Positions 1-64,000 of a stretch of DNA of 64,000 nucleotides are shown here, piece after piece. The first letter of the stretch is position 1. Every line of letters starts with the position of its first letter. Where the stretch lies: contig MCFE01000376.1 in the NCBI GenBank assembly GCA_002104905.1, positions 20,517 to 84,516 on the forward strand, read 5' to 3'. This DNA is from Basidiobolus meristosporus CBS 931.73 (lineage: Eukaryota; Fungi; Basidiobolomycota). The notes beneath the pieces were generated by a model, which saw only the letters and a program-made list of their open reading frames with translations, was not told where the DNA came from and ran no database searches. The position numbers and the translations under genes are program-made.

Positions 1-1969
1 CATTCGCTAGTTTGTTTTGCTGATGTCAGATAGCGGAAGTGGAGTCAATCAGCCAAGCCCAACTAACCAAAATACTTGCGAACTACGGCTTGGTCAGCCA
101 ATGCATCTTGGACGAGCCCGTTCGTCAACAGCGATACGACGGTTTCTTGGTAGTCCAGCAAGCGCTTGCAATGGTTCAGAACCTGGTACAGAGTAGCATG
201 AGTACAATAGCGGTGTAAAGCCTAGGCGTGCTTACTCACATTACTGGTTAATTCATGAACAGTACCGTCCTTGGATAGCTCGATTTGTCTAGCAGCAGAG
301 TTCTGAGGGGGAAGAGGACGTTAGGATTGGTTCCCTGGGGGGGGGGAATACACACATACTCGAATATCTTCCAAAAATTCTTCAAACGAGCGGATGGCCA
401 CTGTACGGAAGGTCTTCCACAAGTCATTGAGTGAGTTTTGCTGGCTTCCCGTTTTCTGGCAGAGCAATCTTGGTCACCAAGGTGAACTGGGGATGATCGG
501 AAGATAGCCTACTTACCGCGAGAATGCGCTCAAATTGCGGCATCTCACTCTGGAAGTTTTCAATCACATCCAAGAGCATGAATATTCCGGCCTGGATATT
601 TCTTCGAACTTGAGTTACCAGGGTCTCTCCTGTCTCTATGTACTGCTTCAATGAAGGAGCCACAGTGTCGCGGAAAGTGTTTTGGATGAAATTCTCTGGC
701 ATCAGCTTCTGGACAAGTATGTATTCTGTCTATAGAGCATGGTGTGCGTGAATCTCTGTGTACGTACACATCCTCAAGCGAACACAAGACAAACCTCTAA
801 AGCCTTGATGAGGACTTTGGTCATTAGGATCATTGGACTCGTTCCTTGTTGGTATGTTTTGGCTGATTCTCTAGAGCCCGAGCTGACAGTTTGACTAATG
901 GCCGAGAAGGATTTTACCAAGTAGTTCGAACGGATGTCGGAATATATCTTGGATAACTCCACTCTCATGTCTATGTCAGACTCTGAGTTGGAAAGGTATA
1001 CGCAGAGATTCGAGAGTTTCTGCAATTCGCTGGGTGCGATAATGGGAATGTCTGGTTACGGAATATCAGTAATCTCTCAGGTGGCTATATGAAGTTCATG
1101 GAAACAACCTTGGTCGACGTACTCCGTTGGATCGATTTCAGTGGTATTTGCTTGTAGTCCTTTGCGAAATAGTTCCTTCAGTTGTTGAAGTGCGACTTTC
1201 AATAATTGTTTCTACACAATGCTCGTATCAGAGTAAAAGACTAGTTTGGTATATTGCACAGACTCTACTACCAATTGAACCATCACTTTTTCAGCACTCT
1301 TCAGTCGAGTTTGGGAAAGAAAATGAAGGGCATTCTTGACATTGTTCATAGATTGGTAGTATGGCATAAGATTGTTGTCATCGGGACTGTTCAATATCGA
1401 GCAAACGGTTCAGAATAACTTTGCCCATTGCGCAGCAGTAGGAAACTTGCTTACCCAGCCAAAATAACTTTCTCTTCACGGACAGCTAGGTCGAAATATT
1501 GCAGGATGTTTTCTACCGAGTAAGTGGTCCTGTCGAGATCTTAAACAAGGTCAAGAATGTTATTTCCTGTAGTCAGTGTGATGATGAGTAAAGAGCTTCT
1601 TCGTAAGGATACTGTCCACAACGCGGGAGAGTTTTTGTGTGGATTTGTGAATGGGCAATATCGAAGCCTCAAGTTTAAGGAGTCTATCGTCGAAAGACCG
1701 TAACATTCCAACCTTTCAGTTCACGTTGAGTTAACTGCTACAGGGTAGGTAAACAAATGAGAGTACCGTAGTGTCAGTCAATAGGTCTGCGCGACGTAAG
1801 CTATCTTGGAGAAATTCCAACTCCGCTACATCCTCGTCAATTTTTCGTTGTTGCTCATGTTTATGTTTCATCTTTATCGGATGATGCCAAGTCCAAGTGT
1901 CGTGAAAATCGAATACGTTTTTCTCTATCAAACAGTGTTGAGAAACTCAGTCACGGCATGGCTCATCAT
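1..1969 (-). CDS. EXO70: Exocyst subunit Exo70, multi-exon, 3' end outside window
   Basis: Spliced minus-strand translation gives ELEFLQDSLRRADLLT-VGMLRSFDDRLLKLEASILPIHKSTQKLSRVVDNLDRTTYSVENILQYFDLAVREEKVILAG, the typical Exo70 N-terminal coiled coil; ORFs 1212-1394, 774-1025 and 424-702 are further exons. Start codon position uncertain. Confidence 0.85.
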
Positions 1970-2220
1970 TTCTTAGGTGATAATTGGACCAATGCACGAG
2001 AAGCAGTAAACGTTTTGTGTAAACTACGCTGTAGCTGCTTAAGCAAGATCAACCACACAAATTACCAAAACTTGGTTTCGAGCATAATATTTATTCCGAA
2101 AATCCGAATATAACCGGTCTCTGGATTTTGTTACACCATTCGGTAGACATAAAGAGACCTTCGCCTCCTCATGACATGAATCATATCCTCAGTATTGAAC
2201 TAAACCAGTACTAATAGCAG

Positions 2221-3483
2221 ATGGCTCTTCTTCAAACTCGTAGGGTTTTTCGACTGGTTCTCGCTGGGTTGCATAATTGGTGTCGGTTGATCACCCTAGA
2301 CATTGATGTGAGCAACCCAGATTACGGAACTGAATATCTTTATTTTGGCCCGTTTCTGGACATTCAGATATCCACCTCTGCTCAGAGCCTCTGGAGCGAG
2401 ATGCCGGTCACTCGAACATTCAGTAAAGGCCTCATTAAGAGTATATCTGCCAACAATGCCTAAAGTATGTTAACAGGGGAGTCGGGCACGGTGTTCAACT
2501 CCAAACTAAACCTCCGCACATCGTCCCTGAAACTACACAAATCCTCCGGCATGGACTCATATGCATTATCGTTTACCTTCGACACGAGAGATGAGTGCTG
2601 CATTCAATTGCACTGGGTAGCAAAGGAGTGTCAAAGTCCCCAGGCAGGAGCCTAGTATGGCAGGATCAAGATATTTTTTATTCAACCCATTATAGTAACC
2701 AAACCCTAGTCTCGAGCAGAAATACCCGGATTCACCCTCCTCAGTCACCTACTCCTCAGGAATGGCACAGCAATTTCTGTCCTCGGAAGATCAATTGTTG
2801 CAGGTGAGCAAATACCGATTCGACGAGCTAGTAATGCAACCCAAGATCAGCGATTTCCGAAACCCCCCTGTTCTAACGGTGGATAACCAAGACATATCCG
2901 AATCCGTGGATCAGGTCTGCCAGGAGCTTGGGGATGTCTGGTACCCACTCGTGATAACTATGGTGACAAAAGGTACAGCAACCCTACACATCCCCGCAAT
3001 CCCCAAACGCCGCTAATGACATAAATCAGACACGCCCCATATGGCTCTCCTGACCTTTTGCAACCTCGTTGCAAACGATGAGCATGAATATGAGATTCAG
3101 CCATTGAAGCAAAAGCTCTATGTACTTTTCGCAACCTCCTCCGGCGCGCGTTTGTGTACTAACTCTTATCCTTAGATCGAAGATACTGCCTTTCTGGTAC
3201 AAAAGATATATGGCCGGTCACAGGCCGACCAAAAGGATGAGTTCGTAAGAAACGAGGCCAATGAATGCACCATTTGCTTGTCCGACGAAATCACCACTGC
3301 TCTACTCCCTTGTCGGCATTCTTGCCTATGTAAGGAATGCGCTGAAGATCTACGATCTAGATCCAATCGTTGCCCTATATGCCGTCGAAGTAAGTCCGTC
3401 CGTCCATATGCCCTCCATGTGCGATGTCGCCAACCTGGTTTCTCAATCTAGCCTTTCATTCCATGTTGCTGATCACTCCCTGA
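2221..3483 (+). CDS. MGRN1/RNF157/LOG2-like C3HC4 RING E3 ubiquitin ligase
   Basis: C-terminal exon reads CTICLSDEITTALLPCRHSCLCKECAEDLRSRSNRCPICRR; upstream SLKL...SFTFD and YPLVI segments fit this family. Several GT-AG introns. Confidence 0.8.
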
Positions 3484-3631
3484 TCCTCGAAGCAACAAGA
3501 TGTATGACGGATTCAAATGCAACGGATATTTTATTAGAAAAATGCAACAGTCGAGTAAATAAACAATCTGCAAAGAGGAAACGGATGACTGGTATATATA
3601 CTCTTGGACCTCTTATTGTTCGTGATCATGT

Positions 3632-4394
3632 CTATGCAGATGGCTTCTCCTTGGACTCTTCCTCGGCTTCAGGGGAAATGATGTTCTCCTTGATAAGAAG
3701 TTGCTCCAATTCTCCGGATTGATGCATGTTCAGCATAATGTCGCATCCGCCAACGAACTCCCCTTTGATGTAGACTTGGGGGATGGTTGGCCAGTTGCTA
3801 GATTAAATCTGTACTTAGTTTTGAATGAACCAGCTGAACTACTTGGATGATGCTTACGAGTATTCTTTAATGCCATTTCTGAGCTCAGGATCCTCCAAGA
3901 TATTGAAGGATTTGATGTTCTTCACGCCTAGAGAGTAAGGTTGTCAGTTAACCAAACGAATTGAACTAGACCACAAGTATATTTACCATGAACATCAAGA
4001 ATAGCTGCAACAGCCCGGCTGAAACCGCACTATAGACTGGACTTTAGTAAACAAGCCTGAGAAAGGTGTAGCAATTGAGTGGCTTACCATGGGCTCAGCA
4101 GGAGTACCTTTCATGAAAAGACAAACATCGTTTTCTTTGATGGCCTACGGTTACAAAGCTTGTGTTGGTCGGGAGAGGGCAGCACGTGTGGTGTACTGTT
4201 CTTACCTTGTCGATAGATTGCTTGAGATCGTCAGAGAGGAATCTAACAGAGACTGCAGATTGGGGGCCAACAAGGAATTGCTTGGTGAAAAGGCTGGGGC
4301 GAGCAGCCTAGAAAAGGGAATAAGTTTACGGAGTACCCAAGTATGACCTACAAATTGCGCATACCAAGCGAGAAGTCAGGCGGAGGGCGTTCAT
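3632..4394 (-). CDS. GRX5: Mitochondrial monothiol glutaredoxin (CGFS type)
   Basis: Exons give [54 protein letters not shown], with an Arg/Ser-rich presequence. Confidence 0.92.
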
Positions 4395-4421
4395 GGCAAA
4401 TGTACTGCAAGGTGTACGTTA

Positions 4422-4448
4422 GGAGTGACGGGGAGTGACGGGGAGTGA
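4422..4448 (+). repeat. 10-bp tandem repeat (GGAGTGACGG, about 2.7 copies) in the divergent GRX5/7TM promoter
   Basis: ggagtgacgg ggagtgacgg ggagtga read directly. Confidence 0.7.
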
Positions 4449-4923
4449 ATGAGGGATAAAATGCTTTTACCATTCGGCCAACTGGGGTGGAAAATCTCTG
4501 CATGGGGCCGAAATTTTGCGGATTTCCATCTCAGCTGCGGACAGATTCGAGATACCCCATACTAATTTAGAGTCGTGGTCACAGAAATCGATGGTTGATC
4601 TTACAAGGAATCAGGGATTGAACTTGAGGACAGCGCATGAAATGAAAAGCGCAACATGTAGAGAACACCACAGCAGGTCACTGGTGAATTTTCGGCCACT
4701 AACGAACCTTCAATCATAGGTTTCACAATTAAGACAACTTTTGTCTATGTTCCACAATATCATTTGCTTCATAATGTAGGCTCCCATCACTTTGCATGAA
4801 GATCCCATTGCGATTGGTAATGAGATCAAATAGAGTCTGACACGAGAAGGTCGCAGGGCAAAAGAGTGCACAGCTATATATTCGCACTTCCTCCTGGCCT
4901 GTGGATACCAACCTTTCTTCCAA

Positions 4924-5880
4924 ATGGACGACGACGCAAACCTCGCTAAATTCTCGAAGGAATGGTTTGTGGCCATTAATTCCGCCATGGTTGTCTATTC
5001 CTTCACGATGGTCGTGCACTTCAGCAATGCAATTGTTGCCCTAAAATTGTTGATGAAACATCCCAAAGAACTACTTTTCATTCTTTGCTTTCTGCAGGGC
5101 TTCTTCGCCATCATGTGCCATCTATCCCGTATTACTGATTACCTTACAGTCACGAATTGTGCGTTCAAAGCCTATTTCAACCCTTTCATCTACTTTGTAA
5201 ATACCTCCTTGATCTTGGTGATTTTTTATATGCGCTGCTATTCCTCTTTCACGAGACTCCGCTCGTTTTTATTGATTGTGGCGCTTTCAGCACTCATGGC
5301 TAAACTGGCCACCATGGTCTTGTACCTGGGAACTGTAGGATCTACCACCGGGCCGTATAGGGAATGTATCTATAGCCCCTCCGTACTAGCGCTCAGGTCG
5401 ATCATCCTGGTAGAGCTCGCGAACAATGTGTTTCTACTACTGTGGTGGAGTGTCTTTGTGCTCTATGCCATTTTTGGGCGCAGCCAACCTTGCTTTGAAG
5501 CGTTTTCGAGCCATGGCGCTGGCTACACGATGCTAAGCAATGCTTTTTCAATCATAGCTTTTGGGCTGATGATGACCGGCACTCCACCTAACCTCAATCC
5601 CGAGGTTGTTTTCCAGCTAAGATGTAAGTCAGCACTTGTTGGTTGAATATAGCTACTCTGGTTATAACCCTTCTATTCCTTAGGGGCGATAGAGTCCAAG
5701 CTTTGCACAGAGCAGATAACGGCCCTTCACCGCCAGATGCGCGATGGCGTTCTTCTTCCCACTTCATCGTTCTCTACCGCCTCCGGCCCGCTCACCACTT
5801 TCAATACAACTAATATTGGCAATAGATCTCATATTCACATCCAGCCATTTAGCTCACAAATCTCCGCATTGAAATCGTAA
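4924..5880 (+). CDS. Orphan multi-pass (probably 7TM, GPCR-like) membrane protein
   Basis: 240-aa ORF with 6-7 hydrophobic segments; GTAAGT intron near 5624, then a Ser/Thr-rich cytoplasmic-tail exon. Confidence 0.65.
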
Positions 5881-5991
5881 TCCGAAAGCACCGTTGTTTA
5901 CTTTTGTCATTTTATCTTATTAAAATCGATAAGCAAGCGTCTAGGTTCTGGTGGTAACATTTGTGGCAACATTTACAATACTGAGTGCCAC

Positions 5992-7590
5992 CTATTCTGA
6001 TTCGTGGTCACTCATAGACACGGAGCCGTGTCGGTGCGTCTTCTCCTCTCCATCTGAACCCGATTCAGTCTCAGAGGCATAGTTGGTAATCCTGATATTA
6101 GGGATATCGCTCTGATCCTTATGTCTCTCATTTCCCGAATCAATCCAGCGCTGCATCACGTATTTTGAGCACTTCTCGGCGCCAGGCAGCTCCTAAAAAC
6201 AATTACTTATCTCAACCGAAACCACGGTCACGTTGCGGAAAAGTACCTGGATGTGTTTCGTAATTCCCAGATTGTTAATGCCGTACAGTTGCGGCCCGCT
6301 GGCATGGGTCTTGGCCCCGAATCCTTTCGCCATGATCTCATCAAGCACCTGCTTCCATACGCCACTGGCTGAGTTTGCTACAAACTTACGACCTGGCTGA
6401 TCCTCAGCCGTGACTTGAAACTGGATTCGTATGCAATGTTATGATTGAGTGTCGGTGTCAGGAGATGATTTGAGACTGACCACAGGTGCTTCCCCGCCGT
6501 CCAGTATCTCAGATACGTAAGTGGTTTTCTTGTTTCCATCCAGCATGCTGGTGTAAATCTTCTCACTGTGGAATCCTACGGGCCAGATGAACCGGGGCGT
6601 ATGGTAGGGCTCTCTATCCCAAACCACTTTGCCTGAGTAAATGTTACTACGGGTGTTTGGAGATTCGCGCGAACTTGACGTCTACCCACCAATGTTAATA
6701 ATGGTAACCTCATCTCCCCCTTTGCCTACAGTTACTGGCAATATAAGCTCGCCTTTCTCGTTTTTGGGGAGATGCTAATAAGTTGGCATTTAAAAAACCA
6801 GGTGAATATGACCTGGCAGCTTGGCTTGTAAGAGACACACAACGGTTACCTCAATAGGCTTGGCATCGGTTCGGTCGTCACGTTTCTAATATTGTGGGGG
6901 CGATTTGGGTCAAGTACAATCCGCTGATACGCATGCTAGCAGCACTTACTCCGGTACGTCTTTTGCGTTTCACACTAGGGTCTATACTTCTCCTTGTCTG
7001 TGTCTAAAGATAGATGAATAAAAATCCTATTCGATATTGGACTATTGCTAAATTACACTCTTTTTCTCTCGTTCGTGTTCAGCCTTATGGGCGCGCGTTT
7101 TGTTTCGTGGATCTGGACAAGCAAAGTGGCAGTGTTTAGAGGGTGCTGAGCTATGAGGGGAGCTGGAAAACCCTACCAAGCGAAGGGAATATGGCCTCTT
7201 CCTCGCTTTCGGTGTCAACCTCTGCTTGCTTTTCCGAATCGCTAGAATCTACGCTTCCTTCACTCAAGATTTCCTCCGAGGAGGAACTAACAAAATGTCA
7301 ACCTTCATGGAAGATTCGGTAGTAAAAAATAAAGCTCTGGTTTACGAGAGATCTTCACCAATCTCGGGTCTCAACTCCATCACGAGGTCGAGCAAATGGC
7401 TGCAAGATTGGGGCTTAGCTTGGGAAGGAATAAAAGGGAGAAACGATGGCCAAGTATCCAACCTATTTTCATGGGAGATCTTTTTCAATTTCCTCCCGAT
7501 TTTTTTGTAGGTTGCCGTTAGCGCGTCATTCTCCTTGATTCAACAAAGTGAGTCGCTCCGAGGTTTGGAAATTTGACCGCAAGGGTCAGC
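5992..7590 (-). CDS. FYRN/FYRC-domain protein (TBRG1/INO80E-like)
   Basis: VTIINIG-KVVWDREPYHTPRFIWPVGFHSEKIYTSM...YVSEILDGGEAP (FYRN), FQVTAEDQPGRKFVANSASGVWKQVL...SGPQLYGI (FYRC), upstream coiled coil IKENDALTATYKKIGRKLKKISHEN and an acidic tract. 5' end uncertain. Confidence 0.75.
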
Positions 7591-7859
7591 ATAGTGAGCC
7601 ATTACCTCGGCAGCAGTATAAAAACGACTCCTGATCTTTTGGTATTTTTCTTTATACGCCATTTAAAGAGTTGTGAGTGTCTAGGGGTGAAGCAGGGACC
7701 AGTATAATGTTAAACTTGAATAAAAATTTCTTGACTAAGGTTGTGCTGTGCAAGTGGATAAATCATGCAAACTGCCAGATACACAGAGGATGGCTTTATT
7801 TAGAAATCTATAACAAAAATACCGTGGAAATCCTGATAATGATGGAGGTTGCTCGGGCC

Positions 7860-10433
7860 CTATAAAAGGAATACCTCAAGGAGCCCTTCAAGCTCCAAAG
7901 GTGGCTCGATTGCCACAACATGATGATCGGGTATCTGCTTTGGGTGCTCTCCGGATGGGAATACCGAGCGCAGCACTGAGGCTGCTTCATATGGTTTAAC
8001 TTCGTTCGAGATGGTGCCCACTGTGATATGCAGAAGTTTGCTAACTGCTGGCATATTCTCATGGCGAAGTCTGGCCTTCAAAACCATCAATTTGTCATTC
8101 CAAATCAAATGACTCGCTGTCACCGTCACTGACGGCTTTGCATTGTCTTTCATAAAATTCTCGTAATAATCAAACAATTTCTGATCTTTCAGCGATCTTT
8201 GCCCATCTCTTCTATGGACCAAAGTGATATGGTGGGGAATCTTGATGCGATCCTCTGATACCAGCTTGTGGAAAAACGTAGCATCAACATCAGGGTGCTG
8301 AGTGAAATACACCCGAAGTACATCCGGAATGTGATTCAACAATATGGCGAAATAGCCGATCTTCAGGCTCGTAAATGAGTTTTGATCTTTCCTGAAATTT
8401 GGCTTGTAATGAATAGCATGGTGTAGAGCTGCCTTGATCTTTGCTCCTCCAGGCTTCTGTCTATCAAGAAGTGGGCAGAGGGTGTCAAGTGCAGTCTGCA
8501 AATTAGTCTCGGCGTCCGCAAAGGGGTCCAGCTGAATTACTTCTGTTATTAAAGAGTCTGCATCTTGGTTAGGATCCACTGGCACATATTCGTTCAAAAA
8601 TCGGCCAAGGATAGACGGGAATCCTTTGGTTCGCATTGGTGTAAGTGATTGGTGGTTTTCCCCACGCGAAAGCAGTCTTCGATAGACAAGGTCGTATATT
8701 TTGTCGGGGGGATTCGCTCCAATAGACCAATGAACAGCTATAACGCTGGAGCCTGGATACTTGCTGAGAAAAACGTTGGTGAGGCCTTCTCTATTTCCAG
8801 GGATATGGTTGTTTCTACACACAAAATTGTGACTCTTGAGTAACATGCTCAGGTGGATCCGAAACAAGCCAATGCATACTTGTCCGCAAGAACGATGTCG
8901 TTTTGTTCAAATTCAGCCATGACCGCCTTTTCGAAGGCTATCTTTTTCTTTTTCTTCGACCCCAGGTTGTCGTTCTGAACACACTTGAATCCAAACAGCT
9001 TGGACAGAGCCAAGAACAAGGTTGTCTTGCCTAGAAAATACCCTTTCAATACACTGCCATGGGGAATCGATGCTAGCCTTTGTATTGCAGTTACCACATC
9101 CCGGAATCGCGACAGAAAAGATGAGGGTTTTCTTCGGCCCCTTGGGTTTCTCCACCACCAACGACATATTCGGGTTCTTTTTGTATTCCAAAAACATATT
9201 TCGGATCTTAATGATTCCGATCCCTTGAGTAAATGTCGTGAAAAGCTCCGGCTCCGTGTCAAGCATGTATTTCACCCAGATACCATAATCCTTCGTGAGC
9301 TCGTATCTATGTTTGTAGGGCTGTCCTCGGATGATACGAAGAGTAACCTCTCGCCACTCTCGGTACATGAGATATGGCTCATCGTATTTCACCTTAAAGA
9401 AGTGGACCTGGTTCTTATCGGTTCGTCTGCATCTCACAACAAACCCTTCTATAGCGCGACCTTGGTACACTCCACTCTCTCGAATCTCGTCTACGAAAGC
9501 GCGAACCTCACTTACTTGCTCCTTTGTTACCGAGCTCACTTCAAGAAACCCGAACTCCTGGGCACAGGCCCTCACCTCAGCTGAAGTCCACGTGTTGAGC
9601 TTCACCGAGTTGGAGTTAATTCCATGCAGATACATCCCAGAGCTTTCCATCGGATACTCAAGTACATGCTCTTCGAAAGTATCATCACAGAGCTAACAAG
9701 TTGAATTGTTAATGCGGCTTTTCATATTAGTCCCGATAGCCAAAGCCGTATCTCACCTCGAATACTGCAGTGATGTCGTGTTGGTGGAGAAAATCGTCGA
9801 AGTCGTCCAGTGTTTTCCCCTTAGTACGTAGATGCTTTAGCAGCCACTCCTGACCTTTTTCCGAATGAGATATGGTTCGATTCTCATTAGGTCCCCAGGC
9901 GTGCTTGCTTGTTACCAGTAAGCCGCCACTCGGGAGGCTTGAAACAAAGATAATGCAGCCATTCTCTTTAATAGTGACTTCATATGGACCTTGGGTATTT
10001 TGTTGGATCCAGTCCCACTACATAATGTTCGTTATTGACCGTTTCTACACAGGGGTCGCAATGCATATTTTGCTGCGGAATGGTTTGGGAATTGCATTTG
10101 CCATCATACCTCAGTTTGCTTAACCTCACCGATGTTGAAAAACTTATCGTAACCACGAATGACTATTTTGTGATGACCCTCTAGAGTGGTGGTGAATAGC
10201 CCACGGGCCAAGGTTGGAAAGGGGCAAGGATCTTGAGAGTAGAGGTACTCGGTAAACTTCCAACTTGAGATGGCCGTCCCCGAAGGGAGCTCATAAGTTT
10301 TACACCGAACAAAGCGTTTTTCCTTTTTCCCACCAGAGGTTTTTGGCTGACTGAGCTCAAGCAGCTCGTTTATCAGTTTATCTTCCTCGTCGAAGAGCGT
10401 AAGCTGTTCGGCACTCCTTACAATACCATTCAT
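7860..10433 (-). CDS. TRL1: Fungal tri-functional tRNA ligase (ligase-kinase-cyclic phosphodiesterase)
   Basis: RGYDKFFNIGE, motif I KENG, IEGFVVRC, FKVKYDEPYLMYREWRE, P-loop IPGCGK and two HIT(L/V) phosphodiesterase motifs. Confidence 0.95.
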
Positions 10434-10599
10434 GGTTGTTAAACCATTGTGCACAGCCAACCTATTTTATAGCAATGATCGATTCCAGCTGACCAATCAC
10501 TCCAATGGGAAAGCTATCATCAAGCTCATTCCATGTGGTGCGCAGCCATCCCAACGCGATAATGGTGAACTATTTAGACTCGTTATATGTAAACAAATA

Positions 10600-13500
10600 T
10601 ATATCGATGATTCTGAAGGATTTTCAATATTCACCTGTATATATTTATGTATATTTGGAAATATCAGACCTGCGCTTGTCAACATTAAGCCATAAGCCCT
10701 TACCCTAAGACTTGTGGAGCATGAGAAGAAGTCGTGAACTGTTTGAATCCGATTTTGAGGTTTGTCCACGTCTTATTGTCTGATCATATCACGAGATTAA
10801 CACCGAACTCCGGTTACCATTTGTACCTCGTAGAGCTGCATCTTGATCCATCCTCCGCAGAAGAAAGGTACCGAATTCACATTATAAACATTGAACGGAG
10901 CGCCGAAATTATCATACTAAGAACACATTCAGAGTATCGAATCGAGGATGGAGTGTCCCATTTTGAATTCGAAGGATTTCGCAAGCTATTGGGTGGACGT
11001 GAGGCTTGGGCGAACGTGAAGTTTCGATACCAACGCTATCTTAAGACCTGGAGTCTAATCAGGAACAAGATCCAGGTAACTACTTCAAGTAGATTAAGCT
11101 CCTTTCGTGTGCTGACCTTTCTTTTCTATCAAGAACACATACACCCAGTACAATAGCTACAATATCAGTCAGCTTTATGAGTTTGTGAGAAATAGCAAAA
11201 ATACCGCCCAGACATCCAGGTACCTTCTGTTCACCATCGATCCTAGGGATTGCTATCTAACAGAGCCCTCCTCGACTTAGACTTCCAGTGGGCTTGATCA
11301 CTACCGGTATATACTGTCAGGCACATACACAAAACCATATCGGCTAATGGCTTTTTTCAGAACATATTGAGGACGACGAATTCGTTATGAACAGCATTGC
11401 CACCACACTGCAGGAGAAATATCGAGCTCGCGTTGCCAGCATCAACCTTAGTTTTCTAAACAACCCAGCCACTATAACCAAAGCAATCATAGATCAGTTT
11501 GAAAACTCGCCCGTTAAAAATGTACTTCTGGCTGTGAACTCACTGTGTTGACGAAATCTGACAATGTTCTATATGGAATAGGTTTTGTCAAAGAAATTGT
11601 CGGCCAGTTCTTCGTCCAACATGACGCTATCCGAATGGTATACGAAAAAAGGGAAGTCTAAGAAACAAAGTGAAGGTACCTTCAACCAATGAAGCCTTAG
11701 ATATGTTGAGACCCATGTTGTAACGAATTCTTTCTATCCAGAGCGTGGAGATCTGGTCGTGCTGGTCAACTCCCACCCAACAGATTTCAATCGGATAGAA
11801 GAGTTCCTTAGATCATGCAAGTAAGTACTGAAGTACCTTATAACATCCTCACAATTCGTAGTTTTGGGTTTTTATTAATTCATACCGCACAACCTTAGAA
11901 AATCCTTGAGCCAAGTTCCGCTTTCGATTCTGGTGTGTAGCACAATCCCTGGAAATGAGTTAACTTCCAATCTTTCCTCGGACTTGGCCAACTCTTTGTA
12001 CACGGATACTTTTTCTGTACCAAGCACAATGAAATTCCTAGGCTATGCACTAGAGGAGGTATGCAGCATATGAAATCACGTGTGTCGCTCATCAACTAAG
12101 CCCACAACTTTCACACTTCTACCAAACTTTAGATATTTGTATCTGATCCCAATAGCTTCAAGCTGGGACTGGGACCGTTCAAGCTTTTGATCGATTTGGT
12201 CACAAATCAGAAAGTTTCTATCAGGGACTTTGGCAATCATATCAAGGTAACGTTCACCCTTGATAACCGTTGCATAATGTAGCCTGGTTAACAGCGATGA
12301 TATAGTACGCAGTAATGACTCAGTATTACTCCAATCCTCTCTCCATATTTTCTCTGGACAGAGATGACTTCCCTGATGTACACATGATATCTGATGATCA
12401 CCTAGAAATACTCCGGATGCAGCCCTCCTTTCGAAGGTATGTGATGCTCTTGCCGTGACTTGTTGCTCATGGAGTGCTAACGTTCTTCCAGATACCTGGA
12501 GTGCATTCAAGACGGGCAGGAGGTTATTCGCTTACTTGAAGAGGACGACTATATGATCTCGCGGATACCAGATTTCATCAGAGAATTCGAAGAGCATAGC
12601 ATTCGGTATTTTGCCGGTATCAAATGCGTCAGTATACTACAAGATAGCATCGGTGCGAGAACGTTCAAGAAGCCTGTGTATCTGCTCTATTTAGAGGGAT
12701 TAAGCACCAATCTCTCGGACTCGCAGCACGTAAAGCTGTTGCTTATATTACTGAAGTAAGCTAGCCGTCATTCATAATGCTCATGACATCGAGTACTAAC
12801 AGAACTCTGCGCCAGGACCATAAAGGAGGAGGAGCTAGCCCCATTCTTGAAGAAGATGTATGAATTCTTCAGCCGGTCATCCCTACTTTCAGATGTGTTC
12901 AAGAACGACATAGTGGCCTTAGCAAAGCTACATGAAAGCTTTCAAAATCTCAAAAATGAGAAGGATCCACAAGATGCATTGGAATCGATAGTCAACCAAA
13001 TGCATGAATTTTGTGCGCGCTTGCTCAGGTATTTAATTTTGATATCCACGCTAGCACCGGGCGGTTACCCTAACCAGCCATACCTTTCGCAAGGGAGAGC
13101 TTCATATGCTATGAGCACATGCCACTGTATGAACTATTCTACTTTTCCAATAGAGAGATTCTGAAATGGGTAAGTGTTGATCCTCGAATCAATCCGTAGC
13201 TTTGTTTCCCAGCATTGATGTTTGTGTGATTGAACCAGAATTTCAACCCGGACTATTTGAGTCTCGTGAACAGTGGGTTGGAACGACCAAGCTGCTACAT
13301 TAATTGCACCTGTTGTGAGGATAAATTCAGCCCGGCCCAGCACGATACATGTATTCTCTACAAGGTTTATTCGGAAAGCTCGGAATCCATCTTTTTAGAC
13401 GACTGGTACTTTGCATTCCGAGCGATAGTCAACCAGCAGGTGACCTTTGGTGAGCCCGAGCTAAGGTAGGCTGTGCTTCGTTTCCACCACGCTGTATCTT

Positions 13501-13642
13501 CTAACATCGACTTGCCGTTCACTGCTCCAGAGCACGATTCAATCAAGCATTACGCGAGTTTCAATTCTTCGGGCTGGTTCAGCCTGTCGAAGAACAACCA
13601 GGAACCTACATCAAAGTGTCTTTCCCATCAAGCAACCAATAA
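10600..13642 (+). CDS. ORC3: Origin recognition complex subunit 3, many exons
   Basis: FEGFRKLLGGRE...RYQRYLKTWSLIRNKIQ, YAVMTQYYSNPLSI...LRMQPSFR, PLYELFYF, DTCILYKVYSESSESIFLDDWYFAF, ARFNQALREFQFFG. Start uncertain. Confidence 0.85.
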
Positions 13643-13779
13643 TTAAATCAACCATGTACTATAACTGCTGTCTCTGATGTCTCTTCGTTAGCGTATTAGC
13701 AAAAGCATTGCAATGTAGTTGGATTCTCAGCCTAGTCGTGTTGAACCTTTTCTCATTTACCACACCCACCACTGAATCA

Positions 13780-14560
13780 ATGTCTAGAAAAATAGTATCC
13801 TAAAATGGAGGAATAACTTGTGCTGATTTGCTCCGCAATTCATCCATGATAAATTTAGACTCTCCAGGATTGTTGGGACGTTCTCAAATATTTCCGTTAG
13901 CAAGGACTCTGCAATGTCTGGTATTTCAAGTGATTCTCGACCAACAGTCCCTCGTAGCTCCACAGGGCCAATTCACCAACAAACGCGCCCTCACGTTACC
14001 TCCGCTCAGCCAGACCCTACTCAAGAGTATCCACCCGTCCCACAACACCAACCCGGTAAAGCAGTTTGAAGGAATTTATTCGGACTCACCAAGCCTAATT
14101 AGCGGGCTCGCTCCATAGGTTTTTTTGGACAACAGGCTGCATCGACTGCTCGTGTTTCTATCGTGAGTGTTTCTCCCAAACCAACCACCGCTGACAAACC
14201 CCCAACACTAAGAAACATCTAGGGCCATTCGTTGGGACGTGCTTTTGCAGGCTTAAGTGGAGCTGAAGAAGTACCGGTCGGCTACGACAGCGAAACCGGA
14301 GAATTGATTACAGAACCCTCCAGATTTGGAAGCCGTGCGCTTGGGTCGGCGGCTTTGTTCGGCTTAGCTGGGGCTGCTTGGAATTACCGTTCAAAGGTCA
14401 TTCGACGAGCAGGGCTTCCCTCCCTTGCTGGGCCTATGATGCCTTTAATGACCATTATCACAGTCAGTAAGTACACCAATCGAATATACCATGTGCTTTT
14501 AGCTATTAACAGTATTCTAACCACCAACAGCAACTGGTTTCCTTGGAGTCATCAATTTGT
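13780..14560 (+). CDS. Hypothetical small membrane protein, multi-exon
   Basis: Plausible splice sites join GFFGQQAASTARVSI to GHSLGRAFAGL...ALGSAALFGLAGAAWNYRSKVIRR; exon structure ambiguous and family not recognised. Confidence 0.4.
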
Positions 14561-14920
14561 CCAATTAAATAAATAGAGCATTTGTAATGGCTAGTCACCC
14601 TCTGCCTTAGTATTGCTCATTGATTGAATGACCTAATTTTGTCGGTCCACTACCAACACACGCACACACACACACATTATGTACATCATAGGGACCTCTG
14701 GTGGCCAAGCCAATCAAAAATTTTGTTTGATATGTGGTGGCCGAATATCACGGAGATTCCTCAGCATCACTGCAATCCACCACAGCGTAAAAAGAAAAAG
14801 AAATCCCGATCACAATAAACAAACTTGAGTAGTTTATTTACCGTTTCTTCTACCTTTCGTAACTCTCAGTTTTGTGTTGAGGCAGTACCCCATTTCTTGT
14901 ATTACTCTCTAAAGACTAGT

Positions 14921-16303
14921 ATGAGTTTCAACGTGCGGTCCAACGAATCCCCCATGGAATTCGAATACCAATCTCCCAACCCGAATACCGAGGATGTCTT
15001 TACTCCAAGCAAAAAGAACGATACCAAAGATCCATGTACTATCCTTTCCTAAGCTGACTGTTTGATGTGCTACATTGCTTCACTGCTCTAACCGTTTGTT
15101 TTTCTACCACAAAGTCATTTGCTTTCGTACGGTTGCACCCCAGACTGGTGGACTGTTTTCCACGCCTGTCAAACAACCCCTCTCGAATATGAACTTTGCG
15201 TTCAACTCTCCCGAGCCAGTTACCCCCAACAAATCAGAACCGGCCGACTTGGACAAACCTTCACTCCAAGAACACGACACTCCACCACCAACGGAGAAAG
15301 ATGGTCAATCTCGTTCTGTACAATTATCAAAGCGATCTGTAAGAAAGCGTAAGGCTGGCGAAAACAACCATTGGCGGGCGAAGTCTACTTCAGATCTGAG
15401 CGAAAGTGAAGAGGAGGTTTGGTTCCTTTCGTTCTAGCATCTCAAGAGGAATTTACTCTAACCTTCAACCAGTTGGTAACAAGCAATTCACTACTGGATA
15501 GTGTCACCTATAACGCGGATATGCCATATATCATCTCAGGGTTCGAATTGGTGCTCCATGTTATCTCAATGGGCCGTCTAATAGTGAAGCGTTTTGTCAA
15601 CGATTTAGGTGGTTACAACTGTTCTTCAATCTCTTTCTGATAGCGGTGATTCTTTACATTATCCTGCAATTCATTTACACCGTGCAGCGAGACATCGATA
15701 TCAAAGTAGAGGAATATTCGATGGGTACGGTGACTGGATCGATGCCAATTCACTCACGCTGAGCACTAACACCATGACAGCTATTTTGGAAGAAATAGGA
15801 AAGTGCTCCAAAGATTACATCACCAACCAATGCTCCCCCGTGGAGCTTCGTCTACCAGGCCTGAAGGACTTGTGTAATACGTGGGAGGCTTGCATGAAGC
15901 GAGACCCTACGGTTATCGGAAGGTATTTCGAGATAGTAGATTGACACGCACAGAGATTTTCTCAAGCTTCCCTTATGACGATCTAGAGCGAAGGTATCTG
16001 CCGAGACATTCGCAGAGATATTGAACAATTTCGTAGAACCGATTTCCTACAAAACGATGGTACAGTATAGTGCTCCATATGGCAGGGCAAAAACGCATGG
16101 TACTGAAGCCTTTCTTTGGATAGATCTTTTTCACTCTTTTGATATTCGGCTCCCTGTTCCTATCGAACTTCGCCTTTGGATTTCTACGCTCTCGGACCCG
16201 CAGCGATTATCAATATTACTTACAAAACGAAGCGTACCACCAACCCGCTAGAACGTGGACCACCCCGCGTCGTACCAGCTCTCGCTACATTAAGTCTCGT
16301 TGA
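14921..16303 (+). CDS. BRL1: Nuclear envelope protein Brl1/Brr6
   Basis: RDIDIKVEEYSMAILEEIGKCSKDYITNQCSP...LCNTWEACMKRDPTVIGRAKVSAETFAEILNNFVEPISYKTM is the four-cysteine Brr6-like domain, flanked by TM segments. Confidence 0.9.
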
Positions 16304-17022
16304 GCCGCACACACATCTCCCTTCATGGAACCAACATTAGTTAACACTCATCCTCATTTGTATTCTTACCAAGCGACTCGCCTCTCGTACCTTGGATTTC
16401 CCTTTATTTTAACCCGGCCGAACCTTGTAATATCGAACAATCCCCTTTTGATTCCTATATCACGATCCTTACTCATCCACTGATTAAAGTATTCGTATCT
16501 GAACCTCCAACAACCTTCCAGGTCCCAACTTTTCCCCGCCACTCCACATCGTCAAGCCATGAACGTCTACTTGCAGACGCATCCCAGGTGATGCCCGAGT
16601 CATCATGGAGTCAAAGTTACCTAGGTGGACGCACAAATAAGGGACCATTGCACTATCCATCCCACCATCCCACCATGCTAGATCATCTGAAAAGAAACAA
16701 GGGTCTTGTGATCATAACTGATGTAAAGCAACTGATTTGGAAAGCCATATGATTAGTAGATGGCTGGCATCCCATCTCGTACATGGATTTCCTTTTGACA
16801 GTCATGTGAAAATCCCCAACTGAAACAGTAACAAGTGCAGGCATCTCGCTCATTGGTCTTGGCTTTCATCTACCTTTACGGCTTGGGATGGATTTAAATG
16901 CTGTGCGGTCAGCTCCTAGGTTTCGCCTAATCTTCTCCTCATCGTCTTCCCACACTTCATTGGATCTCACCGCCCCTTTGCTTCCACTTAACAAATACCA
17001 CTATTCCTTGGAGCCCGATATC

Positions 17023-17994
17023 ATGAAGTGTGCATCACGGAAGACTGCCCTCCTATCCTCAATAGCCTCTGGGATTGTTCTCGTCGCCTCGGGGGTTTAC
17101 TGGTGGTATACGAGCAGCATGTATGTCTCGGAAGAGGCGATTTCCCATGAGGAGCAAGAAATCGTCAGCTTCGTGCACGAGGTAGGTGGCAACCTAGTTC
17201 ACCCGTCCCGATGGGCCAGTTGATTCATAGGACGTTCTGTCGGTTAGGTTCAACGCCAGAGAAATTCCCTCGCCAACCTCCTGAACCCCGTCTCGAAGAC
17301 CAAACCCGTCATGACCATCTCTTTGAAGAATGTAAGTGCAGGTCGATGTCACCTACAGCCTGGATTTTCACTAAGATTCCCGGATTTATCTTAGATCGTC
17401 GTATGGAGCCCATCCCCGGATCCGAAGTCTCCCAATTACGCATTTCTAGAGGGGACAGTCCCGATGTTGCGCACACTGTCACGCCTGTATGACCTGTATC
17501 TTTTGATGCAGATGTCCAGCCCAGAAGAGCGACAACAGATCATCCACCTGTTCACATCAGCCGGGCTGTTCAGGGCCTCGAAGCCCGGGAGGGAGGATTG
17601 GATCGACCGAAGCCGTCTGGTGTTTTGCCAAAGCCCGGAAGGGAAGGAATACATAGCTCGGAACCTTTGCTCCTTTGTACATATCGACGACGACCTAACA
17701 ACCATCCGGAACTTGACCCCGTTCGTAAAAAGATTCATTTGGGTCAGGCGGACAAGCCGGGATCGTCAATACAACTCGTTTGATACGAAGCCCTATTCGC
17801 CTCTTCATGCCAAGAATGAGCCGAAGGCTCTCAACTCGGGCCTGATGCTCGGACACGTGTCAGCCAAGTCGGTCTGGTCGGAAGTCCTGGCCTCCAATCT
17901 GGACCATCTAGAGATATGTGATGATGTAGTCAAGAGTAGCATAAACCCTAACCGATCCCTCCAGAAAACCGCCCCTTTTTACCATTCATTGTAA
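17023..17994 (+). CDS. PEX22-like peroxisomal membrane protein (plant/protist type, HAD-like fold)
   Basis: N-terminal TM (GIVLVASGVYWWY) then YDLYLLMQM...LFTSAGLF...RLVFCQSPEGKEYIARNL...VHIDDD...LTPFVKRFIWV, resembling plant PEX22 from memory. Confidence 0.6.
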
Positions 17995-18382
17995 CATTGT
18001 AAAGTTGTCCATAGATTGCCGAAGTACGTTTGGTCAGCGCCTCCCTCCAGAGTTCTTCGTGACGAAGAGGGTGCCGAAACAATCGCTTTTGTTCATTGAT
18101 GATGAAATAAATGTACACAGTCACACTTCAGAAGACTAGGAAGCGAGGATCGCTTTTTTCATTTACGAATGTACTCGAGGTCAGATGTTTGGTTGATGTT
18201 CATCGAACAAAATCAGAGAGTTTATGTTACATAGTGAGTGGGTCGTGCTCATAGAATATGTTTACAAAACAGATGAACCACACACGCACACTTACACTTA
18301 CACACACACGCGCGCACGTATATATGTAGAAAGAAGCAGACGAACTTGGTAAGAATTACAAGTACTATATATATCACCCAAG

Positions 18383-19741
18383 TTAAACCCGGGGTCGGAT
18401 CTTCTCCTTCTGCACCTGATCCATGGAGGATAACTTAGAGCCCATGGCTTGCACCGAGTCCGAGAGTAGAAGTGGTGAGCATTGGCCCTGGCTGCCGACA
18501 GGCAGTCTACCTGATGAACCCGGGAAATGGACCATCGGTGAAGTTGGGTCCTTAAGAACCAACGGAGACAAAGAAAGGTCGTTGTTCTCTGGAAGAGTCC
18601 GGAGTGAAGGCAAGGAGGTATGACGCAAAGGGTCGTCAGATCCTTTGTTCGACGGGGTTTCTTCTGGAATCAATGGTGGCGGTAGTATTAATGGGTCCAT
18701 GCTTGAAGGGTTCATTTGCAGGCTTTGTTGATAAGGGAGTGGTGAGATCCCAGGGCCCTGCAAGGGAGTGATTGGCGGCAGTTGAACCGACTGCGGTGAA
18801 TGTGTAAATGAAGATAGTGGGGTGTGTGCTTGAGTGAAAACAGGACTCCAACTGGGAGGAAAGGCTATGGGAGAATGTGAGCTAGCAGAGTGTAATGGTT
18901 CTATGGTCGTCGTGATTTTGGACACCGGGGTTGCTGAGAATGGTGGGGAAAATAGGAAGGCATCTTTGGACAACGAAGGGATTGTCCTGTCGATGAATGT
19001 TGTGCTGGGTGTCTCCGGAGTAAGGGGTACCGGGTTGGAGTGATCCGATAGATCGCTAAGCCGCCTTTCATCCTTAGGACCTCGACCATCATTGATTGCG
19101 GATGGTACTGACTCTGAAGTGATGCGCGATTGGCATGTGAGTGATGGGATGTTTAATGAGAAGGACTTTCTACGCTTGTACTCCTGGACGACATCCTCCT
19201 GACTAGGATACGTCCAGGGCTTTTTCTTGCAGAGCAAGGATGCCTCTCCATCCGCATTTAACTGAGGGGATTTTTTGGGGCCGCCGTGCCAGGATAGCTG
19301 AGGGCGCTTGACTACGCGACAGTCAGAGATTTTGAGGATTGTGAAGCCAGGGCCTTTATCTTCGTTTTCGTCCTCTTGTTCAGAGTCGACAGGAACGATC
19401 AGCGGCTCCGCCTTCTTCTTCTTCAGGGTTTGGCGCTTGTTCTGGAACCATATCTGTATGGCCCTGGTACTCATCCCAAGCTCTTTGGCAAGCGACTCGC
19501 GCGTGGCAATGTCTGGGCGTTGGTTGATTTTGAAGGAAGACTCAAGAATGGCTTGTTCTTGCTTGTTCGTGCGTCTCCTTGTCTTCCGGGAAACGGAGCT
19601 GAGATCGACACTGGCGAATTCGTCGTAATTTGTATTTACCCAGTTAAGGCGCTCTGGGTTGGTTTCTTCTATGTCAACACCATCGTTCTCTACTGCCACT
19701 TCTGACTCTATGGGTAATGCATGGTTGCTCGGTTGACTCAT
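18383..19741 (-). CDS. Homeodomain transcription factor (Yox1/Yhp1-like), single exon
   Basis: RRRTNKQEQAILESSFKINQRPDIATRESLAKELGMSTRAIQIWFQNKRQ followed by a long Pro/Ser-rich tail. Confidence 0.9.
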   Translation of the reverse strand: MSQPSNHALPIESEVAVENDGVDIEETNPERLNWVNTNYDEFASVDLSSVSRKTRRRTNKQEQAILESSFKINQRPDIATRESLAKELGMSTRAIQIWFQNKRQTLKKKKAEPLIVPVDSEQEDENEDKGPGFTILKISDCRVVKRPQLSWHGGPKKSPQLNADGEASLLCKKKPWTYPSQEDVVQEYKRRKSFSLNIPSLTCQSRITSESVPSAINDGRGPKDERRLSDLSDHSNPVPLTPETPSTTFIDRTIPSLSKDAFLFSPPFSATPVSKITTTIEPLHSASSHSPIAFPPSWSPVFTQAHTPLSSFTHSPQSVQLPPITPLQGPGISPLPYQQSLQMNPSSMDPLILPPPLIPEETPSNKGSDDPLRHTSLPSLRTLPENNDLSLSPLVLKDPTSPMVHFPGSSGRLPVGSQGQCSPLLLSDSVQAMGSKLSSMDQVQKEKIRPRV

Positions 19742-21283
19742 GGAGAGTGTTTGGAATTAGGAACTTGCAACAGGGTAAAGACCGGGGAGTGCTATCGGTA
19801 CAACAATTCGAAAACCCAGGCTAGAAGAAATGAGCTGAAAATTGGAGTGCGGGCACCATCGACCGATATATATACCAAGCAACATGTATCTAATTGGTGA
19901 TGGAGAAAAGAATCACCCTTTATTACTAATTTATATTGGATCAACTCTAATCGAGGATAAGGTTCCCTAACTTCAAATCCAATAACCAAGCAATATAAGC
20001 CATGAGTCGATGGAAGGCACTGGATTTACTTCATTTGGCATGTAGCCACAACCATAGTGTATGCTTGGATGTTTATATCTACCCGATCAAGTGTTAAGGC
20101 CTCATCGCCATTGCGTGATTCCTTCAAAGTTCACCACGCACCTTCCATAATCGCATCAATTTACTCGTTTTATCAAGAACCCTACTTCCATGCTGCATGC
20201 ACGGGTGGATTCATTGGACACGAGCTCAGTATCTTGGAAACAGAATCGATCAATCCCCATTAACTCAACTTGGCACTATTACAACGTGATTGAACAATTC
20301 GCTGCTATGGCGCTAGGTTGGAGTGAACGATGTGCTACAGCAAAAAGGCTGCATTGTGGAATCTACGTTGTTTTCAATGGCTGTGGAGATGCCTACCAAG
20401 TAGCTATGTTCCCTGGGGGTATCACTCGATCCAGATAGGGGCGGCCTAGGGTTAGGACAGCTACATGGATTCGGTCATCATTGAAAAATACATGCAGGGG
20501 CAGGCCCAGGGTGAGGAAATGTAGACTGTTCGACATGACCAGATTCTCGGACCATACACATCAAATGGAGGTAACATGTGTGAAAACGATAGGTGCAGAG
20601 GCGACATGTATGTGACACACACATAACCCGCCCAAATTGCTCAAGTGGCCATTCACAGGAGTGTAAATTGTCACGAATGGTTATGTTTCGAATATTTATG
20701 GAATCTCGAATTCCCATCACCGATAATCCTAACCGAATCTGCTCTAGTGAAGAGGCCAGTCGGGTAGTACCAACCGTCTGAGCCTGGTGAGCTTAAATGA
20801 AAAAAGTCAGTAATATTGCCAGTTTGGATAAATCTCTTCTCGATTCCGCCCTGTGCCCGATACGACGATTAGTTATTCAACCATTGAGCTCGCTTGATTA
20901 AATTTAACCCACCTGCGATCAATGTTGGCAATCATGTAGATGCCAACACGAGGCTATGTGAGGATGGGAAAGTTACACTGCACTATTCTAAACGGCTGAT
21001 ATTGGTTGCCGTCCATTGTTGCCTTTTACTGGACATTAATGTGGAAGCTGTGGCTGAACAAGGGAAACATGACATTCCATTATTGATCGAAGAGGAATGA
21101 GTATCCGGAGAAAACATGTTTCTATGAAACTGTGGATCCTTCCGTATTGTATATAAAGATGACCTCGGGCCACGTTGGTTCAGATTCTGTAAAGTCCTTT
21201 GATATCCTCACCCACAAATTCGCTTTCGACATTCGAGCAGGTTTTGTTACACGCGTGATTTTGTAGTAACGGAGTTGACCCAA

Positions 21284-21838
21284 ATGATCATTCGATTGGA
21301 GGGTTACTGGCCGTCGTTGTTTATCGTAACTTTACTCAGCCCATGTTACGTCGTAGCCGCCTACGTATTTCCATCGGAAAAGCGCTTCGATACCACCGGA
21401 GATGCGACCATGGCCTTCCTTGAAGATTGGGGCCAACCTAAGGCCCGCATCGCCATCTCTAGTTTTCAACTTGGCTGCAGTATTGTCATACCAGTTATTG
21501 CGCTGTTGACCTGTGGCTATCTTGCGTGGAAAAAGTGGAAACAGGGTCACGAAACCAAACGAAGAATCAAACTAGCCATCAAGTATTACTTCTCTAATGG
21601 AGGAAGCGGGCACGGGACTGTTGAAGAACCCCCTGTATATTCAAGACGTAGCTCTCAACCAGTACTACCGGCCCCAATAGTGAAAAAAATCGACGACGCC
21701 ATCTACAATGAGATAACAAGTACTGAACGGCCACCTAAGGCCCGAATCCTTGATAGAAATGACCCACCAATGTATACACCACCCCCAACATCACCCTCTT
21801 CGACGGCCACGTTGCCCTACAGGGGCAGCTCAATATAA
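21284..21838 (+). CDS. Hypothetical single-pass membrane protein with signal peptide and two PPxY motifs
   Basis: Hydrophobic N-terminus, TM IVIPVIALLTCGYLAW plus basic stop-transfer, cytoplasmic PPVY and PPMY. Confidence 0.6.
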   Translation: MIIRLEGYWPSLFIVTLLSPCYVVAAYVFPSEKRFDTTGDATMAFLEDWGQPKARIAISSFQLGCSIVIPVIALLTCGYLAWKKWKQGHETKRRIKLAIKYYFSNGGSGHGTVEEPPVYSRRSSQPVLPAPIVKKIDDAIYNEITSTERPPKARILDRNDPPMYTPPPTSPSSTATLPYRGSSI

Positions 21839-21904
21839 GGATAGCATTGTAATTTACTTTATTGTACGAACCAAATAAACAACCATGTACATTAAAAATC
21901 TCCT

Positions 21905-22823
21905 CTACAAAGTAAATCCATCTGATTCACTGTTAATCAACCCTTCCAAAATCATCCTGATTTCATCGATATTACCAAAAGTGCTTGGCTTGATGGGACA
22001 GGCAACCTTCACGGTGTTGCTGATGGTTGGTTTGAAGCCGGTCCAACTGATCAACGTTATATCAAGCTTGGCCTTATACTCCAGTGGGATCTTTTCCTCT
22101 GAGGCTGATTTGGTGAAGCCACAATCCTGCAACAGTCCCACTAGGGCCTCGCGAGATTCAGAACTGGCTGCGCCAAACGATAAATGGAAGGGAAGGGTGA
22201 AATTGGTGGGTCCCCGAGCTCTGAACGAAACTGAATGGGCCAATGCACCCTGGCCCACTTGAATAGCTACGCCATTCGGAGTCTTATAGTCACCCTAAAT
22301 TCAACAATCGGTTAGGTATTTGCTGACGGGAGTTTTGCAATAAGCCTATACTTACAACTACAGTGATGTTCTTCATTTTAATGCTAATGTAGTTGGGATT
22401 GGTCACTTGAAAATGCAAATCGGTATCTATATCGATCTTGAGATCATTAAGGCTTGTAGGATTCTCAAGCCACTCGGTCAATTGCTTCTCGGTTTTCGCT
22501 ATCGTTGGGAAAGTAGGATCTAGGAATTCAACCTTTGGCATGCCACGAGGCCAGCAAAAGAATGCAGCTATTCCAATAGCAATTAATATCAGGACAGTGA
22601 TCATGCCGCAGACTATTTTGGATGTCCGGCTACGACAACAGCAACAGCAGCACCGTTTTCTTGTCTTTCCAGAAGGCGGGGTTAATGTGTAGGGTTGCTG
22701 TGGGGCGTAGTAGTCGTCATTGTGGTTACTGGACGGGTCAATATGGTAGCTTTGATATTGTTGTTCGTAGTCTCCCTCTGATAGAGTTTGAAACCCTTTT
22801 CTATTAGGCTCGAAATGGCTCAT
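21905..22823 (-). CDS. LEA_2-type single-pass membrane protein
   Basis: Cys-rich RCCCCCCR, TM ending FFCWPRGMP, then FQVTNPNYISIKM and LLQDCG...IPLEY...WTGFKPTI...VACP; one intron. Confidence 0.7.
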
Positions 22824-23702
22824 TCTGGTGAAATGAAGGTAATATACAGGTTGTATGGAGGATGTGGTCGAGGGCTATCGGGTTATCTAGCTATTTAAAA
22901 CGACTACGGACGGCTTTGTCAAAAAATTACAAAAGTATGAACACTGAGCCTGTTGTTGCGGAGCTGAGTGCCTTTTAACCTAGCAGTATTCAAATTGATC
23001 TCCGACAACCCCTCGAGATCATTGGCCTTCCTAACTTGGTTAGAGTATTTATGGTAAACTAATGGTTGTTGATTTATATAGTCATCTATTCTTTCTATAG
23101 AACTGGCCCGACTCTTCCATTGAACAAATACATCTTATCGTAATCTCGGAATGGTCACCATGTTCTGAGCATTCAGTATTCAGCATACCAAATGTCTTCA
23201 TGTTATTTATGACCGCGAATGAACGCCAACTTCTATTCAACAAGACACTCCTATTCCTATATAAGGGATACATAGTCGCTTTTGATTGGTTTCGATCGTC
23301 TCCATAAGTACCGCACCGACTCCTACTACCTCTGACCTTTCTGGTGCGTTTCGTTTAAGCCTCATTGACTTTCCAACTAGAAGGTCTATTGTTAGCACAC
23401 TCCTTAATGATTAGATGAGGGATAAGCCTCAACCATCAATCCTAGCATATTTAGTGTAAACATTCAATCGCTGGTACTTTCTGACTTGAGACAGATCTTG
23501 GCAAAAATAGCTGTTACAACTCTTATCGATCCATCATGTCGTAAAAAGTCTCGCAACAGGGATTTTGCCAAAAGGCACTTACCCTGATCGTGAAAAATAG
23601 ATCGTGCGTGCCGAAAAGGTTTCTTTATATCATTGGGTTCCTTTTATGTGGGAGGAAAACATCCGCACAATCAATGGTCCGAGATTACCATATGCATTCT
23701 TT

Positions 23703-24356
23703 CTACTGTTTATTCTGAGTTTTTTCAAAGTACTCGCGCCAGCTTCCTGGATAATTACGGACACTGGTGGGGCACCCGATGGAAATGTTAGTAGATATCC
23801 CACAACTTGACCGTACCAAGTCCAACACGGAATCCACTACTTACTTGACATAGCCGGATTGCTCCATTATTTGCTTTGCCATGGCACTTCTCATGCCAGC
23901 GTGGCAATAAACAACCAAGTTGTTGTCTTTGGAAAACTTTGGAAACCCGTAGGCAGCCACGAAGTCACTATCGTCCAGCTGTAAAGCCTTTGGGATCTCC
24001 TTCAAAGGTAGGTTGATGGAGGTGGGGATTTTTCCGGACTGCACCTCGCTCCTTTCCCTGACATCGACCAGAACAACGCCCTACGGTGAGAAGCGGTAGT
24101 TGAGAAACCGTTCTTGAGAGAGCCTATTCGAAACTGAGGAAAACACTACCTTGGCCTTCTTATCTTTTACCAAGCTTGTAAGCTCCTCATATGTCACGTC
24201 CCCAGAATCAGCCCAAGTAGAGTAATTTGAGACAAACGCTGCAGAAGGAAGTGGTTTGACACGAGAGACGGAGGACAAAGTGAAGCTGGCTGAGACCCTA
24301 GGGAGAGCGGTGCCAGACAACCTAACTTTGTTGAGTATCTTATTTCCGACTTGCAT
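23703..24356 (-). CDS. Single-domain rhodanese / thiosulfate sulfurtransferase (Rdl-like), mitochondrial presequence
   Basis: VLVDVREPSEVQSGKIPTSINLP...LVVYCHAGMRS...VRNYPGSWREY. Confidence 0.9.
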
Positions 24357-25333
24357 AACGTATTCAGTAGTTAGAGAGGTGTCTCAATGCTGCTGGGGGG
24401 GGGACTAAAATAATTGTGGTATGGCGACTAGTCAAACTTTTCCATGCATATATTTGAATGGCCATTAGTTTATTGAACATTTGTGACGAAGTATATCGAC
24501 GATTCAGACTAAGTCATTCTTGATCCATGAAGTCACTTTGAAGAAGCTTCAAGTAGTCAATGCGATCCATCATCTCCACCTTTGAAACCGATTACTTGAC
24601 CACGTAACTTCAATCGGCTATCTAATCATTGTCTCCCAATCAATCAACCTGATATCGATCAGGATTACGATAGCTGTACATTCCAGGACCTCCCATCTCC
24701 TCAGTCAACCTCTAGGCGAAGCCAATCCAGAACACTATGATCTGGAAAAATTAAGTTTGGCTAGTCTGCATGCGAGACGTAAGGTAACCGGATGCGATCA
24801 AAAATTATTGTCACGAAGGTTCATGAGGATTATTGCTATTTCAGTAGAATTCGTCTTACACCCGTTCTTCAGGGATTGATCGCTTTTATTCTTGACAACG
24901 ATTAATCGAATGTGATGCGGAGTACGGCCGCTGTATAGAGCTGTAGCACACCTACGTCATGATTATGGCTGGGCAGAGGTTACCACTACGTCAGTTTCCA
25001 ACGGGTTGGCAAATCAGTGATGAGAATGAACATTACTTGTTCTACGTAACACTCTAGGATAAGTAGGCTTAGGTCACCCAAAGCGTGTATACATGCATAT
25101 CTTGGACCGGTTTTAGAGTAAAACAATTGTGAATGATTCGACTATGATGTCATTTGACTAAGATACAATGTTACAGTGTGGATGATAGTCACACCACTGC
25201 CCTTCAAGCTCCAAGGCATCCTCGTTCGTATCTTGGCTCGTCATACATGTTACTTCATATGGACGTTGTTAATATAAATGGATTTGTGATGGGTAAGGTC
25301 GCGGTTGTTATTTCAGCATTATTTTGTGGCGGT

Positions 25334-25372
25334 GAGGAGGAGGAGGAGGAGGAAGAGGAGAAGGAGAAGGGA
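25334..25372 (+). repeat. (GAG)n/GA-rich microsatellite downstream of the phosphatase gene
   Basis: gaggaggaggaggaggaggaagaggagaaggagaaggg read directly. Confidence 0.8.
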
Positions 25373-25620
25373 GGAAGATGTCGATGATGGCTATGGCGGG
25401 CGTGAAAGATAAATACTTGGAATTGGGAAAATTACAACCATAATAGTAATCAGACTGTATGCAGAATGAATGGGGCATTTAAAATGCAAAAGAAGATTGG
25501 AATAAAGCATCATAAACAAGACAACCAATGCATTATATAGAATAGAGGAGGTGATAATTCAACATAATAAAGCATAAACGAAATAAGGCACAGGTGTTCC
25601 ACGGAGGTACCCTCTTGCCA

Positions 25621-27900
25621 CTAAAAGTACGAATCGCGTCTACTATCATCAAGTGACAATGCTGAAGTGGTTCCAAGCGGAGTGAAGTAGGGTGTGGGTG
25701 TAGGGGACATTGCGGGCAGCTTGAGCTCGAATTTGGGATTTGAGCCAGTGGTGCTTGTCTTCAGGATCGGTCCAGGCGTTTTGACGCTGGTACTAGCCTG
25801 CACGAACAGGCCAAAGTTGCCCTTAGGATGGTCGAAATCGATCTCCGTTACCGCTTCGCAGCATTCCGGAACTCCCAATAATCTCCACAGCACAGCCTCG
25901 TAGCAGAAAACGAATTGTCGGAGCGTTTGCACCATTGAAAGCCGTTGATCACGAAGTTGGTCGACTACTTGAACAACAAAGTCTTCGCTTAAGGCGAACA
26001 GTTCTCGATTCATCTCATACGTTGCAACAATGGTATCAATGGTGCAGAAAGCGCCTGTTCGACCGCATCCTGCGCTGCAATGAACCAACATTGGCCCATG
26101 ATTGTGCTGGGTCTGCAACTTGTCCGCCAGATCCCGAAGGCGCAAGACACTAGCGGGGCTATCAGGGATTCCAAAGTCTGGCCAGCCAACAAAGTGTAAT
26201 TGAAATATCTCGCGGGTTTCTCCGGTGCCACCGTGGGTGAGCAAAAATCGACGGGCCATGATGGTGGGCTCAGCGTCTACAGGCATGGTTTCTCCAGAGA
26301 GCTTAATATGGAATGTATCATCCACTGTTATGGACTGGTCGGGAAAGCTCGGCCAATAGCGATGGCACTTGATCTGTTGCGCGATTAGCTCATATTAGCA
26401 AGTGCCTTGAAGCGTTCCAAGTCGTGGTACTTACCCTTCCAGCTTCCTCCTCTTTGGTCAACATGACAATTACTCTAGTGTTTTGCTCCCAAACCATCCT
26501 CCAAAACTCCCCGAACGTGGATGGAAGAGGTGCCTGGGTGGCTATATAACGGTATTTCGATTGCTTCGCCCCAACAAAGCTAGCATTGATGTAATCCGAT
26601 TCATTCATTCTAACGTTATGTAACTTCACCCGTGAATGCTCATAAGGCCAGATGTTATTGTATCTATTTTTCGACCCTTTCTCGATCCCAGCAGCAATGC
26701 AATAAGGGTTTGGCTGGCTTGGGTGACGGACCTGAGTCACCATGAGGGATTGCAGCCTCTTTTGCTCAATCCTGTCCATTTTCTAGTGGTAGCGAATGTG
26801 AATACTCATCCAACGAAAACCACTCAACCGCCGGGCCCTTACCTGAAACTGCTTGGATATTGTGTGCTTGCCATCCGGTGAATATGCGATATCGATGAGA
26901 AAGTGCGGCAATCTGGAAATTGGCTTTTTGGCAACGGTTGGTGTGCGGATGGCCACGATTTCGCCAAGCTCACAAGTGATCTCATGATGTGGGCGAATGC
27001 TATTGAAGAACGGGCTAGCCATACTTTCTATCATAGGCGTGGGACATGTAAGTGGCGCAGATAGAAAGTTCGAAGGCGAGGGCAGTGCTTTGATCCTGGG
27101 TGCAGGTGATTTGGAGCCTTCTGAGCTCTCGCATAGAGAGGGGTGATTTGTTTGAAAGGCATCAAACCCGTCTAAGTTGGGGTAGGTGAAGGATTAGGCT
27201 CGAAGATGCTTTGAATTTAGTAGTAGGAATGGGAAAACTCACCTTTCATCCAACCAATGTTGACCGAACTATTGGCATTTTGGAACTTTTTTATCAGGTA
27301 GTAGATGGGTGAGGTATCCAACACCACATCCGATTCCGTGCCATAGATCACGATGTACGAGAAGGTAGACCAACGGCGCCATACTTCGCGGTCCTTTTCG
27401 GCTAAGGAGCTGCTGATCTTCTCAAGGTTGAACGAGTCTCGCTTCAGCAGGGTGTTTGGTATACATACGTTAACAGATCCTCTGATACGCCCGCGGCTGT
27501 ACTGCGCGAAGGAACGAACGTCTAGCAGCAACATCGAATCTTTATTCGGTCCATCTTTCAAATTGGAAGATATTACGTCGACAATAAAGTCAATGGAAAA
27601 AGACTTTAAGGAGGGGCTATTTACAGAAGATTGTCCAGAGTTGGTAGGCTTTCGAGTAGTTGGTGGCGGCTTCAGGTTGCTCTCCTGAAAAGGCAGCTTG
27701 AACGAAAAACTGCCTGGCGAATAGGCAGCACCGTTGTTGTTGAAGGGGCCCATAGCGGAGCCATTGGGTGAGTTGGGTTGTGAGCCGTTGGGACCGCTAG
27801 TATTGTTTCTTTGCGCGGAAGCTTGCGTGTTGGGTTCAATGGGTAGTGAAAAGTACCCGTTTGGCTCCGGAAGAGATTTGAGTGAAAATTTCGAACTCAT
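25621..27900 (-). CDS. Classical protein tyrosine phosphatase with N-terminal rhodanese domain (Ptp2/Ptp3/Pyp-like)
   Basis: LLLDVRSF...GSVNVCIPNTLLKR (rhodanese), KNRYNNIWPY, DYINAS, YIATQAP, WPDFG, HCSAGCGRTG, QTLRQFVFCY. Confidence 0.93.
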
Positions 27901-28605
27901 TTCGAAGGATCTTTGCTTTAGTGCTGCGTTTCTCGTCGAAACGGAAAAGGGGGTTTTGCCTTAGAGGTATTATATAAGAAGGACCTAAGGAAAACCTGGT
28001 CGAAGTATGAAATCTAAGAAATGCAAGTAAGAGAATATCTTCGAGCGACTATATACGGGAAAACAGAATAGTGAGGTAAACTAAAAACTGGACTCTGGTA
28101 GGGAACGAGACGCTTTACAACTATATATCACAAGCGAAACGAAAAGACACAGAATAAGAGTCAAACGGTTTGATTAAAAGGAAATGGCCGTGGGGTAGCC
28201 AGGATAAGATTGGACCAAATATAAGTGTCATCTACGAAAATTCACATATTATTCCAACCTATGTGAATTAGTAATTGATGGTTGGAAAAACCAATCTGAA
28301 AATAACTGCACCAAGATATCTAAAAAAAATTCTTCAATGTAGGGGAGATGCATCCATCCCTCTTTTGAAATATCATGTTTCGCTCTGACACCTTGTCTCA
28401 CCAGTTTTATTCTGTGTGTGAGTATTCTAGAACTCGTGCATCCTCCATCGATCGATCCCTACTGATTATTTTTCGATTAATCCGCTTGCCACTCCCCTGA
28501 TCATTCGCTTAACGATCAGAGTAAAAAAAATCTACGGCAAACCCCGACATCTCGCTAGTTGTTCATCAGCAATATTACCAATATTTTTATCAAGTGTCTA
28601 ATTAG

Positions 28606-30441
<1,836 letters not shown>

Positions 30442-30634
30442 CCAACGGCCTTTTGGCCGTTTCCTTCTTTTCAATACCAACATCATGCTTTATTGTCAGC
30501 AAGGACAGAAAGCACAATCTTCGATGTAATAAATCGGCGGTTTCTTGTATAATAAAAAACTGTATAAAGTCGTTCACTTGGGTGGAGTTCGTACCTTCAA
30601 TGACTATAGTTTATTGGAATTTATTTGAGAATGG

Positions 30635-32272
30635 TCACACCCTTGTCTTCGAAAACTCCTCTGTAATAGACGATACTTGGTTTGAAGATGCAGGAATTTC
30701 GGTAGCAGTTGTGGTTTGCTCCGTCGCGAGTTCTTCTAAGATATCCTTTGGTTCAGTATCATCATTCGATGAACCGGTCGGAGGTGAAGCAACAATTTCT
30801 GATTTTACTGGCGCTGAGGATACTATGGGCTCCACAGTAGTGTTCAGCGATTTCTCTTCAGTTCCTTCAGGCAGAGTAGGAATGGCTGGTGCGAGAATGG
30901 CTGAAGCTTCAGGTGCACTGAAGGCTGAGATGGTTTTGTCAGATGCACTAGGTGCGACAACGGCCGAAGTTTCAGGAGGGTTGATTGGCAACGAGGGTTC
31001 TGTAGCAGTAAGCGAGACGGGAGTATCAATGATATCTGTGTTCGAGGAAGTAAGTGTTGCGACAGCTTCTGAGGAAGAGGTTGGCTTCTTGGTGGCAGGC
31101 GTGTTCAGTTCATCTTTTAGCTCGTTTGGTTCACTACCTTCGATCGATACAGTCTCGAAGCCCGTACTATCTATTTTGTTACGTGGTGGAGGGGGAGGAG
31201 GAGTGGAATCTTAAAAGCCGCATCAGCATAGGGTGTTCTATTGACCAAAAACAACGACATGGTAGCGCTTACTTTGGAAAGGCGAGTCAATGATAGATGC
31301 AGATCTCATGTCATCAGGATCCTCCAAGAAGTCAGTGTGATTGTATTGTGCTAATGAATAGGAAAGGGTATCAGCCCACAGATATCTATGACGTAGTAGT
31401 CATGTCGTAACCATTGTCCAACATACATGATTCATTACGGTTCCACCTAGGAGTTTGATTTTGATTGCCGGTTGGGTTTTGACTGGTGTTTTGCCTAGAG
31501 ATGAGATGCTTAGTTTCTGTCAATTCCTACAAATGCTACACTACTTACTCATACTGCGCGTGCGAGGGCATTTGTTGACCATACAAGTCCTCGTATTCCG
31601 GCATCAAATAACGATTGTACAAGTCCTTGATCTTTTTCACCGTGTCTATTGTTCGCAGTGATAATGTAAGTTTATGATAACTACCTCATTACCATTAACC
31701 AGAACTTACTATCGGTGAAAACATTGATTTTTTCTTTGATTTCTTGGAGAGTTGGATCCACTAAATAAGAAAAGAAATGGAAAGGTTAAAAGCTGTCTTG
31801 TATGGCCTTATATATCTATAGAGAGAGGATTACTGTCGCTTGAGCTAGATCTGCGGGCAGGTAGCGGTGGGCGATTGGCTTGTTGAGCTTGTGATGCTTG
31901 TCTTTCTTCTTCGGCCATTAATGCTCTGGCTAGCTCCTCGTCTGCCTTCATCTGTTGCTCGGAAGTTGATGTAACAGAAGTTGGCTATAAGAATGATAAG
32001 TTAGCTGTATTCATTACCGGAAAGAATTAGGTGTATAAGCAGCTTACATCCGGAGCTGTAGGTGTTTCAGATGGTGGCAATGAATCTTGAGTGAATGGGG
32101 GTACTTCATCGGGTATATAGCTGGGGTCAGTAATGGAAAGCATGGCGTTAATGCTGGCTTCCAAATCCCCGGCATGAGATTCGTACACAGCCCGGCAGAC
32201 CTCCTCATCTGCCTCTGGGAAAAGCTCGCAGAGTTGTTTGAGCTGCTCTGGATTTGGTGTATTCGTGGTCAT
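30635..32272 (-). CDS. CUE-domain protein (Cue5/Don1-like), multi-exon
   Basis: LKQLCELFPEADEEVCRAVYESHAGDLEASINAMLSI (CUE FP motif), QQMKADEELARAL exon, then a low-complexity S/T/P/E tail. 3' end uncertain. Confidence 0.8.
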
Positions 32273-33281
32273 TTTAGGATGCTTACTGAAGTTTGTGCCA
32301 AGTGTCAATAGGCTTTTATATGGGAGATTTAGATTTGTTCTTGGCAATATCCAAGATTATGTAAATTCTTGGTAACCTATCTACATCTATCAATGCAATC
32401 AATGTAGGAATGGTCACATACACGTAGCCAAGTACATGTACGATTCGCGATCAATCAATGCGCACCTCCACCAATCAGGGAATTCTGCTTAAAGGATGGT
32501 TATTCTAAACAACATTCAGCGGTAGACGCCAAGAATAACCAGGTTCAGAGATGGCTAGCGATGGTTGGAATTACAGTACTGAGCGTCATAGTCCTATTCC
32601 AGGAATCGTTTCGGGATTAAATATCCCTTCTTCGATAACTTGATTTCAGCAGCAGCTCAATTGAATCCCCCATTCCTCGGATTCCCTTTGAAATCATCCG
32701 GAACGTGAGAAGACTGCTGGAAGGTGACTAGCATCCTCTAGGGATGTAGAGAGAGTTGAATACAAATGCCCAAGGAACGGATGAAAATTTTCCACGCCAA
32801 ATTTCTGTCACTGGGTTGGAATTGCGCCCAAACTCCACCCAAGAAAGCCTTGTTTCCTAAGTGCAAAATATTCGGTTCAGCTGATGAATCGCGTGAGTGC
32901 TATTGGTATTAGACGAGTTCTTTTTAACCGACAGGTTGATCACAAGGTTCTTGAGGAATTGAACCGAAGGGCCAATCGCCAGATGGCAGTAAATAATTGT
33001 TTAGTGTTGCCTCTTTGGATCAGAAGGTTTATCCTTGTATAACCGATTACAATGTGTCAAGCAAATCCTGTGTTCCCCCACATTATCTGTGTTTTAGCTC
33101 ATTGGGGAGATCCAGGATTTGCCAGTGATTTGACAGCGGCTTGACGTTCATATGTCAGTCTATATGGGAGTTTCGGAAAAATTATTCATCATGGAATGCC
33201 AGTCAAGGCGTACTATAAAAGGGCGCTTGGGTTTGCTTGCGGATCTCCATATTCCAACTTGCATTTATTCTTTTACCTTTG

Positions 33282-34921
33282 ATGAACTCTTCAGCCCGAT
33301 TACCCTGCGAAATACTAGAAATCATATTTACTTTACTAGCGAATGACCCGAATGAGATTGTGTCTTTGTATCAATGTACCTTGGTGTGCAAGGAGTGGAG
33401 CAACATAGCTAATAGTGTACTGTGGAGGAAGCCTGTGGCCGCCACCAAAGAATCCAAGGAGTTATGTTTCAACATAATCAAACAAAACCCTTTGCGTAAG
33501 TATCTTTGCTGCTCTTTTCATACTCTAGAGTATTGGCTCATAGGTTATTTGTTTATCCAGTCGCATCTTACATTAAGGAGTGGACTTACGAAACAAAATC
33601 CCTCACTGCTGAATTGCTGCCGCTTCTACCTAACCTTCGCAATATTGGGTATATGATAGCGCGTACCTTGAGACCAGAGAAATTCTCAAGGCCCTGGCAC
33701 TTGCGCCGTATCGACCATTTGGATTATTGCGCCACTGATGGCCCAGCTTTATTTCAGAATCTGGTGGAGCTCTGTCCAAATTTGGAGAGGTTAACCATTC
33801 GAATCAACTCATTGAACGGAGTGACTGACTTTACTGATTGGTGCAACATCCGGAAGGTGAATTCCCTCAAACACCTCAAAATCATCAATTCAGAGTATGG
33901 GGTTGAACAAAGCCAGCCTTTGTTCATCCAGAGCTTCACATCGAGGTTTCCTAACCTCCAAAGTTTAGACATCGAGAGCTTTACATTCAACGGTCACGAG
34001 CTTGATGGGCTCTCCACAAATTGCCGTAAGTTAGACTCGCTAAGTCTCGCAACCAACACTTTGGATCAGCACCAGATTGACTGCCTTGCAAACGAATTGC
34101 AAGTAGGCGTGGGTGAGCGTGTGAACAAGCTGCAATTGAGTGTTTCACGATTCTCCAAGGATGATCTTAGCCTGCTGAAAATCTTCACCTCTCTGAAATC
34201 ACTATCAGAGCTATCTCTGCACCGCTTTGAGCTGGATGATGAAGCTTTGGAGGCCCTAATCGAATGCACACAAGGAACCCTAGCAAAATTGAGACTTGGG
34301 TTTATCAGCCCAGCCTCAAACCGGTTCTTCTTCTACCTTAGAAGTGCCCAACTTTGGGACAAATTCTTTGCAAGAGCCGCCAACTCATTGACCGACATTG
34401 CCTTCAATGATAGCTTTGGTAATTTCCGGGATATGATCTCTTGTGGTGTAGCCAAGCACTGTTCCCGGCTGCAAAGGCTTACTATTAAGCACCACGACGA
34501 TAATTTCGTTTGCCCCATTATACGTGGGTGTGGAAGAAGTTTGAAATACTTCGAGTATTCTGAATGCTTCGTTACCGAGAATATCCTGTCCACCATCTTT
34601 GATTATACTTTCGATCTAGAGAGTCTAATCATCACCGAACATAAGCACAACACACATAGACCCAAAGCAATGCTATTACGCTTCCATGATTTCATGGTTC
34701 GTTCAGCGAAAACATTGCATCACTTGGTACTAACTGGAGTCGAAGTCGAGGATAGTTCCATAGCGGAGATTGCGAAGTACGCACACAGGCTAAACTTTTT
34801 GAGCCTAGGCAGAGTCAACTCTACCCGAGACGAAGGCACCATCATCCAACAACTGCGTGCTCAGCGATCGAATCTGCGCTCAGTTCACATATCCATGGTA
34901 AAATCATGGGAGCACAAATGA
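33282..34921 (+). CDS. F-box / leucine-rich-repeat (RNI-like) protein
   Basis: LPCEILEIIF...LYQCTLVCKEWSNIANSVLWRKP then LxxLxL repeats (CPNLERLTI, FPNLQSLDI, CSRLQRLTI); one intron near 33496. Confidence 0.85.
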
Positions 34922-35584
34922 ATTTACCCAGTAGTGGTAAAATACCCGATCCCTACCATCGTTCCCTGTACATTTCCTTAAACCATCATGAATTGATGAC
35001 TGTTATATAAACTACGCATATTCACCAAGCCAATCGGAACACTCATCATATAAATACTGAAACACATTCTATATCTGATGCAGTCCTATGGTTCAATCTG
35101 AGATTTCAGGAAATCGGCATCCGCCCGACACAAAAAGCCCAATTGGCCCACCGTATGAATGGAATTTTCTCAACTCCAGCAACCATCACTAAGCAAACTT
35201 GATGTCTCATTCACTTCGCCGTGTGAAAGTCGGTTTGTGCGTGAGAAACAATGCACTAAAATTCTCCGGCTGTCATACGGTTTGAATACACTGATCTTCA
35301 TGAGAATCCAACGGATTTATTTAGAAGCAGTCCAGAACTTGGTCATTCATGCATATCTGAGAGGTGTAGTTGCCGCATTTACTGGCTTTCAAATCCATAA
35401 TTCAGGTCACAGAGACGATACCTGTTCGACTAGTTAAAGCTGACTGATATAGAACGACGATTCCAATCAGCATACATCTAGCTTATGTATATATATAAAT
35501 CATAACTCAGCTTTCCACTGGTATTCGGGTTCGTACTTCCTGAGGTTTAGGGATTCGGATGACGTTAAAAAGGTATTGATGAGT

Positions 35585-36900
35585 TGGTGTATTTAATAGA
35601 GTCGCTTAACGTTCAATGTCATGATGGTGGGTATTTTCTGGCCTGTGTAAGAAATATCGTAATCATGAACAACTTTGGCTAAGTGCACTATATGACCACA
35701 TACGATACATTTCTATATCAAAATGCTGGGTGGATATTAATCGATGTTGATGATAATTTCATATGCTACTCACTAATCCTTCGATATTGTAGAAATACTA
35801 GAAGTTACCAAAAGGCCCCAAACTTTGCACACAACCTTCTGGGACATTTGTCGTTTACAAAATTCACTCAAAAGTATAAACACTTTGTTTCAACATGATA
35901 AATCAACGAACATGAATACTCCAGATCACTTCCTGATTCCCGCTGCCAATTTCAACAGCTCAGAAATATACATTATATATACAAGCGCTTTAGATATATT
36001 CATGAGATATACCGTTATAGATTTCATACTTACATTCCCTAATAGTCTCAGGCCAAGACCAGTTGACTCTCTATGTGTATGGCTATTATGTTGTAGCTTT
36101 TGTATTCACACTGACACAGTCGCTTGGATTCTATTCTATGAACTTCATTATTTTCCTGACCAAATTCTCTGTCAGGATTTACTTGAAATATTTTTCACCA
36201 AATTATCAGGTACACAGAGCATAGCATTTCTTTTGCCCCTTTGCTCCCATGCTCTTAAAGGCATTCTTAGACCTACTTTACACGTTTTTTCAGCAAGATC
36301 TTGTAAAAGTGTACATATCGTATTTGTTGCTGACTTTGCAAAACTCACTGGGAAGTGCATTGACATGATTAATCAGCAAACGTGAAAGCCACACTTTCTT
36401 CTAAATACTCCAAATCACTTCCAGATTCCCACTGCCAATTTCAACAGATCAGAAACCCCTGTGACATCAAGAGATGAACAGTTGTAGATTTTATATTACA
36501 TCTGAATATTCACATCAACTTGATCTATGAGTGTTATTATTCCCTGATCAAATTCTCCGTTGAGATTTAAAATATTTTTCACCAAAACTAACATGGTACA
36601 GGTACCTATTATCATCTTTAGCTATTTCTTACTAATTGTATAGTCATGCACGTTTATTTTCACAAGGCTCTACAAGTGACAATCATGCACTCTTCTACAT
36701 CAGAAGTTTTCTATTTCAATTGGTTTAGCAAGACCCTTGATTCCATGCGATGGACTTCTCGTTTAGTTAATATCCCCGATGACAATCCCTACGAACATCT
36801 GCATCATTTGGAAGCCCCACACCCTACACTAAAGAATAGCACTGCTAGCCAGAGCTTGTCTATATTGAGCCTTAATGTGATATGGTGTTGGATTAGGCGA
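35585..36900 (+). mobile_element. About three degenerate tandem copies of the Copia LTR family seen at 47.7-53.1 kb
   Basis: Shared segments ccccaaactttgcacac (near 35815), ctgaccaaattc...aatatttttcaccaaa (36156, 36542), TGTTG-like starts (36089, about 36480) and CAACA ends (35957, 36446). Confidence 0.65.
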
Positions 36901-37202
36901 AGTGAAGCTTTATTCCAAACAATACTCCGCACCATCATGTGTTGCCATAAATCACAAGCATTTAGATGCTTGACAAGATCCCATCAAAATATTGGAAGAA
37001 ATAGGTTGACGATATCGCTTCATCACCTTACCTCGAGATCTCCCTTCTAGTACTTGCCAGAACATAAGGATAGTAACAAATAGCAGGGCAGAAACGTCCG
37101 ATATTCATGTTTTATTAATAATGTTTGCTAGAAATGTGATGTTACAATATTGAACTAATGCGGAAGGAGAGCCGCGGCTGAAATGACAGCAATTGCTTTT
37201 CC

Positions 37203-37718
37203 CTAATTCCATAGAGTGCACACAAAGGCAATTACAATTGACAACCCTGACATACTCAATACATTGGCACTGGATGGTGTAACGCTAGGAGTGGCAGGTG
37301 AATTGGTAACCTTAGTAGTTGAGGTGGGGGTACTTCCGCTATTGCTGGCGCTTGCCGAAGAGGCCAAGCTGTTGGATACGGAGGCCACGGCCGAAGAGAC
37401 GGATGCGATTTGGGAAGATAGACCGTTAGTAACCGAGGCGATTTGGGAAGAAAACCGGGAGGTAGCAGAGTCAATTTCCGATGAAAATCTGGAGGACAAG
37501 GAAGCAGCTTCGGTGGGGAGCTGGGAGGTGACCGAGGCGAAATCGCTGCCAAGGAAGGTGGAGGCTCTTGAGATCAACGAGTTAATGTCTGCGGACGGGC
37601 TTGCGTTTGAGATGGCGCTTTCAATGCTTTTGATGGCATCCGAGGGGATGTTGGTTGGGTTTTGAGCAGCAGCTAAACCAACACAGCTAAGAAGAACAGT
37701 GGAAGTAGAGAATTTCAT
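37203..37718 (-). CDS. Ser/Thr-rich secreted, probably GPI-anchored cell-surface protein
   Basis: Signal peptide MKFSTSTVLLSCVGLAAA, repeated SQIASV/SEIDSA, hydrophobic C-terminus after SSANVL. Confidence 0.8.
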   Translation of the reverse strand: MKFSTSTVLLSCVGLAAAQNPTNIPSDAIKSIESAISNASPSADINSLISRASTFLGSDFASVTSQLPTEAASLSSRFSSEIDSATSRFSSQIASVTNGLSSQIASVSSAVASVSNSLASSASASNSGSTPTSTTKVTNSPATPSVTPSSANVLSMSGLSIVIAFVCTLWN

Positions 37719-38365
37719 TTTTTTTGCCAGATGATTGACAAACTTCGAGATGTTTGACGCCGTTATATAGTTGCTAGAGAGATAATAGACTCAGCCATGC
37801 ATGATGGGAATTTCCATTTTTATCCAGGGAACACGTCCACTTGGCATTAACTATTCATGGACTAGTAGATGAATACAAAAGATTGGCATCTGGAGGAGTG
37901 ACAAAATCTATATTTAGGGAGTCGCTTGCTTGGTGTGTGAGTTTCGATGGATGTACTCACCAGGTTCCTAATACGTACTCTTGGTGTCGCAATCGTGTTT
38001 TCATTGTTAATGTTTGGTGAGCCGGATCTCTATTATGGTCCGCCCTGAACACAGGCCTTGATTGGGTGGATAAGGGCGAGGGGTTGTATCGATGTCACTT
38101 ATGAGGTCATATCGATAATTGGTCGGGGCCGGGGGCATCTGAGTAGAAAAGGTGCTGTCTCAGTCGCCATGTGAATTCTGATGGAACAAACGCCGTAAAT
38201 ACAGGGAGATCCTGATCAATTATGACAAGTAGAGTCACATTTAATTATCAGACTCAGTCACTGATACTCATTTCGTAATGCTTCAAGAATAATGCGGATA
38301 AAATACAATAACATATTGTTGGCATTTGCTTGTTCCTTGAATATACCAAACATACATCCTTGCAA

Positions 38366-40118
38366 ATGCTTAGTCGTCTTCTTACTCGCCAACCATTATC
38401 GAGACTGCCAACAGCAGTTTGTAAACCCTTGTCCAATAGTCTCGTCAGATGGCACAGCACCTCTGAGAATGTTCCTCCACTTACCGGAATAAAGGTGTTA
38501 GATTTGACAAGGGTGTTAGGTACAGTTTGCTCTTTAGACACCTTTGCTATGTTCTTTCGTGTAGTATGGATTCTAACCCTCTCCCCATCTATTACATACT
38601 TTAGCTGGTCCGTACTGCACGATGTTGCTCGGAGACCTGGGGTAAGGTTTAGTGTTACGTTTTAGGTGGAGATTACCCCTCCTAAGCAAATACCAAACAC
38701 TCAATTTAGTGCTGAGATCATTAAAGTTGAACGCCCAAAAGTGGGAGATGACACTCGCTCATGGGGCCCTCCTTATGCGACAAACACTGACGGTACTGTC
38801 GGCGAAAGTGCGTATTTCCTGTCAGTAAACCGCAATAAAAAATCCATCACAGTGGACTTCAAGTCGAAGCAAGGCCTTGAGATTGTCCACCGGTTGGCCA
38901 AGGAAGCTGATGTCTTAGTTGAGAACTACGTGCCTGGCACATTGGACAAGCTTGGACTTGGTTATGAGGAGCTCTCGAAGTTGAATCCACGCTTGATCTA
39001 TGCATCGATTACTGGTATCCAGATCATCTTATCATCCACATAAGTGCTTGATTTGACACATTATTCAGGCTACGGCCCAACAGGCCCTTATGCTAAGAGA
39101 CCCGGATACGACGTAATTATTGAGGTATCGAATGTAGCCCAACCTGTACTATGAAACGCCACATTTATTCTAAATCATCGCCAGGCTGAAGCCGGATTAA
39201 TGCATATTACCGGAGAAACGGATGGCCAACCTGTAAAGGTTGGTGTGGCGATCACAGGTTCGTTGGCTATTCCCTCGCCTGCCGTTCATTTATACTGACT
39301 CCTCTCCCAACTCCCTTGAATAGACTTGACCACAGGTAATCGGACAATACCGTAGAAGTAAACATTGGTGTGTTTCTAACAAGTTCACAGGTTTGTACGC
39401 GCATGGGGCGATAATGGCCTCGCTGTTGAATCGGATGCGTACCAACCGCGGCCAGAAGGTGGATCTCTCTTTATTGGAGTGTCAGGTGGCCTCATTAGCG
39501 AATATCGGCAGTAACTATCTAATAGGGGGAAATGAGGCAACTCGTTGGGGCACTTCGCACCCATCTATTGTTCCATATCAGGTGTTCCCCACACTGGATG
39601 GATACATAATGATCGGTGCGGGGAACGATGGCCAGTTTCGCTCGCTGTGTAGAGCCATTCGGCAAGAGGAGCTCCTAGCCGACTCCGAATACCAAACCAA
39701 CTCATTAAGAGTCAAAAACAGAAGCAAGCTTATAGAAACTCTGTCGGATATCTTTCGCAAACAGCCAACACAGACATGGCTTACTAACCTGGAGGGCTCA
39801 GGAATCCCCTTTGGTCCCATCAATAACATGAAGCAAACGTTCGAACATCCTCAGGTCGTTCATCGTGAGATGATCCAAGAGGTAAACCATCCGAAGGCTG
39901 GAAAAATCAAAGTAGCTGGTAATTTTCTGACCAATTGTTTCGTACTTTAACCACGGCCAGCTAACCGTCCTTTAGGTGTCCCTGTCAAGTATAGTGAGTC
40001 CAAGGCCACCATCCGATCGGCCCCGCCATTGCTTGGCCAGCATACGGAGGAAGTTCTGGAGGGACTGGGCTACTCTAAAGATGAGATTCGAAAGCTCTAC
40101 GAAACAAACGCCATATAG
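38366..40118 (+). CDS. CoA-transferase family III (CaiB/BaiF; succinate-hydroxymethylglutarate CoA-transferase-like), mitochondrial
   Basis: [86 protein letters not shown]. Confidence 0.93.
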
Positions 40119-40474
40119 GCCTTATCCATTGAAATAAACAATCTGCACACAAACTCATCAAGGTGGTACAAAATAATGAATCAAGTAATCTCACCAATCG
40201 GCGAAAGATACAGAAATTAGGAGGAGTTCATGACATTTCGGGTCTATTACAGAGTCATGACATCGTATACAGATATCCACCATTGATGCTATTTCCGGTC
40301 TATTAGATATCTACTATTGATACCATTTCCGGTGTAAGGGGCAATTCCACGAGTCTATTACAATTAATTATTACCGCTGTCTCCCTTCTGTAACTTTCTT
40401 TCACAGACACAGACGCTTTGGTGTCCCCTCACCGTTAAATTTCACTCAACCTTTAATTGTTAAATAGCGCCCGT

Positions 40475-40991
40475 ATGTCAGCCGTCCCCTCCGCAGAAGC
40501 AAACGAAACTACCCCCCTAGTTAGGAGAAGTTTGCCATACGTTGGCTGGGAATCGTTGATTCTGGAGAACCGAGGAAGCACAGCACGAGATCACCTAGGT
40601 AAGTCTTGCTCGTCGAGGATGAAGCCTGAATGCCAAGCTAACCGTTCCTTATTTCGTAGGGAATGAGCGTACCTATCTAGCTTGGTTTCGTACTTCCTTT
40701 ACTCTTTTCGGTTTGTGCTGTGCCTCTCTTCAGCATTTCGATCCTGATGGGTTTTCTACTGGGCCAGGCAAAACCCACCAGTATCGAGTGGAAATCGGTG
40801 TCACCATGGCTGTACTTACATTTGTTTGTATTGTTGTCCCGTTGATAAAGTACCTGAGCACTCAGCACAAGCTGGCCTACGCTCGGAACCCCATGCGCCC
40901 GAGCCGCAGTCTATCGACTATATTCGTTTCTATATCGGTGTTTGCGGTCTTAATGACCTTAATGACCATTGAGTTAGAAGAATTCGACTGA
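40475..40991 (+). CDS. DUF202 (YidH/Vtc1-like) membrane protein
   Basis: ENRGSTARDHL-GNERTYLAWFRTS followed by TM helices. Confidence 0.88.
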
Positions 40992-41384
40992 TATGCAGCC
41001 GATACCTTGTGTATATATAATCTGGAACTTCCATAATCCTGTTAAAACCACCATTAAACCGTTCTGTATATGCCAGTAACCGCTATATGCTGGAAAATAC
41101 TCAGACAACCTGCTACGAATGGTACAGAATGCCTGACAGTCAACCATTATCCTTGAGAGTGGCTGGCCAATGGCTTCGATAGGCTATTCTGTTTGTATCT
41201 GTTACCTATCGTGGGCTTGTGGAAACTCAATTCTACCAAATTAGGAACTAGGCCGGCTTTTTTTGCTATCTGTCATGTGGGGAAAAGGAAAATTACAGTG
41301 CTCGTTATCAGGCTCATCAATATTGTTGAAGCCCTCCATAACGTAGCTGACTCTTCTTTCTCTCTCCCCTACTCACCCACGAAG

Positions 41385-43215
41385 ATGACTCTAGGTCCGA
41401 ATTCCTGGACGCCTGTTCCTGGGGCCTTTATTCAAAAAATTGGAAAAGGTATATCCACGCTTACTGAACGGAAGGACAAGAGTCTAACTTTGGTATCACC
41501 ATAGACGTTCATGCTTATAAGAACGAAATCGGTCCTAAGGCAGTGGTTGTCATGGGTATGCATTAGTGCACATAGAACACTGCAGCAAAGCCCCCACTAA
41601 CCCCTCTATTAGTCGGCTTGCCGGCTCGAGGCAAAAGCTACATAGTCAAAAAGCTCAAGCGTTATATATCCTGGTTAGGCTTTAAAACCAAGGTAGACAC
41701 GCACCGTTGGCCTACTAGTGTCTGTGGGGTCGGGTCTAAAACATTTCTTGCGCAGGTGTTTAACGTCGGGAACAGAAGGAGAACATGCGCAGCGGAGACT
41801 CAAGTGAAGACCGGCTGTGTGCAGAACCATACTTCAGATTTTTTCAACCCCAACAATGAAGACGCAAGGTCTTTGCGGGATCAACTTGCCATGGATACCC
41901 TGGAAGAAGTGATATCTTGGCTAAACGACGGAGGAAAAGTGGGGATCTTAGGTTCGGGCTATTGAGAATGCCTTCCCTCCTTCCGTGAGATACTGACGAT
42001 TTGCTTCGATAGATGCCACGAACTCCACCAAGGAAAGAAGGTAAGCATATCTGCAAAGTGTGTGGCGGCTGTTGGAAACTAATTGGTCGATCACTTGCCA
42101 GACAAAGAATCATGGATCGCTGCTCCCGGGAGAGCGATATCAACATTTTGTTTGTGGAAAGCATATGCACCGATCCGGAAGTGTTGGCTAGGAACATGCA
42201 GCTCAAGCTCTCCGGGCCCGACTATAAAAACCAGCAGTCAGACTCTGCGCTCCGAGACTTCCAAGCGCGTGTAGCCAACTACGAGCGTGCCTACGAAACC
42301 ATCGACGACTCGGAGGATGAGGATATCCAATACTGTAAAATTATTAATGTTGGCAAGAAGGTACGACCTGGAGTGGCTGTCCTTTCGGACCGTTTAATAA
42401 TTTGGCAGTTCTAGGTCATCGCCCATAATATCCAAACCTTTTTGGCTGGTCAGTGTGTATTTTATCTTATGAATATGAATTTGGCAGCCAGGCAGATCTG
42501 GCTAACCCGTCACGGCGAAAGTCTGGACAATCAAGTTGGCAAGATTGGTGGAGATGCCCCGGTAAAACATACAGCAGCCAAAATTATCCGATCCAACCGT
42601 CACTTACATTTACTTTTATGTCAGCTCTCTTCCGCTGGTCGTGAATATGCGGAAGCGCTGTCTACATTTATGGCTGAGCAGCAGCGGGATTTCCGATGCG
42701 CAGAAACCGGGAAACCACCCCAGTTGACTGTCTGGACCAGTATGCTGCAGCGCGCCATCGAGACTGCCGAACACTTCAATCCCCACGAATTCGACATCAA
42801 ACATATGAAATTCTTGAACGAAATCTACGCCGGGATTTGCGAAGGCATGACCTACGAAGAAATCCAGCAGACATACCCCGAGGAGTTCAAGGCCCGCTCG
42901 GCGAACAAATTTTACTACAGGTACCCGGGCATGGGCGGCGAAAGCTACTGTGATGTCATTCAGAGGCTCTGTCCAGTGATTGTGGAACTGGAGCGCACAA
43001 GAAACAGCGTCCTTATCGTGACACATCGGGCGCTTATGCGCACTTTGCTGGCCTACTTGATGGACATCCCGCTTAGACAGATGACCAAACTGGATATCCC
43101 CCTGAATACTGTGTACTGCATAGAGCCCAAGCCTTACGGGAACGTGTTGACCAAGTATCAGTATTCACATGACACAAAGACATTCCATCAACTTGAAAGT
43201 GACGAAACAATGTAA
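41385..43215 (+). CDS. 6-phosphofructo-2-kinase / fructose-2,6-bisphosphatase
   Basis: GLPARGKSY, VFNVGNRRR, DATNST, LFVESIC, IWLTRHGES, LNEIYAG, ESYCDV...RL, LIVTH. Confidence 0.93.
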
Positions 43216-43624
43216 ATACCCGCGAATCCTCTCATCTTGTCAACGCACGGATAAATCATTTTTGCTGATATGATCCATTTGTGTGTTGTCCCAAGTGTTG
43301 TCCGTGCCAAGTAAAAACATTCGATGATGATCCACCCAGGGTTTCCTAAACAGTATCGGATCATGGTAACATGCGGACGGCCGAATTGATCCTATGCTCC
43401 GAACCACCATCTAGACACTTCTACCCAAGTTAGTGGATTGAATTGCTAATCATTCGAGTGCTATAACCGGATTATTTATTAAGTTGTTATAAATAATTGA
43501 ATCATGAAAAATCAAAATACTAGAAGAACGGCCATTTTACATGAGAAATACCATCGGCATTAAAATAATGTGTAATGTAGTGTAACATTAGAGTACCACG
43601 GGGTATCCAATGTGAGGGGGGAAA

Positions 43625-45037
43625 TTATTCCTTGCGAGCATAGGTACGTCTGAATTTCTCGTCAACTTGGGTCAAGTAGTAGGTACCTGGGAACATGTCA
43701 TCGATATCACCAACTGGAGTGTAGTTCTTCAACTGGTGGGTGTCCTCACGCAACTTCATGGTGTTGGCAAAGTCAGCAGGTGCCACAGCAGTACGAGTTT
43801 CAAGGCGGTTCTTGACGTTGAGTTGCTTAGCAATATTCTCGGTAGAGTCAACAACGCGGAAGGAAAGCATGGTGGCTGATGAGCCGGAACCATAGGAGAA
43901 GAGTGCAATACGCTTATCCTTCAAGTCAGCGTAAGGGGTTTCCGAGAGTAGGGAAGTTAAGCAACCATACACGGATCCACTGTACATGTTTCCGACATTC
44001 TTGGCTGCCAACAAGGAAGGAGTAACTTTCTTGGCATACTCCTCCTTGGTGGAGTCAATGAAGGCTTTCTCAACTTGCTTGTTGGTATAGGTTTCCTCAA
44101 GAGTGAGATCTTTGAATTGTTGAAGATCGGCATACTTGGCTTCGCTGGGGTTGGCAAGGAAATCGTGTAGTCCCAGACGACCGAATGACTTGAGCACAAG
44201 CTTGGTATAGGGGGAGTGGAAGACCATGTAGTCGATGTCCTTAAGACCGGGCTTCTCCAAGTTTTCCTTTTTGGCAAGTCTGCTCATATAGCGTTGGTAG
44301 CAGTGATCAAGAGCACGAAGATAGCAGACCACGGAAAGGTGACCATCTACCTCAGGGAATTCGGAAGACAAATCTGGCTTGTAGAAGTCATAGACGTGCT
44401 CCATATGAGTACCACGGAGACCTCTTTCAACGACAATAGGGGCATCAGGGCCAACCAAGATAGCAACAGCAGCAGCACCACCAGTGGGTCTAGCTGGACC
44501 AGTAGCATAGATGGCGATATCGGCAGCGACAACTAAAGCGTAACGACCATCCCAGGAGGAGGACTCGACCCAGTTGATGGCGTTGGAGAGAGCAGCGGTA
44601 CCACCGTAACAGGCGTTGGTAGTATCAATACCTTCAATTTCGGTATTTCCGGACTCAGCAAAGAGCTGCATGAGAACAGTCTTGACAGACTTGGCCTTAT
44701 CGATGATAGTCTCGGTACCAACTTCCAAACGACCGATTTGATCGTAGGAGATGTTGTACTTCTCAAGCAAGGCTTGGACAGCGGTTAGCGAGATGGAGTG
44801 AATGTCCTCACGGTCATCGCAGAAGCCCATCTTGGTTTGTCCAAGACCGATGGTGTATTTTCCAGCGGAGACACCGTCAAATTGCTCCAATTCAGTCTGG
44901 TCTACGTACTACAAAAAATAACTGTTACGGTACGTTCACTTAGCAAGCAACAAAACCTATGCAGATACCTTCTTAGGAAAGTAGATTTCCATGGCTTTAA
45001 TGCCAACATTATGAGGATAGGTGTGAACGCCGTTCAT
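43625..45037 (-). CDS. ERG13: Hydroxymethylglutaryl-CoA synthase
   Basis: VGIKAMEIYFP, GKYTIGLGQ, EGIDTTNACYGGTAA, YDFYKP, FHSPYTKLV, GNMYSGS, FSYGSG. Confidence 0.97.
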
Positions 45038-45956
45038 GTCGAGATCAAGTCAGAAGGTTAAGAGAAGTCAGCAACCAAGATGGTAAACCGGGATTGATGC
45101 AATAAGAGGGAAAATTAAGTTATAAATGGATGTGAAATTAGAGGTAACGCTGCCCAAAATATTGACCTTATCAAGTGGGGAAATCTATCCCCAATCTTTA
45201 TCAAATAATATTTGAAAATCACGATAAATTTGTTGAACTAGATTCTTCCAATTAGGAACCCATTTGGGAACCCAGGCTTATTTTGTCCATATCTTTTTCC
45301 TATTTTTGTCTTCAACTATCTGCATATATTAGATTGGATTCCACATATGTGTGCATACTTGGGACTGAGATGAGTAGCTTGGGGCAGAGTCTCTCCATCT
45401 TGGCAATACGTGTGTATAGGTGTTTGGGTTGACTGATGGCTACCCGTAAATGTAAAGGTATAGGAGAGGCGTTCGCAATTGCCATCCGTAATTGTAATGG
45501 TACAGCAGAGGCTCGATTGGGATTTCTGGTGCATACAACCAGCCACAAAATAGGGAAGTTATACAGGATATATCATGGCGTGACACGGGCTTCTTTTCTG
45601 CCTAAATTGTGATTTCGTTTGATAAATTAGCATGCACTCATTCATTAGTTCACATGCACTTGAACGAAGTCTATTTGCTCCTCCACATCAGACATTAAAG
45701 GGGTGTTACCATCCAAAATGCTCTTGTTTCTGCTTAAACATGCTCGCTTTGCTTAAATCATGCTTAAAATGATGGCCAAAGCTGCTCATCTGTTAATATC
45801 GGCAAGCTCCTTAGACTATAGATCCGACAAGCACGATATCTCATTTAATGCTTCTTCCTTTGAGTGAGCATTTGATGATTAGGCAGGCATCTGTGTCGAT
45901 CTCAGTTTGGCTTTGGGGTGCGCTCACATGCATATAATCCCAGAACTGGGTGGCCT

Positions 45957-46757
45957 TCAATGTTTGTTTGAAGCTACATTGTCAAAAACATCGCTACCGT
46001 GTTGTTTCATCAGCTTAATGAAAGTGTAAGCGATAATGTCTACTAAAGAGAGGCTCTCCCCGATGTAGTGCCCATTCGCATTCTTTACCAATTGCTTTTC
46101 ATAGTAGTTAATAAGTTCTGCGGCGAAGGCTTTATACATATGTCTGGCAGCTTCTTTAGCTTCCTCGGTCTTTTCTTTCGGAATATGAACGAAGTAGTCT
46201 ATTAAAGTTGCCCAGCCCTCAGAAAAGTTACCAATCAAGGCTGACTCCCGCTCATTGGAGCCGAGGAGATCTAAATTGCCCATCAAATTAGTCAAGTCAG
46301 CTTCTCAAGTAAAATGGTCGACAGTCACCGAATTTACGAGCAAGATAACGTTCTATAGCATGACTTTCGCTAAGGCGGAATTCCTAACAGTGCCATAAGA
46401 ATATTTTTACAGTAGTAGGGTATCAAATCCTCCTACTGAGCCATCCTCTAGGTATTTGATCAACACTGGGAGGTGACCCAAAGGAGTAGCCCGCTTATCC
46501 TCGGTCCAATTCTGAGAGCTATATTAGCCAGCAAACTAATCCACAGAGTAACTAAAAACATATTACTTACAGTAGGGTGGCGTTCAGTCCTCTTTACCTA
46601 GTTAACAGCAAGCCGGCATTTCAGTATATAACACAAGGGCAGGTTTTATAGAAATGCTGCGTTACCTTACCATATTGAAGTAAAAGCGAATTACCTCGCC
46701 ACGACCAGCAGTGGGGAAGTAAAAAAGTTCGTATCGGTTTGTGTTCGAGGCTGACAT
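45957..46757 (-). CDS. Glutathione S-transferase (sigma-like), C-terminus possibly truncated
   Basis: YELFYFPTAGRGEVIR, TPLGHLPVL, RLSESHAIERYLARKF, HYIGESLSLVDIIAY; several short introns. Confidence 0.8.
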
Positions 46758-47065
46758 TGCTTGGCGGAATGGTCACAATGGGAGTAGTGTGGCTCAATTT
46801 TAATCACGTAATGGAACTTACTGGTAGCTTCGTTATAGTGATTGCATAATTTATCATAATAGTTGTGTTAATAGAGATTGCGTAATGCATGTACACGGGC
46901 ATCCTCCCTTCACTATGGTCAGTAATCATTTTATTATGTGTATTAATCCATTCGTGTGTATATTTATTGATACGCCATAATGTTCGGTTTACTGTTTCCT
47001 ATGATCAATTTTCACTATTATCAGCTCCACTTGCACACCGCTACTTGCTGCTGCTTTCCATTTCT

Positions 47066-47596
47066 ATGAAGATACACATATTTGGCGCTTCTGGCGCAGG
47101 TTCCACCACACAGGGCAAAGCCTTGTCTAACGTATTAAATATCCCATACTTTGATAGTGATAGTTATTATTGGCTACCTTCCAACCCTCCATACACAATT
47201 GAAAGAGAGAAGGAACAAAGGAATCAGCTACTCAAATCCGATTTGGCAAAACAAGAAAGCTGGATAGTTGGTGGTTCCCTGGTCCATTGGGGTGAGGAAT
47301 GGTCCACTGCATTTGACATTGCTGTTTTTCTCTATATCCCATCACAGATAAGACTGGAAAGGCTTAAAGTAAGAGAGTATGAGCGTTACGGAGAGGCCAT
47401 GTTTACTGATCCAGTAACAAAGCGTATTTCTGATGAATTCCTGGAATGGTCAGCCAGATATGACACTGGATCACCTGGAAGAAGCCTGGCTTTACATGAA
47501 GCATGGATACAACGACTCCATTGCCCAGTACTAACCATTAAAGAGGACCTTTCTGTTGATAGAAGAACAGAGTTGATTCTAGACATGCTCAAATAA
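47066..47596 (+). CDS. Bacterial-type adenylate-kinase-related / FlaR-like P-loop kinase, intronless
   Basis: MKIHIFGASGAGSTT, FDSDSYYW, WIVGGSL, VFLYIP...RLERLKVRE..RYG, FLEWSARYD, RSLALHEAWI; matches a bacterial family as I recall it. Confidence 0.8.
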   Translation: MKIHIFGASGAGSTTQGKALSNVLNIPYFDSDSYYWLPSNPPYTIEREKEQRNQLLKSDLAKQESWIVGGSLVHWGEEWSTAFDIAVFLYIPSQIRLERLKVREYERYGEAMFTDPVTKRISDEFLEWSARYDTGSPGRSLALHEAWIQRLHCPVLTIKEDLSVDRRTELILDMLK

Positions 47597-47718
47597 CATT
47601 ATTTCTCAAGTGAACATCTAAATTGGAGGGTGTTCAGAATGCTGTATCTACAGTTTTAAATAGGTTTCCAACAGTTTTGAATCAGATCTGGTGAGCATTT
47701 GGTTTGGTGTTTGTTTGT

Positions 47719-48052
47719 TGTTGTAAAAATTCGGAATTCCACCTAAATATTCACCTAACTTAGTCACTTAGATCATTACCTTCAAATCCTAGAGAATACT
47801 GACCAAATTCCTTGGTGGAATTTACTTAGAATATTTACCCAGAACATGAAAATTAGATAAGTTGTCCAAACAGCCCCAAACTTTGCACACATGTTCTTGG
47901 GACCTTCCTTAACCTATTCTATGTGCTTGTTATGCCAAGACCAGGTAAAAGTATAGAATACTACTTGTACATTCAATAAATCATTAAGTGAAAACCACAA
48001 AATCTACTTGTCCTCCCAAATCACTTCCAATATCTCCAAGACTCTTACAACA
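47719..48052 (+). mobile_element. Solo Ty1/Copia LTR, 334 bp, with 5-bp target-site duplication TTTGT
   Basis: Begins TGTTG, ends CAACA; TTTGT at 47714-47718 and 48053-48057; near-identical to the LTR preceding PBS and gag at 52623. Confidence 0.9.
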
Positions 48053-48162
48053 TTTGTAATCTATCCTATTTTTGATTTGTTAGATTATCAGAGTGCTCAT
48101 GTTGATTAATAGTGCAGATAACAGTTAACCTTTTTTTAAGCAACAGCCCATCACCCAGAGAA

Positions 48163-48512
48163 TGCTGTAAGAGTCTTGGAGATATTGGAAGTGATTTGGG
48201 AGGACAAGTAGATTTTGTGGTTTTCACTTAATGGTTTATTGAATGTAAAAGTAGTATTTATGCTTTTACATGGTCTTGGCATAACTAACATGTAGAATAT
48301 GCTAACAAAGGTCTCAAGAACATGTGTCCAAAGTTTAGGGCTGTTTGGTCAACTTATCTAACTTTCATGATCTGGGTACCTGATGTTTTGGTGAAAATAT
48401 TCCAAGTAAATCCCAACAAGGAATTTGGTCAGCATTCTTTGAGATTTGTAGGTAAGGATCTAAATAACTAAGTTGGGTGAATATTTAGGTGGAATTACAA
48501 ATTTTTACAACA
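48163..48512 (-). mobile_element. Solo Copia LTR in reverse orientation, 350 bp, with near-perfect TSD
   Basis: Reverse complement of the same family (TGTTG...CAGCA); flanks GAGAA and GAAAA differ at one base. Confidence 0.85.
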
Positions 48513-49057
48513 GAAAAGAACCAATATCTGTGATAAGTGAATCTACCAGCTCTCCCAATCACTTCAATCAAATACATCAGTGTGGATATTTTTCATTTTT
48601 CATTCCAATAAATAGCTCTGTGCTCACTGCTATGACAAGTAGGTCCAATACTGCCACTGGGCATAGAGTTGTAGCTTCCACTGAGAGGAGTAACTTCCTT
48701 CATTTTTGATTGACCAAGTGATTGTCAAGATGAAATGTGGAAAAGCTGAATATCTCTTATAGAAAGCATGTGGATGATAATACAAGTAGGTATTGTTATG
48801 TAAACAAGTGGCACTTTGGGATAAAGCAAGAGTTCCATAGCAAACTTGTATACTAAAAAATATCCACAAGTAATACCAAGTTCTACAATATATAGCAGTG
48901 ATTAGTACCAGATTTATAATATAGAGCTAAATAGCAAAAGTTAAGGGTCTGAATATATGAGTGGCATAAATAGTGGAGGAAAACAAATTAATAGCACAAT
49001 CTTTAGTATTAGTGCCACCTAGAGATAAACCACCAGTTGTACTTAGCATGTAACCAT

Positions 49058-49396
49058 TGTTGCAATGTTTGCAATCCTCCTAAATACTGACCTAACTTAG
49101 TCACTTAAAGCATTACCTACAAATCTTAGAGAATACTGACTAAATTTTTGTATGGACTTAAAATATTTTCACCAAAATATCAGGTACCCAGAACATGAAG
49201 ATTCTCAAGGTTGACCAAACAGCCCAAACTTTGCACACTTGCTCTTGGGACCTGCCTAAAGATATTCTATGTGCTTGTTTTGCCAAGAATGGGCAAAGTA
49301 TAAAACTACTTTTACATTCAATAAATCATCAAGTGAAAACCACATAATCTACTTGTTCTCCCAATCACTTCCAGTATCCCCAAAACTCTTACAGCA
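49058..49396 (+). mobile_element. Older solo Copia LTR of the same family
   Basis: TGTTGCAATG...cctaacttagtcactt...cccaaactttgcacac...actcttacagca; no matching TSD. Confidence 0.8.
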
Positions 49397-49639
49397 ATTA
49401 CAAGTGCACTTGACACCAAAGCAAGTATTAATAGCAAGTTATGATAATATACTTGACAAATATGTATATTCACACTATGTTTGTCCACAACAGAGTTTTA
49501 TGATGCACACCATCAACCAGAAGCAATATGAGCTTGGCTGAAATATGATCTTCACACTTGTATAAGTATAAAGTGCAGGGGTATTGTGGCATAATGGTAT
49601 TTGATATCTACTCAACAGACAGAGAAGTAATTGGTTATC

Positions 49640-50030
49640 AATATTCTCAAACTGATCCAAAAGCCCCAAACTTTGCATACAGCTTCCTGGGGCCTTTCAC
49701 AAAATACCCTTATCATTAGTATTACAAAGTTCCCCTAACAGTACAATTACCTTATTTGAGCTCAATAAAATAGCAAGTGACTATCATACAAATCTTCTAG
49801 CTCTGCAAGTCACTTCCAATACTCCATAGAATCTTGGAACAGATCATGTATATCTAAAAAGAACATACTTCTTCTCCATTGCTACAAAGAAAATCATGAG
49901 CCAACAGTCCAGCTACCCAAAAACCCCCATGTATTATGTTCTTGTTGTGCGGGTTTTGTACATGTTATAAGTGATTGGGAGAACTTGTAGAATACGTGGT
50001 CTTCACTTATTGAAATGTTGAGCGCAGATT
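49640..50030. mobile_element. Highly decayed LTR fragments (one on +, one on -)
   Basis: agccccaaactttgcatac and gtcacttccaatactcc on +; aagtgattgggagaacttgtag...ttcacttattga on -. Confidence 0.55.
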
Positions 50031-50063
50031 CGCAATAAAATGAATTTATGGCGATACTCAGTC

Positions 50064-51608
50064 TCATGAACAACGGAACTTAGTAAGTGCCTCGACAACC
50101 TCCTTAGCACCTCTATCCCCTGACCTCACCGCTCCCTCCATATACCCTTTCCATTGTAGTGAAGTCTCTGTCCCCACAAAATGGATATTCCCAAATGGCA
50201 CCCTGAGAGCATTCCCGCTAACCTGAGAAAGGACACCTGGTGGCGAAGCAGCCAAAGGCCCCCCAAGGAAAAACTCCTGCTTCGTCCATTCATACTCCAG
50301 CACATTGATGGGCTCTGGGACCTGGATCTTTTCTCCAGAGGGTAGGTTTGCATTCTCAAATGCTGAGCAAAGTTGCACCCACGCGGTCCGACGTCTCTCA
50401 TCCTGCGATAGAAGGGACCACTCACGACCGCGGCGTCCCACGGTAAAACAGCTGATGGACCACTGCTCGTCATCTGGGAAGCTGTTATCCATGGCAAAGA
50501 GGAAGGGTCCCACCTTTGATTGGATGTGGCCTGTGAGGCCGGCGGTTTGCCAGAAAGGTTCGGCAAAGACAAAGATGATCTTGCTGTAGTAGCCGAGGAT
50601 GTTTTCTCTGGCCAGACGCTGTTTGTCTTCGGGCAGAGGTGGGGTGAAAGTGACTGTTTTGTAAAGAGGAGTGGCGATAGAGAGAATGACTTTCTTTGCC
50701 TGGAACGTCGTGCCGTGTGCTGTGTAGACGGTGCACGTTCCTGTACCCGGGTCCTGTTTGATTTCGGTTACAGGTGTTGAGAGGTAGAGGGAATCTGGCT
50801 TTAGTTCTGCGGCCATTTTTTGGGAGAAAGTTTGAGTGCCTTTGGCATGTGGTTAGCTTTCTATGGTTCGTATATATAGTAAGTGGGAGATTTCTTACCT
50901 TGTCGCACACGGAGGTACTGACCTCCATCTTTACCGTCCGAGATCATAGCGGCGAGCCCAGTCCCGGTCTTACAAGAGTGCAAAAAGCTTAGCAAACTGA
51001 TATCCTTGCCTTCAATACCGATCAAAGACTGGTTGATGGCATCAAGTAGATCCGCAATCAATTTGGATTGGAAGGTCTGTACACAATATTCATGCAGAGT
51101 GACACTGTCTAGCTCCTTTGCATTAGGGCTTGAAATAGGATCCTCCAGGTTGACATTGGAAATGAGCTCCTGGAAATGCGCAAAGACTTGAGACAACACA
51201 GCCTGCTCGTCCTCACCCACCTTTGGACGTGTAAGTTGAATAGTAGGAGGCAACCACATGTGCTCTAATGGAACCTACCGGCTGTTCACCGTGTGTGAAT
51301 AAGATGCAGCCCTCCGGACTCTGTAAAATAGCTTGGCCCTTGTGTGCTTGAATCTCTACTTGCAAGCCATACTTCTGGACAAGTTTAAACATTTCGCTTT
51401 GAGTGGTGTCGTTGATCCAGGCGGCGCCAACATCGTTGACACCGGGTCCCCTTTTCTTGGAAGCCACAGTAAGTGTCTTTCCTCCCACACGATCTATGGC
51501 TTCAATTACGGCATAAGAGAGTCCTGCTGCTTGAATATGCAATGCTGCTCGTAGGCCACTAAGTCCTGCGCCGATAACTACTACATCCACGGTCTTGGGC
51601 GATGCCAT
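50064..51608 (-). CDS. Flavin-containing (mono)amine oxidase, two introns
   Basis: FAD motif VIGAGLSG...EAIDRVGGKT, DVGAAWIN, GGQYLRVRQG, GYYSKIIFVFAEPFW, IHFVGTETSLQWKGYMEGAVRSG. Confidence 0.92.
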
Positions 51609-52622
51609 TTTGGTAGGATGTCGTATGATGTGTATAATATAGAATGAGAGCCAGTGAAGGTGTTATAAATAAAATGCTTCTATTGACGTAATCCACCCGA
51701 GCAGAAAACACATGGCAATGTGATTGAGACATGGCGCTTGTACTACCACTAACAGTTGTTCCGCATATTGACTACAAATCAATTCTTATATTATTGGTGC
51801 ATGCAGTTTGGTAATTCCGCCTTGTCACTAAATTACGTGTACAGCTATGCAACCAAAGAATGAAGAATGAGAGGATCCTATTGGCATTGCAGAAATCAAA
51901 GTGATTACTTTCATCGAGGCTTTTCAGAAGTGCAAGTGTATGCTATGACTGCGTATCTTCATGACATCTGTCCTCTGCTTTTTGCTATTTGATGGTTGTA
52001 TTAATCTAATATTATCTCTTCTAATTCTTAAACCGTAAGCATTGCACATGGGAGTCAGCATGGACTTCTCTTTTGCAAACTGCCTCAATGGCAAATTTAC
52101 TTAACAGCATCATTGCAAATGCCATTGATCTTGCTATATGTTACTCTCAAATGTAAAGCAATACTCTTGACAGAAGCAAATTCTCTAGCATTAATTATAC
52201 AATGCACCTTTAATATTATCATTCTGTCAAAATTTCAAGGTAATGCAAGTATTGTATCCAAGAGAAAAGTGTAATAAAACTCCTGAATGGTTTAACTGAA
52301 CCAAAGGGATAATTAAGTGCAGTATCTTACAATTGACAGAGAGTGGCAGAAATATTAGCATAGTGATTCGCATCTAATATTTGTCTTGTAAATGGCTGGA
52401 TTTGGCTATAAGGGCAATGGAGTTGGTTTGCAATGCAGGCTAGGCTTGAGCAGAAACTAGAACAAAATTGGGGGGAATCTCAATTTTGCTGAGACACAAT
52501 CTTACTTTTGTTGAGACACACATTAAGCCAAAAGGCTCATTAAACTTTATTCATACTTTTCTATCAAGTCAAGTTAATAAGTGCCAACAGGCTGCATTAA
52601 TTGATATCAATTTGGGTGCTCA

Positions 52623-53076
52623 TGTTGTAAAAAATTTGTAATTCCACCTAAATATTCACCTAACTTAGTCACTTAGACCATTACCTTCAAATTGTAGAGA
52701 ATACTGACCAAATTCCTTGTTGGAATTTACTTAGAATATTTACCCAGAACATGAAAATTAGATAAGTTGTCCAAACATCCCCAAACTTTGCACACATGTT
52801 CTTGGGACCTTCCTTAACCTATTCTACATGTTTTTAATGCCAAGACCAGGTAAAAGTATAAAAACTACTTTACATTCAATATATCATTAAGTGAAAAACT
52901 ACATAATAGGCTTGTTCCATTGTGCCATTGATCATAGTGCCAGAGAGTGCTGTATATTTTGTTTTTAATTTGATATTTTAGGGTCATATGCATGTCAATA
53001 TCAGCTGGAATGATGGAACAAGTCAATTTAACTTGCTCTCCCAATCACTTCCAATATCTCCAAGACTCATACAACA
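52623..53076 (+). mobile_element. 5' LTR of a truncated Ty1/Copia element, containing an internal insertion of about 115 bp
   Basis: TGTTG...CAACA; near-identical to 47719-48052 apart from extra sequence at about 52917-53030; directly followed by a PBS. Confidence 0.88.
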
Positions 53077-53087
53077 GGTTATGAGCC
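53077..53087 (+). promoter_or_regulatory. Copia primer-binding site (internal 'half-tRNA' iMet type)
   Basis: GGTTATGAGCC immediately after the LTR-terminal CA; complementary to the iMet-tRNA anticodon arm, as in copia/Ty5-type elements. Confidence 0.8.
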
Positions 53088-53549
53088 GCAAGCTGTCACT
53101 CTCTGGAATGTCCAATACTGCTATTACTGGAATTTTCCCCTCTTCTGAAAAGTGGGATGGATCTAACTACCAAGTGTGGAAGGTGAAGATGAAGATGCTG
53201 CTACAAGAAAGAGGCCTTTGGGATATTGTCATGGGAGAAGAATGCCCTCCTAAAAACGTGGGAGAGGAAGCCTTAAAGTACCAGAAGAAAGAACATAGTG
53301 CCTTTAACTGCATTTGCCTTAATGTTAAGGACAAATTGCTAATTCAATACTCAAGAGCAAAAATGGCAAAGAATGCCTGGAAGACATTAGAAGACACCTA
53401 CCAGTCATGTTCAGCTGCTAAGAAAATGTATCTGAGACAAATATTCTTTACTACAAAGATGTAGCCAGGAGAAGAAATGAAAAATCTAATAACAGAATTA
53501 CCCTGCTGGTAGATGAGATGGAATCTGTGGGGGTACCAACTAATGATGA
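53081..53549 (+). pseudogene. Copia gag N-terminus, disrupted and truncated
   Basis: KWDGSNYQVWKVKMKMLLQERGLWDIV...AFNCICLNV...AKNAWKTLEDTY...KKMYLRQIFFTTKM*PGE; in-frame stop at 53462; ends abruptly at GGGTTAG. Confidence 0.85.
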
Positions 53550-54041
53550 GGGTTAGGGGGGAGGAAAGTCACCAAGTGGTTAAATCTTTATATACCTATG
53601 ACAAGTATCTAAAGAAGCCAAGTTAATCTGAAGTAACTCCTAGAAAGCTAGGTCTGAGAGATATCTTCCTGGTAAGCCAGGTCTGAGAGTTGAGAAGCTG
53701 AGAGGTACTATATTTCCTAGTTAGCTAGGTCTGAGAGAGGTTTCCTGGAAAGCCAGGCCTGAGAAGTGAGAATCTGAATATATCTGAGCTAAGTTATACT
53801 GGTTTGCGGTAGCTGGGTTGTGGCCGGAAAGGCCAGTAGACTGGGGGAACTGAGATGAATTTCTGGGCGATCACTAGCCATATTTACTAGGCAAATCTGG
53901 CCATTAGCATTTCAAGGATTTCAGCCAATCAGAGCCTTTACTTTGCCCAATGGTTGATCAAGCCATCTCCCAATGAGCACACATCAATTTATTAATCAAA
54001 TTTTTGCTGGATCCAGGATTTGAACCCACAACCATGGGTAT
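53550..54041 (-). mobile_element. Putative tRNA-derived SINE (partial head, repeat-containing body, LINE-type 3' tail)
   Basis: Minus strand: GGTTGTGGGTTCAAATCCTGG (B box at 54016-54026), internal TTCCTRG.AGCYAGGTCTGAGAG repeats at about 53637-53770, 3' tail 36/42 identical to the tail of the adjacent LINE. Confidence 0.6.
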
Positions 54042-55160
54042 GGGTTAGGGTTAGGGGGGGTGACAGTCACCAACAGGTGAAATCTTTATTTCAGTTGAAA
54101 CAAAGAAGCCAGCGCTACTGTTGTAGCTTTGATACAAGAGTGTGTAGCTGAGGGGAATTTGTAGGTAAGTTAATAAGAAGTGATGATAGCTCTTCAGTGC
54201 TCAAGACACTGTTCAGTGGGAAGGGGGGTAGCAAGAGAGGTAAGAATGACTTGTGAACAACATTAATGAGGGGAATGTGATAAGGATTGATATTCATCAT
54301 AAATGGAGTGTGCTGCTGCAGATATTGCTGCCAAAGGTCTGTCAAGTACTTCAGGTAGGCCAGCTTGGGTTTTTCTGACTGCAGAATAAAGTGAGCAAAC
54401 TTCTTGACTTCAGGATCTCCAAGTATAGTTCTCCAGCAGGAGCCAGGTGTTGTGTGGTGTGTTCTCTTCCAGGCCTTAATCAGTGGGTTGTTGCAGTTGT
54501 GAAGTCTGAGGTATAATCTGGTTCTAAGGTAGAGAAGTCTGATCTTGTAGGGCATGAACCCAAAAGCACCAAGAATAGCATGTCTGTAGGGGCATTCAGG
54601 CAAATGAGGCACCAAGGAGGTAATGCACCATACTGCAAACTTGTCAAGCTTAGTGCAGTCTCTAGAAGTAAGAGAGAGAAGTGGTAAGCCAAATTCCAGG
54701 ACAGGGAAGACAAACTGCTTGAGTAGAAGGAGGCAGCTGGGAGCTGAAGTTGTAGGAGGAGTAACAGCCAACAGCTTGTGGAGTGCCTGTCTTGCAAGGA
54801 TAATTCTCTTCTTCAGGTGTGCCCCAGAGTCTAGTCCAGTAGGAAGGAAAGGAAAGCCAAGATATGTAGCAGAAACCTGAGCAGGTAGAGTGGAGTTCTC
54901 CAAGTTGATGGGAGAGCCCAAAGGTACTGTCTTTGCAATGGAAAGCTGGAGATTATTCTTCTGCAGATACTGGTGGATGGTCTGGGAGTCTTGTTGCACA
55001 TTGGAGGAGGATATTCTGATGTCATCAGCAAAGAGAGTAACCAGGCAGTCAGCTGAGAGTCTTGGGAAATCATTCAGGAAGATGGCAAACAGTTTAGGAC
55101 CAAGCACAGAGCCTTGAACCACTCCATTAGGAACTGAGAACACAGCTGATTGCTCACTTG
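54042..55160 (-). mobile_element. 5'-truncated non-LTR retrotransposon (LINE): RT C-terminal half, short 3' UTR, C7-(TAACCC)2 tail
   Basis: Uninterrupted ORF 54115-55143 with GVVQGSVLGPKLFAIFLND, LFADD and YLG; ORF starts mid-RT; tail at 54042-54089. Confidence 0.88.
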
Positions 55161-55426
55161 GGTGCAGGTGTTATAGTAAAGGCCAGGAAAAGGTTAGAAG
55201 AGCAGGGGGTCTGGGGGACGCAGTCCCCTAGAGAATAAAAAAGCAGGGGTTTGGGGGATGCAATCCCCCATACTGCTCCCATACTCTTTAAAGGGTGTAG
55301 GTGTTATAGTAAGGGCTAGGAAAAGGTTACAAGAGCAGGGGGTCTGGGGGACGCAGTCCCCTAGAGAATAAAAAAGCAGGGGGTTTGGGGGATGCAATCC
55401 CCCATACTGCTCCCATACTCTTTAAA
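55160..55426. repeat. Two tandem copies of a 133/134-bp unit, each with two GC-rich GCA-triloop hairpins
   Basis: Units start at 55160 and 55293; GGGGAC-GCA-GTCCCC and GGGGGAT-GCA-ATCCCCC in each. Confidence 0.9.
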
Positions 55427-55929
55427 TTCCTTTTGGATTACTTTTCTCTCATTCTTGGTTCTGGTCCCTTAGGGTTAGAATTCCTCCTCCTAACCCTTAT
55501 CACCCTAACCATAAATATTTTTACCCTACAATTGGCACATTGTCTGCTCATATAGTGGGCATGTCTGGGCCAGTATTTGTCTCCCTATACTGTCCATATG
55601 CTCTGTATAAGTCTTGATGACTATTTAATTAATAAATTGTTATTTTTAATGTATATCTAATAATTAATGGGATTCATCCCAATCTTACCACAATCCCATA
55701 TTTTGATAAGCTTTGGGCACCATAGATTGTGCGACCCTAATATGATAAAAAATTCATGGCCAATACAAATTTTCTGTAACCCAATTGCTTTTACCAAATA
55801 TAAAGTGTATCCCAAAGTTCAATATATATTATGGCTATAATAGAAACTTTATTTGACACCATTGCAACTACTACTTATGTTCTATGCGCACATGTATCCC
55901 GCGGGAATTGTAAAACTTAGCCACGTGGT

Positions 55930-56478
55930 ACAAAAGTGCTTTTCATTTTCATCATGATAGTTTTACATGAGTTCCTAATGCACTTTGAAAGTACGCAGTA
56001 GCCATACCCCAACAGGTTTTAAGGATGTCCACTAGCTACGTCTACTTGTGTCTAGTGGGAGCCATCAATCATCAGCCGCGCAATACTGAAATGCTTTTAT
56101 TTTTCATCATGCTAGTTTTGTATGAATCCCTAACGCACTTTCATGGTGCGCGGTAACCATACCCCAACCGGTTTTAAGGATACCCACTTGCTACATTTAC
56201 TTGTGTCTAACGGGAGTCATCAATCATCAGCCGCGCGGTAATAAAGTGCTTTTATTTTTCATCATGATAGTTTTACATGAGTCCTTAACGCACTTTCATA
56301 GTGCGCGGTAACCATACCCCAACAGGTTTTAAGGATACCCACTTGCTACATTTACTTGTGTCTAGCGGGAGTTATCAATCATCAGCCGCGCAGTAATAAA
56401 GTGCTTTTATTTTTCATCATGATAGTTTTACATGAGTCCCTAACGCACTTTTATAGTGCGTGGTAACCATACCCCCAG
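55930..56478. repeat. 155-bp tandem array, about 3.5 copies
   Basis: TGCTTTT anchors at 55937, 56092, 56247 and 56402. Confidence 0.92.
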
Positions 56479-56934
56479 AAAGTAGTGTGGATGCTTACTT
56501 TAAATGCTCACTTGTGTATTGTACGGACTATCAACAAACAGCCGTGTGGGAATGGAACATCATAGAAAAGCATTGCTTTGTTGTTAGCAAGTATTGATGC
56601 GCAAATAGTGGTACTATGTGAATTATTGAGTAGCTATTTACTCTAGTTGGTTCCAAGATATTCCTAGACAATATGCTCAAAATCAATATTAGCATCAATA
56701 GCTTGCTCTTTGATCACTAAACCACCGCACCCAATATGCGGTGGCCTTGGTTTTGTCTAGCCGTTGAGGAATGAAACCAGAGTACAGTCACAAGAGAGGC
56801 AAAAGTGAAATGTGATGAAGTAAGTGTATATGAAAGTAATATAAATCTACAGGACAGAAGAGAACAACTAGTAGTTAAACAGCACTCACTGACACTCCAC
56901 CAAGTAGAGCACCAACACGGACAATAAACAAGTC

Positions 56935-57396
56935 ATGAGGGGAAAGCTTAAGGACCGCTACTCGGGGATCAAGACCAAAAGAGGAAGCTGCCTCTACCAT
57001 AGCAGTCCTTGCGCTCCAAAGGAAGACCAAGAGCCTATTATAGACAAAGATTGCGGCGAGAAGAGCAGTACAATTACCAGTTCTGGTAGTGGTACCTTTG
57101 GAAGTCCCAAATACCTGGAGAAAACTCAGAAAAAATTGGCAGATGACTCAGTTGTCCTGAGGAGAAAACAAACCAATGCAATTGAGCAGTTCCGAAACAA
57201 ACTTCAGCTTAGTTCTTCTTTGCCTCACTATAAAGTACTCCAAGTGGCTTATTTGGATTATAAGTGTATGAAGGAGAATCAGGCAGAGACTGATAAATTA
57301 AGTGATAGTCAATTGCATCACTTCTTAGATCAGGTAGAGAAACAGTTGCACAGCCAAGAGACGGAACAAGAATTGACAATTACAGAAACCAAATAA
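56935..57396 (+). CDS. Hypothetical intronless protein, 153 aa
   Basis: ATG-initiated ORF with charged/helical composition and an AATAAA-rich 3' flank; no family recognised. Confidence 0.4.
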   Translation: MRGKLKDRYSGIKTKRGSCLYHSSPCAPKEDQEPIIDKDCGEKSSTITSSGSGTFGSPKYLEKTQKKLADDSVVLRRKQTNAIEQFRNKLQLSSSLPHYKVLQVAYLDYKCMKENQAETDKLSDSQLHHFLDQVEKQLHSQETEQELTITETK

Positions 57397-57628
57397 TTTT
57401 GCCAATGTAGTTTTGCATTTTAATAAAATAAAAGGGTGTTAATAAGAACAGAATAAAGTTAACTTATGTGTACATCAAATGATTCAAATACTGGCTAGAT
57501 GGATGTTACGTAGGAGCAAGAAGCTCAGTAACCTCAAAGGAAAGATATGATGAATGGGCCACTGACATTATCCAAATGAGTATAAAAGTGGAGAAAGGAG
57601 ACATAATCCTTCATAAAAAACAAGAAGC

Positions 57629-58414
57629 ATGGAAGCAGGCAGTAGCCGGGTAGATGCCAGGAGTGAAGGTAGAGTACAAAGAGAGCAAGGAAGGGGACAA
57701 GGACGCAGAAGAGGACGCGGAACTGGGCGCGGAAGAGGAAGAGGGCAAGGAAGTGGCCAAATCCAAGAGGAGCATGAAGGAGGTGTTGCAGCAAACGTGG
57801 ATGATGCTGAGCAAGTTGCTGTAGTCACTACCAGGCGGCCAGTCAACCAAGTTTCCCAAGCATTGTCAGAGGTTTGACAAGAGCTTCCGGAATATAGGAC
57901 AACATTGCACCATGAGATATTGCAACGTATGTGCCAGGAGATTAAACAGAGGAGGGGTGATATTGTAAAGCTAAATTGGGATATTGCTGGACTTCAAGCC
58001 CAGATTGATTTCAGTTTCCACCATTCTACTGAGGCATTAGTGGCACAAATGGTGGAAAAGTTTGCCCGCATCAGGGCAAGCAATGAGCAGGGTGCATCTT
58101 CCAACCCAGGTGTACTTGCGAGCGACAGTATTGGAGGGGATACTACTTCCTCCCTTGAACCTACCACAAACCAAGAGACAAGAGCAGAATCCTCCACAAC
58201 AATGAGAATGGCCCCCACGCAGGTTGATATGGAAGTGTGCAAAGAAGACGTGGAGAAGCAGAGTGGGGATACTATAGGCCAACCAGAAACTGTAATGGAG
58301 GCGGAGAGACCAAGTCATATTGTCATCTTAAAAATACCACAGGTTGATTCATTGCTATCACTTCCCCCATCATCACTATCTGTGCCCCCATCACCACCGC
58401 CATCCTCTGGCTAA
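57629..58414 (+). pseudogene. Disrupted gene: RG-rich basic tract, coiled coil, S/T/E-rich tail
   Basis: ORFs 57629-57877 and 57905-58414 are in the same frame, separated by one TGA. Confidence 0.5.
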
Positions 58415-58606
58415 CTTGAGTAAATAAAGAATTTCCACCATCCCAAATCAATGAATTGACAAGTAATAAGTTGAACTGATAAGATTGACGATTTACAGAC
58501 TAATATATGTAAAGTATGTAGTACTTAAGAGCTTTCAAGTTGTGGTGTATTATCAAGTATTCACCGTCACATAAATCATCGCAGCAGTTGTTGTATCCCT
58601 ATCCCA

Positions 58607-59534
58607 ATGGCATTAGAAGCCAGCAGTTACAAGGAGCATTGGAAAAATTTTGGCGTTTACCTGGCGACGGTGGCAGGTGTAACAAAACGCAGCTATTGCT
58701 CAATGACCATTACCCCGTCTATGAGATACTTGCTATTATATGGAGGGTATTCTGTTGAGCACTTTCAAGACAGCAAAATATCCCCGCCTTATGATGAGCG
58801 TATAGCTGAAGAAACATCCGGCCGCATGGAATACTCTATGAGCCCAGCTCAAAGGTTCAAATGATTCACCTTGCAGATCTACACGGTGATGAAGACATCA
58901 CAGTGACAGTTCTCCCGACTCCAGACAACATATCAACTACAGAGGCAGCCAAAGGGGTGATTTTAATTGGCAACAGCTGTGCTAGTGACCACGAGAATCT
59001 CTACATATATGGTGGTTTTGAGCTGAGCCGTAGAGAATACTCAGGGCAACATGAAAGTGCCAAAAAACGGGGAAAAAAGCAATACAAAGCAAGAGTGGGG
59101 AGACAATCAATAGAAGACTGAGCAAGCTGGAGGTAATCACGTACAAAGATGGCAATGGATGCTCCAGAGTATTGGAGACAAGGCCATTCTTGAATAATCC
59201 GGCAAATATGCCTTCAGCAAGAGGTTGGGCAGTTCTTACGTACGCATTTGATTGCTTATTCTTGCTGGGCGGCTATCCTACACCATTGGAACCACCTTAT
59301 ACCCAACCAAATGGGAGTTTTTTAAACAAGTTCTACTGTTTAAAATTGCAAACTGGTGATTGGGAAAGACAATATGTACACTCAGCAATACAGGAGCTTG
59401 GAGAAAACTTTATTGCTGTGGTAAACGAGTATGGCAACCAAATCCAATACATCAACAATGCAAATGTTACATTCACCTATGATGTCAATAATCAGATCTG
59501 GATTACCCTCCCAATCCAAGTCAGGAAGAAATGA
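58607..59534 (+). pseudogene. Kelch-repeat (beta-propeller) gene broken by frameshifts
   Basis: Kelch-like units RSYCSMT...LLLYGGY, LYIYGGF, PSARGWAVLTYAFDCLFLLGGYP and FTYDVNNQIW spread over three ORFs in different frames. Confidence 0.65.
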
Positions 59535-61435
59535 GTACAAAGCAGCTACTAGGGCGCATTCTTAATGAATTGGCAGCAATCTCTCAGCGGCACAAGAGGG
59601 AAGGCAAAGGAAGTGCTGAGACTGAAAATATCTTGCGGCATAGTGCCCATGGTCTTACTGTCCCACTTAAGAACCATCAAGCATTTGGCGTACAATGGCT
59701 GATGTATACAGAGGCCATCCATAAAGGAGCATTGCTTGCCAATTCCATGGGACTTGGAAAGACATTGCAGATATTAAGTCTCATATTGGAGACACCTGAG
59801 CAAAGGCCAAATCTTATTGTTGTCACGCTTGGAATACTTCTCAATTGGGTGATGGAGATAAAGACAAAAACAAGGATATCCAATGAAGAGCTTCATGTAT
59901 TTCATGGAAAATTCCGAGCTATCAAGAAGTCAGATATGGAGACTAAGAGGATCGTGCTCACCACCTACCACACACTATGTGTTGAAGCAAGGAACCCTGA
60001 TTTGCCTATATGGAATGTGAAATTTGGCCGAATAGTGGCCAATGAGGCAGATACACTTAAGAACTACGAAGGCGGTAGCTTAAACGCAGTGAGTAAAATT
60101 GATGGAGAATCCTTGATACTTGTCACTGCCACCCCATTCCAAAATGAGATTATGGATCTTTATTCATATTTCACATTATTCAATCTATGGGAAGGCATTC
60201 CAAAGGATTTCCATCAACTCCTACTTGAGGAGGCCAATGCAAACAGGCTAGTTGAATGGGTTGTAGAAAGACTTGGCCCATTAATATTGAGACGCGTTCC
60301 AGAGTCGCAAATATTTGGAGAACGCGCAGTATCCATGCCTAGTATTCAAGAGCAGATTGTCTTGTGCCAATTCTTGCCGGAGGAGCTGCAGGAGTACAAA
60401 CAACTGCAGTCAAGTCTTCCAGAGGAAGTCGGTTGGATGGGTGCAAATACCTATCTGCGTCTGTACTCATGCCATCCATATATGTATACCTGGAGCAGGA
60501 AGAGGAATCGACTGAAAAAAGCGGCTGATGCTAGCATTGTCCAAGATGTCGAGATGAGTGAGGATGATTTTCTACCTGAGATTGATGAGGATCTTGAGGT
60601 GGTTGCGGTTGAGGTTGAGGAGCAGCTTCAAGAGATTAATAGCAAAGAGGTTGACAGCTCATCCAACGTTCCATCTACTTCTGCACCAACTGCCATACGC
60701 ACCAAAGACGCCCCTACAATTGCCCAAAGAGGGCTTGCGTTAGAGGACTCCAACAGGGTATTCATCCAAGATTTCCTCACTGGTGTAACCAACAACACTG
60801 TGAACGAGCATAGTGGCAAAACTTGGAAAATCATGGAAATCCTGCTTGAAATCCAAGAAAATAAGGAGCACGCACGTGTTATTATTTTTTCTGGGTTTAA
60901 TCTGATGCTTGACATAGTGGCTTACCATTTGAGGGAGCAGAGCATTGAACATCTGAAGATTACCGGTTCCACCCCAGTTTGGATACAAAAGAGCAGTATA
61001 GATACATTTGCATTGCCAGTTCCGGAGGGCGAGATTTGTGTGTTACTGATCAACATCAAATGTGGCGCATTTGGATTAAATTTGCAGATGGCATCGGCGG
61101 TGATCATTGCCGACAATTGGTGGAATCCCTATGTAGAAATCCAAGCAAAGGCCAGAGTTTGGAGGGTGAATCAACCAAATAATGTTTCTAGTTACCAGTT
61201 AGTCATGCAAGATTCCATTGAAGCTCAGGGTGTAATTGACAGTCAAACTCGTAAGATTGGCTTATTTGGCCAGATTACGCATACGTTGGTAGATGAAGCA
61301 TCCAAAGTACCAATTTCATTACAACTTCAAGAGCAAGATGATCGGTACTTGAGCCAATTACATGAAGCGCAAGGCAGTGGATCTCTGATGCACAAAGATG
61401 AAGAGGAGGTTGATGAGACGACAGATGAGGAGTAA
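59531..61435 (+). CDS. Intronless SNF2-family ATPase (Rad5/Rad16/TTF2-like, no RING) with degenerate motifs
   Basis: LKNHQAFGVQWL, LANSMGLGKT, VLTTYHTL, ANEADTLKN, TATPFQN, IIFSGFNLMLDI, GLNLQMASAVIIADNWWNPYVEIQAKARVWRVNQ. Confidence 0.88.
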   Translation: MSTKQLLGRILNELAAISQRHKREGKGSAETENILRHSAHGLTVPLKNHQAFGVQWLMYTEAIHKGALLANSMGLGKTLQILSLILETPEQRPNLIVVTLGILLNWVMEIKTKTRISNEELHVFHGKFRAIKKSDMETKRIVLTTYHTLCVEARNPDLPIWNVKFGRIVANEADTLKNYEGGSLNAVSKIDGESLILVTATPFQNEIMDLYSYFTLFNLWEGIPKDFHQLLLEEANANRLVEWVVERLGPLILRRVPESQIFGERAVSMPSIQEQIVLCQFLPEELQEYKQLQSSLPEEVGWMGANTYLRLYSCHPYMYTWSRKRNRLKKAADASIVQDVEMSEDDFLPEIDEDLEVVAVEVEEQLQEINSKEVDSSSNVPSTSAPTAIRTKDAPTIAQRGLALEDSNRVFIQDFLTGVTNNTVNEHSGKTWKIMEILLEIQENKEHARVIIFSGFNLMLDIVAYHLREQSIEHLKITGSTPVWIQKSSIDTFALPVPEGEICVLLINIKCGAFGLNLQMASAVIIADNWWNPYVEIQAKARVWRVNQPNNVSSYQLVMQDSIEAQGVIDSQTRKIGLFGQITHTLVDEASKVPISLQLQEQDDRYLSQLHEAQGSGSLMHKDEEEVDETTDEE

Positions 61436-61629
61436 ATAGGGGTTGCAATGTACCAGGAATCAAGTATGCCAGACTCAAGGTAGTAGTAGCTACTATTGGT
61501 AAATAAACAATGAGCCTAATCTTTTTGCACAAGAAGGGTGGGAGAGGGAGAGGGAGAGAGAAAAGTCAGAGTGGTACAGTCTAAATAAAAAAGGGTGCAA
61601 GAGTTTTATGGTGATGAAGATAAACATGC

Positions 61630-61940
61630 ATTTGGTGCCGCGTGGTGGTGTTGGGGATTCATCAGGCACAAATGAAAGTGCAATACTAGAATATAGTGAT
61701 GAGAATAACCATAGGTTTGGTGCCGCGCGGTGCCAATTTGGTATTGAGATTCATCAGGCACAAATGAGAGTGCAATACTAGAATATGGTGATGAGAATAA
61801 CCATAGGTTTGGTGCCGCGCGGTGCCAATTTGGTATTGAGATTCATCAGGCACAAATGAGAGTGCGATACTAGAATATGGTGATGAGAATAACCATAGGT
61901 TTGGTGCCGCGCGGTGCCAATTTGGTTTTAAGATTCATCA
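61630..61940. repeat. 92-bp tandem array, about 3.3 copies
   Basis: ATAGGTTTGG anchors at 61711, 61803 and 61895; each unit carries TGGTGCCGCGCGGTGCCA. Confidence 0.92.
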
Positions 61941-62466
61941 ATATGCGGTAATGAATGATTTGATATGTGCCTTTGTTGGATGGATGACATGCGTTAGTTG
62001 GTACTAAAATAGTCTACTCCAACAAAAACCGCAGGGTATGCCCCCGTGTCTGTTTCATGGGGTTCAGTAAATCACCCAGGGCTATATAAAAATGAAGACC
62101 TCTTCTGTAAGGTATTCAGACACAGACGCAAGAGTTAGTGAAGTACTTGAATCTTACTCACAATTGTAAGCAATGGACTTTCAGTTAGGCAAGAAGTCTT
62201 ACCTAAGGTAAGTTGAGCTTTGAAGATTCTAGAAAGGACTTGAGCGTCTTGGTTGCTGCTAATAGCATTCAAGTAAGAACTGATTTGGTGGCAATTGTGC
62301 GCTAGGGTTGGAAGCAATAGCACATCTGGGCAACATATATTCATTGAGAATAACTACTGTCAGGCTGCTAGAACTTCCTCCGGATCCCAAAGCGCTTTAC
62401 ACTTAGAGCAGGGCAAGAGCAGTCACCAGCATGGACAATGCGTAAATCCCAGAAAGAGAACGCGAC

Positions 62467-64000
62467 GTGGCAAAAAACATTCCCGAAGCCAAGAAGAACA
62501 GAAGGGTAGCACTAAATGGGGAAGTACGCATTTTAGGAATGAGGCAGGTGATGGAAACATTGGTTGCAACGCAGAAAGGGCAGCAAGAAAAGAGCACCCA
62601 ACCTGGATTGAAAGGCGGTGATACTTGCAGAGTAGGCATGGTGCGTGAATATCTGGGTGAAAATCAGGATCCTGGAAATGATTTTGGCGACCTTGATGTG
62701 GATATCATGAGTAGTGAATACAGCACAGATCAGGGATCCATTGGGGGCATATCAGAGGAGAACATTGCCCAAGCAACAATTCGAAGTGGCATCAAATGGT
62801 GATCATTCAAACGGGCTTAGTAATTGTTGCACAACCACAGGGGAAGAAAGAAGCACTGAGAAGCTACATGGCCTACCGCACACTGCACGTGGTACAAGAG
62901 GTAGAAGGGAGCAATTTGTAAGCAATGAAAATATCAACGTGGTCATTGAAGATTTAATACTTGAGCAAAATGAGGTCCAGCGTACTGAAGGAAGAGTGTC
63001 AATTGCGGAAATTGAAAGAGCGGCTAGAAGCATAATACTGCCCACCTTAGCCCATTCCGATGAGGGCAATAGCGCTGTGGAAGCTGAGACTACAAGTGGA
63101 CTGGTGGGAGGAGCCTTGTCTCTTAATAAAGTATCAGCAGGGGGCTCTGGATACTTTTCTACCAAAGGAGCACTTGATCTGGACCAGGCTGCGCAGCTTG
63201 GGGGGTTACTTCAGCACTATAACACACCAATGAATGAATCTGAATTGGCACTTATCAATATCATGAGGGCTGAGTTCATGAATTTTTGGCTGGAGAAATT
63301 TTACCAAGAGCCAGAAAAAATGTCTCAAATTTCCCATGGGAACCGTGGTCTTAAGGGGTTATTGTGCACGCAGGCAAATGTTTACTGGAATTTGACAATC
63401 AAGCAGTTCATTTTGTTTTCCATGCGCCTATGCCAACCGGATATAAGAAGCCCTCAGGCGTATTGGGCTGTAGTGGGGGTGAAGGCCAACGTAGACTCCT
63501 ACTTGATGCTACAAAAGGGTAGGCACGGTTCTGCGCCACTAAGTGCATCCACTTTGAACAATATCTTTCATCATTTAATGAAGGCAGTATATCTTTACAA
63601 TATTTGCTACAATCCAAAGACAAAAGACAAGCCGCATGTACGCTGTGATGTGGAGATGCATCTACGCGCACTAGGTAGTGTAGCTGGGCAATTGAAAAAC
63701 CAGCATACTTTTGAACGAAGGCAAAAGCGAGTGACTGAATGTACCAGGGAAGAGGAAGCACCAACTACTCAAGAAGTGGGATTTTTATTTTCTCGGCTTC
63801 TTGAGAGTATGCAAGCTATATTGGAGACAGTGCTTCCAAGGGGTGAGTTGAATTATGAGGTGGTTCAAAACAAAAATTACACAAAGCAGCAGCAATATTC
63901 ACTTGGGAAGTGGAGCTTTGTCACAACACCAATGGAAAAGTTAATTGCGCATCTAAAGGAGAGTTTGAGGTGTGAGCAAGCATACCGGCTGCTCCAACAG
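62467..64000 (+). CDS. Long ORF running off the window; putative tyrosine-recombinase N-terminal (core-binding) region, with probable frameshift near 62790
   Basis: Hand translation shows no stop from 62711 to 64000 (430 codons; first ATG 63230). Contains TIKQFILF...NVDSYLML...LSASTLNNIFHHLMKAVYL...APTTQEVGFL. ORF 62467-62802 is probably its N-terminus in another frame. Confidence 0.5.

Follow-up and report, generated by a model that had tools for sequence, protein, structure and literature searches.

Based on the evidence presented here, we propose with moderate confidence that the terminal region of contig MCFE01000376.1 of Basidiobolus meristosporus is a decayed copy of a telomere-associated element, here called B, which lives only at the chromosome ends of this fungus and spreads by end-copying. 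The window, i.e. the whole stretch of 64,000 nucleotides that we analysed, ends where the contig ends, and its positions 52173-64000 are the final 11,828 bases of the contig. As a telomere-associated element, B is of a new kind. It shares the chromosome end with a telomere-attached LINE and a SINE-like partner, the three forming a mosaic that separates unique DNA from the TTAGGG telomere (Table 1).

Table 1. Features of the terminal part of the window (positions are those of the window)
Feature	Position	Strand	Description
Ty1/copia LTR retrotransposon, 5' part	53031..53551	+	Distal end cut; 94.8% identical to the copia inserted in L010
SINE-like non-autonomous retroelement 'A'	53549..54041	-	3' end attached to GGGTTAGGG remnant
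Telomere-repeat remnant GGGTTAGGGTTAGGG	54042..54056	+	G-strand on +
5'-truncated non-LTR retrotransposon (LINE)	54047..55167	-	3' end joined to telomere remnant; RVT_1 on ORF 54115-55143(-)
Element B, decayed copy	55160..64000	+	Cut by contig end within last gene; proximal 8.8 kb
B proximal terminus	55160..55426	+	Two tandem 133-bp units, each starting GGGTG(C/T)AGGTGTTATAG
155-bp tandem array	55933..56475		3.5 units in window copy, 4.5 in L005
ORF1	56935..57396	+	153 aa, intact in window; orphan, no family assigned
ORF2	57629..58414	+	261 aa in intact copy; RG-rich N-terminus followed by coiled-coil-like part; one stop in window
ORF3	58540..61435	+	964 codons in intact copy; kelch-like propeller fused to SNF2-family ATPase; four frameshifting indels in window
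92-bp tandem array	61607..61940		About 3.6 units; between ORF3 and ORF4
ORF4	62295..64000	+	842 codons in intact copy; window holds the N-terminal two thirds, with two frameshifts and an in-frame indel

Element B, its genes and its sister family

The window copy of B is collinear, at 96-98% identity, with L005:2965-11841 and with copies in L003, L002, L006, L007, L010 and L013. The copy in L005 is 11.2 kb long (sizes of 11-12 kb apply to B in general) and has all four ORFs intact, intronless and co-oriented, encoding a 153-aa orphan, an RG/coiled-coil protein, a kelch-SNF2 fusion and an 842-aa protein whose motifs resemble those of tyrosine recombinases. Since this is the single full-length copy in the draft assembly, the distal terminus of B is defined only once. 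The initial annotation had described a large cargo-carrying element of five genes starting at 55930. According to our data, B starts earlier, shows no evident cargo even at full length, and has four genes, as kelch and SNF2 belong to a single gene in the intact copy. The idea of a mobile-looking, multicopy, silenced element with intronless co-oriented genes did find support: every sizeable ORF between the two tandem arrays is on the + strand, and the protein clusters of ORF1 and ORF2 have 18 and 20 members on about two dozen contigs of this one genome. The copies of the element have a fixed proximal terminus and variable distal ends. Both arrays exist, but the motifs that they were said to share do not stand up to local alignment, in which the likeness between the 155-bp and the 92-bp array is not significant (z = 0.6 and 0.3 against shuffles). 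No terminal inverted repeats were found in B.

Among the four ORFs of the intact unit, Pfam matches are limited to SNF2, Helicase_C and weak kelch repeats. The SNF2 ATPase recognised earlier in the window is confirmed by firm hits (SNF2-rel_dom, 5e-31; Helicase_C, 5e-15), whereas the kelch signal is detectable but stays under the Pfam cut-off. In B. meristosporus the SNF2 ORF has protein matches at 96-97%; its closest relatives are prokaryote-like and not host-like, and among solved structures the closest is that of the Sulfolobus SNF2/Rad54-like enzyme (1z63), with Fft3 and Chd1 next. Intronless co-oriented genes, an SNF2-type ATPase with prokaryote-like relatives and orphan proteins are features that would fit the endogenised DNA virus suggested earlier for this region, or something virus-like, be it a piece of a giant virus or a Polinton-like element. 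Yet the complete 11.2-kb unit has only four ORFs, none of which matches a capsid, polymerase, packaging ATPase, protease or integrase family, so that the lack of capsid, polymerase B and packaging ATPase genes first seen in the window holds even for the full-length copy. Virus-named Pfam matches are far under the cut-off (E 0.013-0.33) and were treated as noise, the PHROGs search of the ORFs of the intact unit returned no match, and the strict telomeric position and end-joined termini are unlike a provirus. We therefore regard a viral origin as very improbable and, with no viral hallmark family in the full unit, close to refuted.

Gene damage in the window copy was counted against the intact copy, with 68% of ORF4 present. 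Both the frameshifts and the transition damage reported earlier were borne out: the lesions are those given in Table 1, and transitions outnumber transversions 92 to 6. The copy is heavily mutated at TCG sites, and the sharing of TCG changes among copies follows no congruent pattern. In ORF3, a 634-codon SNF2 stretch is still open, with many amino-acid changes including one in a catalytic ATPase motif. A 430-codon open frame reaches and crosses the window end, and the recombinase-like C-terminal domain of ORF4 lies beyond the contig end. With three of its four genes broken and TCG hypermutation, the window copy is, to judge from its sequence, dead.

The genome also has a diverged sister family, B2, in which the same four genes occur in the same order with 42-55% amino-acid identity to those of B (42% for ORF1). 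Synonymous sites between the two families are saturated (pS 0.75-0.89), with pN at 0.28-0.40, a substitution pattern indicating that the four genes have been kept by purifying selection over the long divergence of B and B2. Because they have been kept in this way, the four proteins putatively serve the element or the chromosome end. It should be pointed out that such selection is not explained by passive mobilisation and counts against the reading that we prefer. At the DNA level, the terminal 133 bp is the best conserved part of the two families (88% vs 67-78% in genes); B2 keeps the terminus, gene order and position of B. Nonetheless, B2 was not always the outermost sequence, since a fragment of an ABC transporter lies distal to it in L009.

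The chromosome-end mosaic and its junctions

From proximal to distal, the mosaic runs to the contig end as a broken copia, a telomere-repeat remnant, the SINE-like piece, a second remnant, the 5'-truncated LINE and B. The copia fragment is the final non-telomeric sequence on this chromosome arm; the gag-pol of the copia in L010 was typed by Pfam, and related LTR copies lie at 47719-48052, 48163-48512, 49068-49396 and 52621-52917. The sequence GGGTTAGGG occurs three times at 53550-54056, each time on the + strand, vs 0.24 expected; this telomeric context was absent from the initial annotation. In the SINE-like piece no tRNA was detected; the 3' tails of this piece and of the LINE are alike, and the same piece directly adjoins B in L002 and L006. 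Full ORFs of the LINE combine Exo_endo_phos with RVT_1, and LINE copies at other loci, 98-99.7% identical, differ in their 5' truncation points. In other words, the LINE has what characterises telomere-specific non-LTR elements, namely an endonuclease and a reverse transcriptase, a 3' end on telomere repeats and variable 5' truncation, whereas B shares the junction features without the reverse transcriptase.

All examined copies of B (9/9) are at contig ends and point outward, their genes always reading toward the telomere. Arrays of (TTAGGG)n, at least 200 bp long and on the + strand, close the loci L001, L007 and L009, and only for these three is the contig end proof of a telomere, because repeats also end contigs for assembly reasons. 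A giant cargo transposon was considered and rejected, as every examined copy lies at a contig or chromosome end, oriented to the telomere, within the LINE/SINE mosaic.

The fixed proximal terminus of B resembles a degenerate telomere repeat, and each of its 133-bp units holds two G-rich hairpins that include a LINE-like motif (fold z = -3.4). The motif GGGGGNNNMAGTCMCC was found only at LINE 3' ends and at the proximal termini of B and B2, always on the + strand, the chance expectation being flattering since the motif was defined after the sequences had been seen. This constant terminus is joined to eight different truncated sequences, among them a SINE, LINE copies with five different truncation points and, in L007, a copia gag cut inside DUF4219. 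Between 0 and 2.5 TTAGGG units or variants precede it in all copies, and some junctions consist of a microhomology of a few bases: in the window, the LINE's own next bases match the B terminus over 8 nt, with the LINE's variant base retained, and the match in L007 is 3 nt. Distal ends are diverse. The copies in L006 and L007 are capped by telomere repeats inside ORF3, those in L010 and L001 are cut inside ORF3 and followed by a LINE or another element, and the full-length B of L005 is followed by TTAGGTTAGGG and a LINE.

These junctions also bear on the idea that B is an ordinary subtelomeric block of host genes that has no mobility of its own and is passed between chromosome ends by segmental duplication. 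Subtelomeres are commonly duplicated between chromosomes, B copies are 96-98% alike, and gene conversion could produce the incongruent TCG changes that they share. On the other hand, the eight different sequences abut exactly one B terminus, and B thus behaves as a unit with a discrete end that has been joined independently many times. Neither would simple duplication lead us to expect a deeply diverged second family with the same terminus, gene order and position, or the unrelated host genes (MFS, OPT, rhodanese, COX5B/Erg28, GDPD) that occupy the proximal flanks. We consider segmental duplication improbable. The junctions look like the products of copying onto eroded ends rather than of cut-and-paste or site-specific integration.

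The recombinase question

The main remaining alternative stems from ORF4, first annotated as a tyrosine recombinase (YR)-like frame. B would then be a Crypton-type YR DNA transposon or a small analogue of Starships, excised as a circle and integrated site-specifically into telomere repeats, with SNF2 and the two small proteins being accessory. Part of the earlier claim stands: read side by side with the recombinase of plasmid NC_014504.1, the C-terminus of ORF4 displays R...K...RxxR...H...Y in the same order and spacing. The only block aligned by hhalign places RDLRRW of B on the HDLRRT box of that recombinase, and no other stretch of protein is as well conserved between B and B2. The presence of telomere-repeat units to either side of the full-length B also fits this scheme. 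However, no search tool recognises ORF4 as a recombinase. The hhalign probability is 0.1, and the Smith-Waterman z-score is 1.1. With E relaxed up to 10, Pfam and PHROGs still match no recombinase family, searches of the PDB by sequence and by profile yield nothing, and exhaustive phmmer against 1.84 billion proteins returned only the species' own copies. DUF3435 and Phage_integrase were likewise absent, at E up to 10, from the window frame, P0121, P0122, P0123 and the intact ORF4 of L005. AlphaFold models of ORF4 (pLDDT 28 and 41) are unusable.

The termini are also at odds with site-specific integration. The distal sequence never continues the proximal one: in L005 a 325-bp LINE stub on the left faces a fresh LINE 3' end on the right, in L007 a cut copia faces the telomere, and the two halves of one target sequence are absent around the full copy and the telomere-capped copies. 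The proximal partners have no common core site beyond GGG, and junctions holding at most 2.5 repeat units would be unexpected for random integration within a long telomere tract. Taken together, we find a YR transposon unlikely. If ORF4 is a recombinase, a YR would be B's sole recombination enzyme, as in Cryptons, and terminal inverted repeats are lacking in both; B differs from them in having no detectable homology to known YRs, extra conserved genes, an exclusively telomeric location and junctions unlike those of site-specific recombination. What B has in common with Starships, to which the region had initially been compared, is no more than being, broadly, a fungal element of several genes, one of them YR-like. 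In Starships, the captain carries DUF3435 and heads the element as its first gene at the 5' end, and cargo reaches tens to hundreds of kb, whereas B has no DUF3435 captain, places its YR-like gene last, is 11 kb long and is without variable cargo, the same four genes recurring in B and B2. It also resides at telomeres, in a non-Dikarya host.

Mode of spread and relation to known telomeric elements

In our preferred reading, copying onto eroded ends, whatever sequence lay at an eroded chromosome end would become the junction partner of B; the eroded 3' end would be extended on a template, with copying beginning at the fixed B terminus. That B spreads by such templated extension from a fixed terminus we infer to be likely. 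The template might be a putative antisense B transcript, for which the co-resident LINE would supply the reverse transcriptase; B would then be a giant non-autonomous partner whose terminus mimics the LINE 3' end. This RNA route is quite possible and slightly likelier than a DNA template, that is, another chromosome end copied as in the break-induced replication of yeast Y', which is only a little less likely. B has no reverse transcriptase, and all of its ORFs are antisense to the RNA needed by the retro route, an arrangement for which we know of no precedent.

Several known systems offer points of comparison. Yeast Y' and fungal TLH (RecQ-type) blocks are multicopy units of several kb located just inside the telomere in fixed orientation. 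They have short interstitial telomere repeats on their proximal side, are highly similar between ends, encode a helicase-superfamily ATPase and are believed to pass from one chromosome end to another by being copied. B resembles them in its outward orientation at contig ends, some with TTAGGG arrays, in the interstitial telomere repeats at its proximal boundary and in its helicase-superfamily ATPase. The ATPase, however, is an SNF2 fused to a kelch-like propeller and not Y'-Help1 or RecQ; three further conserved genes are present, one of them recombinase-like; and the junctions are often nearly devoid of telomere repeat and show microhomology to B's own terminus, which mimics the LINE 3' end. 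The LINE and SINE-like piece beside B recall telomere-attached non-LTR elements, namely HeT-A/TART/TAHRE of Drosophila, TRAS/SART of Bombyx, MoTeR of Magnaporthe and Cnl1 of Cryptococcus: 3' ends face the centromere on telomere repeats, 5' ends are variably truncated, and copies form head-to-tail stacks. B shares their junction style, fixed-end orientation and terminal motif, but differs in having neither reverse transcriptase nor gag and in carrying its genes opposite to the presumed RNA template strand; moreover, canonical TTAGGG telomeres persist here at the very ends. Terminons, the giant Athena/Penelope-like retroelements of rotifer telomeres, are similar as large telomere-resident units with extra co-oriented ORFs, including coiled-coil ones, and telomere-like terminal repeats. 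They are built on their own RT with ORFs in sense with the RNA, whereas the B ORFs are on the opposite strand and the neighbouring RT is of the AP-endonuclease LINE type, not Penelope-like.

It is tempting to go further and to view B as an unrecognised class of telomere-dedicated four-gene DNA element without its own polymerase, which would be written from its LINE-mimicking terminus onto eroded ends, either by the resident LINE RT from an antisense transcript or through end-copying promoted by B's own motor and recombinase. B, the LINE and the SINE would then jointly constitute a second, element-based layer of end maintenance beside telomerase. We hold this wider proposal to be speculative and somewhat doubtful. 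It has long been suspected that telomere repeats that carry a helicase, yeast Y' among them, are remnants of mobile elements, and for their mode of spread and the roles of their genes the B. meristosporus genome provides a better test case. It has an intact four-gene copy, a deeply diverged sister family that selection has kept, numerous end junctions formed independently, and a telomeric LINE and SINE in residence beside them. Our results also widen the range of two phenomena: arrays of telomere-attached retroelements now include a fungus outside the Dikarya in which TTAGGG telomeres persist, and repeat hypermutation targeted at TCG is likewise extended to a lineage outside that group. If the wider proposal is true, B, the LINE and the SINE would represent a layer of chromosome-end maintenance operating alongside telomerase in an early-diverging fungus.

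Telomeric position and junctions of element B

The right end of the window is also the end of contig MCFE01000376.1 (84,516 bp), to whose last 11,828 bases positions 52173-64000 are identical. The host genes on the left are ordinary fungal ones (tRNA ligase, HMG-CoA synthase, DEAD-box helicase, a homeobox gene and amine oxidase). Several mobile-element fragments and telomere remnants follow (Table), the outermost being B, a four-gene element found at contig ends. The telomeric sequence GGGTTAGGG occurs three times in the window, always on the + strand and always within 53550-54056, against 0.24 expected. The LINE that borders B carries AP-endonuclease and RVT_1 domains. In every locus its 3' end faces the centromere and abuts one to 2.5 TTAGGG units, and the 5' truncation point differs from locus to locus. 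A Penelope-like identity of this element was rejected because of the AP endonuclease. The SINE-like piece, whose 3' tail is common to the LINE, was also considered as tRNA-derived, which was rejected since ARAGORN detected no tRNA in it; no Rfam family was found in window positions 52000-64000.

Nine loci were fetched in the copy survey, and all nine copies (the window, also L004, and L002, L003, L005, L006, L007, L009, L010 and L013) occupy a contig end, their ORFs directed outward. The proximal host genes differ from copy to copy (MFS, OPT, rhodanese, COX5B/Erg28, GDPD). Since (TTAGGG)n of at least 200 bp on the + strand terminates L001, L007 and L009, these three are real chromosome ends. 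Exact-sequence cluster look-ups returned 18 near-identical copies of ORF1 and 20 of ORF2, all from one genome and spread over about two dozen contigs, as expected from the multicopy nature proposed in the initial annotation.

The proximal terminus of B is constant in all copies and begins with GGGTGTAGGTGTTATAG, yet it is joined to eight different partners. LINE partners are truncated to 325, 854, 1121, 2757 (the partner of B2, a diverged sister family) and >3349 bp; the others are a 130-bp stub of a related retroelement, the SINE-like piece and a copia gag cut inside DUF4219. Partner and terminus are separated by 0 to 2.5 telomere units, either perfect or as imperfect variants. Microhomology at the joints was read by comparing the partners with their uncut copies. 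At the window junction, the eight bases with which an uncut LINE would continue agree with the first eight of B at seven positions, and the variant base of the LINE is retained; at L007 three bases are common to partner and B. The distal end varies. In L006 and L007 telomere repeats directly cap B at a break within ORF3; in L010 and L001 the break is again within ORF3, and a LINE or a different element comes next. In L005 the element is complete, with TTAGGTTAGGG and then a fresh LINE 3' end beyond it. Nowhere does the distal sequence continue the one proximal to B. The junctions show the pattern of successive additions to eroded chromosome ends, not that of insertion into a target.

Some further features of these ends deserve mention. 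The fragments stacked between unique DNA and B in L013 are 87%, 98% and 99% identical to the reference LINE and are thus of different ages; the stack illustrates repeated end erosion and addition. Another repeat, which has a 255-codon minus-strand ORF without family match, recurs beside LINE 3' ends at several chromosome ends and in L001 directly follows the B cut inside ORF3. It may represent another telomere-associated element family.

Features of the window and of the related loci (L, fetched loci; L005 holds the intact copy of B)
Feature	Locus	Position	Remarks
Ty1/copia LTR copies	window	47719-48052, 48163-48512 (inverted), 49068-49396, 52621-52917	low-GC tract
Copia 5' internal part	window	53031-53551	same low-GC tract; cut exactly at start of telomere-attached mosaic
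Copia retrotransposon	window	cut off at ~53551	first in terminal order, left to right
Telomere remnant and SINE-like piece	window	53549-54041	second
Second telomere remnant and 5'-truncated LINE	window	54047-55167	third; RT on minus strand
Element B	window	55160 onwards	fourth; + ORFs
133-bp unit	window	55160-55426	twice in tandem; once in other eight copies
Telomere-like hexamers	window	55467-55510	both orientations within 45 bases; ~300 bp inside B proximal end
Tandem array, 155 bp x 3.5	window	55933-56475
SNF2 ORF	window	59531-61435	+
Tandem array, 92 bp x about 3.6	window	61607-61940
Last open frame	window	62711-64000	+; no family match
Intact B	L005	2965 to ~14195	11.2 kb
ORF1	L005		153 aa
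ORF2	L005		261 aa; RG-rich and coiled-coil-like
ORF3	L005		964 codons; kelch-like propeller and SNF2 ATPase in one frame
ORF4	L005		842 codons
Further repeat	L001	2123-4875
Further repeat	L009	1-231
Further repeat	L006	4979-5380
Further repeat	window	52252-52623
ABC-transporter fragment, decayed	L009	14530-15378	minus strand; distal to B2
Complete copia inside ORF3 of B	L010	12590-17278	LTRs 12591-12940 and 16928-17277; gag-pol ORF of 1367 codons
Three stacked 5'-truncated LINE fragments	L013	6488-8352

Gene content, hypermutation and the sister family B2

The intact copy, with four uninterrupted ORFs, lies in L005, the end of the 202-kb contig MCFE01000042.1. As noted initially, every substantial ORF of the region in the window is on the + strand, and the two tandem arrays are real; their supposed kinship was rejected, as the similarity between the 155-bp and 92-bp units is not significant. 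SNF2-rel_dom and Helicase_C give strong matches and the kelch signal is weak. Separate kelch and SNF2 genes had been proposed, but the single open frame of ORF3 in L005 makes them one gene. We found neither terminal inverted nor long direct repeats of B, and no capsid, polymerase or packaging genes in its complete unit. The observations of the initial annotation were largely right, and its interpretation half right: the element is multicopy, silenced and mobile-looking and has a recombinase-like gene, but it is neither a giant cargo carrier nor a Starship, and, given the missing viral genes, not an endogenised DNA virus.

The SNF2 ORF is 96-97% identical to two B. meristosporus CBS 931.73 proteins, whereas its next-best relatives, from Xylaria and bacteria, show about 28-36% identity. 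Database neighbours outside the species are mostly bacterial. By sequence the protein is nearest to the Sulfolobus SNF2/Rad54-like enzyme, followed by Fft3/Fun30 and Chd1, and the standard SNF2 motifs are present in the intact copy.

Relative to the intact copy, ORF1 of the window is undamaged and ORF2 is broken by one stop. Four indels shift the frame of ORF3; ORF4, of which 68% is present, has two frameshifts and an indel that keeps the frame. ORF3 also has 26 amino-acid-changing codon differences, of which one lies within a catalytic ATPase motif, with the SNF2 frame still open. The transition damage suspected earlier is evident from 92 transitions against 6 transversions. When window positions 56476-64000 were compared with L005:4150-11841 and with L003 as the third sequence, 62 of the 65 changes derived in the window were C-to-T or G-to-A, 60 falling at CpG and 51 at TpCpG. 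Compared with the intact copy, 67/118 TpCpG cytosines (57%) are changed, as against 2-6.5% at other CpG and <0.5% at non-CpG sites. The same TCG sites recur as changed positions in other copies, but the subsets of copies sharing them are mutually incongruent, and L005 has no such change. This resembles the TCG-targeted repeat hypermutation described for Pucciniomycotina (PMC12730594); for Basidiobolus, the literature searched yielded no such report.

The B2 copy, now broken, was found in L009, where the largest contig (MCFE01000001.1) ends. It carries the same four genes in unchanged order, with 42-55% identity at the amino-acid level. Between B and B2, pN is 0.28-0.40 against saturated synonymous sites (pS 0.75-0.89), so selection has retained all four proteins through a long divergence. 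The decayed ABC-transporter fragment of this locus is cut and capped by GGGTTAGGG and the LINE; it may be B2 cargo or may be left over from an older chromosome end. A 133-bp terminal unit is 88% identical between the two families, compared with 67-78% for the genes at the DNA level, and in both it folds into two G-rich hairpins (z about -3.4). The terminus is therefore under stronger constraint than any other DNA of the element, as would be the case for a cis-acting site. The motif GGGGGNNNMAGTCMCC, always on the + strand, is limited to LINE 3' ends and the first 70 bases of B and B2; its chance expectation of 0.02 per window overstates the significance, as the pattern was defined after seeing the sequences.

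ORF4 as a candidate tyrosine recombinase

ORF4 had been singled out as YR-like. Its C-terminal 200 residues fall outside the window and were read in L005 and in P0123, which like P0121 is a database gene model with predicted introns, used as returned. They include an Arg, then a Lys that falls in a predicted beta-hairpin, followed by R-D-L-R-R-W and H-H-P-S-T-x-x-x-x-Y blocks. Conservation between B and B2 is highest in these two blocks. Read side by side, the order and spacing of the motifs match the verified integrase of plasmid NC_014504.1, our comparator; no annotated recombinase was found in Gordonia phage NC_048820.1. The motif arrangement gives the YR-like reading some basis, but no search gave a significant score. 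The only segment aligned with the plasmid integrase by hhalign pairs RDLRRW with HDLRRT (probability 0.1), and a Smith-Waterman comparison against shuffled sequences is not significant (z = 1.1). Pfam (default threshold and E up to 10), PHROGs, PDB (sequence and profile), a word-index protein search and tblastn against phages returned no significant match, and exhaustive phmmer over 1.84 billion proteins returned same-species copies only. Both AlphaFold models are below pLDDT 45 (28 and 41). The motifs would fit integration of B by this recombinase-like protein, which we nevertheless consider improbable, the junctions pointing to addition to eroded ends.

Possible modes of copying

Probably, an eroded 3' chromosome end would prime synthesis on a template whose start is the B terminus, because this would account for the fixed proximal end, the microhomology joints, the variable distal end and the uniform orientation. 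As to the template, it is tempting to consider an antisense transcript of B, on which the LINE reverse transcriptase would act. This tentative but quite conceivable route would account for the LINE-like terminal motif, the same junction style of LINE, SINE-like piece and B, and a start at the exact terminus with only 1-3 bases of homology. However, it needs a putative 11-kb antisense RNA, and selection on four sense-strand genes is left without explanation. The template might instead be the DNA of another chromosome end, copied by Y'-type break-induced replication. Such a route, which we regard as nearly as likely, has a precedent, is indifferent to gene orientation and could plausibly be helped by a SNF2/Rad54-like motor and a recombinase, but it explains the exact terminus less well.

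In the literature on subtelomeres, tyrosine recombinases, helicases, Cryptons, telomeric repeats, SNF2 and Basidiobolus we found no such element; the gene set and terminus of B have not been described before. B is a telomere-resident element whose closest behavioural counterparts are yeast Y' and telomeric retroelement arrays.
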